From sequence record NC_028945.1: 64,000 nucleotides of DNA; one strand, given 5' to 3'. The notes beneath the pieces were generated by a model that saw nothing but the letters and a program-made list of their open reading frames with translations, had not been told where the DNA came from and ran no database searches. Below are positions 1 through 64,000 of this stretch, piece after piece. The position numbers and the translations under genes are program-made. Each line of letters starts with the position of its first letter. Within the stretch, counting starts at the first letter, position 1.

Positions 1-954
1 GCGACGTCCGATCTTGACGTCAACAACCCAATGACACTTGCATGCGCTCTGAATGACTTTGGCGCGCGGGGAACGTCGAGCGGCGAATCGGCGGCTCTTG
101 GTGGTCTTGCTCACGCAATCAACTTCCTTGGCTCTGATACGTTCGAAGCAATCGACGCAGCAATTGACTACTACGATCACGATCTTGACCGGGATGGACC
201 GGTTATCATTTCCGTTCCGGCAACCGAGCACTCGGTAACCACCATGAACGGCGAAGACGGCGAATGTGATTTTGCCGGACGCGTGATCGACACATTCACC
301 GAAATGGGTTTCCCGATCATTTCGATTGTGGCGGATTCGTTTGACCTTGACCGTTTCGTCTCGGATTACATCGGCACCGCTCTGAAAGAGAAAATCGAAA
401 CTCGTGATGGCTGGATTGTGGTTCGTCCCGACAGTGGCGTACCGGAAGAGATTGTTCCGCACGTCCTTCGCCTCTTGGACGACAAATTCGGAAGCACTGT
501 GAATTCGAAAGGATTTAAAGTTCTCAACCCGAAGGTTCGTGTCATTCAGGGCGATGGTGTCAACCGGGATTCGATTGATCGAATTCTTGAGGCAATGATG
601 GTTGCTGGTTTCTCTGCCGAGAACGTTGTCTTCGGCATGGGCGGGCAACTGCTTCAGGCACCGATGCGGGATGATTTCTCGTGGGCAATGAAGACCAACG
701 AAATCGTGGTCGATGGTGAAAAGATCGATGTCCAGAAGCGCCCGAAGACGGACATGTCGAAGGCAAGCAAGGCAGGACGTCAAGCTGTTGTCTTCAACGG
801 AAAGGAACTCGTTTCGATCCGGGAAAGCGATCTTATCAAAGCAAATGCCCGTGGTGGTCATGGTGTAAGAAACTGGCTGGAACTCGTATGGGATACCGGC
901 AAGGTTTATCGCACCCAAACGTTTGCCGAAGTGCGCGCAAACGCTAAACTTTAA
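1..954 (+). CDS. nadV: Nicotinamide phosphoribosyltransferase (5'-truncated by window edge)
   Basis: Frame open from base 1; NAMPT motifs LNDFGARG, EHS, VVRPDSG, IQGDGV, FGMGG. Confidence 0.93.
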   Translation, partial: ATSDLDVNNPMTLACALNDFGARGTSSGESAALGGLAHAINFLGSDTFEAIDAAIDYYDHDLDRDGPVIISVPATEHSVTTMNGEDGECDFAGRVIDTFTEMGFPIISIVADSFDLDRFVSDYIGTALKEKIETRDGWIVVRPDSGVPEEIVPHVLRLLDDKFGSTVNSKGFKVLNPKVRVIQGDGVNRDSIDRILEAMMVAGFSAENVVFGMGGQLLQAPMRDDFSWAMKTNEIVVDGEKIDVQKRPKTDMSKASKAGRQAVVFNGKELVSIRESDLIKANARGGHGVRNWLELVWDTGKVYRTQTFAEVRANAKL

Positions 955-965
955 GATCAAAATAT

Positions 966-991
966 TGGGTGGGGATTTCGGTCTCCACCCA
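966..991 (+). terminator. UUCG-loop hairpin after NAMPT (terminator or processing site)
   Basis: TGGGTGGGGAT-TTCG-GTCTCCACCCA; weak U tract. Confidence 0.55.
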
Positions 992-1013
992 TCTTCATAG
1001 ACAGGATATACAA

Positions 1014-1358
1014 TTGGGATACGGAACATCATACAAGCTTAAAGTCATCAACGAAGGCGACGACTACAACCGAGACTATGATATGGTAGTTGGTTGTACT
1101 CATGACGGCAAAGACGAAACCTTTGTTGAAAACTTCCTTGATCAAAGATACTTGTTCGGCAACAGTGAACAGCGCTGGTATGAACACGAACATGACATGC
1201 GGGTAATTTCAAAGAAGTTCCCCGGCGTTCTATTCATCTTGGAAGGTGAGGGCGAAGAAGCCGGTGACATCTGGCGCAAATACTTTAAATCTGGCAAGTG
1301 TCAGGACGCGCATGCCAAGATTACATTTGATGAATTCGATGAGTCTAAATTGAAATGA
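1014..1358 (+). CDS. Conserved phage hypothetical protein
   Basis: AGGA then TTG at 1014 (MGYGTSYKL...); LEGEGEEAGDIWRKYF motif typical of a common phage family. Confidence 0.7.
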   Translation: MGYGTSYKLKVINEGDDYNRDYDMVVGCTHDGKDETFVENFLDQRYLFGNSEQRWYEHEHDMRVISKKFPGVLFILEGEGEEAGDIWRKYFKSGKCQDAHAKITFDEFDESKLK

Positions 1359-1684
1359 ACTATTGGAATAACGCAACCGAAGATCAGAAGCTCGCACAAA
1401 TCAAGGCTGGTCTCGAATTGGGAATGACCCAAAAGCAAATCGCGATGAACCTGAAGGTGCCAAGCCATGTCATCCGGTTCTTTGCTCACAAACATCATCT
1501 GGACTTCTATGAAGTTTCGAACGCCGAACGCATTCGTAAGATGAACCTTGAATATACTCCCGAAACACGGGAGATTGAATTAAAACAAAAAATCGACAAT
1601 ACCTCTGTCACTTTTGCCTTTACAATCTTCAATAATTCAAATAATGATTGGGCAATGAATTTTCTGGATAATCCGAATGAGTAG
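1355..1684 (+). CDS. Hypothetical protein with N-terminal HTH-like segment
   Basis: GMTQKQIAMNLKV resembles an HTH; ATGA overlap. Confidence 0.6.
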   Translation: MNYWNNATEDQKLAQIKAGLELGMTQKQIAMNLKVPSHVIRFFAHKHHLDFYEVSNAERIRKMNLEYTPETREIELKQKIDNTSVTFAFTIFNNSNNDWAMNFLDNPNE

Positions 1685-1874
1685 ATCGCGTCACATCTAT
1701 ATCCTTGAACACGAAACCGACATTGACGTGTATGAGCTAATTGCGGCGTTCACGGTCAAGCATGAGGCACTTAGCTTCATTGATCGAAATTTCGAGGATA
1801 AGGAAACCTTGCGACTGTATCGGATTCCTGATGGTTCTATTGGTGAACCAGTTTACATTGACTTGAAAGGATAA
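1677..1874 (+). CDS. Hypothetical protein
   Basis: Coupled ORF in + strand run. Confidence 0.6.
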   Translation: MSRSRHIYILEHETDIDVYELIAAFTVKHEALSFIDRNFEDKETLRLYRIPDGSIGEPVYIDLKG

Positions 1875-1882
1875 GTTAAAAT

Positions 1883-2305
1883 ATGCCAATGCCGAATGGA
1901 ATGCCGATTCTCTATATCCTGATGCGGACCGATCTGGCTTCGCTCAATCCCGGTAAGATGGCAGCACAAGCAAGCCATGCCGCGAACATGTCTGTTGGTA
2001 GTGGACGTAAAGACGCGCCAAACCTCGTGTATGCGTGGGAGCGTGAAACCCCCTCTCATTGTGGCACCACGATTGTTCTGGACGGTGGTTCAATGGAGAA
2101 CATCAACGACATCATCAACGAAATCGCAGTAAAGAACTTTGGCAGCGATGCGGAATTTTCTTACGGCATTTGGCACGATCCGTCTTATCCGCTGCGCGAC
2201 GGCAATTTCACTCACCTGATCCCGCTTGACGTTTGCGGTTGGGTTTTCACCCGCGCGGGCGATCCCGCGCAACAAGTCCTGTCCACACTGGAACTACACC
2301 CATGA
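1883..2305 (+). CDS. Peptidyl-tRNA hydrolase type 2-like protein (divergent)
   Basis: YILMRTDL..LNPGKMAAQASHA is the Pth2 N-terminal motif; DAGRT replaced by DPSYP. Confidence 0.7.
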   Translation: MPMPNGMPILYILMRTDLASLNPGKMAAQASHAANMSVGSGRKDAPNLVYAWERETPSHCGTTIVLDGGSMENINDIINEIAVKNFGSDAEFSYGIWHDPSYPLRDGNFTHLIPLDVCGWVFTRAGDPAQQVLSTLELHP

Positions 2306-2499
2306 ATGTCGGCGAAGCAATAGAAGACGCCAACAAACTGAACCAAACGGGAGAACACCGGGAAGAGTGGTTTTATTATCCGGCATGGCACGAGCGCGAA
2401 TTTGACTGGTTCGTCGCCAGACGTCCTAAATCGACACCGGTATATGTGGCGATCTTCACCAGTGGCAAGCGCTCAATCAGTGAGAATGGCGGTCGATGA
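2302..2499 (+). CDS. Hypothetical protein
   Basis: ATGA overlaps at both ends; start at 2302. Confidence 0.55.
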   Translation: MNVGEAIEDANKLNQTGEHREEWFYYPAWHEREFDWFVARRPKSTPVYVAIFTSGKRSISENGGR

Positions 2500-2969
2500 A
2501 ATTTGTTCAAGGCGACATCACAGAAGCTCCGGAAGTGATCATCATCCACGGCTGTAATATGCAGGGAAAAATGAATTCCGGGGTTGCCAAGGCGCTTCGA
2601 AAGAAGTATCCGAGCATCTATCTCGACTATATCGAGTGTATGAATTCCGAAGGGATTTTCGGGCTTGGCGACCATGTCACGACATTGACGAAATCCAAAA
2701 TCATTGGGAATTTGTTGACGCAAGATCGTTATGGTTATGACGGCGCGGAATATGCGTCACTTGATGCAATCGAGTCGGCGCTGAAGAGCTTCATCATCGA
2801 TTTCGAGGATTTCTTCGGAAGTCACATACCAGCTATTGCTACTCCGAAAATTGGGTGTGGTCGCGGCGGACTACAGTGGAATGATGTCAGGGGAATATTA
2901 GAAAAGATTGAAAAAGAATACAATGTAGAATTCGTTGTTTACGATATTCCGGACGAATTCACCAAATGA
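2496..2969 (+). CDS. Macrodomain protein (T4 Tk.4-like ADP-ribose binding/hydrolase)
   Basis: VQGDITEA..IIHGCN..G.M.SGVAKAL, PKIGCGRGGL.W. Confidence 0.9.
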   Translation: MKFVQGDITEAPEVIIIHGCNMQGKMNSGVAKALRKKYPSIYLDYIECMNSEGIFGLGDHVTTLTKSKIIGNLLTQDRYGYDGAEYASLDAIESALKSFIIDFEDFFGSHIPAIATPKIGCGRGGLQWNDVRGILEKIEKEYNVEFVVYDIPDEFTK

Positions 2970-3274
2970 GGGAACTATTCGTGTTTGAGGACATCAACGA
3001 AACCGCAAAAGACTTAGCCGGGGTTATCACGAGGATGGAAGACGCGGAAACGGTCGCATCCGTGATTCGCAATGCTCTGGTGGTCGAACGCACCGCACAC
3101 ATGCCCGACGTAAATCAGGTGGTTCCGTTGCTGGTCTTCCTCTATTACCTGATGGAAGAGAAGGGCGGCAACCTGATGTATGGTTCGCGCACGCTTGATG
3201 AAGCCTTCGACGCGGCATGCACGCTGTCAAAAATCGACAAGACCAAGATTATCGAGACCTTCAAGAATGATTGA
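2966..3274 (+). CDS. Hypothetical protein
   Basis: ATGA overlap. Confidence 0.6.
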   Translation: MRELFVFEDINETAKDLAGVITRMEDAETVASVIRNALVVERTAHMPDVNQVVPLLVFLYYLMEEKGGNLMYGSRTLDEAFDAACTLSKIDKTKIIETFKND

Positions 3275-3371
3275 TTTTATCATTGACATTCTTGCCGAAC
3301 TGCCATGGCAAGCGCTTCTGATTCTCCTTGTCATTGCCTTGTTCATCTACATCGCGATCTTATTGATTTGA
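3267..3371 (+). CDS. 34-aa membrane peptide
   Basis: MIDFIIDILAELPWQALLILLVIALFIYIAILLI, one TM helix. Confidence 0.5.
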   Translation: MIDFIIDILAELPWQALLILLVIALFIYIAILLI

Positions 3372-3478
3372 CAACCTTGATCCTCTGGCAAATCTTTTTT
3401 GCCTCAGTTCCGGCTTTAGTGATCCTTTGGGCGGTCTTCGGACCTAAATAAGACTTTCAAACAGAGAGTCTTATTCCC

Positions 3479-3892
3479 ATGTTTCAGCAATTCAATCTGT
3501 ACATCATCATCGGTTTGATTCTCGCGCTGGTCGCCACGTCCGGTGGCTTCTATCTGTATCGACGCATTACCGTTGCCGAGATTGCCGCTCTTGAACAGAA
3601 GAACGCCACACTCACGCTTGCGGTCGATCAACAGAAGAAGACCATCGAACAGATGATCAAGGACGCCGAAGCACTGGCGAACGCCAACAAATTCCTGTCG
3701 GACCGCATGGCTGAAACTGAAACCCAATTCGTGGACGAATGGAGCGCCATCAATGCGCTTGATCTGGCGTCCGAAGCTGTCACTGGCAACCCCGCTGAAC
3801 TGGAACAGAAAATCAATGACGAATTTAACAAATCTATCGAAGCTCTTCGCAATTCTACTGGTCGCGGCAACACTGGCAAGCTGCCAAACTAA
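3479..3892 (+). CDS. Inner-membrane spanin (Rz/PseT.3-like)
   Basis: N-terminal TM helix then long coiled coil; overlaps a lipoprotein gene. Confidence 0.75.
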   Translation: MFQQFNLYIIIGLILALVATSGGFYLYRRITVAEIAALEQKNATLTLAVDQQKKTIEQMIKDAEALANANKFLSDRMAETETQFVDEWSAINALDLASEAVTGNPAELEQKINDEFNKSIEALRNSTGRGNTGKLPN

Positions 3893-4163
3893 AGAGAAGC
3901 CGCTCACCATTCGCACGATCCCGGTCGAACGATCCGTTCCGAAGCAGGATGCACCGCGTCCGCTGAATATCGGCAATCCACGCTTCGTGGTCATCACCGC
4001 GAAGAACTTCGAAGAATATCGCGAAAAGCTGATGTCCGGCAAGCTGGTGATCGTCGGCATGACTCAGGACGACTATAAGACTTTGCTAAAGAACCAAGCC
4101 GAATATAAGCGCTACATCGAACAGCAAAAAGCAATCATCGTCTATTACGAACAAAACCTCTAA
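3816..4163 (+). CDS. Outer-membrane spanin lipoprotein (Rz1/PseT.2-like)
   Basis: ATG 3816; signal peptide with lipobox LASC; Pro-rich stretch; partly overlaps the i-spanin. Confidence 0.75.
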   Translation: MTNLTNLSKLFAILLVAATLASCQTKEKPLTIRTIPVERSVPKQDAPRPLNIGNPRFVVITAKNFEEYREKLMSGKLVIVGMTQDDYKTLLKNQAEYKRYIEQQKAIIVYYEQNL

Positions 4164-4182
4164 ACAAAAAGTTGATTTAATT

Positions 4183-4545
4183 ATGACTTCCATTAGTGAT
4201 CACGAAATTTTCAAGCGTCTGGAAACGCGTATTGAGAACGCGAACTATTCTATGAAGCATTGGGGCGATAGCTGGATTTCCTACGTGACCTTCCAGTTTC
4301 CGAACGGCTGGTTCAATGGCGTGAAGATCGAAGTTGAAAGATTCTTGGATCACGAAATGACGATCAAGCTGATGATCGTTCGCACCGGCATTTTCAGTAG
4401 CGAATGGATCGACCGCGTCGACATGCCCGCCGAACTGGTCAACAAGCTCGAAACCATGGCGAGTGAAATCGACAACGAGCATTGGCAGCGAAGGAAAGAC
4501 GAAGTCAATTTGAGAAAGAAGGCAGCACTCGACAACTGCCAATAG
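4183..4545 (+). CDS. Hypothetical protein
   Basis: ORF in + strand run. Confidence 0.6.
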   Translation: MTSISDHEIFKRLETRIENANYSMKHWGDSWISYVTFQFPNGWFNGVKIEVERFLDHEMTIKLMIVRTGIFSSEWIDRVDMPAELVNKLETMASEIDNEHWQRRKDEVNLRKKAALDNCQ

Positions 4546-4551
4546 GACACC

Positions 4552-5157
4552 ATGACTAAAGTTAGACTTATCGGCGATCTTCATGGAGACATGAACGCCT
4601 ATCTCAATATCATTTCAGATTGTGATCGCTCTATTCAGGTTGGCGATTTCGGAATCGGTTTCATCCGCTCACTCCCCGTCGTTGATCCGAACAAGCACGA
4701 ATTCATTCGCGGCAATCACGATGATCCGTCCGCATGCAAGCGACAGGCGGCATACATTCCAGACGGCACCATTCGCAACGATGTGATGTTTGTCGGCGGC
4801 GCATACTCGATTGATTGGGCATATCGCACTCCGGGCTTGTCGTGGTGGGATGACGAAGAGTGTTCGCCTGAACAACTCGAAAGCTTCATTGAAAAATACA
4901 TCGAAGCCAAGCCGCGCGTCATGGTGACTCATGAGACTCCCGACTGCATCGCCGATGTGATGTGTAGCGATATGAAGTGGAAGAAGTTCCCGGTTCCTTC
5001 GCGCACGCGCGATGCCTTTCAAGTCATGTGGGAGCACCACCAGCCGGAATATTGGTTCTTCGGTCACTGGCATTTGCCGTGGCAACGAACCATTGGCGAC
5101 ACGACGTTCATGTGCATCGACGTTAACGATTACGTGGACATTGATCTAGATATTTGA
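4552..5157 (+). CDS. Calcineurin-like metallophosphoesterase
   Basis: IGDLHG, VGDFG, RGNHD, THE, FGHWH. Confidence 0.9.
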   Translation: MTKVRLIGDLHGDMNAYLNIISDCDRSIQVGDFGIGFIRSLPVVDPNKHEFIRGNHDDPSACKRQAAYIPDGTIRNDVMFVGGAYSIDWAYRTPGLSWWDDEECSPEQLESFIEKYIEAKPRVMVTHETPDCIADVMCSDMKWKKFPVPSRTRDAFQVMWEHHQPEYWFFGHWHLPWQRTIGDTTFMCIDVNDYVDIDLDI

Positions 5158-5168
5158 GGACTACCCGA

Positions 5169-5651
5169 ATGCGGTTCATCGCTTTGATACTCGCATACTC
5201 ACTCTTTGTCGGCTCTGCCCAAGCGGAACAGATGGTTTACACCATCAAGAAAGACGGTGGTGGGATAACGACCGAATACCAAGCCAAATATGAACAATGG
5301 TCCAAACAAGGTGCCAAGGTCATCATTGATGGCGAATGCGCCAGCGCTTGTACACTCGTGGTCTCGACAAAATACAATCTGGACGTCTGTGCGACCGACA
5401 ACGCACAACTGTTATTCCACAAGCCATTCTACATCACCAAGATCAACGATAAGAAGCTGATCTTGCGCGGCACCTACTACAGGAAGAAATCCAACAGCGA
5501 TTGGATCAGGCTATTTGTGGATGTCATGCCGAGTAGCATCAGGAAGGTTTTTCTAACCGCTCCGATCCCAAGCGTCTATGACGGCGACGGACAGAACGAC
5601 ATGAGAGGGTGGAACGCACCCAAAATCTTCAAACATGTCAAGAAATGCTGA
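5169..5651 (+). CDS. Secreted/periplasmic protein (ClpP/crotonase-like host-type family)
   Basis: Signal peptide ending AQA; DGGG...IDGECASACTL...FH motif. Confidence 0.6.
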   Translation: MRFIALILAYSLFVGSAQAEQMVYTIKKDGGGITTEYQAKYEQWSKQGAKVIIDGECASACTLVVSTKYNLDVCATDNAQLLFHKPFYITKINDKKLILRGTYYRKKSNSDWIRLFVDVMPSSIRKVFLTAPIPSVYDGDGQNDMRGWNAPKIFKHVKKC

Positions 5652-5719
5652 TTCTGGTCGGCGCGCAAGTCACGGAAATCGCAGTCGAAATTCCTATTTG
5701 TTTTGAACAATTCAACGCA

Positions 5720-5790
5720 AATTTCAAATAAATTAAAATTTTTAAATGTCCTATTGACATAACAGTGTCTCATTCACATATTGCATTCAT
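5720..5790 (+). promoter_or_regulatory. Early sigma70-type promoter with AT-rich upstream element
   Basis: AT-rich tract then TTGACA at 5754. Confidence 0.65.
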
Positions 5791-5831
5791 TACAACGAGT
5801 TAGTGAATGACAACCAAAGAAGGGATACGTT

Positions 5832-6572
5832 ATGACCATCAAGCTCGAATCAATCGTCACATGGGTTCCGTTCGGTTACGGCATGATTGCCCGGAAGCTG
5901 TCCGACGATCCAACCACGGAAGAAGACCCCATCGTTGTGTTCACGCATAAGATGGCGGTCGGCGGCAAATACCACAACGGCGAACCGATCCTTTCTCAGA
6001 AAGAGGAAAGGAAGATGTTCAAGGAAGTGGATGCTCTGATTGCGACCCTGAACGAAAACTTCACGCACAACAACGATTTCGTCAAGGTCGGCAGCGCCTA
6101 CAACCAGCCGAGGAAGCCGCGCAAGCCACGGCAAACCGAAGTCGCCAACGAAAACGTTGAAGACGAAAAGCATCCGGAGATTGTCGAACACCACGAGACC
6201 CCGGACAATCTGAAGGACGTGACACCACCGAAGAAGGTTGCTTCCACAAAGCGGGTGGCACTCTCCCCGCCGCAGATGACCAAGGAAGAGCTTACACGGG
6301 AAAAACGGATCGCAGGACTGGTAAAGGCCCGTGCCGCACGTCTGGCGAAATTGGCGGCGGCAAAGGCACCAGAACCGGTGAAGCAGGAAGAACAGATGAC
6401 GACCCGACGACGTGGCGGACGTCGCAAGTCGGAAGCAATCACAGAAGCCAAGGTCGAACGCCGGACGCGCCGAATGAAGAAGGTCGAGGAAGACCCAAAA
6501 CGCGCAAAGATGCTCGAAAACTTGGCTAAGGCCCGTGCCGCACGAGCATTGAAGCGGGCGGGTGTCAAATAA
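5832..6572 (+). CDS. Hypothetical protein with very basic, repetitive C-terminus
   Basis: K/R/A-rich tail; KARAAR twice; own promoter and terminator. Confidence 0.75.
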   Translation: MTIKLESIVTWVPFGYGMIARKLSDDPTTEEDPIVVFTHKMAVGGKYHNGEPILSQKEERKMFKEVDALIATLNENFTHNNDFVKVGSAYNQPRKPRKPRQTEVANENVEDEKHPEIVEHHETPDNLKDVTPPKKVASTKRVALSPPQMTKEELTREKRIAGLVKARAARLAKLAAAKAPEPVKQEEQMTTRRRGGRRKSEAITEAKVERRTRRMKKVEEDPKRAKMLENLAKARAARALKRAGVK

Positions 6573-6597
6573 GAAGACTACAAACCACCATCAATAA

Positions 6598-6622
6598 AGC
6601 CGCCTTCGGGCGGCTATTTTTT
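6598..6622 (+). terminator. Intrinsic terminator
   Basis: AGCCGCC-TTCG-GGCGGCT-A-TTTTTT. Confidence 0.9.
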
Positions 6623-6702
6623 GAAATAATGATTGACACGATCAGTCGCTTGTTATACCTAAGTTTGAATAATCCCCAATATTTCAAACAATAGGATTTT
6701 TA

Positions 6703-7767
6703 ATGAGCGAAATCAAACGCGTATTGGCTGAACTTGTCGAAATTACCGAAAAGGAAGCGATTGAAGGTGCCGATCTTGTCGAACTGATCAAGGTCCGTGG
6801 ATGGCAGGTTGTGGCACAGAAGGGTATTCACGAAGTCGGCGACATCGTTGTCTATTTCTCGATTGACGCACTGCTTCCGGAAATCCCGGAATTCGAATGG
6901 CTTCGTGAGCGCTGCTTTGTCACCGAGAACTCGTCTCAAGAAGGTCCGGGTTTCCGCATCAAGACGATCAAGCTTCGCGGGCAAGTATCGCAAGGTGTGA
7001 TCGTGCCGCTTCGTGAATTGCGCCATCTGTTCGCCGAAGACGAAGAACTGTTTCCCGGCGTTGACGTCACCGAGCTACTGAACGTCAAGAAGTTCGAAAA
7101 GCCGCTTCCCTCGCATCTTCGCGGTCGCGCCAAGGGCAATTTCCCGTCGTTCGTTCCGAAGACCGATGAAGAGCGAATCCAGAATTTCTACGGGCGCTTC
7201 GTCCATAAGTACATCGATCACGAATGGGAAGTGTCGTTGAAGCTGGACGGCTCTTCGATGACGACCTACATACACCCGCTCGAATTCACTTTTGGTGTGT
7301 GCTCGCGCAATCTCGATTTGACCGAAACCGAAGACAACACGTTTTGGCAGACGGCGCGCAAGCTGGACATCGAAAATGCGGTTCGTGACTATTACGAGAC
7401 GACCGGCATTGCCGTTGCGACTCAGGGCGAACTGATGGGTCCGGGTGTTCAGCATAATCGTGAGAACCTGAAGGAACACGATTACTACATCTTCAACATC
7501 TTCAACATCAACGAACAGAAGTATTTCACCGCGCACGAGCGCAAGACCTTCTGTCATACATACGGACTGAAGGTGGCTCCGATCTACGGCATTCAGAAGT
7601 TCGATGACATTGGTGTCAACGGCTTCCTTGACTTGGCTGACACGGGTTTTGGTGGCAAGTCGATCAATCATCCGATTCGCGAAGGTCTGGTGTTCAAGTC
7701 GGTCAATAATCCGTCGATTTCCTTCAAGGCGATTTCCAACCGGTTCCTCCTGAAAGAGAAGGATTAA
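6703..7767 (+). CDS. RNA ligase, DRB0094/Rnl5 family
   Basis: N-terminal GWQVV domain, KLDGSS (motif I), QGELMGPGVQ, EGLVFK, SFKAISN.FLLK. Confidence 0.88.
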   Translation: MSEIKRVLAELVEITEKEAIEGADLVELIKVRGWQVVAQKGIHEVGDIVVYFSIDALLPEIPEFEWLRERCFVTENSSQEGPGFRIKTIKLRGQVSQGVIVPLRELRHLFAEDEELFPGVDVTELLNVKKFEKPLPSHLRGRAKGNFPSFVPKTDEERIQNFYGRFVHKYIDHEWEVSLKLDGSSMTTYIHPLEFTFGVCSRNLDLTETEDNTFWQTARKLDIENAVRDYYETTGIAVATQGELMGPGVQHNRENLKEHDYYIFNIFNINEQKYFTAHERKTFCHTYGLKVAPIYGIQKFDDIGVNGFLDLADTGFGGKSINHPIREGLVFKSVNNPSISFKAISNRFLLKEKD

Positions 7768-8162
7768 TGGATAACCAAATTGATTTCGAACATGGGTTGT
7801 TCAAGCCCCAACCACCCAAAGAATTGACTGATTTGATCGTGGATATTTTCTCTGCCGTTTTGGCGGCAGAGACCCTACCGGAGAAATTTCATCTGAATGT
7901 GGATAAGCGAAGAATTTCAATTGAGATTGGAAGTCCGATAAGGAAGATTGATATCTATGTGTCGGAAAGCTCGTGTTTCATTTACATCGTCAAAGGCGCG
8001 TGGCGTCTAGTCATCAGCGATTACACGGAAGTGTTTTGGTCGAAATATAGGTCGCGTCTGTCAAAGATCAGAAACGACTACATGAACAACCGGTTCAAGT
8101 CGGACGTTGATTTTGGCGAGGTCAACGAAATGCTCCGCAGCATGTTGGAACAGATTAAATGA
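7767..8162 (+). CDS. Hypothetical protein
   Basis: TAATG coupling. Confidence 0.65.
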   Translation: MDNQIDFEHGLFKPQPPKELTDLIVDIFSAVLAAETLPEKFHLNVDKRRISIEIGSPIRKIDIYVSESSCFIYIVKGAWRLVISDYTEVFWSKYRSRLSKIRNDYMNNRFKSDVDFGEVNEMLRSMLEQIK

Positions 8163-8692
8163 TGTTCCCTTATCCTGATCGGTTTTACGCGGGCATTGGT
8201 TCACGCGAGACCCCGCAAGTCATTCTTAACGATATGACTGATATTTGCCGACAACTTTACGCGACCCACACATGCCGGTCTGGTGGTGCTGGTGGTGCGG
8301 ACAGCGCTTGTGAAACCGGCGCGGGTGATCACAAGCAAATCTTCCTTCCCTATGACGGTTTCAATGGTCGCCACGTTGATGACGTCTACTTCTTCAAACT
8401 TACTGGCGAAATCGAAAAGCAAGCTCGCAAGATGGCTGAATACTATCATCCGGCTTGGTCGCGTTGTTCTTTCGCGGCTAGGCGCTTCCATACGCGCAAT
8501 GTTCCACAAGTCCTTGGTCCTGATCTAAAGACCCCGGTTGAATTCGTTCTCTGTTACACAGAACGGGGATTGATGAAGGGTGGCACCGCACAAGCACTCC
8601 GGATCGCCAAGGACCACGACATACCGATTTTCAATCTCGGTAAGTACACCAAGAATGACGTTCTCTATCTGCTTCAGGCATATGTGAAATGA
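8159..8692 (+). CDS. SLOG/DprA-like Rossmann-fold protein
   Basis: YAGIGSRETP, RSGGAGGADSACE, GGTAQA. Confidence 0.8.
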   Translation: MMFPYPDRFYAGIGSRETPQVILNDMTDICRQLYATHTCRSGGAGGADSACETGAGDHKQIFLPYDGFNGRHVDDVYFFKLTGEIEKQARKMAEYYHPAWSRCSFAARRFHTRNVPQVLGPDLKTPVEFVLCYTERGLMKGGTAQALRIAKDHDIPIFNLGKYTKNDVLYLLQAYVK

Positions 8693-8804
8693 AACGCACG
8701 ATTTCAGTGACCGACTCGCTTGGTCATCACCACGAACAAACCATCTACTTTAGTGATCCCGTCAAAGCAACGCGGGATTACCTTTCTTTCAAGAGGAATA
8801 TCCA

Positions 8805-9017
8805 ATGTCCGACACCGTTGACGACTACACCATTTTTGAAATGCATCCCACGCAAGACCCAACTCAAACCCTAACGTTCACCGTCACCAATATCGCTCTC
8901 GACGGCTTTGCGGAACTGTTTCCGTGGCTTGATGTGCGGGATACGCTCCAAACCATCGCAGACAACACCTATGCCGATGAATTAGCCGCAAAGGAAGACG
9001 AAGAAATTGACAGTTGA
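8805..9017 (+). CDS. Hypothetical acidic protein
   Basis: GAGGA upstream of ATG. Confidence 0.55.
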   Translation: MSDTVDDYTIFEMHPTQDPTQTLTFTVTNIALDGFAELFPWLDVRDTLQTIADNTYADELAAKEDEEIDS

Positions 9018-9573
9018 ATTTCTTGATTTGGATCAGCTTCAGGGCGAACACATTCTGAACACCGCCCCGGTCTGGACCACCGCTAAAGACACATATGGCG
9101 ACGAAAACGACGTCATGGCAATCGGCATCAGTGGCTACACATACGTATTCACCGAAAATTCATGTGATGGTTATCGCTCCTACATGAACCAAGTCGAGAG
9201 ATATCCCGGACTCAATACCGAATTTCTGAAGGGTGCCGCTCCGGTCAATCGCAAAGTGTCGATCACCTATGATGACGGTAGCAACAAGGGATACCCGCGC
9301 AACAACGACCCGGATGATCTGATTCACATCACCGACGTCGCGACCGGTCATCATTGGGGTACACTCGGAACACGGGCGGTCAAGGACTATTACCCGACAT
9401 GTGTAATGGACTGGCATCCGCTGGACCCGTCGAAGATGATCGATTTCAAATTCAAAAATATCGATGACAGAAGCGCGCATGCGTTGGCGGAAGCGTTCCA
9501 CTATGACGAAGTGACGATTCAAGCCCGTCGTGGTGACACTGCCTATGTCGCAACCTTCAGGAAGGATAAATGA
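9007..9573 (+). CDS. Hypothetical protein
   Basis: TTG start; DGYRS and DYYP motifs seen in phage proteins. Confidence 0.65.
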   Translation: MTVEFLDLDQLQGEHILNTAPVWTTAKDTYGDENDVMAIGISGYTYVFTENSCDGYRSYMNQVERYPGLNTEFLKGAAPVNRKVSITYDDGSNKGYPRNNDPDDLIHITDVATGHHWGTLGTRAVKDYYPTCVMDWHPLDPSKMIDFKFKNIDDRSAHALAEAFHYDEVTIQARRGDTAYVATFRKDK

Positions 9574-9794
9574 GACTCTACAAGAATGGCATAGAGTGGG
9601 GCGGACCGAATAGCGATTGGTATTGGTTCTACTGGTGGAATTGGCTACCGAAGGAATTTCGCTATTTTGGATATGAACAAGATTGGTATGACGGTCCGTT
9701 GTTTCATTTCGGTTTCTGGTATTTCAATTGGTCTTGGAATTTCTCCCCTTGGTATTTGATCAAGGATTTTTTCAAAGGGAACAAGGATAAGTGA
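9570..9794 (+). CDS. Trp/Phe/Tyr-rich hypothetical protein
   Basis: ATGA overlap; strongly aromatic composition. Confidence 0.55.
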   Translation: MRLYKNGIEWGGPNSDWYWFYWWNWLPKEFRYFGYEQDWYDGPLFHFGFWYFNWSWNFSPWYLIKDFFKGNKDK

Positions 9795-9974
9795 AGAATA
9801 ACGAGCGAAGCACCGTCTTCGGTCATGGATTTCCATTTCTGGTATACAAGACTCCTGCCGGATATAACATTTCTCATGAAGGCAAATGGGTTTGGCGGGC
9901 GAAGACGATTTCGGAAGTCAACCGAGTGGTGCGGAATTTCGGGTTAAAATATCTCCGGAATTCGATTTAATTTC

Positions 9975-10040
9975 GAATAATTTTTGAAATCATCCCAAAT
10001 TTCGCTTGACTTGGGTGTGGAAATCTCTTATCAAAAGAAC
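9975..10040 (+). promoter_or_regulatory. Early promoter cassette
   Basis: AATAATTTTTGAAAT upstream; TTGAC at 10006. Confidence 0.6.
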
Positions 10041-10063
10041 ATATCCAACCCATCCGAGAGGAT

Positions 10064-10351
10064 TTGCCCATGTCGTTCGCCCCTTTCAAGATCACCGATG
10101 ACGTCCTTGGCGGCTTTGTAGAAAAGTCACATGGTCACTTTTTCGAATACTCCCAAGACACGAAGGCGTTGCCGCCTCTTGACGCTTTCCCCGTGAAGGT
10201 GTGGGTTACGCCAGCGGGCAAATCCACGCCCGAATTCCGTTGGGCAAAGGTGCTCAAGACGGTTGCTCATGTCGTGGTCGATGAAGACCCCGAAGGCAAG
10301 CCAGTGATCGAAAAGTGGAACATCAAGGACCATAAGCACTACAAGCAATAG
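10064..10351 (+). CDS. Hypothetical protein
   Basis: GAGAGGA RBS; ATG alternative at 10070. Confidence 0.65.
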   Translation: MPMSFAPFKITDDVLGGFVEKSHGHFFEYSQDTKALPPLDAFPVKVWVTPAGKSTPEFRWAKVLKTVAHVVVDEDPEGKPVIEKWNIKDHKHYKQ

Positions 10352-10363
10352 AAGGAATCAGTT

Positions 10364-10678
10364 ATGTTGAAAACGACGCGTCTCGCCCTTGCTCTGATCG
10401 CCTTTGCCACACCGGCAAGTGCTTGCGATTTCTACAAAAGCAAGTTCATGCTCCATTGGGCACTCACCGAAGACGACGTCGTTTATTCGACAACCGACAC
10501 CGAATCAAAAGAGCCGGTGTATGTGGTTGACGCCAAGGACGCGCTCCCGGACGGGCGCTATGCGCTCGCCATTCAGGACACCGCATCCTGTACGTTCGAT
10601 GTCATATCCGGCGACATGTCACGAATCATGTATTTCATGGAAACACACGTCTACAACCGAATCGAAGGGTATAAGTGA
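10364..10678 (+). CDS. Hypothetical secreted protein
   Basis: Signal peptide LALALIAFATPASA. Confidence 0.6.
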   Translation: MLKTTRLALALIAFATPASACDFYKSKFMLHWALTEDDVVYSTTDTESKEPVYVVDAKDALPDGRYALAIQDTASCTFDVISGDMSRIMYFMETHVYNRIEGYK

Positions 10679-10869
10679 TGGACACGTTGGAAGTGAAGAT
10701 TTGGGAAACTCAACCGATGGGTTTCGCCTCTTTCCGCGACAAGCTCATGGCATTTTGTTATGAAAACAACTGCGCGCCGGATGACGTCCTGATCGCTCCC
10801 TATGTCGAAATGGAGTTTGACGAAATCGCTTATACCGGCATCCGTCTCACAATAAAGAAAGCAGAATGA
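10675..10869 (+). CDS. Hypothetical protein
   Basis: Coupled ORF. Confidence 0.55.
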   Translation: MMDTLEVKIWETQPMGFASFRDKLMAFCYENNCAPDDVLIAPYVEMEFDEIAYTGIRLTIKKAE

Positions 10870-11048
10870 TGGACAGGCACGACTTTCACGAAGACCTGAT
10901 GAGCATTCAGGCTTCACTCCACGACATGGATCGCTGGTGCCTTCACGCTGTCCACAAGGACGGCTTTAGTCTGGACCGGATCAACGATTTCCTTCACCGG
11001 TTGCGGCACATCGAACGACTGGTGGCAAAGCACGAAAAGGACAACTAA
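10866..11048 (+). CDS. Hypothetical protein
   Basis: Coupled ORF. Confidence 0.55.
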   Translation: MMDRHDFHEDLMSIQASLHDMDRWCLHAVHKDGFSLDRINDFLHRLRHIERLVAKHEKDN

Positions 11049-11051
11049 TTC

Positions 11052-12026
11052 TTGACACTTCAAATCATTTCAAAAACTGTATATGGTTCCCGCCTTTACG
11101 GCACTTCCACACCTGAATCGGATCACGATTACAAGGGTGTCTTCATCCCAACAGCATCCGAGATTGTCGCGCCCCGCATTGTCGAAGTGAAGAACTTCAG
11201 CACGGGCGACAAGACGTCCAAGAACAGCGCCGACGACGTGGACGAAGAGTATTTCGCCGTCCATAAGCTCATGCACATGCTGAAGCAAGGCGACATGGTG
11301 GCGACCGAAATGCTGTTCGCCCGCTATGACGACATGACGCCGGAATGGGATTACATCCTTCAGCACCGTCATAAGCTTGTGTCGCGCAAGATGAAAGGCT
11401 TTGTCGGCTACGCACAACGACAGGCGAATGTCTACGGCGCAAAGGGTATCCGACTGAAGGAAGTTCAGGAGACTATCACCTTCCTGAAGTACAACTTCAC
11501 CATGTCCGACAAGCAGGAAACCAACCCGGATGCGGAAAAGATCATTCGTCAATTCTGCGAAGGCAAGGTTCATACCAAAGTCACGATGATCGAATCGAAA
11601 GGTAAGGACGTCTTCCATCTGGAATGTTGCGACCGCAAGGTTCCGTTGACCGTGTTGGGCAAGGAAGCTTTGAAAATTTACCGCAAGGTTGAGGAAGAAT
11701 ATGGAGCGCGCGCCCGTGCGGCTCAAACCGGCGAAGGCATCGAATGGAAGTCGATGATGCACGCGGTTCGCATTTCCCATGCGGCGCTGGACCTTCTCAC
11801 CACCGGCAAGCTCGAATATCCTTTGAAGGAAAGCTTCGCCGAATTTTTGAAGTCAATCCGTCGTGGCGAAATCGAGCATTCAATAATTGAAAAAATTCTC
11901 GAAGAGAACTTGACAGAGATATCTCGCCTCTGTATGTCGTCAACCATATTGCCGGAAGAACCGGACGAAGCGTTGATGAAAGAAATTGTTGAAACACTCT
12001 ACATCCAAAAAGTGAAGAGCGCTTAA
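11052..12026 (+). CDS. Pol-beta-family nucleotidyltransferase (T4 NrdC.11-like)
   Basis: YGSRLYGTSTPESDHDYKGVF; obligatory TTG start (in-frame stop just upstream). Confidence 0.85.
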   Translation: MTLQIISKTVYGSRLYGTSTPESDHDYKGVFIPTASEIVAPRIVEVKNFSTGDKTSKNSADDVDEEYFAVHKLMHMLKQGDMVATEMLFARYDDMTPEWDYILQHRHKLVSRKMKGFVGYAQRQANVYGAKGIRLKEVQETITFLKYNFTMSDKQETNPDAEKIIRQFCEGKVHTKVTMIESKGKDVFHLECCDRKVPLTVLGKEALKIYRKVEEEYGARARAAQTGEGIEWKSMMHAVRISHAALDLLTTGKLEYPLKESFAEFLKSIRRGEIEHSIIEKILEENLTEISRLCMSSTILPEEPDEALMKEIVETLYIQKVKSA

Positions 12027-12049
12027 CAAACACCCAACACTCGATTTCT

Positions 12050-12056
12050 CTAAATA
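12050..12056 (+). promoter_or_regulatory. T4-type late promoter
   Basis: CTAAATA about 33 nt upstream of the endonuclease gene. Confidence 0.55.
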
Positions 12057-12089
12057 CTCTCAGAGCAATAACTTTGAGAGTATTTTAGA

Positions 12090-12716
12090 TTGTGGACAAA
12101 ATCTTTTAATAAAGAAAAATATGGTTTCATTTATATTTGGTTCGACCGCAAGCGGAAGATGTATTACATCGGCAGTCATTGGGGACACGTAGATGACAGA
12201 TATGTCTGTTCTTCCAATCGAATGCGCGATGCTTACCGACGCCGGAAGGATGACTTCAAAAGAAAGATATTGACATACGTTTTCACCAATCGACAAGATT
12301 TGCTTGATATGGAGCAACGTTGGTTCGACTTGGTTAAGCGGAAAGATCGATACTACAATCTCCATTTTGATGTCAAAAATCCGTGGTGGATGGACAGCGA
12401 TTATGGATTGACCGTGAGGCAGAAAATATCTAAAGCCAACAAAGGTAAACCCAAGCCATCCCCAAGTGATGAAACCCGCGTAAAGATGGGCGCGGCTAAC
12501 AAAGGCAAGGTTCTTTCCGAAGAACACAAAGAGAGAATTGCCGCACCACAACGAAAGACCTACACGTTCATATCTCCGGATGGTCAACTCATCACGACAC
12601 AAAACCTGAAGCTGTTTTGTGTGGAGAACAACCTAAGCCCAACAAACATGTGCCAGCTTGCGAAGGGTACGTACAAAAGAGTTACGTACAATGGTTGGCG
12701 CGTTTGTCAATCATAG
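12090..12716 (+). mobile_element. Free-standing GIY-YIG homing endonuclease (Seg-like) with NUMOD3 repeats
   Basis: GFIYIW...YYIGSH; SDETRVKMGAANKGK; lower GC than flanks. Confidence 0.85.
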
Positions 12717-12730
12717 CAGGAAATTTTAAA

Positions 12731-13165
12731 TTGTTCGATCATTACACCTTGACATTTGTCTTTAATGAAAATAAACAAGTGCTACTTGTCAAATCAGGGA
12801 AATTTCAAAACTATTACAATGGAGTTGGTGGCATCGTTGGGAAGAATGAAAATGTTCAAACCAGCGTTCTAAAAGCGCTTAAAGACGAAGCTGGAATCAT
12901 TCCAAAACTTGAATTGGGGTTTAGCGATTTTCGTCTGTTCGGAGATATCCTTGGACCGAAATACAATGTTCGTTGTTTTCTCCTAAACCTGAAGGAAGGG
13001 AACCACGAAATAGTCACTCCAAAAAACCCCGGTAGGTCTCTGTTGTGGAGTGGCATCGATAGTTTCCCGGCAATGGCTCCACATGCACAAGCTTTGGTGC
13101 TTCTTGCCGCCAATAACATCACCAATGTTCGTATCGAAGATTACCCGCCACGAGAACGAAAATAA
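12731..13165 (+). CDS. Nudix-fold protein with degenerate Nudix box
   Basis: AGGA + TTG 12731; VLLVK...NGVGGIVGKNE...KALKDEAGI. Confidence 0.65.
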   Translation: MFDHYTLTFVFNENKQVLLVKSGKFQNYYNGVGGIVGKNENVQTSVLKALKDEAGIIPKLELGFSDFRLFGDILGPKYNVRCFLLNLKEGNHEIVTPKNPGRSLLWSGIDSFPAMAPHAQALVLLAANNITNVRIEDYPPRERK

Positions 13166-13548
13166 TGTTTAAATATTTCCCGGAACGACACGAAAAGATC
13201 GCTTTCGATACCGGCTCCGAAATCGCTATAGAGCAAGTGCTTCGGGCGAATGATGATGTCGGTGTCCATCTGATGACCGATGACCGGATTCCGTTCGAAG
13301 ACGTCCTTGGTCCGGCGGATGACGAGATTGGCAACGCATGCCGATTTGCGGCAAAGCGCATTGCTCAAATCGACCGGCTCTACAATGAGATTGGTTCGGC
13401 ACTCGATACGATTTGTTGCGATGCGATGCGAAACAAGGATTTCGAGACCTGTCAAAGATTGGTCGCACAACTCCCGGATCGTTCCTTCCACAAGACTGAA
13501 TTGGTTCAGTTCTTGCGTTGTTCCGGTCAACTAATTCGAAGAAAGTAA
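13165..13548 (+). CDS. Hypothetical protein
   Basis: TAATG coupling. Confidence 0.65.
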   Translation: MFKYFPERHEKIAFDTGSEIAIEQVLRANDDVGVHLMTDDRIPFEDVLGPADDEIGNACRFAAKRIAQIDRLYNEIGSALDTICCDAMRNKDFETCQRLVAQLPDRSFHKTELVQFLRCSGQLIRRK

Positions 13549-13563
13549 AAGAGGATTTAACAA

Positions 13564-13749
13564 ATGGTTAGAATAGACTCCGAATGGGATTTCGGTTATG
13601 GCGACACTGTGTTCCGTACAGAAGCCGAAGCAAGGCAACGGCTGAAGGAAGATGAAAACGTTCAGGACGTCGCTGAAGAATATGAGACGACCGTGGAAGG
13701 TCTGATCAGTCAAGGTCTGATTTCCTTTCAGACGGTCCTTCTCGGATGA
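13564..13749 (+). CDS. Hypothetical protein
   Basis: GAGGA RBS. Confidence 0.6.
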   Translation: MVRIDSEWDFGYGDTVFRTEAEARQRLKEDENVQDVAEEYETTVEGLISQGLISFQTVLLG

Positions 13750-13994
13750 GTGGTCCGAAATTTGTCGTGTATGTTCAACCAACCGATACCACCGACTTTT
13801 TTGTTCCGGTTGGGTATTGGACCACAACCGGCGTGATGGATGAAACCGCTGGTGAAGTGATTTCTGAAATCAACAAGCTAATTCAGGCGGAAGCCGATGC
13901 TTGGTATGATTTCTTTAAGACAAATCCGGATCGCGCCAGACGTCATGTGATGGAATGGGGTGGCGCAACCTTCCCCATCATAGCCACAAATTAA
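13746..13994 (+). CDS. Hypothetical protein
   Basis: ATGA overlap. Confidence 0.6.
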   Translation: MSGPKFVVYVQPTDTTDFFVPVGYWTTTGVMDETAGEVISEINKLIQAEADAWYDFFKTNPDRARRHVMEWGGATFPIIATN

Positions 13995-14188
13995 AGTTTC
14001 ACCGGCTCCCTAACTCCTTGCGCTCACGCGCTGCCAAGACCGTTACGGCGATTCTCATTCGTGATTGGTGGTTTCAAATCGACTCGGGGAAGTCGGCGCT
14101 CATCTGCATGGGTGGTCGAGAAAAATCACGATATACGGCGGGGATGGTTCTTTCGAGCCGTCCCCATTTTCATATTAGGAGATACTTA

Positions 14189-14383
14189 ATGAAAGATGAA
14201 GAACTGGCGATCCTCTATCGCAAGGCATTGAAATTTATCACTTACATACCGGCACAAGGCTATCTGTGGATAGACTACGACGGCGAATGGCATGGTCTCT
14301 ATGAATTGGAGCGCCAAGCGGTCGCGGATTTTTTCATATATTTGCTTGCTACCGACTTGACAGGCAGGGATGATTTAAATTAA
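14189..14383 (+). CDS. Hypothetical protein
   Basis: AGGAG + ATG 14189 (MKDEEL...). Confidence 0.55.
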   Translation: MKDEELAILYRKALKFITYIPAQGYLWIDYDGEWHGLYELERQAVADFFIYLLATDLTGRDDLN

Positions 14384-14386
14384 AAA

Positions 14387-14926
14387 TTGCCATCGATTAT
14401 TTCAAGAAAAGGCAATTTTGAAATGTTCAAAGATGTTTTTGTTTTGTCGTATAACTGGTCTGAATTGAAATGGATCGGAAATCCGGTTCCCGCCATGGTA
14501 ATGGCGACGGTTACCGAAGTCGCGGACGACGTCGATATTGACGTCTCCGATATCACGATTGGTTTCCAATCCGAACCCAACACTGGCGTTGCCCATGTTG
14601 ACGTGAACCAAATCAGTCTTGACAGGCGGTTCTTGCGAGAGACAGAGCAAGAAAATATGAAGTTTACGCTCTATCACGAGCTTCGCCATTTCGATCAATA
14701 TCGACGCGGCTTGTTGGATGTTGATACTGCCGGTGTTGTCTTGTGGATGGGGGTTCATCAGGTATGGCAGTCAGGCGACCATTATTTTCTGACACCATGG
14801 GAACGGGACGCCAATGCCTTCGCCATATCCAAGATGAAGCGCCATCAATACGAAAACAATCCGATTTTTCAGCGCATTGACCAAGCCATGCAGAATCACA
14901 ATGCCAAATATGAGTTGCTATTTTAA
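14387..14926 (+). CDS. HExxH zincin-like metallopeptidase
   Basis: TLYHELRHFDQ and PWERDA. Confidence 0.7.
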   Translation: MPSIISRKGNFEMFKDVFVLSYNWSELKWIGNPVPAMVMATVTEVADDVDIDVSDITIGFQSEPNTGVAHVDVNQISLDRRFLRETEQENMKFTLYHELRHFDQYRRGLLDVDTAGVVLWMGVHQVWQSGDHYFLTPWERDANAFAISKMKRHQYENNPIFQRIDQAMQNHNAKYELLF

Positions 14927-16158
14927 TGAATGAAATTTTCTATCCGGACCGTAAGAAATGGGATAACCACACTTTCGTCCATTACAAATTCCCGGCAATC
15001 CTCCACGTCTCCGATATGATCGAAGCAATTGAAGGTCGCGAAGAATTCCGCATGACGGATCGTGGCGACCATCTTGTTTTCAATTATGCCTTCACTACGG
15101 CAGAGACGTTCCCTCACGTCAATTCCAGTGACGACCGGACCGCAATGCTCTTGCGTGAATGTCGTGGCATCGCTTTCGACAAGGCAACCGGAAACATCAT
15201 CCGCCGTCCGCCGCACAAGTTCTTCAATTACAAGGAACGTCACGAAACGATGAATCCGAATTTCGATGAACTTCGGTACGACTTCCTTGAAAAGATGGAT
15301 GGTTCCTGTATCTCGGTTTATCGCATCGGCGGCAAGCTGATTTGGGGCACACCAGCGGGTGAAACCGACTATTCGCCAATGGTTGAAGAATTCGTCAAGG
15401 ACAACCCACAATATATTGAACTGGCGAATTACCTGATCGATCTGAACTGGACGCCATCTTTCGAATTCTGTTCGCGCAAGAACCGCGTCGTTCTTGATCA
15501 TCCGGTTGACCGGCTGGTGCTCCATTCGGTTCGCAATTGGTACACGGGCGAATATCTGCCCTATGATCAAATGTTGAATTTTGAGCAATTGAATATTGAA
15601 GTCGTCCATCGGCACAATTTCAAGCGGATCGAAAGCGTCCTTGACTATCTGGAAAACCTTCAGGACTCCGAAGGTCTGGTACTCCGGTTTGAAAATGGTC
15701 ACATGATTAAACTCAAGTGCGAATGGTATTGTAATCTCCATGGAGTGACGACCGGCATCCGTTTTGAAAAGGACGTGTTGAACCTGATCATCAATGACCT
15801 GTTGGACGATGCCAAGCCGTTCCTCCCCGAAGATATGGCGAAGCGACTTGAAGACTATTCGACCGAAGTCTATGACGGCTTGTTCGAATCGACCCGCTAT
15901 GTTGTTGGTCATATCGAAGCCGCACTTGCCGAAGGATTGACCAAGAAAGAGCTTGCCGCCCGTCACGACAAAGACCCGTTCTTTACGTTCATAGCACGCG
16001 GCTTTGATGATGCGATCCAAGGTCGAAGGGAAAAGATGTCTGACACGCTTGGAACAATCACGCTTCGACGGCTCAAAAAGGAAGCGTCCATGACGTCATC
16101 GCAAACGTGGATCGACAAGCGCCGTTATCTGTATGGCAATAAGAGGTTCGACATATGA
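14926..16158 (+). CDS. rnlA: RNA ligase 1 (T4 RnlA-like)
   Basis: RECRGIAF, KFFN, EKMDGS, EGLVL, KLKCEWY. Confidence 0.9.
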   Translation: MNEIFYPDRKKWDNHTFVHYKFPAILHVSDMIEAIEGREEFRMTDRGDHLVFNYAFTTAETFPHVNSSDDRTAMLLRECRGIAFDKATGNIIRRPPHKFFNYKERHETMNPNFDELRYDFLEKMDGSCISVYRIGGKLIWGTPAGETDYSPMVEEFVKDNPQYIELANYLIDLNWTPSFEFCSRKNRVVLDHPVDRLVLHSVRNWYTGEYLPYDQMLNFEQLNIEVVHRHNFKRIESVLDYLENLQDSEGLVLRFENGHMIKLKCEWYCNLHGVTTGIRFEKDVLNLIINDLLDDAKPFLPEDMAKRLEDYSTEVYDGLFESTRYVVGHIEAALAEGLTKKELAARHDKDPFFTFIARGFDDAIQGRREKMSDTLGTITLRRLKKEASMTSSQTWIDKRRYLYGNKRFDI

Positions 16159-16334
16159 GAGACCCCAACACACCGCTGAATGAGGCATGTGAGAAGGCAG
16201 TGAAGGACTATCTTGAACGGCGGTCGATGCTGTTCATCGAGTCGGCAATCGGCTGTCTTCTTGATACAAAAACCCCGGCTGAAGCTGCCGGGGTGTTGCG
16301 GGAATTTGCGGATCAGTTGGAGTCGTTCGGCTGA
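16155..16334 (+). CDS. 59-aa hypothetical protein
   Basis: ATGA overlap with rnlA; stop abuts the stop of the opposite-strand gene. Confidence 0.5.
   Translation: MRDPNTPLNEACEKAVKDYLERRSMLFIESAIGCLLDTKTPAEAAGVLREFADQLESFG
16268..16294 (-). terminator. Terminator for the inverted gene, embedded in the + strand ORF
   Basis: ACCCCGGC-7nt-GCCGGGGT with A5 on its left (U tract on minus strand). Confidence 0.65.
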
Positions 16335-16745
16335 TCACTTCTTGGTGACGACGTAGGGCTTGTCCCATTTGCCGATGTTCACGTCAACATAGAAGCCGAC
16401 GTTGAAGTAATCGGTCTGGATGTCGCTCTTGTCGTAGTTGCCGGTATTCAGGACAGTCAGTACTTCTTTCAGGAAGTCGAGGGCTTTGCCGCTGAAGTGC
16501 TTTTCGTAGTGGTACTGATTGACGTTGATGTTGTCTTTGACTTCACGGGCATCAGCACCGGCATAGGGATCGTTCTTCATGACTTCGTTGGCATTGGCGA
16601 TGAAGTCGATTGCGCCGCTGGCGATGTTGAGGACGACGGTCGAATGGTTATCGACGCCGAGCGAGGCTTTGACGTCGTACTTCTTACAAATCTCTTTGAT
16701 CTTCGGAGCGATTGCTTTTTTCATTTCTTGGGAGAAGTAAGCCAT
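16335..16745 (-). CDS. Conserved phage early protein (SDxxTDYF family)
   Basis: MAYFSQE..., NHST, SDIQTDYFNVGFY.DVNIGKWDKPY; own promoter cassette. Confidence 0.8.
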   Translation of the reverse strand: MAYFSQEMKKAIAPKIKEICKKYDVKASLGVDNHSTVVLNIASGAIDFIANANEVMKNDPYAGADAREVKDNINVNQYHYEKHFSGKALDFLKEVLTVLNTGNYDKSDIQTDYFNVGFYVDVNIGKWDKPYVVTKK

Positions 16746-16760
16746 GTCGAAGAACCTTTC

Positions 16761-16838
16761 TCGTTTCTCTCTATGATTTGAAATTAGACCAGATTCCGAT
16801 TCCGGTCAAGAGTAATTTCAAATTATTTCGAATTATTT
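16761..16838 (-). promoter_or_regulatory. Inverted early promoter cassette
   Basis: Reverse complement is near-identical to 38775-38840. Confidence 0.85.
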
Positions 16839-16886
16839 TGTTCCGCGTCCGTTCATGGACGCTAAAGCGAAGGTTGCCATTTCGTT

Positions 16887-17570
16887 ATGACTTGTTCCGG
16901 TTGTGTTTCCTGTATATTTGACAATCCTAACATACCTGCCGATGCTCACGAAATCCATATCACCGTGGAGAATGCCGACGTTGACCGGTTCCGAAAGGCG
17001 TGCGCCGAACTTGGCGTCAAGCCGGTGTTGATCGCCATGCAGGAAGAGAACGGCGGCACCTTTCATCATCTGATGACGTCGCGCACCTATCGTGGACCTG
17101 AACAAGCGGCACTTACGCAATCGATCACAGACGCCGGTATGTTCCTTGTGCGGGGTTTCGATGTCGTCCGATCCAAGATCGAAACGACGTTGACAAACCC
17201 GATAGCTAACCAGCCGGACCGCACGTTTGGTTATTTCGAGTCGCACGTCGAACTGAAGGTTCCGCACGTGTTCATGTGTGTGTCTAAGTACGAGCATCAG
17301 GGGTGGATGGATACGCTCCGCAATGCCGTCGATGAAGTTAACCCTTATCTGAAGCTGTCTCACAATCCGTTCAAGATCGATTACAATGAATGGACGGTCT
17401 CGTATTTTGCGACACTCCGGGAAACCCGTCTGGACGTCAACGCACATATTTTCAATAAAATGGTGGAATCGACTGTTGAGGGGTTGTCTAAGAAATTCCG
17501 TGTGGGTAAGGTGCGAACCGAATTCGCATGGTTCGATTCAAATTTCGAACTGGACAAGGGATGGAAATGA
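16887..17570 (+). CDS. Conserved hypothetical protein
   Basis: HEIHITV...GFDVVRSKIE...YFESHV; start uncertain. Confidence 0.65.
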   Translation: MTCSGCVSCIFDNPNIPADAHEIHITVENADVDRFRKACAELGVKPVLIAMQEENGGTFHHLMTSRTYRGPEQAALTQSITDAGMFLVRGFDVVRSKIETTLTNPIANQPDRTFGYFESHVELKVPHVFMCVSKYEHQGWMDTLRNAVDEVNPYLKLSHNPFKIDYNEWTVSYFATLRETRLDVNAHIFNKMVESTVEGLSKKFRVGKVRTEFAWFDSNFELDKGWK

Positions 17571-17872
17571 AAACAAAGAAAGTCGTAACGGATGCCGCGC
17601 TTGATGCCTTTATCGCATCCGCACAAGAACAAGGTGCATACATCGCTGAAAGTAAAGTGACGAACGGTTGTTACGCTGCATGCGGGACATTCGATCTTCG
17701 CGAAGCCCTTCGACGCGCTTTCAATGCCGAAGGGCGACCGGCGAATTGCCGCAACCGGCTCCGGGACGAAGGTGAACACTATCCGCGATCCGGTTGCGAT
17801 CATTGCCGGAATGGTGGCTTGTTCGGTTGCCCGTTTGAAATCGAGAGGAACGTTCCCCGTGATCTCTTATAA
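17567..17872 (+). CDS. Hypothetical protein with Cys-rich C-terminus
   Basis: C.N...GCDHC...GC. Confidence 0.55.
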   Translation: MKTKKVVTDAALDAFIASAQEQGAYIAESKVTNGCYAACGTFDLREALRRAFNAEGRPANCRNRLRDEGEHYPRSGCDHCRNGGLFGCPFEIERNVPRDLL

Positions 17873-18033
17873 GGACCGGACCTTCTGTTCCGCTTCCTAT
17901 AACCCGTGTGTCAACAAGCAGTGTCACCGGTTCCTTTCGAAGAAGGAATTCTCACGCGCGGATGAACTGGATTTGCCGATTGCCTATTCGGATTTTTCGG
18001 GCACGTGCGGCGCAATGATCAAGAGTGACGAGG

Positions 18034-18234
18034 ATGCTACCTGAAGACGAACACGAGCTTTTCCAAGACTGGACCGGATCGACATGGAATCGAATCATCG
18101 TCCGGAATGGGAAAGGTGACGAAATTATGACGGTCCGTACGATGACCGAAGAATTCCGCGAACGAATCGAAAAAGTCCATGGTTCCGTGACGTTATCCTA
18201 TGTCGGCGGCAGCATGGACGGCACCACGAATTGA
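18034..18234 (+). CDS. Hypothetical protein
   Basis: GAGGA-proximal ATG (MLPEDEH...). Confidence 0.5.
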   Translation: MLPEDEHELFQDWTGSTWNRIIVRNGKGDEIMTVRTMTEEFRERIEKVHGSVTLSYVGGSMDGTTN

Positions 18235-18344
18235 CATTAACCGACCTTTTGGCATAGTCCATCTGGTCTAATTGGAGAAGACGAAGAAGTCATCTTAAAA
18301 CGTCCGGGGAAGACAACCGGATTCATAAACCAAGGAAAGTATCA

Positions 18345-18707
18345 TTGAAATATCTGAACATCGTTGCCGTAGGACTATCAATGGTCCTGTCGGCGTGTTC
18401 CACCGTCGAGTCGAAGGAAACGTCCAAAGACTGTGGTGGAGCTTCGTGGTACGCGCTACATGGACGGCAAACTGCTTCCGGCGCGCGTATGGACCAAAAC
18501 GCCATGACGGCGGCGCATAAGTCCCTCAAATTCGGGACAAAGCTCAAAGTCACCAACCAACGAAACGGGAAATCAGTAGTTGTCACTATCAACGACCGTG
18601 GACCTTTCATCAGGGGTCGAAAATTGGACCTGTCGAAAGGCGCGGCATCGAAAATAGGAATGGTACGCTCCGGGCATGCCAAAGTCTGCTACAATATCAT
18701 GAAATGA
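18345..18707 (+). CDS. rlpA: RlpA-family lytic transglycosylase lipoprotein
   Basis: Lipobox LSAC; [29 protein letters not shown]; TTG start. Confidence 0.92.
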
Positions 18708-18716
18708 AATCAAAAT

Positions 18717-18743
18717 CGGGGTTGGGCTTCGGTCCGACCCTCA
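18717..18743 (+). terminator. UUCG hairpin after rlpA
   Basis: GGGGTTGGGC-TTCG-GTCCGACCCT. Confidence 0.6.
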
Positions 18744-18762
18744 TTCATTAGGGAATACTTAA

Positions 18763-19014
18763 ATGAAGAGATATGAATTGCGGGTAAAATTCTATGCCCG
18801 ATCCGTCGATGACGAAACGTTCCATTATGTGATGGATCATATGCGGCACGGGCATTTTGAATACAGCTACGGCAGGAACATCAACAATCAGTTCGACACC
18901 ATGGAATTCGTTTTCCGAGGGCTTTCCGAACAAGGTGTTGAAACCACGAAAGAGTGGTGGCGGGCGCTGAATCTTGAAGGCGGCAATTTCACGACGGTTG
19001 AAACATACGGCTGA
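18763..19014 (+). CDS. Hypothetical protein
   Basis: ORF in + strand run. Confidence 0.6.
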   Translation: MKRYELRVKFYARSVDDETFHYVMDHMRHGHFEYSYGRNINNQFDTMEFVFRGLSEQGVETTKEWWRALNLEGGNFTTVETYG

Positions 19015-19286
19015 TGGACGAAAATATTGTTGTCAGGCGTTGGTTCTTCGCCTATAGTAAATACCTTCAGTTGAACGAACCCGACATCACAGAAGAAGAA
19101 ATCTGTTTCCGGTTCGCTGAAGTCTCAAATTCTTTCATGAAAATGTATGAAGAGAACCCGGAACGATGGTCCGGGAACATTGCTGTCATGTTGGTTCATT
19201 ATACCGACATGTACGAACGATTGAGCGAAAATTTGATTTATCGAGGGGCAACGACAAGCTCCGAAAAGACAAGGTGGTCACTTTAA
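19014..19286 (+). CDS. Hypothetical protein
   Basis: TGATG coupling. Confidence 0.6.
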   Translation: MDENIVVRRWFFAYSKYLQLNEPDITEEEICFRFAEVSNSFMKMYEENPERWSGNIAVMLVHYTDMYERLSENLIYRGATTSSEKTRWSL

Positions 19287-19289
19287 AAT

Positions 19290-19727
19290 ATGAGTTTGTA
19301 CCTTCATAATCGCGTCCTGATATACAGAACGAACAATTCAGAACTTGACGGGGTTTATGGTAAGATCACTGGTCTTGCTGTCGATGGGCATATCAAGATT
19401 TGGATCGTCACTCTTGATGTCGCTCTGAAGGACGGCACCACAACGGTGGCGATTCCGGAAGTGTGTTTGACCATGATACCGGATCGCTATCCACCTTATC
19501 CGGACTATGAAAAGACGGTTCCAAAAACTCCGAACTACCCGCTCCCGGCATATCCAGCACCAAAGCCCGAAGATAAATACTGGTGGGATCAGTTCCAACG
19601 CGAGGCTTGGAAAGACCCAAACCCGATTGTCGGTCAATGTGCGAAATGTAAGCGGGATATTCGCCACATTGAATATTACGCGTGTGGCACCTATGATTGC
19701 CCAATTCAACCGAAAGTGTGGTTATAA
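19290..19727 (+). CDS. Hypothetical protein, Pro-rich linker and C-terminal Cys cluster
   Basis: CAKC...CGTYDCP. Confidence 0.6.
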   Translation: MSLYLHNRVLIYRTNNSELDGVYGKITGLAVDGHIKIWIVTLDVALKDGTTTVAIPEVCLTMIPDRYPPYPDYEKTVPKTPNYPLPAYPAPKPEDKYWWDQFQREAWKDPNPIVGQCAKCKRDIRHIEYYACGTYDCPIQPKVWL

Positions 19728-19978
19728 TGGAAATCTTAATTTGGATTACCATGGGATTGGTCGCGGCAGTCGGGTTTCATTGCTTCATTGCCATGATAGA
19801 AAATCGACCGTTTGACGAATTCATTCCGGCTAATGCGTTGCTATTAGTTGTTATTTGTTGTGCGTTTGGTCCGCTGGCATTGATAGTTGTTGGTGCGGTT
19901 CTGATAGGTTTGGCGATCATGTTTCTTCTGTCCAGCGCCACTATGACAAAGCGCTACCGGCTCCGGGGTCGAAAGTGA
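19727..19978 (+). CDS. Hypothetical membrane protein
   Basis: Two to three hydrophobic segments. Confidence 0.55.
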   Translation: MEILIWITMGLVAAVGFHCFIAMIENRPFDEFIPANALLLVVICCAFGPLALIVVGAVLIGLAIMFLLSSATMTKRYRLRGRK

Positions 19979-20430
19979 ACATCGGTTCAGGCTCCGGATA
20001 TCCTGCTTCGGCATTGTCGAACTTCTCCCCGCATCCCTTTGTGTTTGACGGGGTTGAAGTCGCATCACCCGAAGGATTTCTTCAAAGTTTAAAGTTCGAC
20101 AAGCCACATGTTCAGGTTGAAGTGTGTAAGCTGGTCGGCAAGGCGGCGAAGTTTCGAGGCAAGAAGCGCAACAGCAATTGGCAGCGGGTTCAGAAGCTTT
20201 GGTGGTTGGGTCAAGAGTTCGACCGGCACGGCGGCGAATACCAGCGCTTACTTGATAGGTTCTATTTCGAAATGGCGAAACAATCCGAATCATTCCGAAA
20301 GGCGTTGCTGGCGTCTGGTAATGCAACTCTCACTCACTCGATTGGTCACAACGATCCGTCGAAGACCATTTTAACCGAGCGGGAATTTTGTTCCCGCCTC
20401 ACCAGATTGAGGAAATTTTTACAGCTATGA
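19975..20430 (+). CDS. T4 gp30.3-like NADAR-family protein
   Basis: GTG 19975; YPASALSNF.PHPF.FDGV..AS.EGFLQSLKF, TLTHSIG. Confidence 0.85.
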   Translation: MNIGSGSGYPASALSNFSPHPFVFDGVEVASPEGFLQSLKFDKPHVQVEVCKLVGKAAKFRGKKRNSNWQRVQKLWWLGQEFDRHGGEYQRLLDRFYFEMAKQSESFRKALLASGNATLTHSIGHNDPSKTILTEREFCSRLTRLRKFLQL

Positions 20431-20687
20431 CAATTCTAACAACAATGATTGTCTGGTATCTGATCGGCATCGTGGGATGTGGTATCCTACAAATTTTCGA
20501 TAACATACTGGACCAAAGGCAATGGGATCGTTTCGACACTGACTCCATTGGCTACATCATCATTTTTGCGATCCTTGGACCGGTGGCTTTCTTCGCATGT
20601 GCCTTGCTTGTGCTGGCGTTTATCGCGGTCTTGCTCAAAGAGAAGGTCGGTGATCGTGAATTCTATCTCACGGGGAAGCGCAAATGA
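20427..20687 (+). CDS. Hypothetical membrane protein
   Basis: Two TM segments; ATGA overlap. Confidence 0.55.
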   Translation: MTILTTMIVWYLIGIVGCGILQIFDNILDQRQWDRFDTDSIGYIIIFAILGPVAFFACALLVLAFIAVLLKEKVGDREFYLTGKRK

Positions 20688-20878
20688 GTTTGATTACCGT
20701 CGAGGAATATCAAAAGAGGATGCGCGACCATTATGCCAGCCTTTACAAGACCGGCGTGGCGTGCCCGCATTGTGACTCCGAACTCGAATGGTCCGGTAAT
20801 GGTGCATTTTTGACCAAACCACCCAAGAAGCAAGCATATTGTACCGAGTGTACATATTCGACACTTCTCATAGTCTAA
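20684..20878 (+). CDS. Small zinc-ribbon protein
   Basis: CPHC...CTEC. Confidence 0.65.
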   Translation: MSLITVEEYQKRMRDHYASLYKTGVACPHCDSELEWSGNGAFLTKPPKKQAYCTECTYSTLLIV

Positions 20879-20900
20879 GCCGGGAAACCCCGGCTTTTTT
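20877..20900 (+). terminator. Intrinsic terminator
   Basis: AAGCCGGG-AAAC-CCCGGCTT-TTTT. Confidence 0.85.
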
Positions 20901-21025
20901 GTTTTCATTTCAAAATACCTGTTGACACGCGCATTATTTAAATCTACGTTTCGACCATGGTCCGATTGACGAATCAGTTTGCTTGCGCTACCGGGGTTCT
21001 GCCTTTCAAAAAGCAGGGGATTGCC

Positions 21026-21247
21026 ATGAGCGCCGACTGGATCGAACACGACGGACTCCAATTTCCGGGCATCGACCCGAAAACCCTTGTGTTGGTACAA
21101 TTTAGAGACGAGGCGGAAACTGACACCAACCCGCGCCCAGCGATTTATTGGGGACCGTGCTGGACACTGATCGACAGAACGTCGCCGACGTCTTCCATGA
21201 ACCGGCATTGCATCGCACGTTATCAAATAGTTGAAGGATTTATATAA
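21026..21247 (+). CDS. Hypothetical protein (WIExxG domain)
   Basis: GGGGA + ATG 21026; related to the repeat unit of 50998..51363. Confidence 0.55.
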   Translation: MSADWIEHDGLQFPGIDPKTLVLVQFRDEAETDTNPRPAIYWGPCWTLIDRTSPTSSMNRHCIARYQIVEGFI

Positions 21248-22482
21248 TGATAAAATACCTTGTGGGCGGCGCGGTCCGCGACCTGAAGATGGGCATGATG
21301 CCGAAGGACGAAGATTACGTGTGGGTCGGTGCGACTCCTGCCGATATGATCGATATGGGCATGAAGCAGGTTGGCGCGGATTTCCCGGTGTTCCTTGACG
21401 CACAAAACCGCGAACACGCACTCGCCCGGATCGAACGCAAGACCGGCGAAGGCTACAAGGGATTCGAATGCGCCTTTGACACGTCGATCACCATCGAACA
21501 AGACCTGATGCGCCGCGATCTTACCATCAACGCCATGGCAATGTTTATGGATGGTCAAATCATCGATCCGTTCGGCGGCATGGACGATCTGAAAAACAAG
21601 GTGCTTCGCCACGTCAATGCGGAAACCTTCAAGGAAGACCCGCTTCGCGTGCTGCGCGTTGCCCGTTTCCTTGCGCGGTGGAAGGATTTTGATGTCGCTC
21701 CGGAGACGTTCAAGCTGCTTCAGGAAATGGCGGCATCTGGCGAACTGAAGACGCTTCAGGCGGATCGCGTTTGGAAGGAAACGGAAAAGGCGCTGTCGGA
21801 AGAAATGCCGAGTCGGTTCTTCGTGTTCCTTCAGATGATCGGCGCGCTGAATGACGTGTTTCCGGAAGTGGCGGCACTGTTTGGGGTTCCGCAACCCTAC
21901 AAGTACCACCCGGAAGGTGATTGCTTCATTCACACGATGATGGTTCTGGACCAAATGACGGCAACTTATCATTCGCCGGTTGCCCGTTTCGCGGCTCTCT
22001 GCCACGATCTTGGCAAGGCGACGTCTGATCCGGCGAAGCTGCCTCACCACTACGGGCATGAACAGCGCGGCGAAGGAATCATCGAACGAATGGCGGAACG
22101 TCTGCCGGTTCCGAATGAATACAAGGAAATCGCGATTGCGGTTGCCAAGTACCACACTCACATTCACAACTTCGACAAGCTGAACAGCAAGACGATTGTG
22201 AAGATGTTCGATGATCTGCCACATCGCCGCTACGAAGGTGATGTGATGTGGATTCTCCCGACTGTCTCGGAATGTGATCACAAGGGACGGACGTCGTTCT
22301 TCGCGAACCGGCACTACCCGAACGCTACGAAGGCGACACAGGTGTTTCTGAAGCTGTCGCAATACAAGACGAGCGATCACAAGCCGGTTGAAGAAATCAA
22401 GGAAATGAAGCCGGAAGCAATCCGGGATTTCAACTATCGAACCAAGACGCGGATTGTCGCGGAAATGCGGGGAGTAGAATAA
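21247..22482 (+). CDS. cca: Multifunctional CCA tRNA nucleotidyltransferase with HD domain
   Basis: YLVGGAVRD, DLMRRDLTINAMA, EDPLRVLRVARF, YHPEGD...HT, LCHDLGK. Confidence 0.95.
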   Translation: MIKYLVGGAVRDLKMGMMPKDEDYVWVGATPADMIDMGMKQVGADFPVFLDAQNREHALARIERKTGEGYKGFECAFDTSITIEQDLMRRDLTINAMAMFMDGQIIDPFGGMDDLKNKVLRHVNAETFKEDPLRVLRVARFLARWKDFDVAPETFKLLQEMAASGELKTLQADRVWKETEKALSEEMPSRFFVFLQMIGALNDVFPEVAALFGVPQPYKYHPEGDCFIHTMMVLDQMTATYHSPVARFAALCHDLGKATSDPAKLPHHYGHEQRGEGIIERMAERLPVPNEYKEIAIAVAKYHTHIHNFDKLNSKTIVKMFDDLPHRRYEGDVMWILPTVSECDHKGRTSFFANRHYPNATKATQVFLKLSQYKTSDHKPVEEIKEMKPEAIRDFNYRTKTRIVAEMRGVE

Positions 22483-22697
22483 TGGGTGTTAAATCGACAG
22501 TCACAATGACGCGAAGCCAAGCGGAAGAGCGCTTCGTCGCTTACTGGCGTCGTCATACAGATCAGACAATTGCGGAAATCGCGGCTGGTTTGAACGATTA
22601 TGACCTTGAAAACGCATTGGAATACATGAATGACCAATTGAGTTACAACGGTCAAGGCTTCGACAATTACTCTATTGTACCGGATGACGAACGATGA
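22482..22697 (+). CDS. Hypothetical protein
   Basis: TAATG coupling. Confidence 0.6.
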   Translation: MGVKSTVTMTRSQAEERFVAYWRRHTDQTIAEIAAGLNDYDLENALEYMNDQLSYNGQGFDNYSIVPDDER

Positions 22698-23053
22698 AAA
22701 TTGAAGTTGGAAAGATGTACTACAATGTCATCGGCGAAGTGCGAAAGATCGTCGGGACGTTCGATGATGATCCGTATGTGTTCATCGATCATATGGGATG
22801 GACCTACACGGCGGATGGCGTCTATGATCTGATCGATACCGCTGCCGGTGTTGATCGTTATGACTTTTGGCAGGAATATCTTGTCGAAGACAAATACAGC
22901 CATCACGCAAACATGATGTGTCTTGCGCTGGAATCGGCTCTGTCCGATACCAATTGCGAGTGGTCCGACGACAAGTTCACCGAAGCACTGAACACGGTCA
23001 ATCAGTTCCGTGACTTCCTCAGACTCAAGAAATTTATCCCGGAGCGATACTGA
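22694..23053 (+). CDS. Hypothetical protein
   Basis: ATGA overlap. Confidence 0.6.
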   Translation: MKIEVGKMYYNVIGEVRKIVGTFDDDPYVFIDHMGWTYTADGVYDLIDTAAGVDRYDFWQEYLVEDKYSHHANMMCLALESALSDTNCEWSDDKFTEALNTVNQFRDFLRLKKFIPERY

Positions 23054-23055
23054 TT

Positions 23056-23110
23056 CCAAATAATTTCAAATTCTCCGGTTGACACCATCACGAATCTCTT
23101 TTAGTTTCGA
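23056..23110 (+). promoter_or_regulatory. Early promoter cassette
   Basis: AAATAATTTCAAATT...TTGAC (23079)...TTAGTTT. Confidence 0.75.
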
Positions 23111-23135
23111 ATCGTTGATAAAAGAGAGGTTCCCG

Positions 23136-23360
23136 ATGCTTTATGAACGTTTCGCCCGCGATCTTTCCGAAGAACTCTTCAATTCCGTTTATGACGATCT
23201 TATGGCGTTGGCAGAAAGCCAACAGAAATCGATCCATGCCGCGAACGGCAAAATGTATGCCGGGGAATGCCAAGAGAAGCTGAACGCATTTTGTCACGGC
23301 AAGCTGTCGCTTGGTGACGCACTCGATTTCATCAAAATTCAGAAGGCGTATGGGAAGTGA
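23136..23360 (+). CDS. Hypothetical protein
   Basis: GAGAGG + ATG 23136. Confidence 0.6.
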   Translation: MLYERFARDLSEELFNSVYDDLMALAESQQKSIHAANGKMYAGECQEKLNAFCHGKLSLGDALDFIKIQKAYGK

Positions 23361-24067
23361 GCAATCTCGACAAGGTTCGCACCAAGATCGCCGCACTGAT
23401 GGCACGCGCCAAGGACAAGGCGTCATCCGAAGCCGAAGCCAACAAGGCGCTTGCCGTTGCCCAAAAGCTGATGGCGGAACACAGCCTCACGCTGGACGAC
23501 ATCACGTCTGGTCGGGTCAACAAGTCCGACTATGTCAAAAAGACGGCGACGGACATGGTCACGATGATCGACCGTCTTTGCGGTCCGGCAATCGGGCGAT
23601 TCTGTGATGTCAAGGCATATATAAATCATGTGGAAGGCGGGCGCGTCGAATTCTATGGTTATGGCGTCGATGTGGAACTTGCCTTCTATCTCCGGGAAGT
23701 CATGAACAATACCGCCCAATACGAATTCGAGCGCTATTTCAAGGGGCTGAAGTCTCTGATCAAGGGCACTCCGGTGACTGCCGAATCGCTCCTGATGGAT
23801 TTTTGCGGCGGGTTCTCGGAACGAATCAAGGAACGCATGGAACAATTGAAGGGTGTATCGGTTTCGGACAATCCCGGCAAGGCGTTGGTCGTTCTGAAGA
23901 TGGCGCTTGTCGAGGCTGCTTTTGCCGACGAAGAAGGCATGGAGCTTAAGGATGGTGCGGAACAATCGTGGAATTATACCCGCGCCGAAGAAGCCGGTCG
24001 AAGAGCCGCCGACAAGGTGAAGCTCAACCGGTCGATTGGTGAAAACAACCTAAAGAGGATCAAGTGA
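23357..24067 (+). CDS. DUF2786-domain protein
   Basis: KIAALMARA...EA..AL..AQKLMAEH. Confidence 0.75.
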   Translation: MSNLDKVRTKIAALMARAKDKASSEAEANKALAVAQKLMAEHSLTLDDITSGRVNKSDYVKKTATDMVTMIDRLCGPAIGRFCDVKAYINHVEGGRVEFYGYGVDVELAFYLREVMNNTAQYEFERYFKGLKSLIKGTPVTAESLLMDFCGGFSERIKERMEQLKGVSVSDNPGKALVVLKMALVEAAFADEEGMELKDGAEQSWNYTRAEEAGRRAADKVKLNRSIGENNLKRIK

Positions 24068-24068
24068 A

Positions 24069-24284
24069 TTGACTCTACATGAACGACAATCCGAGAACAT
24101 GCGGCGGGCAATCGAGGAATTCCAAGGCTACGTCAACGAACTGTCGAATGGTGATCCAACATCAATGCGGATCGCCTATATCCGCAACAAGGCGGAAGTC
24201 TGCGAAGACCTGATGAACGCATGCAACAACTCGGATGCGACCCTTTCGCGGTTGCTCACCAGTGTGTTTCAGCTAACGAATTGA
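24069..24284 (+). CDS. Hypothetical protein
   Basis: ORF in + strand run. Confidence 0.5.
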   Translation: MTLHERQSENMRRAIEEFQGYVNELSNGDPTSMRIAYIRNKAEVCEDLMNACNNSDATLSRLLTSVFQLTN

Positions 24285-24291
24285 GGTTATC

Positions 24292-24570
24292 ATGGGTATT
24301 CAGCAACGCGTGGTGGAGTTTTCCGACTTCGCCAATTCGTTGGATTCCGGATGTCTTACCGAATACAAAGCCGGATGTATGTTGATCCAATTGGAAGCCA
24401 TGCCACACCTTCTGGACCATTTCGGGTGCTGTATGGCATTCGTTCAGAACTGTCTCCGGGCAGATGGCTTCAGCGACCGCGCTTGTTATATGGTCGCCGA
24501 CTATCTGAAGAAACTGGAATGGGAACCACCCGAATACATCATTGAAGGCGAAATGGTTACCCTGATGTAA
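24292..24570 (+). CDS. Hypothetical protein
   Basis: GAGG RBS. Confidence 0.55.
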   Translation: MGIQQRVVEFSDFANSLDSGCLTEYKAGCMLIQLEAMPHLLDHFGCCMAFVQNCLRADGFSDRACYMVADYLKKLEWEPPEYIIEGEMVTLM

Positions 24571-24648
24571 ATTTCGTTTCGTTTGAAATTCCTTGTTGAC
24601 AGAACACCATTATTCGAATAAATAGCTGTTCATCACAAGGAGATCAAG

Positions 24649-24789
24649 ATGAAACAACGAAATCCGATGGCGCGGGAACTCTCCCAATCCATCTACCGCA
24701 AAAAGGTCGTCAAATCCAAGAAGACCTACAACAGAAAGAAGATCGCCGGGAAACGCCATCCCGGCGATTATTTTTTGAAAGCTGCTTGA
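24649..24789 (+). CDS. 46-aa basic ArfA-like peptide (candidate ribosome-rescue factor)
   Basis: AAGGAGA RBS; MKQRNPMARELSQSIYRKKVVKSKKTYNRKKIAGKRHPGDYFLKAA; TTGAC at 24596 and ATAAATA at 24618 upstream. Confidence 0.7.
   Translation: MKQRNPMARELSQSIYRKKVVKSKKTYNRKKIAGKRHPGDYFLKAA
24742..24776 (+). terminator. Intrinsic terminator inside the ArfA-like CDS
   Basis: ATCGCCGGGA-AACGCCA-TCCCGGCGAT-TA-TTTTTT (perfect 10-bp stem); stop codon is at 24787. Confidence 0.8.
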
Positions 24790-24856
24790 TTTCTTCTCAT
24801 ACATAATTCATAACTGTCTCCAATATTTCATCCAACAATCATTGAAAATATAATCA

Positions 24857-25621
24857 TTGGCAAAACTCACGAAAGTCGAGCGACGGAATCACGCGCTCGC
24901 TGAAGACCTATTACATTCCGACAAGCCTCTTTCATGGGAAGACAAGGAATTCATCTACCGCAATTGGCATGAGGGCGCGACCCACAACAATGGCAATGCC
25001 GGTGCGTTCTTCACTCCATTCGAAATGGCGCTGGACTTCGCTTTGGAAGTCGGTGGCGGTCGGATCATCGATCTATGCGCCGGTTCCGGTATCCTGTCAT
25101 TCGGTGTCTTAACGCGACTCGGTCACTATGGCGGCTGGTCCGCACCATCCCCGGTCGAAATCGTCTGTGTCGAGTACAATCCCGATTATCTGGCGATTGG
25201 CAAGCGGCTGGTCCCGGAAGCGACATGGATCAATGCCGATGTCTTCGACGTGCTGGATATGGACCTTGGAAAGTTCGACTATGCGATTTCCAATCCGCCA
25301 TTTGGCAAGGTCAAGCGTTCAAAGAATTCGCCGGGATATTCTGGCGCGGACTTTGAATTCCATGTGATCGACATCGCTTCCCGGATCGCTGATTATGGCG
25401 TCTTCATTGTTCCTCAGAACAATGCTGGTTTCAATTATTCCGGAAAGCGCTTTTATGAGCGGCAGACCGAAGGCAAGGCTGTCAAATTCCAGCAAGACAC
25501 TGGTTTGTATTTTGAATGCGGCATTGGCGTTGACACATCGATCTTCCGCAATGAATGGAAGGGTGTCAGTCCGGCAACAGAGATTGTCTCTGTCACTTTC
25601 AATCCCAATGACATCGGATAA
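24857..25621 (+). CDS. SAM-dependent amino-methyltransferase (probably DNA N6-adenine type)
   Basis: GAFFTP, IIDLCAGSG (motif I), ISNPPF (motif IV); TTG start. Confidence 0.85.
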   Translation: MAKLTKVERRNHALAEDLLHSDKPLSWEDKEFIYRNWHEGATHNNGNAGAFFTPFEMALDFALEVGGGRIIDLCAGSGILSFGVLTRLGHYGGWSAPSPVEIVCVEYNPDYLAIGKRLVPEATWINADVFDVLDMDLGKFDYAISNPPFGKVKRSKNSPGYSGADFEFHVIDIASRIADYGVFIVPQNNAGFNYSGKRFYERQTEGKAVKFQQDTGLYFECGIGVDTSIFRNEWKGVSPATEIVSVTFNPNDIG

Positions 25622-25627
25622 TAAATA
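25621..25627 (+). promoter_or_regulatory. T4-type late promoter
   Basis: ATAAATA 32 nt upstream of ATG 25660. Confidence 0.65.
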
Positions 25628-25659
25628 ACTTTTTAAGTTTTATTCATTGGGAGCAATAG

Positions 25660-26412
25660 ATGTCTCTACTCAAAGAGTTTCGGGAATATCAAAAGGCGCT
25701 TCAGGAACAGGCACTTTTAGCCGAGACCGATGCTTATTTCGAAGCCTACGATCAAATGTACGATCAGCTTGAAGAAGCTGTTGTTTTGAATGAGAATACA
25801 CTTGTCAATCCGGCATTTTCTCCGGGTGAGAAGCTTGCCGAACTTGGAACTCTTGCCAAGCAGATTGCTGGTGGCATCATTTCCAAAGCTGACATTGCCG
25901 ACAAGCTTGGTAGTGTTTACGACAAGTTTAAGAATTTCTTCGAATCGGTTAAAGACAAGTTCAAGACGATCCTTCAGAAAGCCGCCAACAAATTTTCAAA
26001 CACCAAAATCCTTGCCCAATTGAAGCCGCTGAAATCCTTGCTGGATAAGGTCGATGGTCGCGGCAAGAGCCTGTCGAGTATTACTGACTTGGTGCGCGGC
26101 GCGGCGATTTTTGAAGATCGCGAGGATGCCGAAAAATTCGTCAAAGACCTTCAGCGCAAGCATGGCGACAAGATCGTTGAGTTTGTCGAAAAGACCAAAG
26201 GCAGTGATATGGTGTATGGTTATTATGGTACATACCATCTGCTTATCGAGATTGACGGCATCATTTGTGAAATTCAGGTTGCCACGAAGAAGCTTTGGAA
26301 GCAGAAGAAGCTTGCTCATAAGGTTTACACTGCTACGCGTTCAAGCTCTGATGGTCCGTCGAAGGAAGATTCCCAACTGTCCAAGCGTCTCTTCAGCAAA
26401 GGAAATCGGTAG
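25660..26412 (+). CDS. RelA/SpoT-like (small alarmone synthetase fold) nucleotidyltransferase with Glu-rich N-terminal extension
   Basis: LKPLKSLLDK, ITDLVRG, GYYGTYH, CEIQVAT, AHKVY in RSH synthetase order. Confidence 0.75.
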   Translation: MSLLKEFREYQKALQEQALLAETDAYFEAYDQMYDQLEEAVVLNENTLVNPAFSPGEKLAELGTLAKQIAGGIISKADIADKLGSVYDKFKNFFESVKDKFKTILQKAANKFSNTKILAQLKPLKSLLDKVDGRGKSLSSITDLVRGAAIFEDREDAEKFVKDLQRKHGDKIVEFVEKTKGSDMVYGYYGTYHLLIEIDGIICEIQVATKKLWKQKKLAHKVYTATRSSSDGPSKEDSQLSKRLFSKGNR

Positions 26413-26496
26413 AGAATTTCGTTTTATTTCAAGTTACCCTGTTGACATCGGGAACAATATGTCCTACAAAGACATAGAAACAAAAGAGAGTTCCCG

Positions 26497-26892
26497 ATGT
26501 CCGAAAAAATCTCGTTCGAAGTTGACAGCTTGACCTACGTCGTAGAGTTTGACAACAACGAATTTTTCCTGTACGTCGATGGCACCAAAGCCAAGACCAA
26601 GATCGCCGAAGAAGTTGAGTTTGACGGCTTTGATTTCTTCGAAGAAACATCACACAACGTCATGAAGTCTTCCGAGTTAGTCAAGGCGAAGTCGCCGCTC
26701 AAGATTTTCAAGAACGTCTTGAAGTTTGTCGAAGACATGATCGGCAAGCACAAGCCGCACTTCTTCTTCTTCGCTGCCAATGAAGAAAAGAAGATCAGTC
26801 TGTATTCGACCGTTGCCCAACAAATCGCCAAGAAGAGCGAATATTATCTTCAGGCAGACGGCGGTAGCTTCTACTTCTACAAGCAAGCCTAA
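26497..26892 (+). CDS. Hypothetical early protein
   Basis: Promoter cassette with TTGAC at 26442. Confidence 0.7.
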   Translation: MSEKISFEVDSLTYVVEFDNNEFFLYVDGTKAKTKIAEEVEFDGFDFFEETSHNVMKSSELVKAKSPLKIFKNVLKFVEDMIGKHKPHFFFFAANEEKKISLYSTVAQQIAKKSEYYLQADGGSFYFYKQA

Positions 26893-26915
26893 CGCCACTT
26901 TCACAAAAGGAATTT

Positions 26916-27128
26916 TTGATTTTGCTTGACATCTATCCAGAAATGGTTAGAGCGTTCTTCCTCGTCCTGATTATGAATCCATCAGGCGACCCCGCCATGA
27001 CCACCATTCCCATCTCATATGAAACGCGCATCGCATGCGAAGAAGCCGGTATTAAGTGGCTGAAGGATATGCCGCGCTCCAATGATTTTTATTGTGTCTA
27101 TCACGAGACTCGCAAGGATTTGAAATGA
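26916..27128 (+). CDS. Small putative exported protein
   Basis: Hydrophobic N-terminus, two Cys. Confidence 0.5.
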   Translation: MILLDIYPEMVRAFFLVLIMNPSGDPAMTTIPISYETRIACEEAGIKWLKDMPRSNDFYCVYHETRKDLK

Positions 27129-27334
27129 ATATAAGATTTCCTATTTTTGAGAAAGACCCGGAGACCCCGTTTGAGTACATCATGGGCGCGGCGCTGATTA
27201 TTCTCGCTATCGTGTCTGGTATGGCAATTATCGCCGCATCGATCTTCTTTCTTGGATTCTGGTCAATTCCGATCTATGGAGTGATTGTGCTCGCCATCGC
27301 CTTCTATAAAGGCTATATTAAGTTCGAAAAATGA
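27125..27334 (+). CDS. Small membrane protein
   Basis: Two TM segments; ATGA overlaps. Confidence 0.55.
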   Translation: MNIRFPIFEKDPETPFEYIMGAALIILAIVSGMAIIAASIFFLGFWSIPIYGVIVLAIAFYKGYIKFEK

Positions 27335-27801
27335 GCCGCTATCATCCCTACGATTGCCAGTCATGCGGCGCTCCCATCGGCTATCTTGGTCGGTTCTTCA
27401 AATGGGTTCATTTCCCCGGCTCACATCAGTGTAAGAACACGCTTGATCCCTATAAATACAAGCAGATTCTTGTGGTCCGCAAAGACCTGAACATGCGCAA
27501 GGGAAAAATCGCCGCACAATGCGCGCACGCGACCCTTGCCGCCTATCTCGAAAATTCAAGCGATGAACGCATGGTGGCATGGCTCAAAGGACCATTCACC
27601 AAGATTTGCGTATCCGTCGATTCTGAAGCAGACATCTTGCGAGTGGAGCGACAAGCCAAGGCAAATGGTCTGATCACCAGAATGATCATAGACGCCGGTA
27701 GGACCGAATTTAATGGTGTTCCAACCCGGACGGTGCTCGCGGTCGGTCCCGACACTCACGAAGCTCTACAGCCGATTACAGGAGATTTGAAACTACTATG
27801 A
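27331..27801 (+). CDS. pth2: Peptidyl-tRNA hydrolase type 2 with N-terminal Cys/His extension
   Basis: KQILVVRKDL.MRKGKIAAQCAHA, KICVSV, IDAGRTEF, TVLAVGP, TGDLKLL. Confidence 0.93.
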   Translation: MSRYHPYDCQSCGAPIGYLGRFFKWVHFPGSHQCKNTLDPYKYKQILVVRKDLNMRKGKIAAQCAHATLAAYLENSSDERMVAWLKGPFTKICVSVDSEADILRVERQAKANGLITRMIIDAGRTEFNGVPTRTVLAVGPDTHEALQPITGDLKLL

Positions 27802-28088
27802 TGTCAGACAAAGAACTCACCGGCACATTGGTACTGATCGACCGCTACAAAGGGATGATGGCGAAACATTACATCATCCCGGTCCAAAGCGAAGGCGGCA
27901 TCGGTATCCAGCATGCCGGTTGGATGTTGGAAGAATTGGAAAAGAAAATTCATAGCGGCGATCCGGCTTTTGATGACGGCAAGTGTGGGCGTTGGGTTGG
28001 TTTCATTCAGCATGCGCTCGCTGTCGCGGGCTTCACCACGGTCAAGGAAGAACGCGATTTTTCAAGACCTTATTTTAGGAAAGACTAA
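27798..28088 (+). CDS. Hypothetical protein
   Basis: KCGRWVGFIQ motif common in phage proteins. Confidence 0.65.
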   Translation: MMSDKELTGTLVLIDRYKGMMAKHYIIPVQSEGGIGIQHAGWMLEELEKKIHSGDPAFDDGKCGRWVGFIQHALAVAGFTTVKEERDFSRPYFRKD

Positions 28089-28357
28089 TGGCAAAGCTGA
28101 AATTCGAAGAAGACACGCTCTACATCATTCGGTCGAAGCTTGAAGACGACACCGATGACGATATTTTCATCTATTACGAATCCCCGAACGCTTGGTCGGT
28201 AATGTTGTCCACGGCAACGATCTTCCGCACCTACGAAATCGCCGAAGAGCATTTGGTTGCCGCCTACAACTATAACGGTAAAGACGGTTCAATCACTGAT
28301 ATCGTCCCGTTGCGTGGAGAAGTGGCGAGGGTGAGACAAAGTCAAAGCGAACAATAG
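28088..28357 (+). CDS. Hypothetical protein
   Basis: TAATG coupling. Confidence 0.6.
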   Translation: MAKLKFEEDTLYIIRSKLEDDTDDDIFIYYESPNAWSVMLSTATIFRTYEIAEEHLVAAYNYNGKDGSITDIVPLRGEVARVRQSQSEQ

Positions 28358-28371
28358 GATCAATACTTTAA

Positions 28372-29616
28372 GTGACATTCGAATTAACGACGCATCAACA
28401 AGAAGCTGCCGATCTAACAAAGCAGTGGTTTAAAGACAAAGAACACCATTACGAAAATCCAATTTTCCGTCTATTCGGTTACGCCGGTACAGGTAAGACC
28501 ACCATCACCAACAAAATCATTGAACAGCTTGACCTAACCATGGGTGAGGACGTCAAGTTCGCTGCCTATACTGGCAAGGCTGCTATGGTGATGCGGCGCA
28601 ATCTACTCCCCGCCTCCACGATCCATTCGATGATCTATCACGTTGTAGAGGCGGACGAAAAGGCGGTCGAAAAGCTACGGCAACAACTCCACGATCCCTA
28701 TGTCAGTGAATTCGAGCGCGGACGTATCCGGGCGGAACTGAACGAAATTTCCAAACCGCGTTTCCAGCTTCGTGAAAGGGGCGATCCCTCTCTGAAAGGG
28801 GTAAAGCTTCTTGTGCTGGACGAATGTTCGATGGTCAATGCGGAAATGCTTCTCGACTTGTTTACATTCGAAATTCCGATGCTGGTGCTAGGCGATCCCG
28901 GACAGCTTCCGCCAATCGAAGGCAGGAGTCCGCTTACTGATGTTCGCCCGGATGCGATGTTGACGGAAATCCATCGACAGGCAGAAGGCAACCCGATCAT
29001 CTATCTTGCGACCCGCGCCCGGAAAGGCTATGACCTGAAGTTTGGCGAATATGCCAACAGCCGCGTAATTTCCAAGCGGTCGCTCACGCAAGGAATGATG
29101 AAGTCTTTCGATCAAATCCTCGTCGGCAAGAACACCACCCGTCGCGAAATCAATGAACGAATGCGCGATATCAGGGGCTTCACTGGTCGTTATCCGCAAG
29201 TCGGCGAAAAGCTGATTTGCCTTCGCAACAATCCCGAATTCGGTCTATTCAACGGCATGATTTGCTATGTCGAGGAAGTCGGTTTCGGCGACAAGCTTAG
29301 TATTGAATTGAAGATTCGCCGGGAGACTGATGCCGAAGGTGATCCGCCGACATCAGTGTATGCTCTGCGCGCACATTTCGACATGTACGATAATGAGCAT
29401 GCCATGGATAACGTCAAATTGGGTGATCGGCTGTCGGTCAACGAATTTGACTACGGCTACGCCATTACGGTACACAAAGCGCAAGGTTCCGCTTGGGATA
29501 ACGTTTGCCTGATCGATGACGGCATGTTCGCCGGATGGGGCAAGCAGGGTGACCGCGAACGATGGCTCTATACGGCTATCAGTCGAGCGGCGGAACGGGT
29601 TACAGTGGCGGTTTAA
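28372..29616 (+). CDS. dda: SF1B DNA helicase (Dda/RecD-like)
   Basis: GYAGTGKTT, LDECSMV, GDPGQLPPI, YAITVHKAQGS, LYTAISRA. Confidence 0.9.
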   Translation: MTFELTTHQQEAADLTKQWFKDKEHHYENPIFRLFGYAGTGKTTITNKIIEQLDLTMGEDVKFAAYTGKAAMVMRRNLLPASTIHSMIYHVVEADEKAVEKLRQQLHDPYVSEFERGRIRAELNEISKPRFQLRERGDPSLKGVKLLVLDECSMVNAEMLLDLFTFEIPMLVLGDPGQLPPIEGRSPLTDVRPDAMLTEIHRQAEGNPIIYLATRARKGYDLKFGEYANSRVISKRSLTQGMMKSFDQILVGKNTTRREINERMRDIRGFTGRYPQVGEKLICLRNNPEFGLFNGMICYVEEVGFGDKLSIELKIRRETDAEGDPPTSVYALRAHFDMYDNEHAMDNVKLGDRLSVNEFDYGYAITVHKAQGSAWDNVCLIDDGMFAGWGKQGDRERWLYTAISRAAERVTVAV

Positions 29617-29832
29617 ATGATCAAATCATATGATGAAATAACACCCGGATACTGGTACATGTTCACCTCACACAGACCGGGATACACCGTGGTCGAAGTT
29701 ATGATCGGTGTCTTTGGTGAATGGGATGGTGTCAAGATGGTCTATACCATCGGCGCGGACGAACCCCATGAAATCGAGGTTTACGTGCCCGAACAGTTCA
29801 TTTGTGAAGTGCCACATCCCATATCTCTATAG
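29617..29832 (+). CDS. Hypothetical protein
   Basis: Abuts helicase stop. Confidence 0.55.
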   Translation: MIKSYDEITPGYWYMFTSHRPGYTVVEVMIGVFGEWDGVKMVYTIGADEPHEIEVYVPEQFICEVPHPISL

Positions 29833-29851
29833 CAGTAAAATAATTTCTTAT

Positions 29852-29900
29852 AATTTGAAAATTCCCTGTTGACATCAGCGGGGAATTTTTCTATTTTCAA
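29852..29900 (+). promoter_or_regulatory. Early promoter whose -35 sits inside a terminator-like hairpin
   Basis: AAAATTCCCTGTTGACATCAGCGGGGAATTTTT. Confidence 0.75.
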
Positions 29901-29939
29901 AACATAAGAGAGAAACAGAAAAACAGAGAGGTTCTTCCG

Positions 29940-30191
29940 ATGAACGTAGCACGAGTTTACCGCAATGCTGTTGTTGTCCTGAAGCCGTCGAAGGCCCGCA
30001 TGGCTCGCGTCATGGCTGAAGGTGCCGCGCTTCATGCGCAAGCGAAGAAGATCGTCGCCGAACAGCTTGCGACCGGCAGAACCGCCCGCGAACTCTATGA
30101 CGCCGCCTGTGCCGTGCGAACCGAGTTCGACAGCAAGCTTGAACGCGAAATCCGCGTCACCCTTCTTGGTCTTGTTCGCAAGTCCGCTTAA
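29940..30191 (+). CDS. Hypothetical early protein
   Basis: GAGAGG leader. Confidence 0.65.
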   Translation: MNVARVYRNAVVVLKPSKARMARVMAEGAALHAQAKKIVAEQLATGRTARELYDAACAVRTEFDSKLEREIRVTLLGLVRKSA

Positions 30192-30219
30192 CCAATTTTC
30201 GAAACGAAGGAATAATTCG

Positions 30220-30426
30220 ATGGAATACGTCAATCTTCAAGTAGGCGCGACTCGCTTCCGTGAAGCACTGAAGAACCTGAACCGTCGCGACCGGCTGGCG
30301 ATGATCCGGACGATGTTCCCGGACCTATCGAACGAAGCGAAGCACAAGCTTTGCGACAATCTCGACACCGCCAAGGTTGTGTCCGGCACGCAACTTCGTC
30401 TCCCGGCTGAAATGGTGGCGGCATGA
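30220..30426 (+). CDS. Hypothetical protein
   Basis: AAGGA + ATG 30220. Confidence 0.6.
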   Translation: MEYVNLQVGATRFREALKNLNRRDRLAMIRTMFPDLSNEAKHKLCDNLDTAKVVSGTQLRLPAEMVAA

Positions 30427-30860
30427 GCAAACCGCGCACTGTCGCCACTCTCAACGACTCGGCATCGGTCATCTTCCGTGTTGAGACCAATTATCCCGGC
30501 TCAACGCCGGATGGTTTCGGCACATATGCGGCATATGCCTTCATCCACAATTCGTCCGTGGATGAACTGAACAATCGGGTTGCGTCTCGAAAGCATATGG
30601 CAATCTGGACTCATCGTGAAATGTTCCGTGACAACATGATAACAGAGCCGGGATTGTATGATGGTTACGTTACGGAAACGATGGATTTCCAAATTCCAGA
30701 AGATGCTTTCCGCGTGGCTCGATTCATACAAAACGAATGCCAATTGATGTGCGGTTATGAACACGGGACCGAATGGGAAAAGAATCATCGCGGTCCGATC
30801 AAAACCCGTGTCGTCATGATATCGTCCCGCAAAACCATTCACGAAGTTGTAGAGGCATGA
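30423..30860 (+). CDS. Hypothetical protein
   Basis: ATGA overlap. Confidence 0.6.
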   Translation: MSKPRTVATLNDSASVIFRVETNYPGSTPDGFGTYAAYAFIHNSSVDELNNRVASRKHMAIWTHREMFRDNMITEPGLYDGYVTETMDFQIPEDAFRVARFIQNECQLMCGYEHGTEWEKNHRGPIKTRVVMISSRKTIHEVVEA

Positions 30861-31024
30861 CAATGATGACCCTTCTTCCTGTTGTCGTCGCGACCATCGC
30901 ATGTTGGTTCGCCGGTTACTTTTGCGGGATACACCGCGAACGGGTGGTTTGGAACCAACTGATCAAGGAAGGCAAGCTTCCGAAGCCGGGACAAGCTCAC
31001 CAATGGGGAAGAAACGCCAGATAA
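30857..31024 (+). CDS. Small membrane protein
   Basis: One TM segment; ATGA overlap. Confidence 0.5.
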   Translation: MTMMTLLPVVVATIACWFAGYFCGIHRERVVWNQLIKEGKLPKPGQAHQWGRNAR

Positions 31025-31027
31025 GGC

Positions 31028-31119
31028 GAGACCCCGGTCGCGGGCGAGTGAGGGGACACTTCAGGGGCGCGACCGAGGTCTCTAAGCAGGGGCAAGCTTG
31101 CGGCGGTTCGTCCCTGCTT
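31028..31119. other. Two adjacent GC-rich stem-loops (possible structured RNA)
   Basis: 31028-31042 pairs with 31068-31082 (14/15); 31084-31092 pairs with 31111-31119. Confidence 0.55.
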
Positions 31120-31275
31120 CATTCCGGTCTACGCGCGTGTTCTGATTCGGTCAACCAACCGGCGACTTTATCCACAAGCAAAATAATTCGAAATAATTTG
31201 AAATTCCTATTGACGGCGGTCTTCGGATCGCCTAATTTGTTTTCAGAAAGAGTTTTCAACAAAGAGGTTCTTCTG

Positions 31276-32064
31276 ATGAATACCGCTGCTGCTGACAAAA
31301 AGATGACTGTTCTCGTGTATTGCATAACCGGCGCGAAGAACGCCATGTACACGATCCGCACGCAGCGCGTCATTCCCGGCATGATGATCGCCTGTAACGA
31401 TCACTACGTTTGTAACGTCGCCGCGACCGAAGAGAAAGCCGAAGAGAAGGCACTTGCCTATTGTGCCCGCATGCAAGAGCGCATGGGCGATAGCGTCGTT
31501 GTCGAGTACATCGGCTTTGATGGTGGCGACATCATCAAGCGGCGCGGCAAGCTGTCGGCATACGACACGCAAGCCATCGAAGACATCGAAGCCGGTGAAT
31601 TCCCGTTCGGCAAGCACAAGGGCGAAAGGATCGTTGATGCTCCGGACGGCTATATCACGTGGCTTGCCGATCAGATGAACAACCCCGCGCTGAAGCCGGT
31701 TATGGCGGCACTCGCTGCCGTTGCCTACGGTGTCGCGATTGAACGCGGTCTGTTCGCCAAGCGGGAAGCCCGCAAGCTTGAACTTCAGGAAATGGAAGCC
31801 AAATCCAACTTCGTCGGCACCATCGGCGAACGCCGGGAATTCGAAGGCGAATTGATTTCGGTCTTCGGGATCAAGAACGATCCGTCTGACATGGGCGTTG
31901 CCTATTACGTCAACAAGATCAAGATGGGTGATGACATCATTGTTTACGCCGGGAACAAGCTTGGCGAACGTGGTGACACCCTGAAGATCAAGGCGACGAT
32001 CAAGGCTCACAAGGAATACAAGGGCGCGAAAACCACGAAGGTTAACCGCCCGAAGGTACTGTGA
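31276..32064 (+). CDS. Hypothetical protein with FGKHKG (DUF3820-like) motif and probable C-terminal OB fold
   Basis: FPFGKHKGERI...YITW; FVGTIGERREFEG...; promoter cassette upstream, start 31276. Confidence 0.7.
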   Translation: MNTAAADKKMTVLVYCITGAKNAMYTIRTQRVIPGMMIACNDHYVCNVAATEEKAEEKALAYCARMQERMGDSVVVEYIGFDGGDIIKRRGKLSAYDTQAIEDIEAGEFPFGKHKGERIVDAPDGYITWLADQMNNPALKPVMAALAAVAYGVAIERGLFAKREARKLELQEMEAKSNFVGTIGERREFEGELISVFGIKNDPSDMGVAYYVNKIKMGDDIIVYAGNKLGERGDTLKIKATIKAHKEYKGAKTTKVNRPKVL

Positions 32065-32368
32065 AGCGACCGTTTGAAGGAAAGGAAACCGGAATGTATA
32101 CCCTTTATGAGGTCACGCTCATTCTCGCATCGGGTGTAATCACTGGCTTCGTTCTCGGAATTACATTTTCAATATTCGCTCAAAATCGGAGGAAATAGGT
32201 CATGACAAAGAAAAACCCCCGCGAAGACTTTCTTCAGTTGCTTGAAGAGTTCATCAATAAGACGTCTGCTATCGACCTGAAGACACCGTGGCAAGATGTC
32301 GAACCGAAATGGTGGCTGAAAATGATTGAACTTCGACAGGAAGCGATCAATGCACGGGAGGAATTCCT

Positions 32369-32632
32369 ATGACACAGACTCGCTCATACAACGACGTCAC
32401 CTTCAAATCGCGTCCGAATACCGGCGATCCATCCCGCATCATTTGGGATGGTGGTGTGAAGGGCGGAATGATCTTTGTCAGTACGGACGGTAAGTATGGT
32501 AATTCGAGCGAATGGTTCGATACCTTCGAAGAAGCCGCCGACGTAACGATCAGACGGTGTCATGCCGTCTATCTCAAAGCAAAGAAGCTCGTGGAAGAAT
32601 ACGAGGGAAAGAAGAAGAGGAAGAAGACATGA
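32369..32632 (+). CDS. Hypothetical protein
   Basis: GGGAGG RBS. Confidence 0.6.
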   Translation: MTQTRSYNDVTFKSRPNTGDPSRIIWDGGVKGGMIFVSTDGKYGNSSEWFDTFEEAADVTIRRCHAVYLKAKKLVEEYEGKKKRKKT

Positions 32633-32838
32633 CCATGAAGGAAATCCCGATCAGCGCCGCCAAGAAGATCGCCGAAGAATACGGTTATGATCAAGTCGTG
32701 ATCTATGCCCGACGTTGTCACGACACGCCAGAACCGCACGGCGAACACATGACGACTTACGGGCGGACGCGCGAGCATTGCGATGTTGCCGCTCGTATGG
32801 GCGACGTGCTCAAGAAATTCATGGGGTGGAGCGTATAA
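32629..32838 (+). CDS. Hypothetical protein
   Basis: IPISAAKKIAEEYGYDQVVIYA. Confidence 0.6.
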   Translation: MTMKEIPISAAKKIAEEYGYDQVVIYARRCHDTPEPHGEHMTTYGRTREHCDVAARMGDVLKKFMGWSV

Positions 32839-32931
32839 AAATTCAAAATAATTCCGAATTCCTATTGACGGGGTTTGGAATTTGATTTAGTTTCAAGTCA
32901 TAGAGTTGATTTGAAACAGAGAGATTTCGTC

Positions 32932-33195
32932 ATGACCCATTTCGTCAATTCCGCCCATCGCGCCGCTCTTGAAGCAATGTCTCTTGAGCAACTGAAGACT
33001 CGCCTGTCCGACATCGAAGCCGCTGGCAAGAAAGCCAAAGCCGCGATGATGACGCCGGACGGCAACCGCGTCGTCTCGCTCACCATGTTCGCCGGTCGCC
33101 GCTCCGATGTGACCGCTGCCGAAGCGGCTTACAACTCCTGCCGCATGGCGTGGAAAGACGTCATGACCGTCATCAACGAACGCGAAGCCGCGTAA
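32932..33195 (+). CDS. Hypothetical early protein
   Basis: Promoter cassette with TTGAC at 32865. Confidence 0.65.
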   Translation: MTHFVNSAHRAALEAMSLEQLKTRLSDIEAAGKKAKAAMMTPDGNRVVSLTMFAGRRSDVTAAEAAYNSCRMAWKDVMTVINEREAA

Positions 33196-33210
33196 AGAAA
33201 GGTTCTTCCG

Positions 33211-33467
33211 ATGACCAAGAAGTTGATGACAAGCAAGCGTATCTCTTCTGGACTTTACGAAGTCACGGCAAATGGTCGTGTTTTCGAAATCGAAGATGCG
33301 TACCAAAGCCCGCGCCGATGGAGAAGGGTTCCGAAACGATTGGAACCTGTTTGAAATGATCGATTATGGCAACGGCGTGGACCGTGAATATTGCCAGAGT
33401 TTTTTGCTCCAAACGCGATGCCATGGCGGCTGTCGAAGCCTTGGCAATTCGTGGCGAAGAAAACTAA
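33211..33467 (+). pseudogene. 84-aa gene broken by two +1 homopolymer insertions (or sequencing errors)
   Basis: Removing one A near 33307 and one T near 33404 gives a continuous ORF from GAAAGG+ATG to TAA. Confidence 0.6.
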
Positions 33468-33494
33468 AAAACAACCGAAGAAAGGTTCCCGACC

Positions 33495-33833
33495 ATGGGT
33501 CTCACAGTCAACGTTTACAAGTCCGGCACCTACGATTGTACGCTGAACGGCATTTCCAGCCACACCGACCGCATTTGCGTCGTCAACATGTCCGGACCCT
33601 TCGAACCGGACGTATCGACGCCAGCGGCGATCCTCGTGGTGAATCCGGTAGGAAATCCGGTGATCAAGCCCGCGATCCAGCGCGAGTCGGACGGCGAATG
33701 GGTGGTCGCTCCCGGCTGGTGGATGAACGGCAGCAACCTTGCGGCAAGCAGCGACTCCCGCTTCGGCGAAGCCGTCCGCAAGCTGAACCCCGGCTTTTAC
33801 GGCGGTCTCTACATCCACGACAGGCAGGAATAA
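33495..33833 (+). CDS. Conserved phage hypothetical protein
   Basis: MGLTVNVYKSGTYDCTLNGISS...MNGSNLAASSDSRF. Confidence 0.75.
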   Translation: MGLTVNVYKSGTYDCTLNGISSHTDRICVVNMSGPFEPDVSTPAAILVVNPVGNPVIKPAIQRESDGEWVVAPGWWMNGSNLAASSDSRFGEAVRKLNPGFYGGLYIHDRQE

Positions 33834-33925
33834 ACTCAAAATAATTCCAAATTCCTCTTGACGACGCCGAGAACTTCATTTAGTTTCAAGTTATAAGTTC
33901 TTCTGAAAACGAAAGGTTCCCTGAT

Positions 33926-34879
33926 ATGGCACATGATCTTGAAATGGTAAATGGCAAGGCGTCGATGGCGTGGGCTGGCGAAGTGCCGTGGCACGGTCTT
34001 GGTGTCGAGGTATCGAACGACTTGACGGCACACGAAATGATGGTAGCCGCTGGTCTCGATTGGCGCGTGGATGAGGTCGAAACCTTCGCTATTGTAAACG
34101 GGCAACACATCCCGACCGGCATGAAGGCGCTGCTTCGCGAAACCGATAACAAGGTCTTGACGCAAGTCGGCAAAAACTGGCATCCCGTTCAGAACGAAGA
34201 AGCTTTCGAATTTTTCAAAGACTTCGTTGACGAGGGGCACATGGAAATGAACACTGCCGGTTCCTTGAACGGTGGCAAAATGGTGTGGGCGCTGGCGAAA
34301 ATCAAAGATAATTTCTTTGACGTGTTCAACGGTGATCGTACCGAGGGATTTTTGCTCTTTTCCAACCCACACGAGTATGGTAAGACCATCGACATTCGGT
34401 TCACGGCGACTCGGGCGGTCTGCCGGAACACGGTGGCGATGGCTCTGAACGGCGGTTCGACCAATTTCGTCAAAGTAAACCACCGTAAAGCATTCGATGC
34501 CGAAATGGTCAAAGAAGCCATGGGCATCGCATCGACCAAGATGGACCGCTTCAAACAGATGGCGGAATATCTCGGTTCCAAGCGTACCACCAAGGACACG
34601 CTTCACGAGTACTTCGGGGAACTTCTCGGGAAATCCGAGAAGAAAGAGGGGCGGCTTTCCCGCAATGGCGAAATTGCGATGGAATTGATTGAAACTCAAC
34701 CCGGACACGAGTTTGCGGAAGGTTCGTGGTGGCAAGCCTTCAATACGATCACGTACATGACGAATCATGTGCTTGGTCGCGGGAATGATACCCGGATGCA
34801 ATCTGTCTGGTATGGCGCGAATCAGAACCTCAATGCCAAGGCTCTTGAAGAGGCATTGAAAATGGCTGAAGTAGCATAA
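33926..34879 (+). CDS. DUF932 / LGT_TIGR03299-family protein
   Basis: AWAGEVPWHGLG, LDWRV, VQNEEAFEFF, TAGSL.GG..VWALA, R.VC.NT. Confidence 0.88.
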   Translation: MAHDLEMVNGKASMAWAGEVPWHGLGVEVSNDLTAHEMMVAAGLDWRVDEVETFAIVNGQHIPTGMKALLRETDNKVLTQVGKNWHPVQNEEAFEFFKDFVDEGHMEMNTAGSLNGGKMVWALAKIKDNFFDVFNGDRTEGFLLFSNPHEYGKTIDIRFTATRAVCRNTVAMALNGGSTNFVKVNHRKAFDAEMVKEAMGIASTKMDRFKQMAEYLGSKRTTKDTLHEYFGELLGKSEKKEGRLSRNGEIAMELIETQPGHEFAEGSWWQAFNTITYMTNHVLGRGNDTRMQSVWYGANQNLNAKALEEALKMAEVA

Positions 34880-34965
34880 GACCTGACTTACCAAGTCCAG
34901 CCATAAATAATCCGGAGAGAGGAAATTTTACCGCCTCTCTCCATTACCCATCGGGAGCCATTCAA

Positions 34966-35313
34966 TTGCTGTCAATCCTTCTGATTTCGGTGCCGACCCT
35001 TCTCTATGCCTTCGGCATCCTGCCTACCCTTGCGATCACCTTCCTCACGGTGATGCTTTGTGTCACGGCGACCGTGCGATATTTCTCCTTCGCCATGGTC
35101 CTGTCCGGTCTGGTCAAGCCCGCTCCTTCGGACTTGGAATCCACGAAAATCCAGTGGTTCTACACTGCCGCCTCTCTGGTCTCCATGTGTGCGATGTGGT
35201 TTGGCGGTCCGCTATGGGCAACGGTCTACTTCGGTGTGACCATCCCTATATCACTCTACTATCTCACGAAGATGACACTCTCTGTCAACGAAAGCCTCAA
35301 AGAAGAAGCTTGA
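34966..35313 (+). CDS. Multi-pass membrane protein
   Basis: Three to four hydrophobic helices; TTG start. Confidence 0.6.
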   Translation: MLSILLISVPTLLYAFGILPTLAITFLTVMLCVTATVRYFSFAMVLSGLVKPAPSDLESTKIQWFYTAASLVSMCAMWFGGPLWATVYFGVTIPISLYYLTKMTLSVNESLKEEA

Positions 35314-35346
35314 TCGGGCAATAGAGAAATCTTGACGAAATCAGAT

Positions 35347-35378
35347 TCCCGCTGGTCCTTGGATTGGCGGGCTTTTTC
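35347..35378 (+). terminator. Intrinsic terminator
   Basis: CCCGCTGGTCC..GGATTGGCGGG-CTTTTT. Confidence 0.65.
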
Positions 35379-35385
35379 GTGGCTG

Positions 35386-35392
35386 ATAAATA
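35386..35392 (+). promoter_or_regulatory. T4-type late promoter with no downstream ORF
   Basis: ATAAATA followed by a hairpin-rich non-coding segment. Confidence 0.5.
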
Positions 35393-35544
35393 GCTTCAGG
35401 GAACCTTGAAGGGGAAGAGCGAATCAGGTAACAGATGCCTTCGGCATTCGCTTCGCTCATTGTAACCGGATTCTAACGGGAATGGAATCCGACTCCCCGA
35501 ATCACCAGTAACAATCTTAATATATTTCATACAGGACATTCCTG

Positions 35545-35572
35545 ATTATACAGAGTTTTTCAAACCTGTCAA
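35545..35572 (-). promoter_or_regulatory. Consensus sigma70 promoter, leftward
   Basis: Minus strand TTGACA-N16-TATAAT. Confidence 0.75.
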
Positions 35573-35644
35573 GCATTATTTCATTTTATTCACAAAAATC
35601 TGATCGCATTTTAAGTTTTTAAATTTTTTAAATTCGTTGAAAAA

Positions 35645-35692
35645 CCACCAAATATGGCGTGTCGGTCGCATTCGATCCACTAAATATCCACA
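35645..35692. promoter_or_regulatory. Candidate tandem NrdR boxes
   Basis: CCACCAAATATGGCGT and CCACTAAATATCCACA, 32 bp apart, upstream of nrdJ. Confidence 0.45.
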
Positions 35693-35710
35693 CGTCCTCA
35701 AAATTAATAA

Positions 35711-35739
35711 TTGATATCGAATGCCAAATCTCCTATACT
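35711..35739 (+). promoter_or_regulatory. sigma70 promoter of nrdJ
   Basis: TTGATA-N17-TATACT. Confidence 0.7.
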
Positions 35740-35748
35740 GTCATACAC

Positions 35749-35808
35749 AAGCCGGGAATGCGGGATCACTGAATGTGATGACCCTTCATAGCATCCCGGC
35801 TTCTTTTT
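35749..35808 (+). terminator. Long hairpin + U tract in the nrdJ leader (attenuator candidate)
   Basis: AAGCCGGGAATGC...GCATCCCGGCTT-CTTTTT with inner ATCAC/GTGAT stem. Confidence 0.55.
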
Positions 35809-35960
35809 GCGACCTGTCTACGGTCCACACTATCCCTTAATCATGAACCTATCGACTCCGCTTCGGCTCATTTCCCGTGATCCGAACTCGTAAACCTGTC
35901 TTTTCAATTTTCAAAACCGGAGAACAAAATCCGGAATAATAATTAGAGGTTCCTAATTAA

Positions 35961-38144
35961 ATGACTTCCCTATCCAACTCTATTGCCACGAAAGGTTCAA
36001 TCCGCTCTCAGATTGTAGAACGCCGCACATATCTTCGACCCCTGAATGAAGAAGGCACCCTATTCGAAACGTTCGAACAGTCCATTGACCGGATGATCGA
36101 ACATCAACGATGGCTTTGGGAACGTGCCAAGGCTGGCATGCACCTTTGCCCCGTCACCGATCAGTGGATTCTTGAGCCGCTGACACTACAGGAAGAAGAA
36201 GAGCTTGAAGAACTCCGCTCCTTGCTTCTCCAACGTAAGATTACCCTTGCCGGTCGTACCCGCTGGCTTGGTGGCACGGAAATCGCCAAGCGCCGCGAAT
36301 CTTCCATGTTCAACTGTTCCTTCCTTGAAGTGCGCTCTGTATATGACGTCGTTGACGTGCTTTGGCTTCTGCTTCAGGGTTGTGGCGTCGGCTTCCGCCC
36401 GATTGTCGGTGTCCTGAACGGCTTCAACGTTCCGATTGAAGACATCGAAGTCATCCGGACCACCCGCAAGTCGAAAGGTGGTGCCGAGAAAAACAGCGAA
36501 TCGTTTGACAAGAAAACCGGCACATGGACGATCCGAATCGGCGACAGTGCCGAAGCATGGGCAAAGTCCATTGGCAAGCTCCTTGCTGGCAAGCGGACCG
36601 CGAAGAAGCTGGTACTCGACTTCTCCCAAATTCGCCCCGCTGGCGACCGTCTGAAAGGCTATGGCTGGATTTCGTCGGGTGACGAACAGATTGCCAAGGC
36701 ATTCGAAGCAATCGCCCGTATCCTCTCTAAAGCCGCTGGTCGCCTTCTTACCCGCATCGAAATCCTTGATATCGTCAATTGGCTTGGCACGGTCCTTTCG
36801 TCGCGTCGGTCCGCTGAAATCTGCCTGATGGCTGTCGGCGAAGACGAATGGCAGGACTTCGCAACCGCCAAGAGCAATTGGTGGGATTTCTACAACAAGG
36901 ACGGCGACAAGTTCGATGTTCCGGAAGGTCTGAACCCGTTCGCTAAGGCAGACAAGAAGAAGATCGAAGCGCTTGCTAATGCTGCCGGTTATTTCGACCG
37001 CGCACAACGCCAGCAATCCAACAACACGTTGATGTTCTTCCATCGTCCGACCCGCGACGAAGTCAAGTACATCTTCGACCTGATGGAAGCCGCTGGTGGT
37101 TCCGAACCCGGATTCTCGAATGCTGTTGAGGCTCTTCGCCGCGCGCCTTGGTTCAAGGGCGGCAACCCCTGCTATGAAATCCTGCTTGGCGACCGTTCGT
37201 TCTGTAACCTTGTCGAAACCGTTCTTTTCCGATTCAATGGCGATCCGGAAGGCTTGGCACGCGCTCATTACATCGTCGCCCGTGCGAACTATCGCCAGAC
37301 GTGCGTATGGCTTGATGACGGTATCCTACAGCGCGGTTGGCATGAACTGAACGAATACCTTCACCTTTGCGGCGTTGGCGTCACTGGCGTCGTCTCGTGG
37401 GATTCGTGGCGTTCTGCCGAAGCATGGCGCGACGTTCGCGATGCCGCTCATGACGGTGCCAATAGCATGGCTGATGACCTTGGCATGCCGCGCCCGAAGG
37501 CGGTCACCACGATCAAGCCGTCTGGTACACAGTCGAAGACGTTGTCGCTTCCCGGTCAAGAAGTTCCGGAAGGCATCCATGCTCCGCTTGGTCGCTTCAT
37601 CTTCAACAATGTCGGCATGTCCAAGCATGATCCGCTTGTTCCGATGCTGCGCAAGGCGAACTATCATGTCTTCGATCATCCGACCGACACGACAAGCGTT
37701 CTTGTCCGTATCCCGGTTGAATATTCGAACATCGACTTCACGAAGTTCAAGAAGACTGCCAAGGACGGACGTGAAATCGTTGTAGAAGTGAACACCGAGT
37801 CGGCAATCGATCAGCTTGAACGTTACAAGCTCGTGATGGAAAACTATGTCGATCATAATTGCTCGATTACCGTTTCCTACGATCTTGACGAAGTTCCGGG
37901 CATCATTGATTGGTTCATGGAAAATTGGGATTGCTTCGTTGGCGTTTCCTTCCTCTATCGCAACGATCCGACGAAGACGGCTGAAGACCTTGGTTATTCC
38001 TATCTCCCGCAAGAAGTTGTAGACGAAGACACGTTCCGCAACTATGAGGCGACCCTTGGTGAAATCGACTGGACCGGCACGGATACCGAACTTGGTGTTG
38101 AAAATGCTGGCGAAACATGTGTGAGCGGATGTCCGATTCGGTAA
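35961..38144 (+). CDS. nrdJ: Class II (adenosylcobalamin) ribonucleoside-triphosphate reductase, monomeric type
   Basis: FNCSF, LLQGCGVGF, SSRRSAEI, GGNPCYEILL...FCNLVE, TTIKPSGT, HNCSITV, C-terminal C.SGCPIR. Confidence 0.93.
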   Translation: MTSLSNSIATKGSIRSQIVERRTYLRPLNEEGTLFETFEQSIDRMIEHQRWLWERAKAGMHLCPVTDQWILEPLTLQEEEELEELRSLLLQRKITLAGRTRWLGGTEIAKRRESSMFNCSFLEVRSVYDVVDVLWLLLQGCGVGFRPIVGVLNGFNVPIEDIEVIRTTRKSKGGAEKNSESFDKKTGTWTIRIGDSAEAWAKSIGKLLAGKRTAKKLVLDFSQIRPAGDRLKGYGWISSGDEQIAKAFEAIARILSKAAGRLLTRIEILDIVNWLGTVLSSRRSAEICLMAVGEDEWQDFATAKSNWWDFYNKDGDKFDVPEGLNPFAKADKKKIEALANAAGYFDRAQRQQSNNTLMFFHRPTRDEVKYIFDLMEAAGGSEPGFSNAVEALRRAPWFKGGNPCYEILLGDRSFCNLVETVLFRFNGDPEGLARAHYIVARANYRQTCVWLDDGILQRGWHELNEYLHLCGVGVTGVVSWDSWRSAEAWRDVRDAAHDGANSMADDLGMPRPKAVTTIKPSGTQSKTLSLPGQEVPEGIHAPLGRFIFNNVGMSKHDPLVPMLRKANYHVFDHPTDTTSVLVRIPVEYSNIDFTKFKKTAKDGREIVVEVNTESAIDQLERYKLVMENYVDHNCSITVSYDLDEVPGIIDWFMENWDCFVGVSFLYRNDPTKTAEDLGYSYLPQEVVDEDTFRNYEATLGEIDWTGTDTELGVENAGETCVSGCPIR

Positions 38145-38159
38145 TCTGAAACAAAATAT

Positions 38160-38215
38160 GAAATAATTTCAAATTCCCTGTTGACACCGACAGGGAATTT
38201 TTCTATGTTTGAAGC
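38160..38215 (+). promoter_or_regulatory. Early promoter overlapping the nrdJ terminator
   Basis: Perfect 11-bp dyad AAATTCCCTGT-TGACACCG-ACAGGGAATTT around TTGAC at 38181. Confidence 0.8.
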
Positions 38216-38242
38216 ATAGAGAGAAACGAAAGAGAGACACCG

Positions 38243-38500
38243 ATGAAGACCGCTTTTGACGCCGCCAAAGTCAAGATCACCCGCAAGCGTTTCAGCGCCA
38301 CACAAGGCGAAGTCCTTGTCGAGTATGACGGCGTCAAGATCGAACAATATGGCGACAAGATCACCCTCGTCGTCGGTGCCGCGTGGGAAGGCTATCCCGA
38401 TGCCTTCTGGCTTGCCGTCGCCGAACGCGAAGCCCTTCGACGCGGCCTCGTTTTGACCCGCGAAGAACAGCTTGCCAAAATCATTGATCAATACAATTGA
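38243..38500 (+). CDS. Hypothetical early protein
   Basis: GAGAG leader. Confidence 0.65.
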   Translation: MKTAFDAAKVKITRKRFSATQGEVLVEYDGVKIEQYGDKITLVVGAAWEGYPDAFWLAVAEREALRRGLVLTREEQLAKIIDQYN

Positions 38501-38506
38501 GGTTTC

Positions 38507-38776
38507 ATGCCCGTCAACCGCGACAAAGCCGCTGCCGATCTTTACCGCGTTTCCGTCCGTGGAGCGCGCAAGGAAATGATCATGTTTTCGCAGTGCGACG
38601 AAGGAAGGGATGTCGGTTTGTTGCGCGCCTATATGGCTTCCGATCAGGCACAACTCGCCCGCATCCGCCGCCGCAATGCTGTCACTCGTGGTGATAAGGT
38701 GAAGCGGAAAGCCGATTTCTATGCCGTCCTTGCCCGGATGGCTGAACGTCTCGACAGACTCACTTGTGGATTTTGA
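38507..38776 (+). CDS. Hypothetical protein
   Basis: GAGG RBS. Confidence 0.6.
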   Translation: MPVNRDKAAADLYRVSVRGARKEMIMFSQCDEGRDVGLLRAYMASDQAQLARIRRRNAVTRGDKVKRKADFYAVLARMAERLDRLTCGF

Positions 38777-38842
38777 AATAATTTCAAATTCTCTCTTGAC
38801 CGGAAACCGAATCTGGTCTAATTTCAAATCATAGAGAAAAGA
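38775..38842 (+). promoter_or_regulatory. Early promoter cassette
   Basis: GAAATAATTTCAAATT..TTGACCGGAAACCGAATCTGGTCTAATTTCAAATCATAGAGA. Confidence 0.85.
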
Positions 38843-38851
38843 GAGAACGTC

Positions 38852-39109
38852 ATGAGCTTCTACAAACAGACCGTCCGCAAGAATGCCAAAAACACCTTCT
38901 ATGCCTTCGGGCGCGAAGACAAGCTTGACGGCATGCCGACCGCGCAAGGCGGTTACAAGATTTACAAGCTTTGCGAGAATTATGACGGTACAGTTCGCGG
39001 CGGCATCCGTAAGACGTGGCGCGTTCAGCGCGAAAACCTGTCTTATGTCGATGCGATCAAGCTGATGAACAAGCGACTCGGTCGCGAAGAATTCAAACCG
39101 ACAATGTAA
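38852..39109 (+). CDS. Hypothetical early protein
   Basis: Directly after cassette. Confidence 0.7.
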   Translation: MSFYKQTVRKNAKNTFYAFGREDKLDGMPTAQGGYKIYKLCENYDGTVRGGIRKTWRVQRENLSYVDAIKLMNKRLGREEFKPTM

Positions 39110-39289
39110 GGTTCCCGTTCATGTATGAAGTTCGCATCAACATCGCCGATTTGACCGCCGCCTGTATCGCCCTTTATTCCGTCAAAGTCCTTGCTGCCGG
39201 GTCGCTCTATGCGACCCTTGAATGTGATGAAGTCGCGCTTCGGCGGCTCACCAAAGCTGGCATTATTTGGACACTTGATTAAAAAAGCA

Positions 39290-39311
39290 AAAGCCGGGAT
39301 TTCCCGGCTTT
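39290..39311. terminator. Bidirectional terminator between convergent blocks
   Basis: AAAGCCGGG-ATTT-CCCGGCTTT with A/T tracts on both sides. Confidence 0.85.
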
Positions 39312-39315
39312 AATT

Positions 39316-41643
39316 TTAGAGAGACGATTTGAAGGTGTTCCATGCGGTATAGAAGGCGGCTTGCTCGGTTGACGTCAAGCCCGCTCCCGCCGCAAACAGA
39401 CCGAACGTTCTTGCCAAAGACGTCGTCCCGGAGATAGAACCTATCCGGAAGTTGCCGTTTGCGACCGCTGCCGAGACTTGTGCCGTCGTTCCTAACGAAG
39501 TCCCGTTCCTGAACGCTTCCGCCGCTGTCGCCCCCGTACGGTTCAGTACGAAGAAACCAGTCGGTTGCGTGTTGTTGATCGTCACGGCAGACGCTTGGTT
39601 GATACGCATGCTCACGAATGTGCCGGTAGATGGTGCGATTGTCGTACCCTTGCTGCCGTCGTGGAAACCCGCGAGGGACGACGCATTGGTGACACCAACA
39701 AGAACGTCCACGATAAACGAAGCGCTATCCTGAACATACTGACTTCCACCAGTCGCCGGATTATATCCGGTGTTGATCCATGAAGACGATGTGTTGGTAG
39801 CGACACCAGCATCCGCCGTGAATGTCGGTGTTCCGTTCAAGGTGCCGGTAAAGGTTGCCGGATTTTTCCAGTTCAACAGCGAAGCTTGCTGATCATGCGC
39901 CATATAAACTTGGATGGCGTCCATCTTATTCCAAACATTGGCGTTCTTGAGCGCGACGATCATGTTATCAATGGCAGTCTTACGGGTGTCGGACGGCTGG
40001 ACCGTCATTGCCGCAAACAGCGCGACCGCTTCGCCAGAATATGCCGCACTTGCCTCAATCGGACCAATTGCGTTCGAAGTCGCTTCAGTTGATCCGGCAG
40101 CATTCGTTGCCGTTACCGAAACAGTGACAGAATCGCCGGTTTCATTCGCCGTCAATGTATAAGTCGAGTTTGTCGCGCCGGAAATCGCAACGCCATTCGA
40201 CTTCCACTGATATGCGTAGGAAATCGGGTTAGAACCCGTCCACGTGCCGTTTGACGTGACCGTGAGGACTTGACCAACGACAGCACCACCCGTCACCGTA
40301 GGAGCAACTGTATTGGCAGGAGCCGCAAGCACTTCGCCGACATAAGTCCTGCGCATTTCTTCCAAACGTGATTTGACCAAATCCGCCATGGCTTCATGAA
40401 CGATTTCGGACGGGTGAACACCATCGATAGTACCGAACGCAACCCATCGATCCGTCAAGGTCGCATCTACTTGAGCCGCCGTATGGTCGTAATAGCCGTC
40501 AATGTTGGCGTCCGAAGCCACTTCGGAAATGACCGTGTTGTTCACGAAATCGCGCCAAGCACCACCAGTCTCAAAGCCCGTTTTCGGTGTTTGGTTTGCG
40601 ACCGTATCCCATGTGTCCGTACTGTCGGTCTTTGGTGACAGGAGAATTTGTTCGACGTGACCGATGCCAGCCGACTTCAAAATTTGCCAAGTAGTTCTGA
40701 ACCGTGTCAGTGTGTTGCTTGCGGTTTCGCCGGTCGAATAGTCATTGCCGCCATGTCCCGCCCATGCGTGATTGACATAAGGGAAGATCGCGGACCTTTT
40801 TGCGTAACTTTGAACGAAAATCTTGGAAGTCTCACCAGATTTCGCCAAGGACACGCGAGCGAGCTTGCGCCCATAGACATCATGCATTGAACGACGAAGC
40901 CAACCGCCGCCGTCGTTCAGTCCGTCGCCGCCATTGTCGCCAACACCGTTCTCGATAGAGGCACCGACAACACCAAGCGCGAACATCTTCGACACCGGCT
41001 TGCCAATGGTCACAACAGGGAAGAACATCCAAGAGTTCTGTGCTACCCAACCGGAACCGGTCGTCAATGCGCCAGTGTTCAGAAGTTGGGAAACGGCGCT
41101 GGTCGCACCAACAACACATCCTTCGCCGCTGATCGGATTGTCATATGCGGATGTCGTGTGGTAAATGAACTTCCCGCCTTCGACACACTCACGCTCATAC
41201 CGAATCCAGTATTGAGTGTACTTGGTGAACCGTGTGAGACCGAATTGGGAAGGTGTCAGTGCGTCCGTGAGAACAAGAGCATCGCCGGGATTGATGACCT
41301 TCGAATTGCTACCTTCGAACAATACCGGAACCGTGACACCGTTACATTCGACCGCTGCCTTCAGGGTTACAGCGTTCGAAGCATTAAGCTCACCTGTCGC
41401 ATCAACAAACCAACCGGCAAAGCCGAGCTTGATTTCCGTCACATCAACGTCGCCGATGTAATGGCGATTTCTGCCGATCTGCTTGACGTTGGAAGCGGTC
41501 GTGGCAGCGCCTTCAAGCGCGGAAATTTCACCACGCGTGCCGACAACCTGATAGGGCAAACCGCCGACACCACCGCCGCGATTGCCACGGGCGGCAGGTT
41601 TCATGCCGGTAAGGTTTCGGATGCCGGGAGTTAGAATGAACAT
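39316..41643 (-). CDS. Virion/tail-associated protein: SGNH hydrolase + Ig-like + ConA/LamG-like domains
   Basis: VVGASI, GGND, DGVHPS (SGNH blocks); APANTVAPTVTG...YAYQW (Ig); C-terminal beta-rich domain. Confidence 0.7.
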   Translation of the reverse strand: MFILTPGIRNLTGMKPAARGNRGGGVGGLPYQVVGTRGEISALEGAATTASNVKQIGRNRHYIGDVDVTEIKLGFAGWFVDATGELNASNAVTLKAAVECNGVTVPVLFEGSNSKVINPGDALVLTDALTPSQFGLTRFTKYTQYWIRYERECVEGGKFIYHTTSAYDNPISGEGCVVGATSAVSQLLNTGALTTGSGWVAQNSWMFFPVVTIGKPVSKMFALGVVGASIENGVGDNGGDGLNDGGGWLRRSMHDVYGRKLARVSLAKSGETSKIFVQSYAKRSAIFPYVNHAWAGHGGNDYSTGETASNTLTRFRTTWQILKSAGIGHVEQILLSPKTDSTDTWDTVANQTPKTGFETGGAWRDFVNNTVISEVASDANIDGYYDHTAAQVDATLTDRWVAFGTIDGVHPSEIVHEAMADLVKSRLEEMRRTYVGEVLAAPANTVAPTVTGGAVVGQVLTVTSNGTWTGSNPISYAYQWKSNGVAISGATNSTYTLTANETGDSVTVSVTATNAAGSTEATSNAIGPIEASAAYSGEAVALFAAMTVQPSDTRKTAIDNMIVALKNANVWNKMDAIQVYMAHDQQASLLNWKNPATFTGTLNGTPTFTADAGVATNTSSSWINTGYNPATGGSQYVQDSASFIVDVLVGVTNASSLAGFHDGSKGTTIAPSTGTFVSMRINQASAVTINNTQPTGFFVLNRTGATAAEAFRNGTSLGTTAQVSAAVANGNFRIGSISGTTSLARTFGLFAAGAGLTSTEQAAFYTAWNTFKSSL

Positions 41644-41653
41644 TCAACTATCC

Positions 41654-41944
41654 TTATGCGCGGTCGAGAACAGCGACTCGGGTGCCTTTCCGGATATACA
41701 GAGCGAACGGGACGCCATTCACCAGCGGAATGCGGGCGGTTGCGACAGAAGCATTAGGAACAGAACCATCCGTCGTGAACGCTGCCCACATATTGCCGTC
41801 AAGCGGGGTGAGGATCACGTAATTGAATTCAGCCGGGGATGCCGTCGAAGCCGCTCCGGAAGCAAGTTCGGACGAAACCAAATTTGCGTCGATGACGTCG
41901 GACGAACTGGAAATTTTAGTGAAGACTACAGAGCAAGTTGCCAT
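41654..41944 (-). CDS. Hypothetical late protein
   Basis: CTAAATA late promoter at 41970-41976 (minus strand). Confidence 0.65.
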   Translation of the reverse strand: MATCSVVFTKISSSSDVIDANLVSSELASGAASTASPAEFNYVILTPLDGNMWAAFTTDGSVPNASVATARIPLVNGVPFALYIRKGTRVAVLDRA

Positions 41945-41972
41945 TTTAGAATCCTTTCAAGTTTTCTTGTAT

Positions 41973-42389
41973 TTAGTCCTTTAGCGCCCGTAGGTGAGAA
42001 CCGGATATCCGACACATGATGTAATCATTGTAGTAATCGTCTCTTAGTAATACGTCATGTTCGAACTGTAATTTCGCTTCATAATAAGTGCTTTCCGCAT
42101 TCGACCGACACAGTTTCAGTATTTCCCTTTTGAACCGAGATGAACCGTGTTCATCCACCAATGCTTTAATCTTCTCGTTGCTACCATGGTAGGACTGCCA
42201 GTCAGATTCAGTGATCTTAGTTCTTTTACGCTTTTGTCCTTTGAGTGGCGGTAAGGTCTTCTTGTTGTAGAAAGTCTTCTTTCCGATGTACTTTCTACCG
42301 CTCACAAGGTCCGTTATTAGATAAACGAACGCTTTAAACTTACCGATGTCTTCGGATGTGAACTCTTTTCCTTCAAAATACCAAGTCAT
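41973..42389 (-). CDS. Conserved T4-like GIY-YIG-family protein
   Basis: FVYLITDLVSGRKYIGKK...PLKGQKRKR...ESDWQSYHGS; start 42389. Confidence 0.85.
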   Translation of the reverse strand: MTWYFEGKEFTSEDIGKFKAFVYLITDLVSGRKYIGKKTFYNKKTLPPLKGQKRKRTKITESDWQSYHGSNEKIKALVDEHGSSRFKREILKLCRSNAESTYYEAKLQFEHDVLLRDDYYNDYIMCRISGSHLRALKD

Positions 42390-43249
42390 TACTTTGCTTC
42401 CTTTGGTTCGAACCAAAACCCAAGGTCGCGAAATGTTCTTCCTACGATTTCTTCGGAATAATTGGTTTTCAAATATTCTGATTGATTATAAGATGTCTTT
42501 GAGATTACTTTCTCGGGGTGTTTCTTACACCAGCGGTATACCGACATGTAGGTGGTATTTTCTGGGCATTTGTAGGGAGAATCGACCTTTCCCCAAGGGG
42601 TGTGATACCATCCGGTAAAACGGTTGTGGTTCTCGCCTTTATGTCTTCCATCACTCTGTATTGCTTTTAATTTCGCTCTTGTTTCATCAGAAATCGGCGG
42701 TCTGTTCAGCGCTGCATTTTTCATTTTTGCTATAGTTTCTTCGGAATGTTTCTTCCCGAAGAACGGGTTCTGTTCTCCATATTTTCCAAACATTGGGTTA
42801 TTAGCGCCAGAGATTTTCTCGATAGTTGCTTCGGAATGTCGCTTTCCATAGAAGGGATTTCCTTCTCCACTGAAGGCAATGCTCATGGCATCACACTGTT
42901 TTTTAGAAAGCTTCTTCCCCTTGTGAATTTTGCTAATTTTGGCTTTAATTTCGTCACTCATTTCGATGCGACCGGCGACACCAGAAGTATTAAACAAAGG
43001 CGTGTTAGCATTGTTGATGTAATGCTGTTCTGTCTCTATGAGACTATCGACGTCCACTTCTTCTAAAATCTCAAAAACAAAATTTTCAATGCCATGTTTG
43101 TTAAATGATTTCTGAAGATGATCGCAATGATGACGATTGTTCTTCAAATCGTAGAAGTGATGACGTTTCCGTTCTTTAAAATTGTTGGTAGAACCGACAT
43201 ATATCTTGCCACTTATCACGTTTCTTATTTGATATATTCCGGATTTCAT
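42389..43249 (-). mobile_element. Free-standing GIY-YIG homing endonuclease with NUMOD3 repeats
   Basis: MKSGIYQIRN...IYVGS..F.ER; repeated NPFYGKRHSE; late promoter at 43281-43287. Confidence 0.9.
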
Positions 43250-43315
43250 GAAAATACCCTTGTAGTTGCTTGTACAAGGGTATTTAGCAAATGAGATATT
43301 TGGACCAATCCGAAA

Positions 43316-43948
43316 TTACTTGGCTGCGATTATAGCGGCATAAAAAGCCTTCGCTTCCCCGGCAATCTTTTCCGCTTTGTCGGTTCCATTAATGATTCGG
43401 CGAGCACCAACCCAATCGGTTTTGGTGTCATTGAAGTAATCGGAAAGCTTCTTGCCAGTATATGCGCCCGATGTCATACCATCAAACATGATCGCAACGG
43501 CAAAATCAGGTTCCAATGCTTTATCGGGATTATTTTCAATTCCGTATTTGCGGTAGTTATCGCGTCCTGTGAGTTGGACAAGCCCCCTGCCACGCATGAG
43601 CCAACCATCGCCGGAAGCTTCCGGACCGTTGCCCATACGATTGCCATATGCGCGATTCGCAATGGCTTGTGGCTTGCGCTCATACTTGGCAGCATCGGCA
43701 AGATTGAAATATTTGGGGAACGTCGCCCGAAGACCCTTCGCCGAATAGTTCAAATTCTCCATGATCGGAACCATTCGCCCGCCTGTCTCGTGGAAGGCAG
43801 TCGCCAAGGCATAAGCAAGCCAACGCGCGTCAAGCTTCTCCATCCTATTCAGGATCGCCGAAATCCCCACAACTTGTTCCGAGGAAAGTCTGCCATTGAA
43901 CAACAACGGGTTGTCACGGATGGCGTCGAAGAATTTCTTTCTGTCCAT
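43316..43948 (-). CDS. Endolysin, glycoside hydrolase family 19
   Basis: LAYALATAFHETG, ENLNYS, RGRGLVQLTGRDNY, ARRIING; late promoter at 43972-43978. Confidence 0.9.
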   Translation of the reverse strand: MDRKKFFDAIRDNPLLFNGRLSSEQVVGISAILNRMEKLDARWLAYALATAFHETGGRMVPIMENLNYSAKGLRATFPKYFNLADAAKYERKPQAIANRAYGNRMGNGPEASGDGWLMRGRGLVQLTGRDNYRKYGIENNPDKALEPDFAVAIMFDGMTSGAYTGKKLSDYFNDTKTDWVGARRIINGTDKAEKIAGEAKAFYAAIIAAK

Positions 43949-43974
43949 GTCTTATCACTCCTGTTTAACGTTAT

Positions 43975-44631
43975 TTAGGAATGTAAGATCGCCCATCCTT
44001 TGTAAGTTTTAGAACAGTATTTACCATTCGCAAGATTGTACATTGCGCTAACATCAAACTTGTTTTGCGCACAAAATTGCTTCATGTTTGTGACTGTTAC
44101 CAAATTTCCTTTTGGGTCTATGAATTGATACGTCTTCTTGCCTTTACCTGTCTTAGCTTGGGACATTTTGGCACGAGTTTCTTCGCTGGCTTTGCTCCCG
44201 GCTCTTGCGGCGGATATCCTTTGTTTTGTCTTTTCGCTGCGCTTCCTTCCACGATGGTCAAAGACTGCTTTTCCATATCTTGGATTAGCCGGACCACGCA
44301 TCGATTCGGCAAATACTTTCCGAGCGACTTCATACTGTTTTGAATTGAAATTGCGCTCATGTTTTTTGCTGGAATTGAGCATCCGATTGAAAGCACACGC
44401 CATTTTGTAAAAATGAATGCTGTCAACCATTTTGGTTAATAGCCAATGGCATAAGAAGTGTTCTCTTGCCGTCAAGAGCACAAGATTGGATTTTGCGTTA
44501 TTACCGCCCAACGATTTAGGGACGATGTGATGGTTTTCATAATACTGGTCATCGGACTTCTTGCGATCTGAAGTCGCCGCACTTTTCACTATGCTAAAAT
44601 ACCAGTGCGTATATTTTGACTCGTTAAACAA
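43975..44631 (-). mobile_element. Free-standing HNH homing endonuclease (Mob-like) with NUMOD3
   Basis: ENHHIVPKSLGG.N..SNLVLLTAREHFLCH; late promoter at 44658-44664. Confidence 0.9.
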
Positions 44632-44735
44632 TATTAATTTCCGCTCGATTTTTGAATTATTTATCGAACGTGCTATTGACGGATAAAATTTGAAATGATA
44701 TCAAATAATCACAGTCAATCGAAAGGGATTTCCCA

Positions 44736-44843
44736 ATGAAGAAAGTCGCTGTTGATTTTGTGATGATCGCCGCTGTTCTTGCCGGTCTTGGCTTCTATGT
44801 CGCCATCCAAATGGCTGAAATCATTAAGATTTCCGCTGTATAA
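44736..44843 (+). CDS. 35-aa membrane peptide under an early promoter
   Basis: MKKVAVDFVMIAAVLAGLGFYVAIQMAEIIKISAV; TTGAC at 44676. Confidence 0.55.
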   Translation: MKKVAVDFVMIAAVLAGLGFYVAIQMAEIIKISAV

Positions 44844-44923
44844 AAGATTAAAATTAAAATGAACCGGGGTGGCTTGACGGTCACCCTTTTTTCTGAAATA
44901 TTCCAGTTCGAAAATTAAAACAA

Positions 44924-45100
44924 ATGATCACAACACTGATTTTGACTCTCTTCTTCACCACCGGGGAACCGCCCCGGACGTTCGAATTTCAGAGCATGGA
45001 TTATGCTACCTGCGAAACGAACAAGGACTACATCGCCAAAATCATCATGAGAGAAGCCGGGAACGTCTATGAGGTTACCCCGGAATGTAGAAAGGTTTGA
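44924..45100 (+). CDS. 58-aa putative exported peptide
   Basis: Hydrophobic N-terminus, two Cys; preceded by a hairpin enclosing TTGAC. Confidence 0.5.
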   Translation: MITTLILTLFFTTGEPPRTFEFQSMDYATCETNKDYIAKIIMREAGNVYEVTPECRKV

Positions 45101-45101
45101 A

Positions 45102-45290
45102 ATGCTCGTTAAAGTTCATTGGGTAATTCGTGATCTTGGTGACGGTTCCGCGACCGTCAAATTCTTTCCTTCAGAGGAAGCCAAGGACAGATATGTTCAA
45201 AGCGAAACTGTCTTTGGTGACGGTGAAGAAATCATCCTTGGTGAAGACTCTGATACCCTAATTGAAGATCAATTTGAGATTATTGAATAA
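45102..45290 (+). CDS. Hypothetical protein
   Basis: IRDLGDGSATVKFF motif. Confidence 0.55.
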   Translation: MLVKVHWVIRDLGDGSATVKFFPSEEAKDRYVQSETVFGDGEEIILGEDSDTLIEDQFEIIE

Positions 45291-45572
45291 ATGATCAGAA
45301 CAATTCTCGGTTATTGTGCCCGTATTCAGAACGGGCGGACAGAAGACGACATTTTCGATCACCTGAATGATGAATTTGTCGAACTTGGTCTTGACATCAT
45401 CAACACGAGGAACGACAGACCGATTGGAGAAGACGGCATCCTTGGTGAAGCCATCGACGTCCTGCTTTGTGCCATTGACTATGAGCACAAGAAAAATCCC
45501 AACATTACCGCCGAAGAAATCGAAGCCATTATCCTGCGCAAGCTGGACAAATGGGAACGGATTTACGGCTAA
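45291..45572 (+). CDS. MazG-like NTP pyrophosphohydrolase (small)
   Basis: HLNDEFVEL...GEAIDVLLCAID...KLDKW. Confidence 0.7.
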   Translation: MIRTILGYCARIQNGRTEDDIFDHLNDEFVELGLDIINTRNDRPIGEDGILGEAIDVLLCAIDYEHKKNPNITAEEIEAIILRKLDKWERIYG

Positions 45573-45594
45573 ACTCTCCCCGAAAGGATAAATT

Positions 45595-46344
45595 ATGAAT
45601 TCCGTGATCGCGTTCATCAAGGACGCGGATAATAAGTTTACCGTTGCCTACAGCGGCGCGTTGATTCTCACTGCCATCACCTTCATCGTCGGTCTTTCTG
45701 CTGGCATGATCCCTTCAATCAATTGGGTTGAAGTATTCGCCGTGGCGACATCGTATGTCTGTGTCATCCTCGTCAATTATCAGTCCCGATGGAATTATCC
45801 GTGGGGGATCATTTCACAGATTGCCATTTTCTTTACCCTTATCTTTTCCGGTCTTCCGGCGCTGGCAATCTTCAATCTTTATCTTGTCGGCAGTCTGATC
45901 TATGGCTTCTATTATTGGAAGTCGGACGAAAACACCGTGCCGGTGACCTATGTGGCGAGTTGGAAAAATTGGCTTGGTTACGCATTATTTGGTGCCTTGG
46001 TTCTTGCGCTCTACTTCGGTTGTGTGTATATTATCGAACCATCCAATTTCGCGAATGTGTCCAAAGTTGACGCATTTATCGCGGCACTCTCCGGTATCGC
46101 TCAATTCCTTCTTGACCGAAAGAAGCTTGAATCGTGGTATCTTTGGATTGCGGTCAACATCATTTCGATACCGTATTATTTCTATATCGGTCTCACCTTC
46201 TTCGCATTCCAATACATTTTCTTCCTGATCAACGCGGTCATTGCTCTGATCGCTTGGCGCAAATCTATGGGAACTTCAAATAATGATGACATTTATTCTA
46301 ACGTATCTGGTGATTGGTCTGGTTCTGTACGCAGCGGGATATAG
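45595..46344 (+). CDS. pnuC: PnuC-like nicotinamide riboside transporter
   Basis: Multi-TM; EVFAVATSYVCV, WNYPWGI, KLESWYLWIAVN. Confidence 0.9.
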   Translation: MNSVIAFIKDADNKFTVAYSGALILTAITFIVGLSAGMIPSINWVEVFAVATSYVCVILVNYQSRWNYPWGIISQIAIFFTLIFSGLPALAIFNLYLVGSLIYGFYYWKSDENTVPVTYVASWKNWLGYALFGALVLALYFGCVYIIEPSNFANVSKVDAFIAALSGIAQFLLDRKKLESWYLWIAVNIISIPYYFYIGLTFFAFQYIFFLINAVIALIAWRKSMGTSNNDDIYSNVSGDWSGSVRSGI

Positions 46345-46492
46345 TCTCGACTCCAAAAAGAACCCGCAAAACTACACGTCGGAACGACTTCCTGTTAACA
46401 TTGGCGTGTGTGTTTTCTTCACTGTTGCTTGGGCAATCATCATGCCTATCGTTCTCTACGCGCTGATACAGGCGAAGAAAGCGCAACAGTGA
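46307..46492 (+). CDS. Small membrane protein
   Basis: Two TM segments. Confidence 0.5.
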   Translation: MVIGLVLYAAGYSLDSKKNPQNYTSERLPVNIGVCVFFTVAWAIIMPIVLYALIQAKKAQQ

Positions 46493-46656
46493 GTTGGTTG
46501 ATCGCATACTTTCTGATCGGTCTGATGATCAGTGGTTTCTTCATGCAACAACCCGGTATCGATGTGTTGGGCGCGGACGAAAAGCGCGCCCTACTCGCCA
46601 CGTCCTTCCTGATGTGGCCCCTCATCCTGATCGGTTTTCTTATCTCTAAGGATTAA
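46489..46656 (+). CDS. Small membrane protein
   Basis: GTGA overlap; WPL motif. Confidence 0.5.
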   Translation: MSWLIAYFLIGLMISGFFMQQPGIDVLGADEKRALLATSFLMWPLILIGFLISKD

Positions 46657-46658
46657 TC

Positions 46659-47690
46659 TTGAAAAAAGCTGTTGTTCTGATGACCGCATTAGTTCCTACC
46701 CTTGGGCACGCGGCGCTGATCCGTTTCGCCTCTGATTTGGTTGGTCCTACCGGACTTGTTGATGTGATCGTTTCTGGTCGTTCGTTTGAGCCGGTGCCGC
46801 TGGAATGGCGTGTTGAGTCGCTTAGAGACCATTTCCAAATCATCGGTAATGTGAACTTCTGGTCACATGACGATGACGATGCTCCGCAAAATCCCGCGAC
46901 CGCTGAAGAGTGGGCATATTGGCGCAAGACCGTTGTCGAGGATTGTTTCGGAAACGAAATTAAGTATGACTATTTCGTCGCTTCGGAGCCGTACGGCAAG
47001 AAGATGGCGGACCTGATCGGTGCTCAATTCGTCCCGTTCGACATCTACCGACAAATCCTCAACATCAAGGGAACGACTGTCCGCAAATACCTTGACGAAT
47101 CGTTCCATCTGTTGATCCCGGAATTTCAGGCACGTCTCACCAAGCGTGTGACGATCTTCGGTTCCGAATCATGCGGCAAGACGTCGATGACAAGCAGTCT
47201 TTTCGACTATGGAACCTGTATTCACGAATTCGCCCGCCCATATCTCGAAATGATGGACGACAAGACCATCACAGACGAAAAGATGGAAACCATCATTCGT
47301 GGGCAATATGCGCTTCAGCAAGCCGCTATGGACGGCGCGCGACCGGTTATCATTCAGGATACCGACCTTCTTTCGACTATCGGTTATTACCGCATCTTCG
47401 GTAGCAATTACCACACGACCCCGCTTGAACGAATGTTTCGAGACACGAAGTCGGACCTGTACATTGTCATGAACGACAAAATTCCGTTCGTCCCGGACCC
47501 GCTCCGCTATGGTGGCGACAAGCGCGAATCGGATACACAGTTCTGGATTGATCTTCTGGAAGAATACAACTGTAACTATTATGTCGTTCAGGAGACCGTT
47601 GCTTCGAAACAATATGATGAAGTGACTGCCGTTCTCGAAACACACATTGAAAATTGGTTCGGTCCGATCCGGGATTTTGAGAGGGAATAA
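46659..47690 (+). CDS. nadR: NadR-like bifunctional NMN adenylyltransferase / nicotinamide riboside kinase
   Basis: PTLGHAALI (HxGH-like), ASEPYG, FGSESCGKT (P-loop), EFARPY, DTDLLST, D..RYG. Confidence 0.88.
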   Translation: MKKAVVLMTALVPTLGHAALIRFASDLVGPTGLVDVIVSGRSFEPVPLEWRVESLRDHFQIIGNVNFWSHDDDDAPQNPATAEEWAYWRKTVVEDCFGNEIKYDYFVASEPYGKKMADLIGAQFVPFDIYRQILNIKGTTVRKYLDESFHLLIPEFQARLTKRVTIFGSESCGKTSMTSSLFDYGTCIHEFARPYLEMMDDKTITDEKMETIIRGQYALQQAAMDGARPVIIQDTDLLSTIGYYRIFGSNYHTTPLERMFRDTKSDLYIVMNDKIPFVPDPLRYGGDKRESDTQFWIDLLEEYNCNYYVVQETVASKQYDEVTAVLETHIENWFGPIRDFERE

Positions 47691-47788
47691 ATTCAAAAAT
47701 TCCTTGCCAATTTTCTAAAATAATCATTGACAGGATTTAATTCAAATAATACCTTGTACGCATATTCCCTACCACAAAAGGATTAGAC

Positions 47789-48277
47789 ATGCAGAAAGTC
47801 TTTGTTTCCGAAGCCGCCAAGCGCAAGATCAAATGGAGCGAGGGCGGACGGATACTCGTCTGCGATATGGAAGACAATGTTCTTTCGATTGAAAAATACA
47901 CCAAGGGCAGTCTCGCCAACATCATTGGCTTTCTCGAAAAGAAGACCACCGAAAAGAAGCCTTCCCCGAAGTTCAACGCTGTTGCCCGCAACCTGCTTGC
48001 CGGTGTCAACGGCTTCGACATGATCCAAGACGGCGACGATTTCCTCTGTATCGTCAACAACAAGACCCCGAAGGTCAAGCTTCGCCGGACGTGGCACAAG
48101 ACCGTTGAATCGCTGAAGATGTACGTTCCGGTTGAATTCAAAATGAAAGAGAATGCCCGTTACGACGTAATTTTCGAAGATGACGGCACGATCTATTTCC
48201 AGTTCCGTGAGGAAATTTCCGCTGAAAACATCAACGCCTCCTACAACACTCCGGTTCTGAATTCCTATGCAGTATAA
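47789..48277 (+). CDS. Hypothetical early protein
   Basis: TTGAC at 47727; AAGGA RBS. Confidence 0.7.
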   Translation: MQKVFVSEAAKRKIKWSEGGRILVCDMEDNVLSIEKYTKGSLANIIGFLEKKTTEKKPSPKFNAVARNLLAGVNGFDMIQDGDDFLCIVNNKTPKVKLRRTWHKTVESLKMYVPVEFKMKENARYDVIFEDDGTIYFQFREEISAENINASYNTPVLNSYAV

Positions 48278-48476
48278 AATGAATTATCGCGAACTTCTAA
48301 AGAAATACATGAACTATGTCGGTCATGAACTTGAGACACACTGTCTTCCCTTTCATGAGGAAGACATCTTTTCCCGTGACGAGATAGAAGAACTGATGCA
48401 CATTTCTTGTGAAATTGAAGAGGATGCCGAAGAATTTGAAGCAGCATGTCAACGTGCTCAACAGAGCTTTTCTTAA
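48267..48476 (+). CDS. Hypothetical protein
   Basis: YRELLKKYMNYV. Confidence 0.5.
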   Translation: MQYKMNYRELLKKYMNYVGHELETHCLPFHEEDIFSRDEIEELMHISCEIEEDAEEFEAACQRAQQSFS

Positions 48477-48795
48477 AGTTTACCGGGAAGAGTCCCTTAA
48501 AGAGCACGACGGAAAGTGTACCTTCTGTTACGAACCGCTCACCTACAAGAACGTTACCGCCGACCATCGCAAGGCACAAGTCAAAGGCGGCACACACCGA
48601 AAAGACAACATTACCGCCGCATGTTTCGAATGTAATCAAACAAAGGGAAGCATGAGCGAGTCGGCATATCGCAAGGCGATCAAAAGTCCGTCCGGACGCA
48701 ACATCTATTTCTTGATGGCATGGTCCCGCCGAAAGATCAATCTTCAGACGGATCGATCTATCAATAACATCAAAACTTATTTTGGAATGGAATAA
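48409..48795 (+). CDS. Small HNH endonuclease
   Basis: CTFC...TADH...GG...NITAACFECNQTKG; start uncertain. Confidence 0.85.
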   Translation: MKLKRMPKNLKQHVNVLNRAFLKVYREESLKEHDGKCTFCYEPLTYKNVTADHRKAQVKGGTHRKDNITAACFECNQTKGSMSESAYRKAIKSPSGRNIYFLMAWSRRKINLQTDRSINNIKTYFGME

Positions 48796-49256
48796 TGAAC
48801 CTTCAGGAAATCGAACAGCTTCAGAACGCATACATAGATGGTCTGATCAAGTTCTCCCGGTCTCAAAAGAAGTTTTGGCGCAAGGTGCCCTATCTTGCTG
48901 CGCGTTGCCAAGGGAATGGCGGATATTCCGATCAATACTCTTACGCCATTCGGGAAGGTTACTGGCGTGTCGGCGGAAGAACTGGTTATGGTTCGTACCA
49001 CTATCGCGTCGATTGTGCGACCGGCAATATTTGTGACTGGACGTTGACCGGCGACCACACCAAGCCGACAAAGTTCACGAAAGACTTGATTATGGTTCTC
49101 CCACACGAATTAAACGCAGAGAAGATTTTTGAAGAGCTTTTGATTGATTCACAGAAACCGGTTAGATCACTCTTCAAGACCGAAGCACAAGTCCGGGCGG
49201 ATCAAGACGAACTTATTGAGAAATACGGCATTACACCAATTTATAAACGAAAATAG
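48795..49256 (+). CDS. Hypothetical protein
   Basis: TAATG coupling. Confidence 0.65.
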   Translation: MNLQEIEQLQNAYIDGLIKFSRSQKKFWRKVPYLAARCQGNGGYSDQYSYAIREGYWRVGGRTGYGSYHYRVDCATGNICDWTLTGDHTKPTKFTKDLIMVLPHELNAEKIFEELLIDSQKPVRSLFKTEAQVRADQDELIEKYGITPIYKRK

Positions 49257-49267
49257 GAAAGGTTATA

Positions 49268-49846
49268 TTGTCAAATACTAATAGGATTGCGGTTGCTGCT
49301 GCGCTTCCGCGAATTTTTAAGGAAATTACTGAAGTCAATGCCAAGTGGCATCTTCACCCGGACGGAACTCCGAAGCCCCGCGACGAAGAATTTGAACCCC
49401 GCTGTATTCTCCTGATGTTCTCGGAACTGATGGAAGCATTCGAAGGCATCCGCAAGGGCAATCAGCCCGACAGCCATCTTCCGCAATATCCGTCCGAATC
49501 GGTCGAAATCGTTGACCTGTTTATTCGCGGTATCGACTTCGTTGTGTTCGCGGATGACACGGTTCTGCGCAAGGCGCTTCTCACCAACATCCACAATGAT
49601 TCGACCACCCGCGCTATTGCTGGTCTTTCGAAGATCGAATTCTACGCGATGGTGACGATGATCCTCAACAAGGCATATGACGACGTCAATGTTGGCATCG
49701 CGTCCCTGATCGACACGGTTATTGCCTATTGCGACATCCATGACATTCCGCTGATGGAAATCTACGAAGCGAAGATGGAATACAACCGCAATCGCGCCGA
49801 CCACAAGGCGGAAGCTCGTGCGAGCGTGGGAGGCAAGCAATTTTGA
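49268..49846 (+). CDS. MazG/dUTPase-like all-alpha NTP pyrophosphatase
   Basis: SELMEAFEGIRKG..DSHLP...EIVDLFIR..D...KMEYNRNRADH. Confidence 0.75.
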   Translation: MSNTNRIAVAAALPRIFKEITEVNAKWHLHPDGTPKPRDEEFEPRCILLMFSELMEAFEGIRKGNQPDSHLPQYPSESVEIVDLFIRGIDFVVFADDTVLRKALLTNIHNDSTTRAIAGLSKIEFYAMVTMILNKAYDDVNVGIASLIDTVIAYCDIHDIPLMEIYEAKMEYNRNRADHKAEARASVGGKQF

Positions 49847-50982
49847 TTGATGACCGCAAGATGTCTACTCTCTACAAGATAGACGAGAACGACAATATCC
49901 GCGAATGGTTCATTCAATTGGACGGGAACCGCTATTGTGTCCATTCTGGTATACAAGGCGGCAAGACGGTCGTCTCCAAATGGAAGGAAGCCAAGCCGAA
50001 GAACGTCGGCAAGGCAAACGAAGTCTGTGCCGAACAGCAAGCCATTCTTGAAGTCGAACGTAAATACGTCGAACAGAAGAAGACGGGCGGCTATTACGAC
50101 ACCGTCGAACTCGCTCGTGAAGGCTTCAAGACCTATTTCCAGCCGATGCTTGCCGAGAAATGGAAAGATCGCAAACCGACATGGGGTGCGACATTCCCGC
50201 TTTGGTCTCAACCGAAACTGGACGGTTGCCGCGCGGTCTCTACCTATGACGCGCTGAAGTCCCGCGAAGGTGAAGCGTTTATCACGCCAACCAAGATTAT
50301 TAAGATCATGAAACGGCTTCATGAGATTTACCCGTCATATGTGTTTGACGGTGAACTCTACAACCACAAGTACCGGAACGATTTTGAGAAGATCGTTTCG
50401 CTGATCCGGAAGCAGAAGCCGACCGAAGCACATATCGAAGAGTGTAACGAAAAGATCGAATATCACATCTACGATATGTTCGACCGAAATCGCCCGGACC
50501 TTCCCTTCTCCGAACGGTTCGCAATCCTTCAAGGCATCCTTCATGATTTTGATGAACGGATCGTCCTTGTGGAGACCAAGCTTGTCCACAATGAGGAAGA
50601 GCTTGACGCGCTTTACGGCGAATATCTGGAAAATGAATTCGAAGGACAGATGGTTCGCGTCGATGGTCCTTACGAAATGCGTCGATCCAAGACTCTTCTC
50701 AAGAGGAAGGAATTTGAAGACGCGGAATTCCAAATCGAATCGGTCGAAGAAGGCGAGGGCAATTGGTCCGGCGCGCTGAAGGTCGTTTGGATCAAGCTTG
50801 AAGACGGACGGAATCAGAAGGCGACCCCGCGTGGCACCTATGACGATCTTGCCGCTCTTTTGAAGGAAGCCGACACGCTCCCCGGCACCGATGTGACGGT
50901 TCGTTTTCAAGGCAGGACCGGTGGCGGAAAGCTTCGGTTCCCAATCGTCACGGTCTTTTGGCGTGGCAAACGTGACGTTTAA
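49843..50982 (+). CDS. ATP-dependent DNA ligase (T4 gp30-like)
   Basis: QPMLA, QPKLDGCRA, DGELY, YHIYD, EGQMVR, LLKRK, LRFP. Confidence 0.95.
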   Translation: MIDDRKMSTLYKIDENDNIREWFIQLDGNRYCVHSGIQGGKTVVSKWKEAKPKNVGKANEVCAEQQAILEVERKYVEQKKTGGYYDTVELAREGFKTYFQPMLAEKWKDRKPTWGATFPLWSQPKLDGCRAVSTYDALKSREGEAFITPTKIIKIMKRLHEIYPSYVFDGELYNHKYRNDFEKIVSLIRKQKPTEAHIEECNEKIEYHIYDMFDRNRPDLPFSERFAILQGILHDFDERIVLVETKLVHNEEELDALYGEYLENEFEGQMVRVDGPYEMRRSKTLLKRKEFEDAEFQIESVEEGEGNWSGALKVVWIKLEDGRNQKATPRGTYDDLAALLKEADTLPGTDVTVRFQGRTGGGKLRFPIVTVFWRGKRDV

Positions 50983-50997
50983 TTAAGAGGATTATAA

Positions 50998-51363
50998 ATG
51001 ACTGAATTTATCGAGTGGGGCGGCGGCGAACGTCCCGTTCCCGGACTTACCAAGGTTGAGCTTCAATTCCGTGGCGTCGATTTTGCGTATGAATTTACCT
51101 ATGCCCAAGAGGTTGATTGGTTCCATTCTGCCAATGAGGAAGACGAAGAGTTCGATATCGTTGGGTATCGCATTCTTGAGGACCAAGGCAGCGAATGGAT
51201 TCAGTGGAATGGTGGCGAAAATCCCGTTCCCGGTCAAAGGGTTGAGACCATTTTCCGTGGCTTCACCTATGTCTATGAACTGGCATCTGAAGACTTCGAT
51301 TGGTCGCATCAGCCCGACGATCCAACCGTGGACATCGTCCTTTATCGACCGGTTGATGAATGA
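50998..51363 (+). CDS. Hypothetical protein made of two tandem WxxWxGGxxPV domains
   Basis: EWGGGERPVPG...DIVGYR / QWNGGENPVPG...DIVLYR. Confidence 0.75.
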   Translation: MTEFIEWGGGERPVPGLTKVELQFRGVDFAYEFTYAQEVDWFHSANEEDEEFDIVGYRILEDQGSEWIQWNGGENPVPGQRVETIFRGFTYVYELASEDFDWSHQPDDPTVDIVLYRPVDE

Positions 51364-51611
51364 AAAAACTCATTTCTGCCATAATCGACCCGTTTAAGAA
51401 CGAACGGCTCATCGGGAACGAACGATGGGTCGCAACCCCCGAACCCCCAACTCCGGTAGTGACATCCCGTAAGAATATTGACGTTTCTGGTTTCATGTAT
51501 CGTCATGACGGGATGTGGTACTTCGGCAAGCAAGGAGAGAAGGCATGTCTTTATTCGTTCTTAGCGTTCACGCTGGTGAGCGTGGTGATTATGGTAACTA
51601 CCACTTTTTGA
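51360..51611 (+). CDS. Hypothetical protein with C-terminal TM helix
   Basis: ATGA overlap. Confidence 0.5.
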   Translation: MKKLISAIIDPFKNERLIGNERWVATPEPPTPVVTSRKNIDVSGFMYRHDGMWYFGKQGEKACLYSFLAFTLVSVVIMVTTTF

Positions 51612-51804
51612 TGAATGTCGTGGAACCTAAATCTGTGTCATGAATTAACGTGGGGATTTCTCGCACTTTTAATCAAATGTTATCGAATGTTCAAAAAAAG
51701 TGCTTGACTTACAAAATTGCCGCTTGACAGAGATCAAACCGAATCATATATCTCTATCCATAGGCAATGACCTAACAAAGAGAAACACGAAAGGGTTCTA
51801 CATC

Positions 51805-52065
51805 ATGGCAAACAAGTCGAAAGTTGAAAACCGTCGGTGGATCGTTGAACGTCTCGCCGAAATCCGCGAAGGTACACACAACCTGTCGTACCATCTGCTT
51901 CGTGAAATCGAGCGTCTTCGTTTGATCGAACCGGTGTTCGTCAAGCTTGAAGGGCGCGGTCGTCCAATCAAGACCTACACCGTAACCGGCGAAGGTCGGA
52001 AGCTTCTTGGACTTTCCAAGAATTGGCGGCGCGAAGCAGTCGTGCCCCGTGAAATAGCTTCCTAA
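51805..52065 (+). CDS. Small winged-HTH-like protein
   Basis: GRGRPIKTYTVTGEGRKLL wing-like motif; promoter upstream, hairpin+T tract downstream. Confidence 0.6.
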   Translation: MANKSKVENRRWIVERLAEIREGTHNLSYHLLREIERLRLIEPVFVKLEGRGRPIKTYTVTGEGRKLLGLSKNWRREAVVPREIAS

Positions 52066-52202
52066 ACATTTCAGCAAGGCTGAATACCCCAAAACCCCGT
52101 TGGATGAAAGTCCTTCGGGGTTTTTATTTTGTCAAGAATTGGTTGACTGGAATTTGTTTTGATTATATGTTTCTCTCATTAGGTTCAAATGGAGAAACAA
52201 AC

Positions 52203-52412
52203 ATGACACACAAATGGTTTATGACCGGAACACTCTACGCACCGTCGCATGAGGATGTCGGTCACTATTCGTTGAAATATGCCAACGGTCGCCCGCATGT
52301 GATTCGTGGTGACACCATCACCTTCCTTTCCCGCAATCCAGTTCAGCCCGGACAGGCAGAATTCATCATTCGCGATGACGATGTGATTATCAATGGAGAC
52401 GATTATGGTTGA
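52203..52412 (+). CDS. Hypothetical protein
   Basis: GGAGA + ATG 52203. Confidence 0.55.
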   Translation: MTHKWFMTGTLYAPSHEDVGHYSLKYANGRPHVIRGDTITFLSRNPVQPGQAEFIIRDDDVIINGDDYG

Positions 52413-52578
52413 AAAACTTGACGAACGCGTTCTACAATTCGCATTAAGGCTTGAAACCATCGACCGAATTCTGTCTGGTTGGGCACACGGAAAATACCGT
52501 GAAGGCGTTTCGCTGGAAATGCTCAATCTCAAACTCACCAAAGCCCGTGAATTATCAGAGGAAATCATCAACCAATGA
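52405..52578 (+). CDS. Hypothetical protein
   Basis: GGAGA + ATG 52405. Confidence 0.5.
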   Translation: MVEKLDERVLQFALRLETIDRILSGWAHGKYREGVSLEMLNLKLTKARELSEEIINQ

Positions 52579-52919
52579 GCGAATCAACCTACATTGGCAC
52601 CTTCCTGATGGAACTGGACGAAACCCCATTCGAGCAATTCACGCCAGCCGATTGGGCGATGTATTTCATTCAGCGATACGGACAGTTCGACGGACCCCAT
52701 CACAAGGCATGGGTTTTGGATCAGGTCGCCCGAATCTTGAAGGGAACTCCGGTCATCATCAGCCAAGCCCGATGGACCGACCACGATCCGGAATGGCGCA
52801 TTTATACCGCGACCGATCCTTCCGACGAATACAAGGTCTGGCGTCGGCTGATGCTTGGTGATTGGGATGAAGACACCCAAGAATTCGAATATGGCTATGA
52901 CGAAGGAATCGCCCCGTAA
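52575..52919 (+). CDS. Conserved phage hypothetical protein
   Basis: YGQFDGPHHKAWVLDQVARIL...Y.YDEGIAP. Confidence 0.75.
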   Translation: MSESTYIGTFLMELDETPFEQFTPADWAMYFIQRYGQFDGPHHKAWVLDQVARILKGTPVIISQARWTDHDPEWRIYTATDPSDEYKVWRRLMLGDWDEDTQEFEYGYDEGIAP

Positions 52920-53044
52920 AAATTCGAAATAATTTGAAATTGCCTCTTGACGCGAATTCGTTTTCATTATAAGTTTTAATCATGAAAAGAAAATGAGTTC
53001 GCGGCATTCCGCCAGCGACCATCGCGCTAGGAGGCGCTTTCCCC

Positions 53045-53254
53045 ATGCTTTCTGTTCGTGAGCAAATCATCCGCCGTCACTTCGCCGCGAAGACGCTTCG
53101 TGCGCTGAAGAAGAAAGGCATCGAAGTGATGTCCACGACGTTCATTCCGGACGCTTCCGGCGACTACACGCGCGGCGAAACCGCCTATAACATCAACGAC
53201 AACGATACCGGTCGTGTGATGACTTTCCTTGAAGTTCTGGCGCTCGCACAATGA
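53045..53254 (+). CDS. Hypothetical early protein
   Basis: Promoter cassette TTGAC at 52947; AGGAGG RBS. Confidence 0.65.
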   Translation: MLSVREQIIRRHFAAKTLRALKKKGIEVMSTTFIPDASGDYTRGETAYNINDNDTGRVMTFLEVLALAQ

Positions 53255-53446
53255 GCGCCATATCTTTTGAAGAAGCCAAGCGCCACGCGCATGATCTTTG
53301 GACCACGGCACACGTTCCAATGAATGGGAAATGGTCGTCGCCATATGGTACAATCCAAACGGTCGAACATGGCGAGTGGGAAGCAAAATTGAACAGCGGA
53401 TGGACCGTCCGGTTGAGTAGCCACGGTTCGATTATCGGAGGAAGCT

Positions 53447-53806
53447 ATGAACCGTAAGGAAATGATTGAAGCGATCTGTGAGGTTTCGTCACTCGAATTC
53501 CAAACGGAAATCGGTCACTTCATGGGAATTGACGAGCGAGAATATGACTATGATCAGGTGTCGGCTCTATTCGACGCCATGAACATGGAAGGACAGACGC
53601 GCCATGTCGTCACAATCGCCCGATCCCTGTTGATCCAATTCGGGTTCTATCGCCCGATGCCTCAAGATGAAATTGAAAACACCTATGTGTCTGGTGGTCG
53701 CGTCCCGTGGTTTTTTAAATTGAACGGAATTCGCTACACGTCCGACGAAACCGACGAAGAATGGTTTGATCCGGCATTTGATCCGGAAAACAGAAAGGAA
53801 GATTGA
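53447..53806 (+). CDS. Hypothetical protein
   Basis: GGAGG RBS. Confidence 0.6.
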   Translation: MNRKEMIEAICEVSSLEFQTEIGHFMGIDEREYDYDQVSALFDAMNMEGQTRHVVTIARSLLIQFGFYRPMPQDEIENTYVSGGRVPWFFKLNGIRYTSDETDEEWFDPAFDPENRKED

Positions 53807-53807
53807 C

Positions 53808-54278
53808 ATGAACAAGATTTTTTCAATTGAACTGTGGCAGTACGACTATCCGGGCGACAATGCCAGACGACGGGATTGGTTTCCGTACGACAACGAACTG
53901 ATACTGGTGTGTGCGACACAAGAGCAAATAGACGCTTGGTTGAATGAGCGCTTCGCCGAAATCGTCGCACACAAGATCAGCGAATATGAAGAGAAGATCG
54001 CGGATATTGAAGCCCATATCGAACGCGACATGGAGCGACTCGACGCGATCAATAGCATGAACGATGCTATGCTGGCGACGTTGGGCATCATGAAGCCCAA
54101 TCCTTCGCTCATCCCCAATCAGCAAGAAGAAATCAACGTGCTTCGTCTGAGGATTGAAGCACTCGAAACGTCCAGCCTTCAGGACATCATCGACCGTGGT
54201 TTGATCGACCGTCGATGGGTTGCCGATAAGGTCGAAGTCAAAACGCTCGCTGGAATCGACACAGAAAAGTTCAAATAA
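53808..54278 (+). CDS. Hypothetical coiled-coil protein
   Basis: AAGGA + ATG 53808. Confidence 0.65.
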   Translation: MNKIFSIELWQYDYPGDNARRRDWFPYDNELILVCATQEQIDAWLNERFAEIVAHKISEYEEKIADIEAHIERDMERLDAINSMNDAMLATLGIMKPNPSLIPNQQEEINVLRLRIEALETSSLQDIIDRGLIDRRWVADKVEVKTLAGIDTEKFK

Positions 54279-54354
54279 TTTCATTTTCCCTATTGACTGG
54301 AATCATAACTTGATCTAATTTCAAATCATAGAGAGAACGAAAGAGAGACAACGC

Positions 54355-54705
54355 ATGTACAGCAAAGAGCAACTGTCCGAAGTCATGAAAGCCGCATGGG
54401 CGTTCTATCGCGCCCGTCGCGAAGGCTATGGCGTTCGGCAGATTGCCGCGCGTCCTGCCGAGTTCTCGTTTGCGACCGCACTCAAGACCGCGTGGCGGAA
54501 GTTCAAAACCGCCGCCGCCAACCAAGCCCGCTTCGACGCTCTTCCCGAAGATCAGAAGAAAGTTGTTGCCGCGCTGATCCAAGCCTACGAAGATGCGGTT
54601 TACCTTCCGGCTCACATGAGCATGAGTCGTCGCCGTGAAGAAATCAGCCAGAAGATTAACCAGATGTGCGGTTTCTACCTTGACGAGTTCCGTCCGAAGA
54701 TGTGA
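54355..54705 (+). CDS. Hypothetical early protein (MxxAW...FxxALKxAW family)
   Basis: Promoter cassette TTGAC at 54293. Confidence 0.7.
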   Translation: MYSKEQLSEVMKAAWAFYRARREGYGVRQIAARPAEFSFATALKTAWRKFKTAAANQARFDALPEDQKKVVAALIQAYEDAVYLPAHMSMSRRREEISQKINQMCGFYLDEFRPKM

Positions 54706-54718
54706 AAGAGGTATTGTG

Positions 54719-54919
54719 ATGACACCTGAACAGATTGAAATCGGTTCCGCCTACGCCAAGGGAGACAAGGTTCGCCGCGTCGTTAGCTATGGCGCGGGTC
54801 GCGAATGGGTCGTGTGGGGTGACGAACGTGAGCGCCTTCCGCTTGGCGGCTTCGTTCGAACCAAATGTACCAGCGCAAAGTCCTTCGCCAAGTGGGCAGA
54901 AAGAAAGGTAGAAAAATGA
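54719..54919 (+). CDS. Hypothetical protein
   Basis: GAGG RBS. Confidence 0.55.
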   Translation: MTPEQIEIGSAYAKGDKVRRVVSYGAGREWVVWGDERERLPLGGFVRTKCTSAKSFAKWAERKVEK

Positions 54920-55040
54920 TCGACAAAGACACTGAAGAGAGAATCGAGACCAAAGAGAAGTTCGTGCCGTTGCTGACTGCCGAACAGAAGCGCAAGCTCG
55001 CCGAGCAAACCCGCAAGACAGAAGAGAAGGAAGCAAAGAA

Positions 55041-55238
55041 GTGAAAACGAAAGTTGGAACCATCGACATGACACCGACATGGGAAGCGATCCTTCCTGCC
55101 TTGATTGTCGCCGTCGAGAACGGCACCGCTCTTGGACGGAAGATCGCGACCGAAGAGCTTCGGCGGATGGCAAAGCTTGCCGACATGTACGCTGCCGATG
55201 TGAAGGCAAAGGACATGCCATGCGACACGAAGAATTAG
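55041..55238 (+). CDS. Hypothetical protein
   Basis: IDMTPTWEAILP motif. Confidence 0.6.
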   Translation: MKTKVGTIDMTPTWEAILPALIVAVENGTALGRKIATEELRRMAKLADMYAADVKAKDMPCDTKN

Positions 55239-55607
55239 CCGCTAAGACCCATAGGACCAAGACCGGCGCACGCTTCTACAAAGCCTTCTATTGGCGTGGT
55301 GAGTGGTGTCGGTTGACCGGACTCTTCGGTAAGGTCAATGGCTTAACCGTCGCACAAGCGATGGGCAAGGAACAAGGCTTTACATGGACCGACGAAAATG
55401 GTGATATGCTCCGCGAGGGGACACCGATCCGCAACCTTTGGCAGGAGATTGTTCCCGGCGTGACAACCGTCCCGTGGGGGTGATTAATGTCGAGGGACTT
55501 AACCAAAGGCATCATGCTCGCGACCGCTATTACCGGTCTGACATATGGGGCCTTATATTTTATTTTTCTGATGTGACGAGGAACATATAAACGAGGGAGT
55601 TTTTATC

Positions 55608-55820
55608 ATGAATACAGGTGTAGCACTTTTAGCCAAGATCGCCGGAAGAGACGTCCTTCTTGATGCCCTATGGCGTTGGGTCGATGACAGACAGACAGAG
55701 AAGATGGAAGAGGAAGCCTCTGTCGGCGCGGAAGATTGTGCGGCAGCACGTGTGTCAGGATATCTAACCGCGTTGGATGACGTCCTTACCAAAATCGAAG
55801 AACTTCAAACTTCCACATAA
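55608..55820 (+). CDS. Hypothetical protein
   Basis: GAGGGAG RBS. Confidence 0.55.
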   Translation: MNTGVALLAKIAGRDVLLDALWRWVDDRQTEKMEEEASVGAEDCAAARVSGYLTALDDVLTKIEELQTST

Positions 55821-55903
55821 AACTTCGAATAATTTCAAATTTTCGGTTGACCATAATTTGGTTTTATTCTATCTTTTAATCAGAGATAGAAAGGAACTGA
55901 GTC

Positions 55904-56119
55904 ATGGTCACCGAAGAGCGCTTTGAACGTTTCCTCAATTCCCGCTTCACGCGTCGTGTGAAGATTGACGAAAAGCTTGAAGCCCGTGCCGAACAGATGA
56001 TCGGCGAACTGTGCCGCGACGGTTGCCCCGTCTATTACGTCATGCCCGCTGGTGGTCGTTACCGCGAAGGCGCGCGTGTCGAACTGGTCGATTTCCTGAT
56101 CCGTAACAACTACGTTTGA
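55904..56119 (+). CDS. Hypothetical early protein (paralog A)
   Basis: GELCRDG..YY...LIRNNYV; own promoter cassette. Confidence 0.7.
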   Translation: MVTEERFERFLNSRFTRRVKIDEKLEARAEQMIGELCRDGCPVYYVMPAGGRYREGARVELVDFLIRNNYV

Positions 56120-56331
56120 AGGGACATTTCATCATGAACAAGCGATTGGAAATTTCCGTCGAATTCACCGACAGCATTTATTTCGTTCCCGCCCGCTACG
56201 TCCAGCGCTGGTGGAAGGGTGAGTATACCACCACACTGGAACCGGCTCCGATTGACGGTTACATGTTCCTTCAGGAACCGAACCACGATCAATGGGTGGC
56301 GATCCGAAATTCTCAAGAAAATTTGGAATAA
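56116..56331 (+). CDS. Hypothetical protein
   Basis: Between the two paralog cassettes; ATG alternative near 56133. Confidence 0.5.
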   Translation: MKGHFIMNKRLEISVEFTDSIYFVPARYVQRWWKGEYTTTLEPAPIDGYMFLQEPNHDQWVAIRNSQENLE

Positions 56332-56406
56332 TTTCAAATTCGGTGTTGACAGGAATTCGTTTTGGTTCTATCTTTTAATCATAGAGAGAACGAAAGAGAG
56401 ACGAAA

Positions 56407-56664
56407 ATGATTTCTCCTGAACGCCACTTGAATGCCCGCGAAGCCCGCCGCCTTGCTGCCGAAGATCGTTATCTGACTCGTCTCGAAAAGCGTGAGCGCG
56501 AAGCTGAAGCCCTTGTCGGCGAACTCTGCCGCGAAGGTAAGACGATCTACTACATCAACATTAAGACCAAGACCGGCAAATTCACCGGCAAGATCAAAGA
56601 ATTCACCGGTCCGACCGCTTTCGGTGAAGCGATTGTCTATCTGATCCGCAACAACTACGTTTGA
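56407..56664 (+). CDS. Hypothetical early protein (paralog B)
   Basis: GELCREG..YY...LIRNNYV; own promoter cassette. Confidence 0.7.
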   Translation: MISPERHLNAREARRLAAEDRYLTRLEKREREAEALVGELCREGKTIYYINIKTKTGKFTGKIKEFTGPTAFGEAIVYLIRNNYV

Positions 56665-56667
56665 GGT

Positions 56668-56931
56668 TTGCCGATGCTCAAGAAAGTCAACAAGTTCAAC
56701 GAAAACGACAAGCTTCTGATCGCCGCTGAACTTGCGACTTTCGGCATCAAGTACCGCTTCCGCAAGTTCCCGTCTTCCTACCGTCTCGTCTTCGTCGGCG
56801 ACTGGAAGACCGTTTGCGACATCCTGAACCGCAATAGCATCCTGAATGCCGGTGCCCAAGCCTACACCCAATATTCGTTCCAAGACATCGACCCGAAGCA
56901 CGGTGAAGTGTTCCTTTATTATACCGCCTGA
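56668..56931 (+). CDS. Hypothetical protein
   Basis: GAGG RBS. Confidence 0.6.
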   Translation: MPMLKKVNKFNENDKLLIAAELATFGIKYRFRKFPSSYRLVFVGDWKTVCDILNRNSILNAGAQAYTQYSFQDIDPKHGEVFLYYTA

Positions 56932-56949
56932 TCTACCATTCAGACAAAG

Positions 56950-56974
56950 AAAAAGCCGGTCTTTTGAACCGGCT
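56950..56974. terminator. Bidirectional terminator
   Basis: AAAGCCGGT-CTTTTGA-ACCGGCTTT flanked by A/T tracts. Confidence 0.8.
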
Positions 56975-56980
56975 TTAATT

Positions 56981-57202
56981 TTATGTGCGGATGTCCCAAT
57001 CGGGTCTACCTTGAAAGATGCCTTCACCATAGTGGTTCTCGCAATCGCTGTTATCACATGCGGTCCACCAATCCCATTCGGATGCTTCCGGGCGCTTGCT
57101 GATTAGATCGGTGTTGCATGTGTAATGACTAACCGCCGATCCGCAATCTTTACACTTGCCGTAATAGCTCCAAATTCTCTCTTTTTCGGATATCCTCATC
57201 AT
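56981..57202 (-). CDS. Small Cys-rich hypothetical protein
   Basis: CKDC...C.NSDC. Confidence 0.6.
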   Translation of the reverse strand: MMRISEKERIWSYYGKCKDCGSAVSHYTCNTDLISKRPEASEWDWWTACDNSDCENHYGEGIFQGRPDWDIRT

Positions 57203-58119
57203 ACCGCCATCTTGGCTTTGATTGGTGCGTGATGCTCGTATCCGTCGAGTGTAAGAAGCCCTACATCACGGTAGTCAAATCCGACTGTCAAACCACGCTT
57301 CAGGCTGAATTCGTCATCGATCATCAGTGTCGGCAAAGCCAACGGTTCGCGGTCAAGCTGTTCCTTCACCTGATCGAAGTGATTGTTGTAGATGTGGGTA
57401 TCACCAAGGTTGCCGATCAGTTCCCCGACTTCAAGACCACATTCCAGCGCGATCAGATGTGTCAGGAGCGCGTAAGAGGCGATGTTGAAGGGAAGCCCCA
57501 AGAAGACGTCCACGGACCGCTGATTCCAAAGGCAGGACAGTTTGTCATTGCGAACATAGAACTGGAATCCGTAGTGGCACGGCGGCAAAGCCATTAGATC
57601 GACCGCGCCGACATTCCAAGCCGAGACCATATGACGACGGCTGAGAGGATCATTCTTGATGGTCACGATGACGTCAATGATCTGATCGATGACACCGATG
57701 TCAAATTGCTTTTCGCCGCATGGCGCTTCCCATTCCATGTGGTATTCCCACATCCGCCACTGCGAGCCGTAGACTGGACCCAACTGCTTGACGGTGTCAT
57801 TGTTCTCGTAGCCGAGTGCCCGCCCTTGTGCGTTGGCGTTTGCCGTCCAAATGGTTGTCTTGTCGATCAGTTGTTCGCGTGGCTTGCCGTAAAGAAGTTC
57901 AGCCAAGCGCCGTTCGTCGGTCGATCCTTCAAGAAACCACAGCAATTCGCTCACCACGGCTTTCCAAGCGAGTTTCTTGGTGGTCACGGCAGGAAAGCCC
58001 TTGGACAGGTCGAAACGTATCTGGCGACCAAATACGGACCTTGTGCCAGTTCCGGTACGATCATCGGCATCGACGCCGTTTTCCAGCACGTCCCGGAGTA
58101 AGTTATGATATTCAATCAA
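57199..58119 (-). CDS. thyA: Thymidylate synthase
   Basis: DRTGTGT, ELLWFL, GPVYGSQWR, MALPPCH, QRSVD..LGLPFN, GDTHIY.NH. Confidence 0.97.
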   Translation of the reverse strand: MIEYHNLLRDVLENGVDADDRTGTGTRSVFGRQIRFDLSKGFPAVTTKKLAWKAVVSELLWFLEGSTDERRLAELLYGKPREQLIDKTTIWTANANAQGRALGYENNDTVKQLGPVYGSQWRMWEYHMEWEAPCGEKQFDIGVIDQIIDVIVTIKNDPLSRRHMVSAWNVGAVDLMALPPCHYGFQFYVRNDKLSCLWNQRSVDVFLGLPFNIASYALLTHLIALECGLEVGELIGNLGDTHIYNNHFDQVKEQLDREPLALPTLMIDDEFSLKRGLTVGFDYRDVGLLTLDGYEHHAPIKAKMAV

Positions 58120-58122
58120 AGT

Positions 58123-58614
58123 TTATGTCCTTTTTGTATATACGAAAAGAGGAAAGTCCCTATGCCAGTCCGCGTGCTTTCCTTCATAATTGGCGTTCAG
58201 GGCTTCCTTGTCGATAAAGGTATCACACCCATAGTCACCAAGCATGGAGGTAACATAAAGGGATTCGATTGCCTTTTCCCGGATTGCTTTGTTGTAGAGA
58301 GTAGCGCCGCCTATCAAAATAGGACGCTGGAAATACTTCTTGAACATATCCCAATCGATTTTGCTCAAGAAGATTGTATCTTTAGAGTTGGGATAATCGT
58401 AATCTTTGAGACCGCCGATGACGACGCTGAGACGATCCGGCAGCGGCTTTGGAAAGGCTTCGTCTTCATAGGTTTTGCGACCCATAATCAAGGTTCCGCC
58501 CTTGGTGAAGCGTTGAAACCATCGCATGTCGGCGGGGTCTTTCTCCCATGGTAAGGTTCCGTTCTTACCAATGCCGCCTGTTTCATCCATCGCCACGATA
58601 GCGGAAATGTTCAT
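58123..58614 (-). CDS. folA: Dihydrofolate reductase
   Basis: GIGKNGTLPW, DM.WF...T, IMGRKTY, PLPDR, IGG..LY, CDTF. Confidence 0.93.
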   Translation of the reverse strand: MNISAIVAMDETGGIGKNGTLPWEKDPADMRWFQRFTKGGTLIMGRKTYEDEAFPKPLPDRLSVVIGGLKDYDYPNSKDTIFLSKIDWDMFKKYFQRPILIGGATLYNKAIREKAIESLYVTSMLGDYGCDTFIDKEALNANYEGKHADWHRDFPLFVYTKRT

Positions 58615-58813
58615 GATTTCCTCTCAACATATATGGTGTAAGCTTCGGAAAATCGGGATACTGCGCTTCAAGCCGGTCGATGGTCTCTTGATGACCAAGC
58701 TGAATCTTCTTCGCGGCGCTGCTATTCCTTGCCCATGGTGGTGTATAATACAGAAGCTTGCGCCGTTTGACATATTCCGCAAAGTCTTGAGATTTTCTCC
58801 AATCGTGGGTCAT
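58583..58813 (-). CDS. Hypothetical protein
   Basis: Coupled to the primase stop. Confidence 0.5.
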   Translation of the reverse strand: MTHDWRKSQDFAEYVKRRKLLYYTPPWARNSSAAKKIQLGHQETIDRLEAQYPDFPKLTPYMLRGNHEHFRYRGDG

Positions 58814-59865
58814 GCTGCTTTAACTCCCCGCCATTCTGATAATTCCAACTTAGCTGCCAAACCGGAAAAGGTGCGCCGGTCGATTTCCCACTTGACGTGT
58901 TTTGCCGACATGCCGCCCTTCAGCACCATGTCATTGACGTCCTTCTGTTTAATCTTCGGTCCCCATAGCGCGACCTTCAAGCCAAGGTCAATACATTTTT
59001 CAATCTTAGCGACGATTTCCGGTTTGCGCGGTTCATTGTCGAAAACGAAAACGGCATTCTCCGGATTGGGCAACAATCGAGGATCAAGCGCGCTGCCCGC
59101 CATGGCAATCGAATTCTTGATGAACAGACTGTCAATCGGACCTTCAAAGACATAATATGTCTCTTCCGTGTTGCATTGATCCATGCCGAAAATCTTGGCG
59201 TGGTTCTCGTCAAACATAATGGTGATGTAGCGCAAGAACGCGTCCGGAACGAAGGATCGCCCCTGAAAGCCGAACAGATTGCCCTTCTTGTCGATGAATG
59301 GCAGGATCAGCCGGGGTTCGTCCTTCTCTTCGTGCTCCATTTTGCCGGGGAGGATCGAATTGACGAACTTCTTGAACTTCGGGGCGTAATAGAGCCGGAA
59401 GTGTGTTTCGGGTGGAATTAGCCGGTTGACGACATATTGTTTCGCCGGATGGTCATGGGGAAGGCTGGATATTTTCTTGATCCGGAGCAATGGTGAACCG
59501 GCAGCGAGCGCCTTGAATTTTGGTGCTTCTGTCTTGAAAGCCGAATCGGGTAGTGCTGCCTTCTCCGGTTCCGCGCGCAAGCCGTTTTTGTCAAGGACTT
59601 TCTCGACTTGCCATTCCTGATGCAGGATCGGGTTCACTCTTTCGAGGAATTCGCCGAAGCTCTTGTTACCACAACCATTATGGCAGCAAAAATAGGCGTG
59701 GTTGTTGTGTTCAAGAATCCAACCACGCGCTTTGCTTTTGCTTTTTTGGGAATCGCCGCATAGAGGACACCTGAAGTTCGCTCTATACGGCATGTTTGAT
59801 TTGATTTTGAACCGCTCAAGATTGTTCGAAAGCAGGTTCGCATATTTTAGATCGAGATAATGCAT
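58810..59865 (-). CDS. DNA primase (T4 gp61-like)
   Basis: NFRCPLCGDSQK..KARG, CHNGC, GFQGR, VFEGPIDSLF, FDNEPR, KDVNDM. Confidence 0.95.
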   Translation of the reverse strand: MHYLDLKYANLLSNNLERFKIKSNMPYRANFRCPLCGDSQKSKSKARGWILEHNNHAYFCCHNGCGNKSFGEFLERVNPILHQEWQVEKVLDKNGLRAEPEKAALPDSAFKTEAPKFKALAAGSPLLRIKKISSLPHDHPAKQYVVNRLIPPETHFRLYYAPKFKKFVNSILPGKMEHEEKDEPRLILPFIDKKGNLFGFQGRSFVPDAFLRYITIMFDENHAKIFGMDQCNTEETYYVFEGPIDSLFIKNSIAMAGSALDPRLLPNPENAVFVFDNEPRKPEIVAKIEKCIDLGLKVALWGPKIKQKDVNDMVLKGGMSAKHVKWEIDRRTFSGLAAKLELSEWRGVKAA

Positions 59866-59896
59866 GATGCCCTATGTAGGACATCGACACTCAATA

Positions 59897-60370
59897 TTAA
59901 AGTAGGGAAAGGATTGTAGAAATAATCCCGCCGATGACGATAGCGCCGCCGATGGTCAACCATTTCCAGCGTTGGATTTCGACCACGTCTTTCTTGAGTT
60001 CGTCAATGTCCGCCTTGACCGCGTTGACTTTGGCGTCCATGCGGTCGTTCATTTCGATTGTGGATGTATGGAATTGATTTCGCATATCTTCCCTGATTTG
60101 ATTAATCTTGTCAAGGATTTCTTGTGATCTTTTATCGGCTTCTGTGCGCCGCTTGTCGGCAGCGTCCGCCAACTGATCGATCAGTCGTGTGTGAGTTTCA
60201 AGCTTGTTATCATGAACTGCGAGCAAACGGTTAATGTTTGTCGAGACATCCGAGATTTTATCAATTGCGATATCGAGCCGGGATACCAGAGTATCGAGGT
60301 TGTTGATGTCGCCGCGAAGTCCGGAGAGTTCAGCGCGCATTTGTGCATAGTCAAAATTCTGTTGGGTCAT
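59897..60370 (-). CDS. gp61.1-like coiled-coil protein with C-terminal TM
   Basis: LLAVH..KL; ...IQRWKW..IGGAIV; position next to primase. Confidence 0.7.
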   Translation of the reverse strand: MTQQNFDYAQMRAELSGLRGDINNLDTLVSRLDIAIDKISDVSTNINRLLAVHDNKLETHTRLIDQLADAADKRRTEADKRSQEILDKINQIREDMRNQFHTSTIEMNDRMDAKVNAVKADIDELKKDVVEIQRWKWLTIGGAIVIGGIISTILSLL

Positions 60371-60408
60371 TGTTGTTCTCGTCTTCTTGTGACCATGCGG
60401 GATAGTGC

Positions 60409-60834
60409 TTACTTCAACAGAGACTTTTCCTTCCTCTTGAGCACTGGCGATTTCTTTGCGACGGTGTCCGGAATGTTACCCGTATTGGTGGATGGCACTG
60501 CGGACCCTTCTACTTCAACTATATAGGCTTCGAACAACTCTTCGTTGATATTGCCGTCTTCGGATACATCCTCTTTCATCAGATACATGACAGCGGCAAT
60601 GGTGCCGAGCTTGGTAGAGCCGCCCGGAAGCTTGGCGATCAATTTCTTCAGGTTCAGGATAACCAAATCGAATTTACTGAAGGCTTCCCGTTCAGCCACG
60701 CGGGTGAGTTCCCTTTGCGACTTCAAAATGTTGCCTTCAGCATCAATGATGCCGAGCTTGTACGCTTCCCACTTATCGAAAGGCTTTGCCAGTCGCTTCA
60801 AGAACTGGTAAACCATGAAAAGATCAACAATCAT
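60409..60834 (-). CDS. Conserved T4-like hypothetical (probable virion) protein
   Basis: YQFLKRL..PF.KWEAYKLGIID..GN.LK. Confidence 0.8.
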   Translation of the reverse strand: MIVDLFMVYQFLKRLAKPFDKWEAYKLGIIDAEGNILKSQRELTRVAEREAFSKFDLVILNLKKLIAKLPGGSTKLGTIAAVMYLMKEDVSEDGNINEELFEAYIVEVEGSAVPSTNTGNIPDTVAKKSPVLKRKEKSLLK

Positions 60835-61205
60835 ATCTTTCGAAGCTCCGCAATGATTTCCGGGTTCATGGGAATGTCGGATGAATACAGGATTTTGTTT
60901 TCATAACAAATTTTCTTCGGCATGTAATTCAGCGCGACGATGAATGGCTTCAGTTCGGGATGCAGGTCTTCCATACGCTGAAAAAGCATAGGAGTCGCTG
61001 CTTCCCCGAAACAATTGTAGATGATGATAATATGGTTCAAGATCAACCGAGTTTTAAGCTCTTGTCCTTTCTTGAACTTATTCAACAAACGCTTTACGTA
61101 AAGAAACCTCTTTAAGTCTGCTTCAAAGTCATCTTCGGTAGTATTGAGTGTCATATCATATTGCTTTGCGGCAAACAGATAGAAGTTATCTTTAGTGAGT
61201 TCCAT
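60831..61205 (-). CDS. Conserved T4-like hypothetical protein
   Basis: DLKRF.YVKRLL...LK.RLILNH...YN.FG. Confidence 0.8.
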   Translation of the reverse strand: MELTKDNFYLFAAKQYDMTLNTTEDDFEADLKRFLYVKRLLNKFKKGQELKTRLILNHIIIIYNCFGEAATPMLFQRMEDLHPELKPFIVALNYMPKKICYENKILYSSDIPMNPEIIAELRKI

Positions 61206-61216
61206 GGGTGTCTGTA

Positions 61217-63025
61217 CTATACTCGCACAATGGGATTAGGCGTTGTGAAGTTCTTCTTGCGCATAATCGTCTTCAAAGTAACTTCAAATTCACCACGATT
61301 ATAGTCAATGACAACCGGAATATTCAGTTCCTTCTGTACATCCTTCAGAACGACTTGAGCTTCGCGAGCGTTCTTGATGCCCTTGCCTTGGGTAAGAGCG
61401 AGCTTGCGGAAGGTGTCACGAAGTTCCTTGACCGTGATGCAAGGATTGTTGCGGTCGTCCGACATGCGCTCACCAAAGTGCTTGGTGAATTCAATGTCGA
61501 TGCCGAACTTATCAAGCAGCGCGTCTGCGAACTTTTCCAGTTCCTTCAGGTCTTCCCGGCTGATGATCGCGCAAGCGCCTTCTTCAGCACGTTCCATCAG
61601 TTGAAGGTCTTCGATGAAGTAGGAACCGGCAAGGAACGAATTGACGCGCTGGAAACCTTCCTCAACCGGCGACATCGTCTCATAGAGACCTTCAGACATA
61701 CCACGGTCGAACAGTTCCCGGATGATTGCCGGATCAACATTGTGTTCTTCCGCCTTGACCAGCAAGCTTTCGAGAACGGTCGCAAGCTCCGGATCACTCA
61801 TGACAGATTCGATGGCATTGATCGCATCGCTATCAGAAGCCACTGCGCGCCAGATTTTGAAACGACGGTCAAGCTTTACCTTGCCTTCCTTGTCAAACAT
61901 CTGATGCCAGACCTTGCGTGCCGGTGCGTTATCAGCAACAGGCGGATATGCATCACCGAGGCGCGGCGCAATGTTCGTCGGCATATTCGACGGATCAAAG
62001 CCTTCGTGCTGATTGTGCATCTTGTGAGCCTTGGAAATCTTTTGAACTTCCTGCTTGCGAAGCTGCGGAAGGATTTTCGCGGCGATGCGACCGATAGCGC
62101 CCTTACGCTGTTCAACACGCTTGTCGATCTGGATTTTCTCACCAACACCAAGGTTCTGGTAGTCGGCACCACGCGCACCAGCGACCTTCTTGCGGATTGC
62201 CTGAATAGCCTTCTTGCGAGCGCGCTTCTTCAGTTGGTCCGTGGAAGCGATCTTCTTGCGCATCCGCTCACGAGCGATCATAACCTTGCGCTTGATGCGG
62301 CGGAAAGCTTGACCGCGCTTCAGACGTTGGCTGTATGTCAGGGCCTCTCCCAATTCTTCTTCATCGTCCACGAGACCGCCAAGCAGTCGGTACATTTCAA
62401 CGATGTCGTCCACGAGGAATTGTGCGCCAGCGGCAATGTTGTTGCCGAACTCTTCGATGTTGTCTGCCTTGACATAACCGAACATACGGCTGGCGATAGC
62501 GGCTTCGTCAATACCGTAAGGAACAACTTCGACTTCGTTCCAATCGGAGCGACCAATGTGATATCGTGCGTCTTCTTCGGACATGACCAGAACGACGTGG
62601 GTGTATTTGCCGCGAAGGATTTCGACCAGTTCGCCGACGTAGCCATAGGTTTCCGGCTTAACGATTTCGCCGAAAGCTTCAAAGGCAATCATCCGAGCGT
62701 CAACGGCATCAAGCCAAACGACTTCGTCTTCTTCCGAGCCTTCGCTATCGGTAGCGGGGGTCGGGACGGGAGAATCACTCTGAATGTAAACTTGGGGTTC
62801 TTCGACACCATGTTCAGCCGCGATATCGTAAAGATGGTCGATCAGTTCTTCGTGTTCGACGGTCGCGGGATTGAGTTTGAGAAATGCGACGACAGCGGTT
62901 TTGTTAAACCGGAGCAAGTCAACAGATTCAAGCGTTGGGTTGATGTCGATAATGACGCTGTTCTTCTTGCCAGCGTTCGGGGTCTTGACGTCCTTTTCGT
63001 CGGACGCTTTCGGTTCTTTAGCCAT
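61217..63025 (-). CDS. Large late (probable head-associated) multidomain protein
   Basis: Late promoter CTAAATA at 63070-63076; Glu-rich; basic SQRLKR...RARKKA helix; C-terminal EFTKHF.ERM domain. Confidence 0.75.
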   Translation of the reverse strand: MAKEPKASDEKDVKTPNAGKKNSVIIDINPTLESVDLLRFNKTAVVAFLKLNPATVEHEELIDHLYDIAAEHGVEEPQVYIQSDSPVPTPATDSEGSEEDEVVWLDAVDARMIAFEAFGEIVKPETYGYVGELVEILRGKYTHVVLVMSEEDARYHIGRSDWNEVEVVPYGIDEAAIASRMFGYVKADNIEEFGNNIAAGAQFLVDDIVEMYRLLGGLVDDEEELGEALTYSQRLKRGQAFRRIKRKVMIARERMRKKIASTDQLKKRARKKAIQAIRKKVAGARGADYQNLGVGEKIQIDKRVEQRKGAIGRIAAKILPQLRKQEVQKISKAHKMHNQHEGFDPSNMPTNIAPRLGDAYPPVADNAPARKVWHQMFDKEGKVKLDRRFKIWRAVASDSDAINAIESVMSDPELATVLESLLVKAEEHNVDPAIIRELFDRGMSEGLYETMSPVEEGFQRVNSFLAGSYFIEDLQLMERAEEGACAIISREDLKELEKFADALLDKFGIDIEFTKHFGERMSDDRNNPCITVKELRDTFRKLALTQGKGIKNAREAQVVLKDVQKELNIPVVIDYNRGEFEVTLKTIMRKKNFTTPNPIVRV

Positions 63026-63095
63026 TTTATCTCCTATGGGATTGCCGAAGCCGTTAAGCCATATGGAGATATTTAGTAGAAAAGAAAAAGCCGCT

Positions 63096-63302
63096 CTAAA
63101 GCGAACGGCTCTTGATGATTTTGTATGCGCGTTTCAGCGTTTTTAGATCGTTGTCGTGAGCGCTTGTCCATCCATCGGACTTGTCTTTCTCGACAACGTC
63201 AATCGCCCATTCCAGACCCTTGGCGACGTCGCTCATCAAGTCTTTCTGGACTTCTGTCTTGAACCATTTAAAAAGCATTATAATCCTCAAATGCTTGAAC
63301 AA
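63096..63302 (-). CDS. Hypothetical protein
   Basis: ORF in minus-strand run; start uncertain. Confidence 0.45.
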   Translation of the reverse strand: MFKHLRIIMLFKWFKTEVQKDLMSDVAKGLEWAIDVVEKDKSDGWTSAHDNDLKTLKRAYKIIKSRSL

Positions 63303-64000
63303 GTTTGGTTAGATCGGCGGTATAGAAACCGGCGGCATTGATACAGTTGGTTTCGAGGATGCTCAATCCGTCTTCGGTGCGGCAGACATCCAGAACATAG
63401 GCATCTGCATAGTTCGGGTTTAGTGCGATCATGCGAGTGGCGAAATCGAGTGCGTCCGAGTCAATCTCCGGTCGATAGATCACCTTTCTTCCCATACGGT
63501 ATAGAGAATACGTAATGATTTGATCTTTGATCACCCAAATGCGCCATTCCTTCTGAATGGACGTTGGCAGCGACAAGATCATGATCGTATCCGGCGACAG
63601 CGAACCACCAATTAATTCATCCGGCGACAACGCACAAACCTTGACACACATGTCGCGGATTTCTTCTGGCGTCATCACCGTTCCGGCGATTTCCTTGCTA
63701 TCCTGAAGCGGTCGAATGAAATAACATTCGGAAGGCAAAGACACTTGAGAAGCGAGTTGTTGGACGGTCCATATCCGCGAACAGGCGGGACCATTCAACA
63801 GATGCGGTTCCCACGGCTTTTCGTGATAGAACGGGCGAAGCTCGAAAACTCCCGGATACAGGTGATGCTTCCGGGCATAGTGGCGAAGGCTGTACGATCC
63901 GAACATCAGGACGGCATCCGGATCGATAATCAGCGGCGCGGGGTCCAGTTCTCCAACGAAAGGGACAACCTTGTGCATCGAATATTCCAGACCAACCCGC
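63268..64000 (-). CDS. ATP-grasp domain protein (DUF4343/R2K-like), 5'-truncated
   Basis: YFIRP..DSK..AG, KEWRIWV, YVLDV, ILETN..NAAGFY; frame open to window edge. Confidence 0.8.
   Translation of the reverse strand, partial: RVGLEYSMHKVVPFVGELDPAPLIIDPDAVLMFGSYSLRHYARKHHLYPGVFELRPFYHEKPWEPHLLNGPACSRIWTVQQLASQVSLPSECYFIRPLQDSKEIAGTVMTPEEIRDMCVKVCALSPDELIGGSLSPDTIMILSLPTSIQKEWRIWVIKDQIITYSLYRMGRKVIYRPEIDSDALDFATRMIALNPNYADAYVLDVCRTEDGLSILETNCINAAGFYTADLTKLVQAFEDYNAF

Follow-up and report, generated by a model that had tools for sequence, protein, structure and literature searches.

Ribosome rescue by ArfA-type factors is textbook biology for Gamma- and Betaproteobacteria. The solved ArfA chains are extended peptides that are ordered only on the ribosome, and factors of this type need an empty mRNA channel. 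BrfA is regarded as a family separate from ArfA and is longer (about 62 aa in its active form). In E. coli, arfA is expressed from a non-stop mRNA and its product is controlled by tmRNA (PMC8012679), the gene having an in-frame hairpin at codons 52-66, before the stop codon. In B. subtilis, a Rho-independent terminator precedes the brfA stop codon and trans-translation represses expression, as we propose for the phage gene described below, and BrfA acts with RF2 (PMC8012679). That review discusses why both bacterial genes are built for expression from non-stop mRNAs, which was the premise of the original prediction for this locus (PMC8012679).

In a survey from 2024, none of 2,376 alphaproteobacterial genomes had arfA (PMC11633108). 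Phages of Alphaproteobacteria with an annotated ArfA-family peptide are Ochrobactrum phage vB_OspM_OC (p093, for which the annotation comes from the record note), Citromicrobium phage vB_CbaS-RXM (g10; PMC8953757) and pelagiphage HTVC027P (gp30; PMC12753301). The HTVC027P gene is transcribed both early and late (PMC12753301), and the passages that our searches retrieved on the RXM and HTVC027P genes mention neither functional work nor a non-stop layout (PMC8953757, PMC12753301). Small proteins found mainly in Alphaproteobacteria also make up DUF7230 (PF23876), whose function is unassigned and which was not mentioned in the literature that we searched; their core, RNPIAKxLRSPxxRxxVVKxKKxYxRK, lacks the GKG of the ArfA loop KGKGS, as does the phage peptide considered here.

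The stretch of DNA that we analyzed, i.e., a window of 64,000 nucleotides, belongs to Sinorhizobium phage phiN3 (NC_028945.1; Emdodecavirus, T4 superfamily; 206.7 kb), and a window position equals the record position minus 124,000. Like the three annotated phages it infects an alphaproteobacterium and, unlike the E. coli gene, the gene of interest, gp277, is carried by a virulent phage. Judging from sequence comparisons, gp277 probably encodes a phage-borne rescue peptide of the ArfA superfamily that is gated by tmRNA through a terminator lying within its own reading frame. The features of the locus are as follows.

24589..24601, plus strand: promoter-like element of the -35 type, TTCCTTGTTGACA, a copy of a recurring phiN3 motif
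24618..24624, plus strand: ATAAATA element, 24 nt before the ATG and 17-18 nt downstream of TTCCTTGTTGACA
24637-24642, plus strand: ribosome-binding site AAGGAG, 6 nt upstream of the ATG, conserved in phiM12 and phiM7
24649..24789, plus strand: ORF gp277 (MKQRNPMARELSQSIYRKKVVKSKKTYNRKKIAGKRHPGDYFLKAA), 46 aa, coordinates including the stop codon; putative ArfA/DUF7230-superfamily peptide
24661..24741, plus strand: conserved core N5-K31 (NPMARELSQSIYRKKVVKSKKTYNRKK), which aligns with N14-K42+ of E. coli ArfA but lacks the GKG of the KGKGS loop
24741..24769, plus strand: whole hairpin, reaching from base 3 of codon 31 to base 1 of codon 41
24742-24751, plus strand: 5' arm of the hairpin, ATCGCCGGGA
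24759-24768, plus strand: 3' arm of the hairpin, TCCCGGCGAT, with a 7-nt loop between the arms
24771..24776, plus strand: T6 tract, with one A between it and the hairpin
24775..24789, plus strand: read-through tail L43-K44-A45-A46 and TGA, beyond the terminator

Reading of the window sequence bore out both the 46-codon ORF and the strong ribosome-binding site that had been described for this locus. By way of correction, the ORF does appear in the public record, as gp277 (YP_009212521.1, "hypothetical protein"). Near-identical copies occur in phiM12, phiM7 and phiM19, and residues N5, P6, A8, L11, K24, K25, Y27, R29 and K30 of the core are invariant among close relatives. We rejected a 64-aa antisense ORF that overlaps gp277 (24610-24804, minus strand), taking it to be a shadow of the plus-strand frame, which is the conserved one. 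An Rfam scan of positions 24300-25000 detected no known RNA family, and the window contains no tRNA or tmRNA genes.

Searched by itself, gp277 has no match to ArfA (PF03889) in Pfam at E <= 10, and its score against DUF7230 (18.2 bits, E 0.0028) is under the cut-off, the gathering thresholds of the two families being 25.5 and 27 bits, respectively. There was likewise no match in NCBIfam or among PDB sequences, and the PHROGs search returned only a family without assigned function, PHROG 20887, into which gp277 falls. A word-indexed search with the 46-aa peptide recovered itself and one metagenomic relative only, and an exhaustive HMMER search of 1.84e9 representatives yielded 10 matches, all of them small relatives and none of them named, which served as bridge sequences. 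With the addition of tblastn against phage genomes, the exhaustive search uncovered a family of small basic peptides in Emdodecavirus-like metagenomic phages, in the jumbo Agrobacterium phage Atu_ph07, where the ORF is unannotated, and in ten Pootjesviridae and related phages of Rhizobium, Sinorhizobium, Agrobacterium and Ochrobactrum. In the Emdodecavirus, Atu_ph07 and Pootjesviridae genomes, members of this family are labeled hypothetical or lack annotation altogether. Published phage genomes with unannotated homologues are Atu_ph07, P10VF, AF3, ORM_20, OLIVR5, LG08 and Caulobacter phage Cr30, and the loci of unannotated homologues are the following.

L005 1495-1650; L009 1492-1722; L121 from 392; L010 1495-1692
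L011 1498-1644; L120 from 398; L122 about 356-502

In IMG/VR, at least 158 viral contigs, many of them marine, encode relatives (loci L039-L117 among them), and one of these contigs, L055, passes Pfam ArfA at 35.5 bits. From these searches, peptides of the ArfA/DUF7230 type look widespread in environmental viruses; no DUF7230 homologue was found on plasmids.

Matches of individual family members to Pfam remain weak: seven of 16 match DUF7230, all below threshold (best E 7e-6), and the best ArfA scores among relatives (19.3, 12.4 and 11.2 bits) are sub-threshold and in the same register. When 5.8 billion proteins (the size to which the following E-values refer) were searched with a profile built from the phage family, it reached P0152, which carries Pfam ArfA (E 8e-10), P0163, whose JGI name is 'ArfA' (E 8e-9), and P0192 (E 1e-7), which upon rescanning scored 43 bits against Pfam ArfA (cut-off 25.5). 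The same profile matched many DUF7230 proteins, e.g., from Pseudaquidulcibacter saccharophilus, at E 1e-9 to 1e-7. Comparisons by hhalign linked the phage family to DUF7230 (98.7%, E 4e-16, 41 aligned columns around an RNPxAxxL...VVKSKKxYxRK core), DUF7230 to enterobacterial ArfA (94.2%, E 1e-7), and the phage family directly to ArfA (68.9%, E 4.5e-5). All three links agree in register with one another and with the alignment that had been made by eye, in which N5-K25 and TYNRK were matched to E. coli ArfA with GKG deleted. BLASTP reproduced that alignment as well: against an E. coli ArfA sequence verified with PDB 5h5u, N5-R36 paired with N14-R48 (12/35 identical, pairwise E 0.003), and a gap of three residues fell at GKG.

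From the profile matches and the hhalign links we conclude that gp277 is a member of the ArfA superfamily, its closest named family being DUF7230, a GKG-less sister of ArfA. The predicted relationship to ArfA thus holds at the level of profiles, through the family and DUF7230, although gp277 alone stays below both gathering scores. The metagenomic protein P0152 (70 aa, JGI) consists of two tandem ArfA-like repeats, the first of the KGKGS type and the second of the GKG-less DUF7230 type; therefore, both subtypes occur side by side.

E. coli ArfA (YhdL; PF03889; PDB 5h5u, 5mdv, 5u4i) is, like gp277, a small basic peptide, and within the consistent register (N14-R48) the two share the YxRK motif and a lysine-rich channel segment. 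They differ in that gp277 is without the first nine residues of ArfA and without the GKG of the loop between KK and YxRK, which is a gap in every alignment, and in that ArfA A18, a residue needed for RF2 activation in E. coli, is not conserved but aligns with R9. The loss of GKG and of A18 counts against our preferred explanation, as does the failure of gp277 alone to match Pfam ArfA, NCBIfam or PDB sequences or to reach the DUF7230 cut-off. The OC, RXM and HTVC027P peptides are of the KGKGS type and pass Pfam ArfA, whereas gp277 does neither.

The second half of the prediction, a perfect 10-bp stem and T6 inside the frame with the stop codon about 10 nt beyond the T tract, checks out in its coordinates. 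Seven of the 10 pairs are G-C, an additional G-T pair (24741/24769) closes the stem, and the perfect arms encode I32-A33-G34 (5') and H37-P38-G39-D40 (3'); the TGA at 24787-24789 lies 10 nt past T6, still in the gp277 frame. Among terminator-like sites between 20 and 40 kb of the window this hairpin ranks first, and its fold has a z of -4.8, with 0 of 200 shuffles equally stable. The likeness that had been seen between its stem and the terminators at 20877 and 39290 is real in that all three have GCCGGGAAA...CCCGGC in common. The strong phiN3 terminators at 20877, 35348 and 39290 all lie after stop codons or are intergenic, and that of gp277 is the only strong terminator of the region to sit inside a reading frame. 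Since intrinsic terminators usually release the transcript according to a 7-9 nt rule, we expect the 3' end at about 24775-24777, inside codon 43, which would give a non-stop product of 42-43 aa.

In the placement of a hairpin in frame and before the stop, gp277 and E. coli arfA are alike. The gp277 hairpin is a classic terminator, whereas that of E. coli arfA is mainly an RNase III site, and the sequence beyond it encodes only 3-4 residues ending in Ala-Ala, compared to 17 hydrophobic residues in E. coli. That the terminated and full-length forms of gp277 would differ by so little counts against our preferred explanation. We dropped the idea that the phage hairpin is homologous in position to the E. 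coli one: its codons, 31-41, correspond roughly to E. coli codons 43-53 and not to 52-66. Judged by sequence, the layout is common to gp277 and E. coli arfA, and the exact site of the hairpin is not.

If the overlap between terminator and reading frame matters, it should persist in homologs, a test that had been set beforehand. DNA was obtained for 11 members of the phiN3/phiM12/Atu_ph07 clade, and all of them have a hairpin at the same codons (IAG...GD); in these Emdodecavirus-like and Atu_ph07 relatives the stop codon lies 17-29 nt beyond it. In an alignment of eight sequences, 96% of hairpin cells are paired, as against 24-51% in controls with the partner columns slid, and three pairs have changes on both sides. 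One of these relatives, L015, has a G-C to C-G swap that substitutes Arg for Gly in one arm and leaves the amino acid of the other arm unchanged; as pairing is kept at the expense of the amino acid, the constraint is on the RNA and not on the peptide. The terminator-before-stop arrangement is therefore conserved among the close relatives, compensatory changes included. Strong T runs are found in phiN3, phiM12, L004, L012, L015 and L127, whereas the run is weak in L016, L017, L126 and L128 and absent from Atu_ph07, which weighs against our preferred explanation; where it is weak or absent, the alternative would be cleavage at the hairpin of the kind that RNase III carries out in E. coli arfA (PMC8012679).

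Outside the clade, other viral contigs (L039, L040, L043, L063, L068) have textbook terminators (A-run, G+C stem, T-run) of unrelated sequence 0-15 nt past YxRK, and so do alphaproteobacterial chromosomal DUF7230 genes (L020, L035, L021, L026, L037). The stop codons of these viral and chromosomal genes follow 48-480 nt past YxRK, and the intervening tails are not conserved. One chromosomal example is:

L020 2501-2665: DUF7230 gene, with an in-frame hairpin at 2609-2647

Chromosomal DUF7230 genes with in-frame terminators well before the stop were also seen in L035, L021/L023, L026 and L037; the sources of these genes are Pseudaquidulcibacter, Hyphomonadaceae, an Acetobacter-like genome and several MAGs. 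Such terminators (L020, L035) are a feature that DUF7230 shares with gp277, whereas the hairpin-encoded IAG..GD segment and the Ala-Ala end are conserved in the phage clade and distinguish it from DUF7230. In the KGKGS-type phage genes vB_OspM_OC p093 and vB_CbaS-RXM g10, too, a hairpin lies in frame and well ahead of the stop codon.

There are exceptions to the layout: ordinary stops are found in Cr30, in CRP-212 and in many AT-rich marine members of the SAR11 type, and the Pootjesviridae homologues have no hairpin; both observations weigh against our explanation. An invariant GAGGGG(G) motif marks the end of the conserved peptide in Pootjesviridae and related phages. It adjoins the stop codon of a convergent gene, annotated in ORM_20 as an Rz-like spanin, and the ORF continues for 13-36 codons antisense to that gene, in frames that differ between close relatives. 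The motif occurs at the following positions.

L006 1609-1615; L007 1615-1621; L008 1609-1615; L009 1609-1615 (GAGGGGA)
L010 1597-1603; L011 1600-1606; L118 509-515

One idea is that these mRNAs are truncated by RNase III cutting of the duplexes formed by convergent transcripts.

An ArfA-superfamily peptide might bind stalled ribosomes for host takeover and not for rescue, e.g., by occupying the channel to block host trans-translation or ArfB, or by parking ribosomes. Such a role would fit the retention of the basic channel-binding part and the loss of both the KGKGS loop and the A18 equivalent, i.e., features that serve RF2 activation in E. coli; and because the host class is reported to be without ArfA (0/2,376; PMC11633108), its RF2 would not have co-evolved with such a factor. 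However, chromosomal DUF7230 genes of free-living Alphaproteobacteria share the GKG-less core and the tmRNA-gated layout, and a housekeeping back-up factor therefore fits better than an inhibitor. Moreover, an inhibitor gains little if it is destroyed by the very system that it blocks. For these reasons we think it unlikely that gp277 acts in this manner.

The end of the reading frame supplies a detail of this phage clade that formed no part of the original prediction. Among the relatives whose DNA was read, 8/11 end in Ala-Ala-stop (8/13 clade proteins if P0135 and P0125, known as proteins only, are counted), and the codons vary synonymously: GCT GCT TGA, GCA GCA TAA, GCT GCC TAA, GCA GCG TAA and GCG GCA TAA. 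By comparison, only 1.3-1.6% of the ORFs in the window end in Ala-Ala. Synonymous variation of this kind implies that codons beyond the terminator are translated often enough for selection to act on them, such that some translation of read-through gp277 transcripts is to be expected, a point against our preferred explanation. A C-terminal Ala-Ala is the core of the ClpX-recognized end of ssrA tags, and the shared ending suggests that the read-through product may bear a built-in degron.

Alternatively, gp277 might be an ordinary small basic protein made mainly from a full-length mRNA, in which case the terminator overlap would reflect genome compactness and the likeness to ArfA would have no regulatory meaning. 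This is in keeping with a stop codon merely 10 nt past the T run, with the weak T runs of some relatives, and with the preservation of Ala-Ala-stop through synonymous changes, which indicates that the tail is read. Under such a model, though, there is little reason for the other strong phiN3 terminators all to follow stop codons, or for a hairpin to precede the stop in 11/11 close relatives and, in the form of different hairpins, in many unrelated lineages. In those other lineages the stops lie up to 480 nt past YxRK, and the layout is a hallmark of arfA and brfA. Taken together, these patterns render an ordinary gene quite improbable.

Upstream of the ORF, both of the elements that had been pointed out, TTGAC and ATAAATA, are present. 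TTGACA at 24596-24601 is part of a motif, TTCCnTGTTGAC, that occurs nine times in the window (1.4 expected), eight times on the plus strand, at these positions:

16383, 24589, 26435, 29862, 30474, 38174, 46105, 54286 and 56339: copies of TTCCnTGTTGAC

At 29857 and 38171, the motif forms part of long inverted repeats with A/T flanks, which score as terminators too. Both TTCCTTGTTGACA and TTCCnTGTTGAC resemble the S. meliloti sigma-70 -35 consensus CTTGAC (PMC2245857). The ATAAATA could be the -10 of the TTCCTTGTTGACA promoter or, alternatively, a T4-type late promoter (TATAAATA-like). As a heptamer it is not enriched in the window (7 vs. 4.2 expected); TAAATA is kept in relatives at 24-28 nt from the ATG (24 nt in L015, 28 nt in L126), and L015 has a perfect TATAAATA and no TTGAC. 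Possession of two promoter-like elements by gp277 matches the early and late transcription described for HTVC027P gp30 (PMC12753301).

The neighborhood of gp277 includes translation-related genes: a CCA-adding-type nucleotidyltransferase with an HD domain (21247-22482), a weak RelA/SpoT-like protein (25660-26412; 23 bits, below the cut-off) and a PTH2-type peptidyl-tRNA hydrolase (27331-27801; 121 bits), all within 3.5 kb of it. The first and the last of these, as translation-repair genes, speak for our preferred explanation. The phiM7 annotation divides the RelA/SpoT-like gene into two separate ORFs. Metagenomic relatives repeat the gene order of DUF2786/DUF7168 gene, peptide and methyltransferase, and the linkage to PTH2 persists in one of them, L015. 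The next gene downstream is on the same strand and starts 68 nt past the gp277 stop. It is this proximity, and the fact that a ribosome traversing codons 31-41 would melt the terminator, that might suggest a functionless leader peptide or attenuator controlling read-through into the methyltransferase and RelA/SpoT-like genes, but we reject this reading as the main function and consider it highly improbable, given that the peptide core is homologous to ArfA and DUF7230 and has been kept in three phage groups that differ in what lies downstream (L012 has an AAA ATPase there, Pootjesviridae have a convergent gene, and Atu_ph07 has no gene annotated on that strand for about 1.5 kb), whereas leader peptides, to our knowledge, are not conserved in such a way.

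The tmRNA-gated rescue peptide remains our preferred explanation, and both halves of the original prediction, i.e., an ArfA-like peptide and a self-made non-stop mRNA, are supported by the comparisons above. From the homology and the conserved gene layout demonstrated here, we infer where the transcripts end, that the product is tagged, that it works with a release factor and that it carries a degron, as follows. The gene would constitute a self-contained mini transcription unit, with its own promoter, a strong ribosome-binding site, a basic core of ~30 codons and an in-frame intrinsic terminator, and most of its transcripts would end in the T tract at codon 43 without a stop codon. Ribosomes would stall at the 3' end of this mRNA, and the two-piece tmRNA and SmpB of the host, where both smpB and an abundant tmRNA of this form are documented (PMC2245857), would tag the 42-43-aa peptide for proteolysis. 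When trans-translation is saturated, as might happen when a T4-like infection or an RNA-cleaving defense floods the cell with truncated mRNAs, untagged peptide would escape. Its basic C-terminal part could then enter the empty mRNA channel of other stalled ribosomes and recruit a class-I release factor (RF2 in E. coli), upon which peptidyl-tRNA would be hydrolyzed and ribosomes freed for phage proteins. The Ala-Ala-COOH of the read-through peptide, which resembles the ClpX-recognized ssrA end, may serve as a second lock by causing this form to be degraded as well, such that only untagged peptide released from non-stop mRNA would persist. A counter-defense role is speculation; because ArfA-type factors require an empty mRNA channel, help would be expected after mRNA cleavage and not directly after tRNA cleavage.

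On sequence evidence, gp277 is best described as a divergent new member of the ArfA-type rescue peptides. Phage arfA genes had been annotated earlier and non-stop regulation is textbook; what our analysis adds is a proposed function for a rhizobiophage family, the link between DUF7230 and ArfA, and the Ala-Ala end. A likely function is thereby offered for a peptide family conserved in Emdodecavirus, Atu_ph07 and Pootjesviridae rhizobiophages, a function-less Pfam family is tied to ArfA, and the terminator-before-stop design is extended to both. If the inferred action holds, these phages sense the saturation of host trans-translation and respond by freeing ribosomes, which would establish a link between mRNA damage, whether from infection or from RNA-cleaving defenses, and phage protein synthesis. 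More tentatively, and in a generalization toward which we do not yet lean, large phages of Alphaproteobacteria might routinely bring a tmRNA-gated, release-factor-dependent rescue factor, doubly locked in the phiM12/phiN3 clade, and DUF7230 might be the ArfA that Alphaproteobacteria had seemed to lack, its genes sharing the non-stop design. If this were true, the accepted distribution of ArfA-type rescue would need revision, and ribosome rescue would become a recognized function in phage takeover or counter-defense.

Follow-up and report, generated by a model that had tools for sequence, protein, structure and literature searches.

Gene gp279 of Sinorhizobium phage phiN3, a member of the T4 superfamily, encodes an enzyme of the RelA/SpoT-homologue (RSH) synthetase fold, which is preceded by a T4-type late-promoter motif and which belongs to a family whose members frequently begin with the short tag that loads internal proteins into the T4 head. 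The reading favoured here, to which a probability of roughly 0.55 is assigned, is that gp279 is made late in infection as a proprotein, packaged into the phage head, cut there by the S77 prohead protease and injected into the next host, where it would be limited by the product of the neighbouring gene, gp280, and by the SpoT-type hydrolase gp398. What is new, as read from sequences, is the phage-restricted family itself, together with its family-wide T4-type tag, L/I-x-E site, late motif and partner gene. The literature searched contained no paper linking a capsid targeting sequence with RSH enzymes, and a text search for the gp279 locus tag returned nothing relevant.

The features of the locus are collected in Table 1, numbered according to the 64,000-nucleotide stretch of DNA that was analysed (the window). 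The open reading frame of gp279 is real, being introduced by an ATG start and a Shine-Dalgarno sequence, and it is 100% identical to positions 149660-150412 of NC_028945.1, where it carries the annotation 'RelA/SpoT family protein'; its best PHROG match is phrog_37685 (E 1.8e-172). In the phiN3 annotation the gene lies within a long same-strand stretch of small non-structural genes, and it is absent from the phiN3 products annotated as 'virion structural protein'. In phage phiM7 the orthologue is split by one single-base indel, which implies either that gp279 is dispensable in culture or that the phiM7 record contains a sequencing error.

Table 1. Features of the gp279-gp280 locus of phage phiN3, in window coordinates
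Feature	Position	Strand	Remarks
T4-type late-promoter-like motif ATAAATA	25621..25627	+	context AATAAATAA; 39 nt 5' of ATG
Shine-Dalgarno GGGAG	25649..25653	+	read from sequence; 6 nt 5' of ATG
RSH synthetase gene gp279	25660..26412	+	250 aa, YP_009212523.1
Partial capsid-targeting-sequence-like tag, residues 1-10	25660..25689	+	L4 and F7 kept; 8 and 10 not
Predicted acidic propeptide, residues 1-45	25660..25794	+	pI 4.1; long helix, then disordered linker
Predicted prohead-protease (L/I-x-E) site L43-N44-E45	25786..25794	+	from family alignment
Predicted mature enzyme, residues 46-250	25795..26409	+	RSH synthetase fold; basic, pI 9.6, 22.8 kDa
syn1-like motif K122..S126..D129-K130	26023..26049	+	K122 and K130 invariant
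syn2-like motif D143-L-V-R146-G147	26086..26100	+	D143 invariant; R146 >= 90%
syn3-like motif G187-Y-Y-G-T-Y-H193	26218..26238	+	S/T-x-H type; G190 and H193 invariant
syn4-like motif E204-I-Q206-V-A-T209	26269..26286	+	E204 invariant; Q206 >= 90%
syn5-like motif H220..Y223	26317..26328	+	both residues >= 90% conserved
Sigma-70-like promoter before gp280	26442..26470	+	TTGACA, 17 nt, TACAAA; read from sequence
Conserved partner gene gp280	26497..26892	+	131 aa; candidate early-expressed antidote/immunity protein

The assignment of gp279 to the RSH fold, proposed in a first-pass annotation of this DNA, is supported by structure prediction. The AlphaFold2 (AF2) model has a mean pLDDT of 92, and the best 50 Foldseek matches in the PDB are all RSH synthetases, with none from another family (TM 0.4-0.6); the toxSAS enzyme CapRel comes first (E 5e-7, TM 0.58), followed by RelQ, RelP, Rel and the exported small alarmone synthetase of Streptomyces. 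At the sequence level, a family profile run against PDB sequences recognized M. tuberculosis Rel and a RelQ-like protein (both 1e-6) as well as Tas1 (0.009), CapRel giving no match in this search. The family profile was needed because gp279 as a single sequence matched only phosphoglycerate kinase among PDB sequences, a match discarded as spurious. Against Pfam RelA_SpoT (PF04607), gp279 scores 23.0 bits over model positions 3-106 of 113 (E 1e-4), short of the cut-off of 27, and 97 of the 110 family members match at E <= 1e-3, the best of them at 2.8e-12. Residues 73-231 also match phrog_7625, 'head morphogenesis' (E 7.7e-6), exclusively through the C-terminal region of that profile (309-472 of 504), and neither Pfam nor PHROG profiles revealed a MuF or other N-terminal domain in gp279. 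No PADLOC or NCBIfam family was matched.

All of the synthetase motifs that had been quoted from the translation are present, and their conservation was scored on a family alignment of 110 sequences at 30-77% identity. K122, K130, D143, G190, H193 and E204 are invariant, and R134, R146, G187, Y188, Q206, H220 and Y223 are conserved in at least 90% of the sequences; gp279 thus retains the catalytic Glu, the acceptor-stacking Tyr and the basic residues for ATP binding, and the alignment places the catalytic motifs far beyond chance expectation. Motifs 2 and 4 had been described as departing from their canonical forms, and profile alignment to Rel agrees: the syn2 Arg sits two residues ahead of its place in canonical D-x-x-G-x-R, while syn4 retains the catalytic Glu and is missing the canonical Arg.

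The acceptor substrate was also considered in light of these signatures. At syn2, adenosine 3'-pyrophosphokinases display R-Y-T where guanosine enzymes have A-V-R, and S-x-H at syn3 is the guanosine-enzyme form (PMC12226406). With R-Y-T placed on R146-G-A, according to our own alignment of the triplet, the signatures of gp279 are mixed, being adenosine-like at syn2, guanosine-like at syn3 and neither at syn4. Since exchanging syn motifs also fails to switch specificity (PMC12226406), a substrate call from these positions was dropped. The genes found in association with the family bear on the product. Hydrolases of the HD_4 type, mostly untagged and with TTGAC promoters, are linked to the RSH gene in 9 loci; one is fused to the RSH enzyme in the relative P0030, and in P0045 a fusion is deduced from the N-terminus alone. 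In phiN3, gp398 matches the hydrolase region of SpoT (E 9e-16). Linkage to SpoT-type hydrolases suggests that the product is hydrolysable. Small alarmone hydrolases can undo tRNA pyrophosphorylation as well, so that such linkage does not discriminate between acceptors.

The N-terminal region of gp279 was compared with that of the internal head proteins of T4. IPII and IPIII (NC_000866) are identical in their first ten residues, with an aromatic residue at position 4, F7, I8 and E10; targeting depends on positions 4 and 7 and processing on 8 and 10, the propeptides measure 10-19 residues, and targeting survives when cleavage at residue 10 is blocked (PMC9026906). Within the gp279 family, residues of the T4 type occupy all four key positions in 31 of 113 members, as opposed to 6 of 710 background ORFs, and at least four of the ten residues are identical to the T4 ten-mer in 38 of 113 members (background, 18/710). 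Unrelated ORFs neighbouring the RSH genes, namely an HD_4 hydrolase, a DnaJ-domain protein and an AAA/STAND protein, also bear a T4-like tag, always at the ORF start. The HD-fused P0030 and a Variovorax phage protein are relatives that do not carry it.

The first-pass annotation had viewed the start of gp279 as a head-targeting propeptide ending at an L/I-x-E site, and the elements that it cited (MSLLKEFREY, then LLAE, LEE and LNE, the latter being L43-N44-E45) are indeed all in the translation. This proposal is supported by the family, where both tag and site recur, and in part by phiN3, whose tag is half kept: three of ten residues match the T4 ten-mer, the targeting positions are occupied by L4 (a hydrophobic Leu where T4 has an aromatic residue) and F7, and the processing positions by the non-matching R8 and Y10. 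The relatives P0004 and P0005, both 49% identical to gp279, carry matching residues at all four positions. A strict scan of the whole phiN3 genome detected no tagged ORF besides gp279, so that use of the tag within the phiM12 group is to be regarded as a candidate.

The AF2 model of gp279 shows a helix at residues 2-41 and a pLDDT below 50 at residues 39-44. Across the 110-member alignment the last column of the L/I-x-E site is Glu in 98% of sequences, and the column two residues before it is Leu in 56%, Ile in 24% and Val in 4%. The family's N-terminal region varies in length between 10 and 60 residues, and the site always falls directly before the conserved catalytic domain, in a low-confidence linker. 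Judging from this conservation, the L-N-E at 43-45 could act in gp279 as a substitute processing site.

Evidence regarding the timing of expression comes from the motif ATAAATA, which shares bases with the stop codon of the methyltransferase gene lying upstream. The bare word occurs 7 times in the window, where 4.2 occurrences are expected, and its count is equalled or exceeded in 15 of 100 shuffles; the count is therefore within chance, and it is the position of the word that is informative. Genome-wide, only 13 phiN3 ORFs carry [C/A]TAAATA together with a Shine-Dalgarno sequence within 70 nt upstream, and six of these are the major head, scaffold, tail tube, sheath, baseplate and a structural-block ORF, with the motif at -30 to -55. 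The structural genes bear CTAAATA or CATAAATA at this distance, and the AATAAATAA found at -39 before gp279 matches them in both sequence and spacing. Furthermore, the late word is located within 60 nt upstream of 10 of 18 related RSH genes, in comparison with 5.8% of 670 background ORF starts (binomial p 1.3e-8), whereas TTGAC[A/T] precedes 0 of the 18; the late word is also present in loci L038 and L039. The 38-nt spacer upstream of gp279 is identical in phiN3, phiM12 and phiM7. The earlier designation of ATAAATA as a late promoter is thus strengthened, at the level of motif evidence, by its structural-gene placement and its recurrence among relatives. A scan of the same-strand run detected no terminator upstream of gp279, and the gene may also be transcribed early by read-through.

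The machinery that a late, cleaved head protein calls for is encoded by phiN3, since it has a Peptidase_S77 prohead protease (E 1.6e-32), a gp33-like coactivator and an annotated, gp55-like late sigma factor; scaffold and major head genes are annotated as well. The gp279 family is phage-restricted, comprising 477 clusters in T4-like contexts, and its members adjoin the T4-core genes gp43, gp41, UvsX, gp32, gp59 and UvsW. Among 185,579 cellular genomes it was encountered on two MAG contigs only, a near-absence that is a lower bound given that the scan employed six close sequences and two strict patterns. Whichever member serves as query, the family occurs in no more than 7 distinct genomes of cultured phages; they correspond to 11 records, since four records are duplicates (RefSeq/GenBank or renamed).

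The first-pass annotation found no adjacent antitoxin, a statement at odds with the conservation of gp280. A search with a profile of ten gp280 homologues showed that the family directly abuts the RSH gene in 16 of 20 IMG/VR loci, in convergent orientation in 6, and a SpoT-type hydrolase is linked or fused in addition, as described above; the partner gene also adjoins the RSH gene in L029, L036, L038 and L039. A TTGAC[A/T] box lies at most 70 nt upstream of 7 of 9 distinct partner genes (background 11.8%, p 9e-6). The TTGACA-17-TACAAA promoter of gp280 itself is omitted by the promoter scan, whose rule accepts a second hexamer only if it ends in T. The 84-nt spacer between gp279 and gp280 is identical in phiN3, phiM12 and phiM7. 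Given this arrangement, gp280 looks like the antidote of the RSH enzyme.

The nature of the gp280 protein is less clear from its fold. It has no Pfam, NCBIfam or PADLOC family match, and its AF2 model (pLDDT 73) finds nothing significant in the PDB, the weak matches being GNAT-like proteins and AcrVA5. The protein is not assigned as an acetyltransferase on this basis (TM 0.4-0.5, E > 0.03, no cofactor motif). In the BFVD, the matches are larger phage proteins, of which one bears the name of a zeta-toxin domain, one that of a deaminase and one that of ParB. With no recognisable relative of solved fold, and with a resemblance to larger phage proteins whose names refer to enzyme domains, gp280 may act as an adaptor and not as an inhibitor.

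The mechanism that we infer from these observations would begin with synthesis of gp279 late in infection as an RSH-fold pyrophosphokinase proprotein. Residues 1-45, consisting of the T4-type tag and the acidic helix, would carry it into the scaffolding core of the prohead, where the S77 protease would cut after L43-N44-E45, leaving a basic enzyme of 205 residues inside the head. The mature enzyme is probably injected together with the phage DNA, because relatives bear the N-terminal tag that loads proteins into the T4 head. In the next cell it would pyrophosphorylate a purine 3'-OH with ATP as donor; GDP/GTP or ADP/ATP would accept the group, with formation of an alarmone, or, less likely, a tRNA CCA end. 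The enzyme would be limited by gp280, probably a binding inhibitor, and by gp398, both of which would be expressed early from host-type promoters.

The T4 head proteins IPI, IPII, IPIII and Alt, which are directed by the capsid targeting sequence and cut by gp21, resemble gp279 and its family in several respects: the tag of about ten residues has its key positions at 4, 7, 8 and 10 and is common to unrelated cargo, the propeptide terminates with L/I-x-E, the mature protein is basic, and the phage belongs to the T4 superfamily and encodes an S77 protease. The differences are that the cargo here is an RSH pyrophosphokinase and not a restriction inhibitor or an ADP-ribosyltransferase, that the phiN3 propeptide extends to 45 residues and has lost the processing half of the tag, and that packaging is predicted. 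A second parallel is provided by the MuF-Apk2 polymorphic toxins, which are head-associated (p)ppApp synthetases accompanied by one binding and one hydrolase immunity protein (PMC12226406). In both cases an RSH-type synthetase is tied, in that of gp279 by prediction, to a phage head, as the phrog_7625 match reflects, and a small candidate binding partner plus a SpoT-type hydrolase would correspond to IapK and Aph1 (PMC12226406). In contrast to MuF-Apk2, gp279 is devoid of a MuF domain and its predicted head address is a short cleavable tag; its phages are virulent and T4-like rather than temperate; and gp280 is unrelated to any named family and, judging by promoter motifs, separately transcribed, with syn signatures in gp279 that are mixed.

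Similarities to the toxic small alarmone synthetases (toxSAS: FaRel, FaRel2, PhRel, PhRel2 and CapRel) include the single-domain RSH synthetase architecture, with CapRel as best fold match, and linkage to a small alarmone hydrolase and to a small adjacent gene, which recalls the three-gene layout of FaRel, with its hydrolase and small antitoxin (PMC7229694). Nevertheless, the gp279 family is phage-restricted, not bacterial, and does not form the bi- or tricistronic operon of a type II/IV toxSAS module: the partner is convergent in 6 of 20 loci and usually has its own sigma-70-like promoter, while the RSH gene has a late-type motif. RelQ, RelP and the synthetase domain of Rel share the fold and the five synthetase motifs, and are the nearest sequence relatives of solved structure (E ~1e-6); identity amounts to about 14-20%, and gp279 differs from them by the shifted Arg of motif 2, the missing Arg of motif 4, a predicted N-terminal propeptide and a viral context.

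Three other explanations must be weighed against the injected head protein. The enzyme could act in the cytoplasm for host takeover and never be packaged, raising (p)ppGpp or (p)ppApp and reprogramming host transcription and metabolism, in which case the N-terminal helix would serve in regulation or oligomerisation, with gp398 keeping the nucleotide pool in balance. We consider this unlikely, even if several observations agree with it: gp279 sits among early-type small genes of the same strand that are terminator-free upstream, it has no virion-protein annotation, its tag lacks positions 8 and 10 and is found on no second phiN3 ORF, untagged and HD-fused relatives are known, and the family is nearest by sequence to true (p)ppGpp synthetases. 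A purely cytoplasmic role leaves unexplained, however, the family's match to the T4 tag, the 98% Glu of an L/I-x-E site within a disordered linker, the enrichment of the late motif with a sigma-70-like box before none of 18 RSH genes, and a partner whose promoter type and orientation are the opposite.

Less probable still is a toxin-antitoxin or exclusion module of the PhRel/FaRel type, in which gp279 would be a toxSAS and gp280 and gp398 its antitoxins, acting, without being injected, inside infected cells, where it would counter rival phages or serve for addiction. A partner conserved in 16 of 20 loci and a linked hydrolase, as in FaRel (PMC7229694) and as in the layout of Apk2, IapK and Aph1 (PMC12226406), are compatible with such a module, as is the top fold match to CapRel; but the phages are of the virulent T4-superfamily type, there is no PADLOC match, the two genes are usually separate transcription units with differing promoter types, convergent in 6 loci, unlike bicistronic toxin-antitoxin operons, and neither the N-terminal tag nor the L/I-x-E site would be accounted for. 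That gp279 has lost catalysis and retains the RSH fold for a structural or binding function could be supposed from the shifted syn2 Arg, the absent syn4 Arg and a Pfam score below the gathering cut-off. This appears very improbable, as the deviating motifs themselves show little or no variation among 110 sequences at 30-77% identity, gp279 keeps the catalytic Glu, the Tyr that stacks on the acceptor and the basic residues that bind ATP, and linkage to SpoT-type hydrolases implies a hydrolysable product.

Alarmone synthetases are known as stress regulators, as toxins of toxin-antitoxin systems, and as effectors delivered by type VI secretion or through MuF head fusion. For the capsid-targeted internal proteins of T4, anti-restriction is the main role known. 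The extension of the injected head protein reading to the whole family is more tentative, at somewhat below even odds: RSH enzymes of this large family may be internal head proteins of environmental T4-superfamily phages, delivering a short pulse of alarmone synthesis or of blocking at tRNA 3' ends that is ended by a dedicated, early-expressed inhibitor of the gp280 family and a SpoT-type hydrolase. They would be loaded by the tag, trimmed by the prohead protease and injected as a toxin whose antidote follows with a delay, with phiN3 and phiM12 as cultured models. If this is true, T4-like phages carry a ready-made enzyme for taking over the host's nucleotide signalling or its translation during the first seconds of infection, and the fact that the RSH gene has a promoter type opposite to that of its partner and hydrolase shows how that enzyme is timed. 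The T4 tag would then reach well past the T-even phages, into phages that infect alpha-proteobacteria, marine bacteria and sulfate reducers, and would represent a general cargo address, providing a sequence rule by which to spot injected proteins in metagenomes.

The gene gp279 lies in a stretch (bases 24800-27900) that is 100% identical to Sinorhizobium phage phiN3 (NC_028945.1, 148800-151900; window positions are record positions less 124000) and 97% identical to phiM12, phiM19 and phiM7, all four being T4-superfamily myoviruses of the genus Emdodecavirus. Its assignment as a RelA/SpoT-homologue (RSH) synthetase is not new, because the phiN3, phiM12 and phiM19 records already label it 'RelA/SpoT family protein'. 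Every synthetase motif quoted in the first-pass annotation occurs in the protein, and the two departures that it pointed out are real: in motif 2 the Arg lies two residues earlier than in the canonical form, and in motif 4 the canonical Arg is missing. The Pfam RelA_SpoT score (23 bits) falls just below the cut-off of 27, and 97 of 110 aligned family members match that model; in this alignment K122, K130, D143, K178, G190, H193 and E204 are invariant, with R134, R146, G187, Y188, Q206, H220, Y223 and R227 at least 90% conserved. An exhaustive profile search yields 477 clusters at E <=1e-3 and 118 at 1e-30, the majority being stand-alone proteins of 200-270 residues. The expected fold is borne out by an AF2 model (pLDDT 92), whose top 50 PDB fold matches are all RSH synthetases, led by CapRel (E 5e-7, TM 0.58) and followed by RelQ, RelP, Rel and an exported Streptomyces synthetase. 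Among solved proteins, the family profile comes nearest in sequence to M. tuberculosis Rel and a RelQ-like enzyme (1e-6); it gives Tas1 at 0.009 and does not recover CapRel.

Features of the gp279 region and of related loci (window positions unless marked; L numbers denote related phage loci)
Feature	Position	Strand	Details
CCA-adding-type nucleotidyltransferase with HD domain	21247-22482		PolyA_pol, E 4e-19
ATAAATA ahead of gp277	24618-24624		31 nt upstream
gp277 ORF	24649-24789		46 residues
Terminator-like hairpin	24741-24769		11 pairs
ATAAATA	25621-25627		upstream of gp279
Shine-Dalgarno GGGAG	six bases upstream of gp279 ATG	+	
gp279 ORF	25660-26412	+	250 aa, ATG start
L43-N44-E45	gp279 residues 43-45		predicted prohead-protease site, L/I-x-E
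TTGACA-17-TACAAA	26442-26470		sigma-70-like site ahead of gp280
gp280	26497-26892		131 aa; homologues adjoin RSH gene
PTH2 peptidyl-tRNA hydrolase	27331-27801		E 4e-35
gp398	record 206215-206688		phiN3 hydrolase, away from gp279
Tagged SpoT-type HD_4 hydrolase	L019:2598-3197		directly downstream of RSH gene, E 5e-19
Other tagged non-RSH ORFs	L018:3146-4162; L020:3029-4894; L005:8921-9931, 13116-14312		
Major head protein segment	L002:31610-31724	-	phiN3
phiM7 orthologue	L032:1201-1952		NC_041929.1
Paraglaciecola Antarctic GD virus 1	L035:2899-4438		three consecutive ORFs

Measured against the adenosine and guanosine motif signatures of synthetases listed in PMC12226406, gp279 is adenosine-like in motif 2, guanosine-like in motif 3 (S/T-x-H) and neither in motif 4; since these signatures are mixed, and since exchanging such motifs leaves specificity unswitched (PMC12226406), the acceptor is left unassigned. 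A nucleotide is the more probable acceptor, and a tRNA CCA end a less likely one. Genes for tRNA-end enzymes lie on both sides of gp279, within 4.5 kb, and a tRNA-His guanylyltransferase, an RNA ligase and six tRNAs are encoded elsewhere in the phiN3 genome; this set of genes could bear on a tRNA-directed activity.

Residues 1-45 of gp279 are acidic (pI 4.1), the remainder being basic (pI 9.6), and are modelled as a single helix (2-41) and then a linker, where pLDDT drops below 50 at residues 39-44. This N-terminus had been likened to those of T4 internal head proteins. IPII and IPIII, translated from NC_000866 (ipII and ipIII), share identical first ten residues, with an aromatic at position 4, F at 7, I at 8 and E at 10; the ten residues of IPIII are enough for head targeting, which is governed mainly by positions 4 and 7, processing being governed by 8 and 10, and propeptides measure 10-19 residues (PMC9026906). 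Among 113 stand-alone members of the gp279 family, position 4 is F in 50%, 7 is F/Y in 51%, 8 is L/I in 38% and 10 is E in 38%. All four positions of this tag are found in 31 of the 113, as against 6 of 710 ORFs from the same loci, and at least four of ten identities to the T4 ten-mer in 38 and 18, respectively. The likeness stands for the family, and for gp279 itself at positions 4 (L) and 7 (F) and in L43-N44-E45, but not at positions 8 and 10; P0004 and P0005, members 49% identical to gp279, keep all four. The E45 column of the family alignment is 98% E, with L (56%), I (24%) or V (4%) two columns earlier, and the L/I-x-E directly precedes the conserved domain, 10 to 60 residues from each member's own N-terminus. 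As read from sequence and model, L/I-x-E in a predicted disordered linker is the site form of the T4 prohead protease. The phiN3 major head protein carries A-V-V-L, then E and N, at residues 32-37; in gp279 the same A-V-V-L stands ahead of the Glu at which cleavage is predicted (A-V-V-L-N-E-N), a likeness that could reflect a shared protease-site context or coincidence.

The late motif reported upstream of gp279 is indeed present, in a position like that of phiN3 structural operons, which have CTAAATA or CATAAATA at -30 to -55. As a bare word, ATAAATA shows no enrichment across the window, with 7 occurrences against 4.2 expected; the operon word combined with an upstream Shine-Dalgarno is limited to 13 ORFs genome-wide (six structural genes, gp279 and a few others). 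Of 18 distinct IMG/VR RSH genes, 10 have ATAAATA within the 60 nt upstream, versus 5.8% of 670 background starts (p 1.3e-8), and a TTGAC[A/T] box precedes none of the RSH genes of these relatives, versus 11.8% of background. Upstream TATAAATA is also found in L038, the closest metagenomic relative with context, and in L039, which is hydrolase-fused. phiN3, phiM12 and phiM7 share exactly the same 38-nt spacer ahead of gp279, despite divergent adjacent coding DNA. The nearby gp277 ORF, very Lys/Arg-rich, with its own ATAAATA and a strong hairpin overlapping its 3' end, may encode a small basic, late-expressed peptide. Outside the structural block, a late-type word with Shine-Dalgarno also precedes ORFs at 43948, 41944 and 63025 (all -; 210, 96 and 602 aa), none with a Pfam match, which are, by this sequence pattern, candidate further late or virion proteins.

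Machinery for late expression and head processing is annotated in phiN3: a late sigma factor, prohead core scaffold/protease, scaffold, major head and portal genes and a 'late promoter transcriptional regulator', with matches to Peptidase_S77 (E 1.6e-32) and a gp33-type coactivator family (E 1.1e-13). Relatives' contigs (11 to 256 kb; 13 of 20 >85 kb) hold T4-core genes (DNA polymerase, gp41, UvsX, gp32, gp59, gp44/45, UvsW, RNase H) or, in other loci, gp33 coactivator, gp32, UvsX or T4 RNA ligase. Cultured carriers amount to only 7 distinct genomes (11 records), namely four phiM12-group phages, one Desulfovibrio phage (two records), one Variovorax and one Paraglaciecola phage; when 185,579 cellular genomes were scanned by pattern, two MAG contigs came up. 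The Paraglaciecola RSH protein has all four key tag positions, and the Desulfovibrio one keeps 4, 7 and 8, with Glu shifted to residue 11.

The tag is also found on unrelated ORFs of these loci, beside the HD_4 hydrolase a DnaJ-domain protein, an AAA/STAND-like NTPase and two unknowns; late motifs lie upstream of several. On these unrelated ORFs the tag invariably heads the reading frame and shares the strand of the RSH gene, a distribution that matches the behaviour of a putative modular cargo address; together, the tagged ORFs may represent a repertoire of injected cargo.

The claim that no antitoxin adjoins gp279 has to be revised, as homologues of the next gene, gp280, recognised with a partner profile, abut the RSH gene in 16 of 20 IMG/VR loci (plus L029, L036, L038 and L039), making it a candidate antidote. 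The partner is convergent with the RSH gene in six loci, the stop region sometimes being common to both. TTGAC[A/T] lies <=70 nt upstream of 7 of 9 distinct partner genes (p 9e-6), several with a full -35/17 nt/-10 layout, and the 84-nt spacer holding the gp280 site is identical across phiN3, phiM12 and phiM7. Family-database searches gave no match for gp280, nor did its model (pLDDT 73) resemble any solved structure significantly; among predicted viral structures (BFVD) it matched larger phage proteins (E 3.5e-5 to 7e-3), one each named for zeta-toxin domain, deaminase and ParB. These include a 778-aa zeta-toxin-domain protein and a 278-aa protein of Agrobacterium phage Atu_ph07. The modelled fold may be that of an adaptor or immunity-like domain that moves between proteins.

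A SpoT-type HD_4 hydrolase lies <=~8 kb from the RSH gene in nine loci (<=2 kb in seven); HD_4 is fused to RSH in member P0030 according to Pfam, and the N-terminus of P0045 looks HD-like. The linked hydrolases are mostly untagged with sigma-70-like boxes upstream, that of L019, with tag and late motif, being the exception. For the phiN3 hydrolase, gp398, the HD_4 match reaches the cut-off, and the spoT_relA model is matched in its hydrolase region (E 9e-16). Since small alarmone hydrolases of this class can also reverse tRNA pyrophosphorylation, the linkage does not point to a particular substrate. In Paraglaciecola Antarctic GD virus 1, the tagged RSH gene (gp92) is followed by a 91-aa ORF, which does not match the partner profile, and a 136-aa 'RelA/SpoT family protein', possibly a hydrolase from its size and position. 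Synthetase, small partner and hydrolase together form a triad that resembles Apk2/IapK/Aph1 of MuF toxins and the FaRel module.

Read-through could give early transcription of gp279 as well, the gene lying within a same-strand run of non-structural genes. The case for packaging is further weakened in phiN3 by a tag that is half kept, by gp279 being the sole tagged ORF in a genome-wide scan, and by the phiM7 orthologue, broken by a single-base indel into two ORFs annotated hypothetical, either a real loss or a sequencing error; the orthologue is intact in phiM12 and phiM19. The literature searched contained no link of RSH enzymes to the T4 targeting tag, nor a conserved processing site, late/early promoter split or conserved partner. 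The fold is seen in the structure model, and tag, site, motifs and linkage in the sequences; from them we infer packaging, cleavage, injection, timing, substrate and antidote roles. The best-supported reading is that gp279 would be synthesised as a proprotein with an address for the prohead core, would be cut after E45 and would travel inside the head to be delivered together with the DNA, and that gp280 and gp398, made early, would limit its action.
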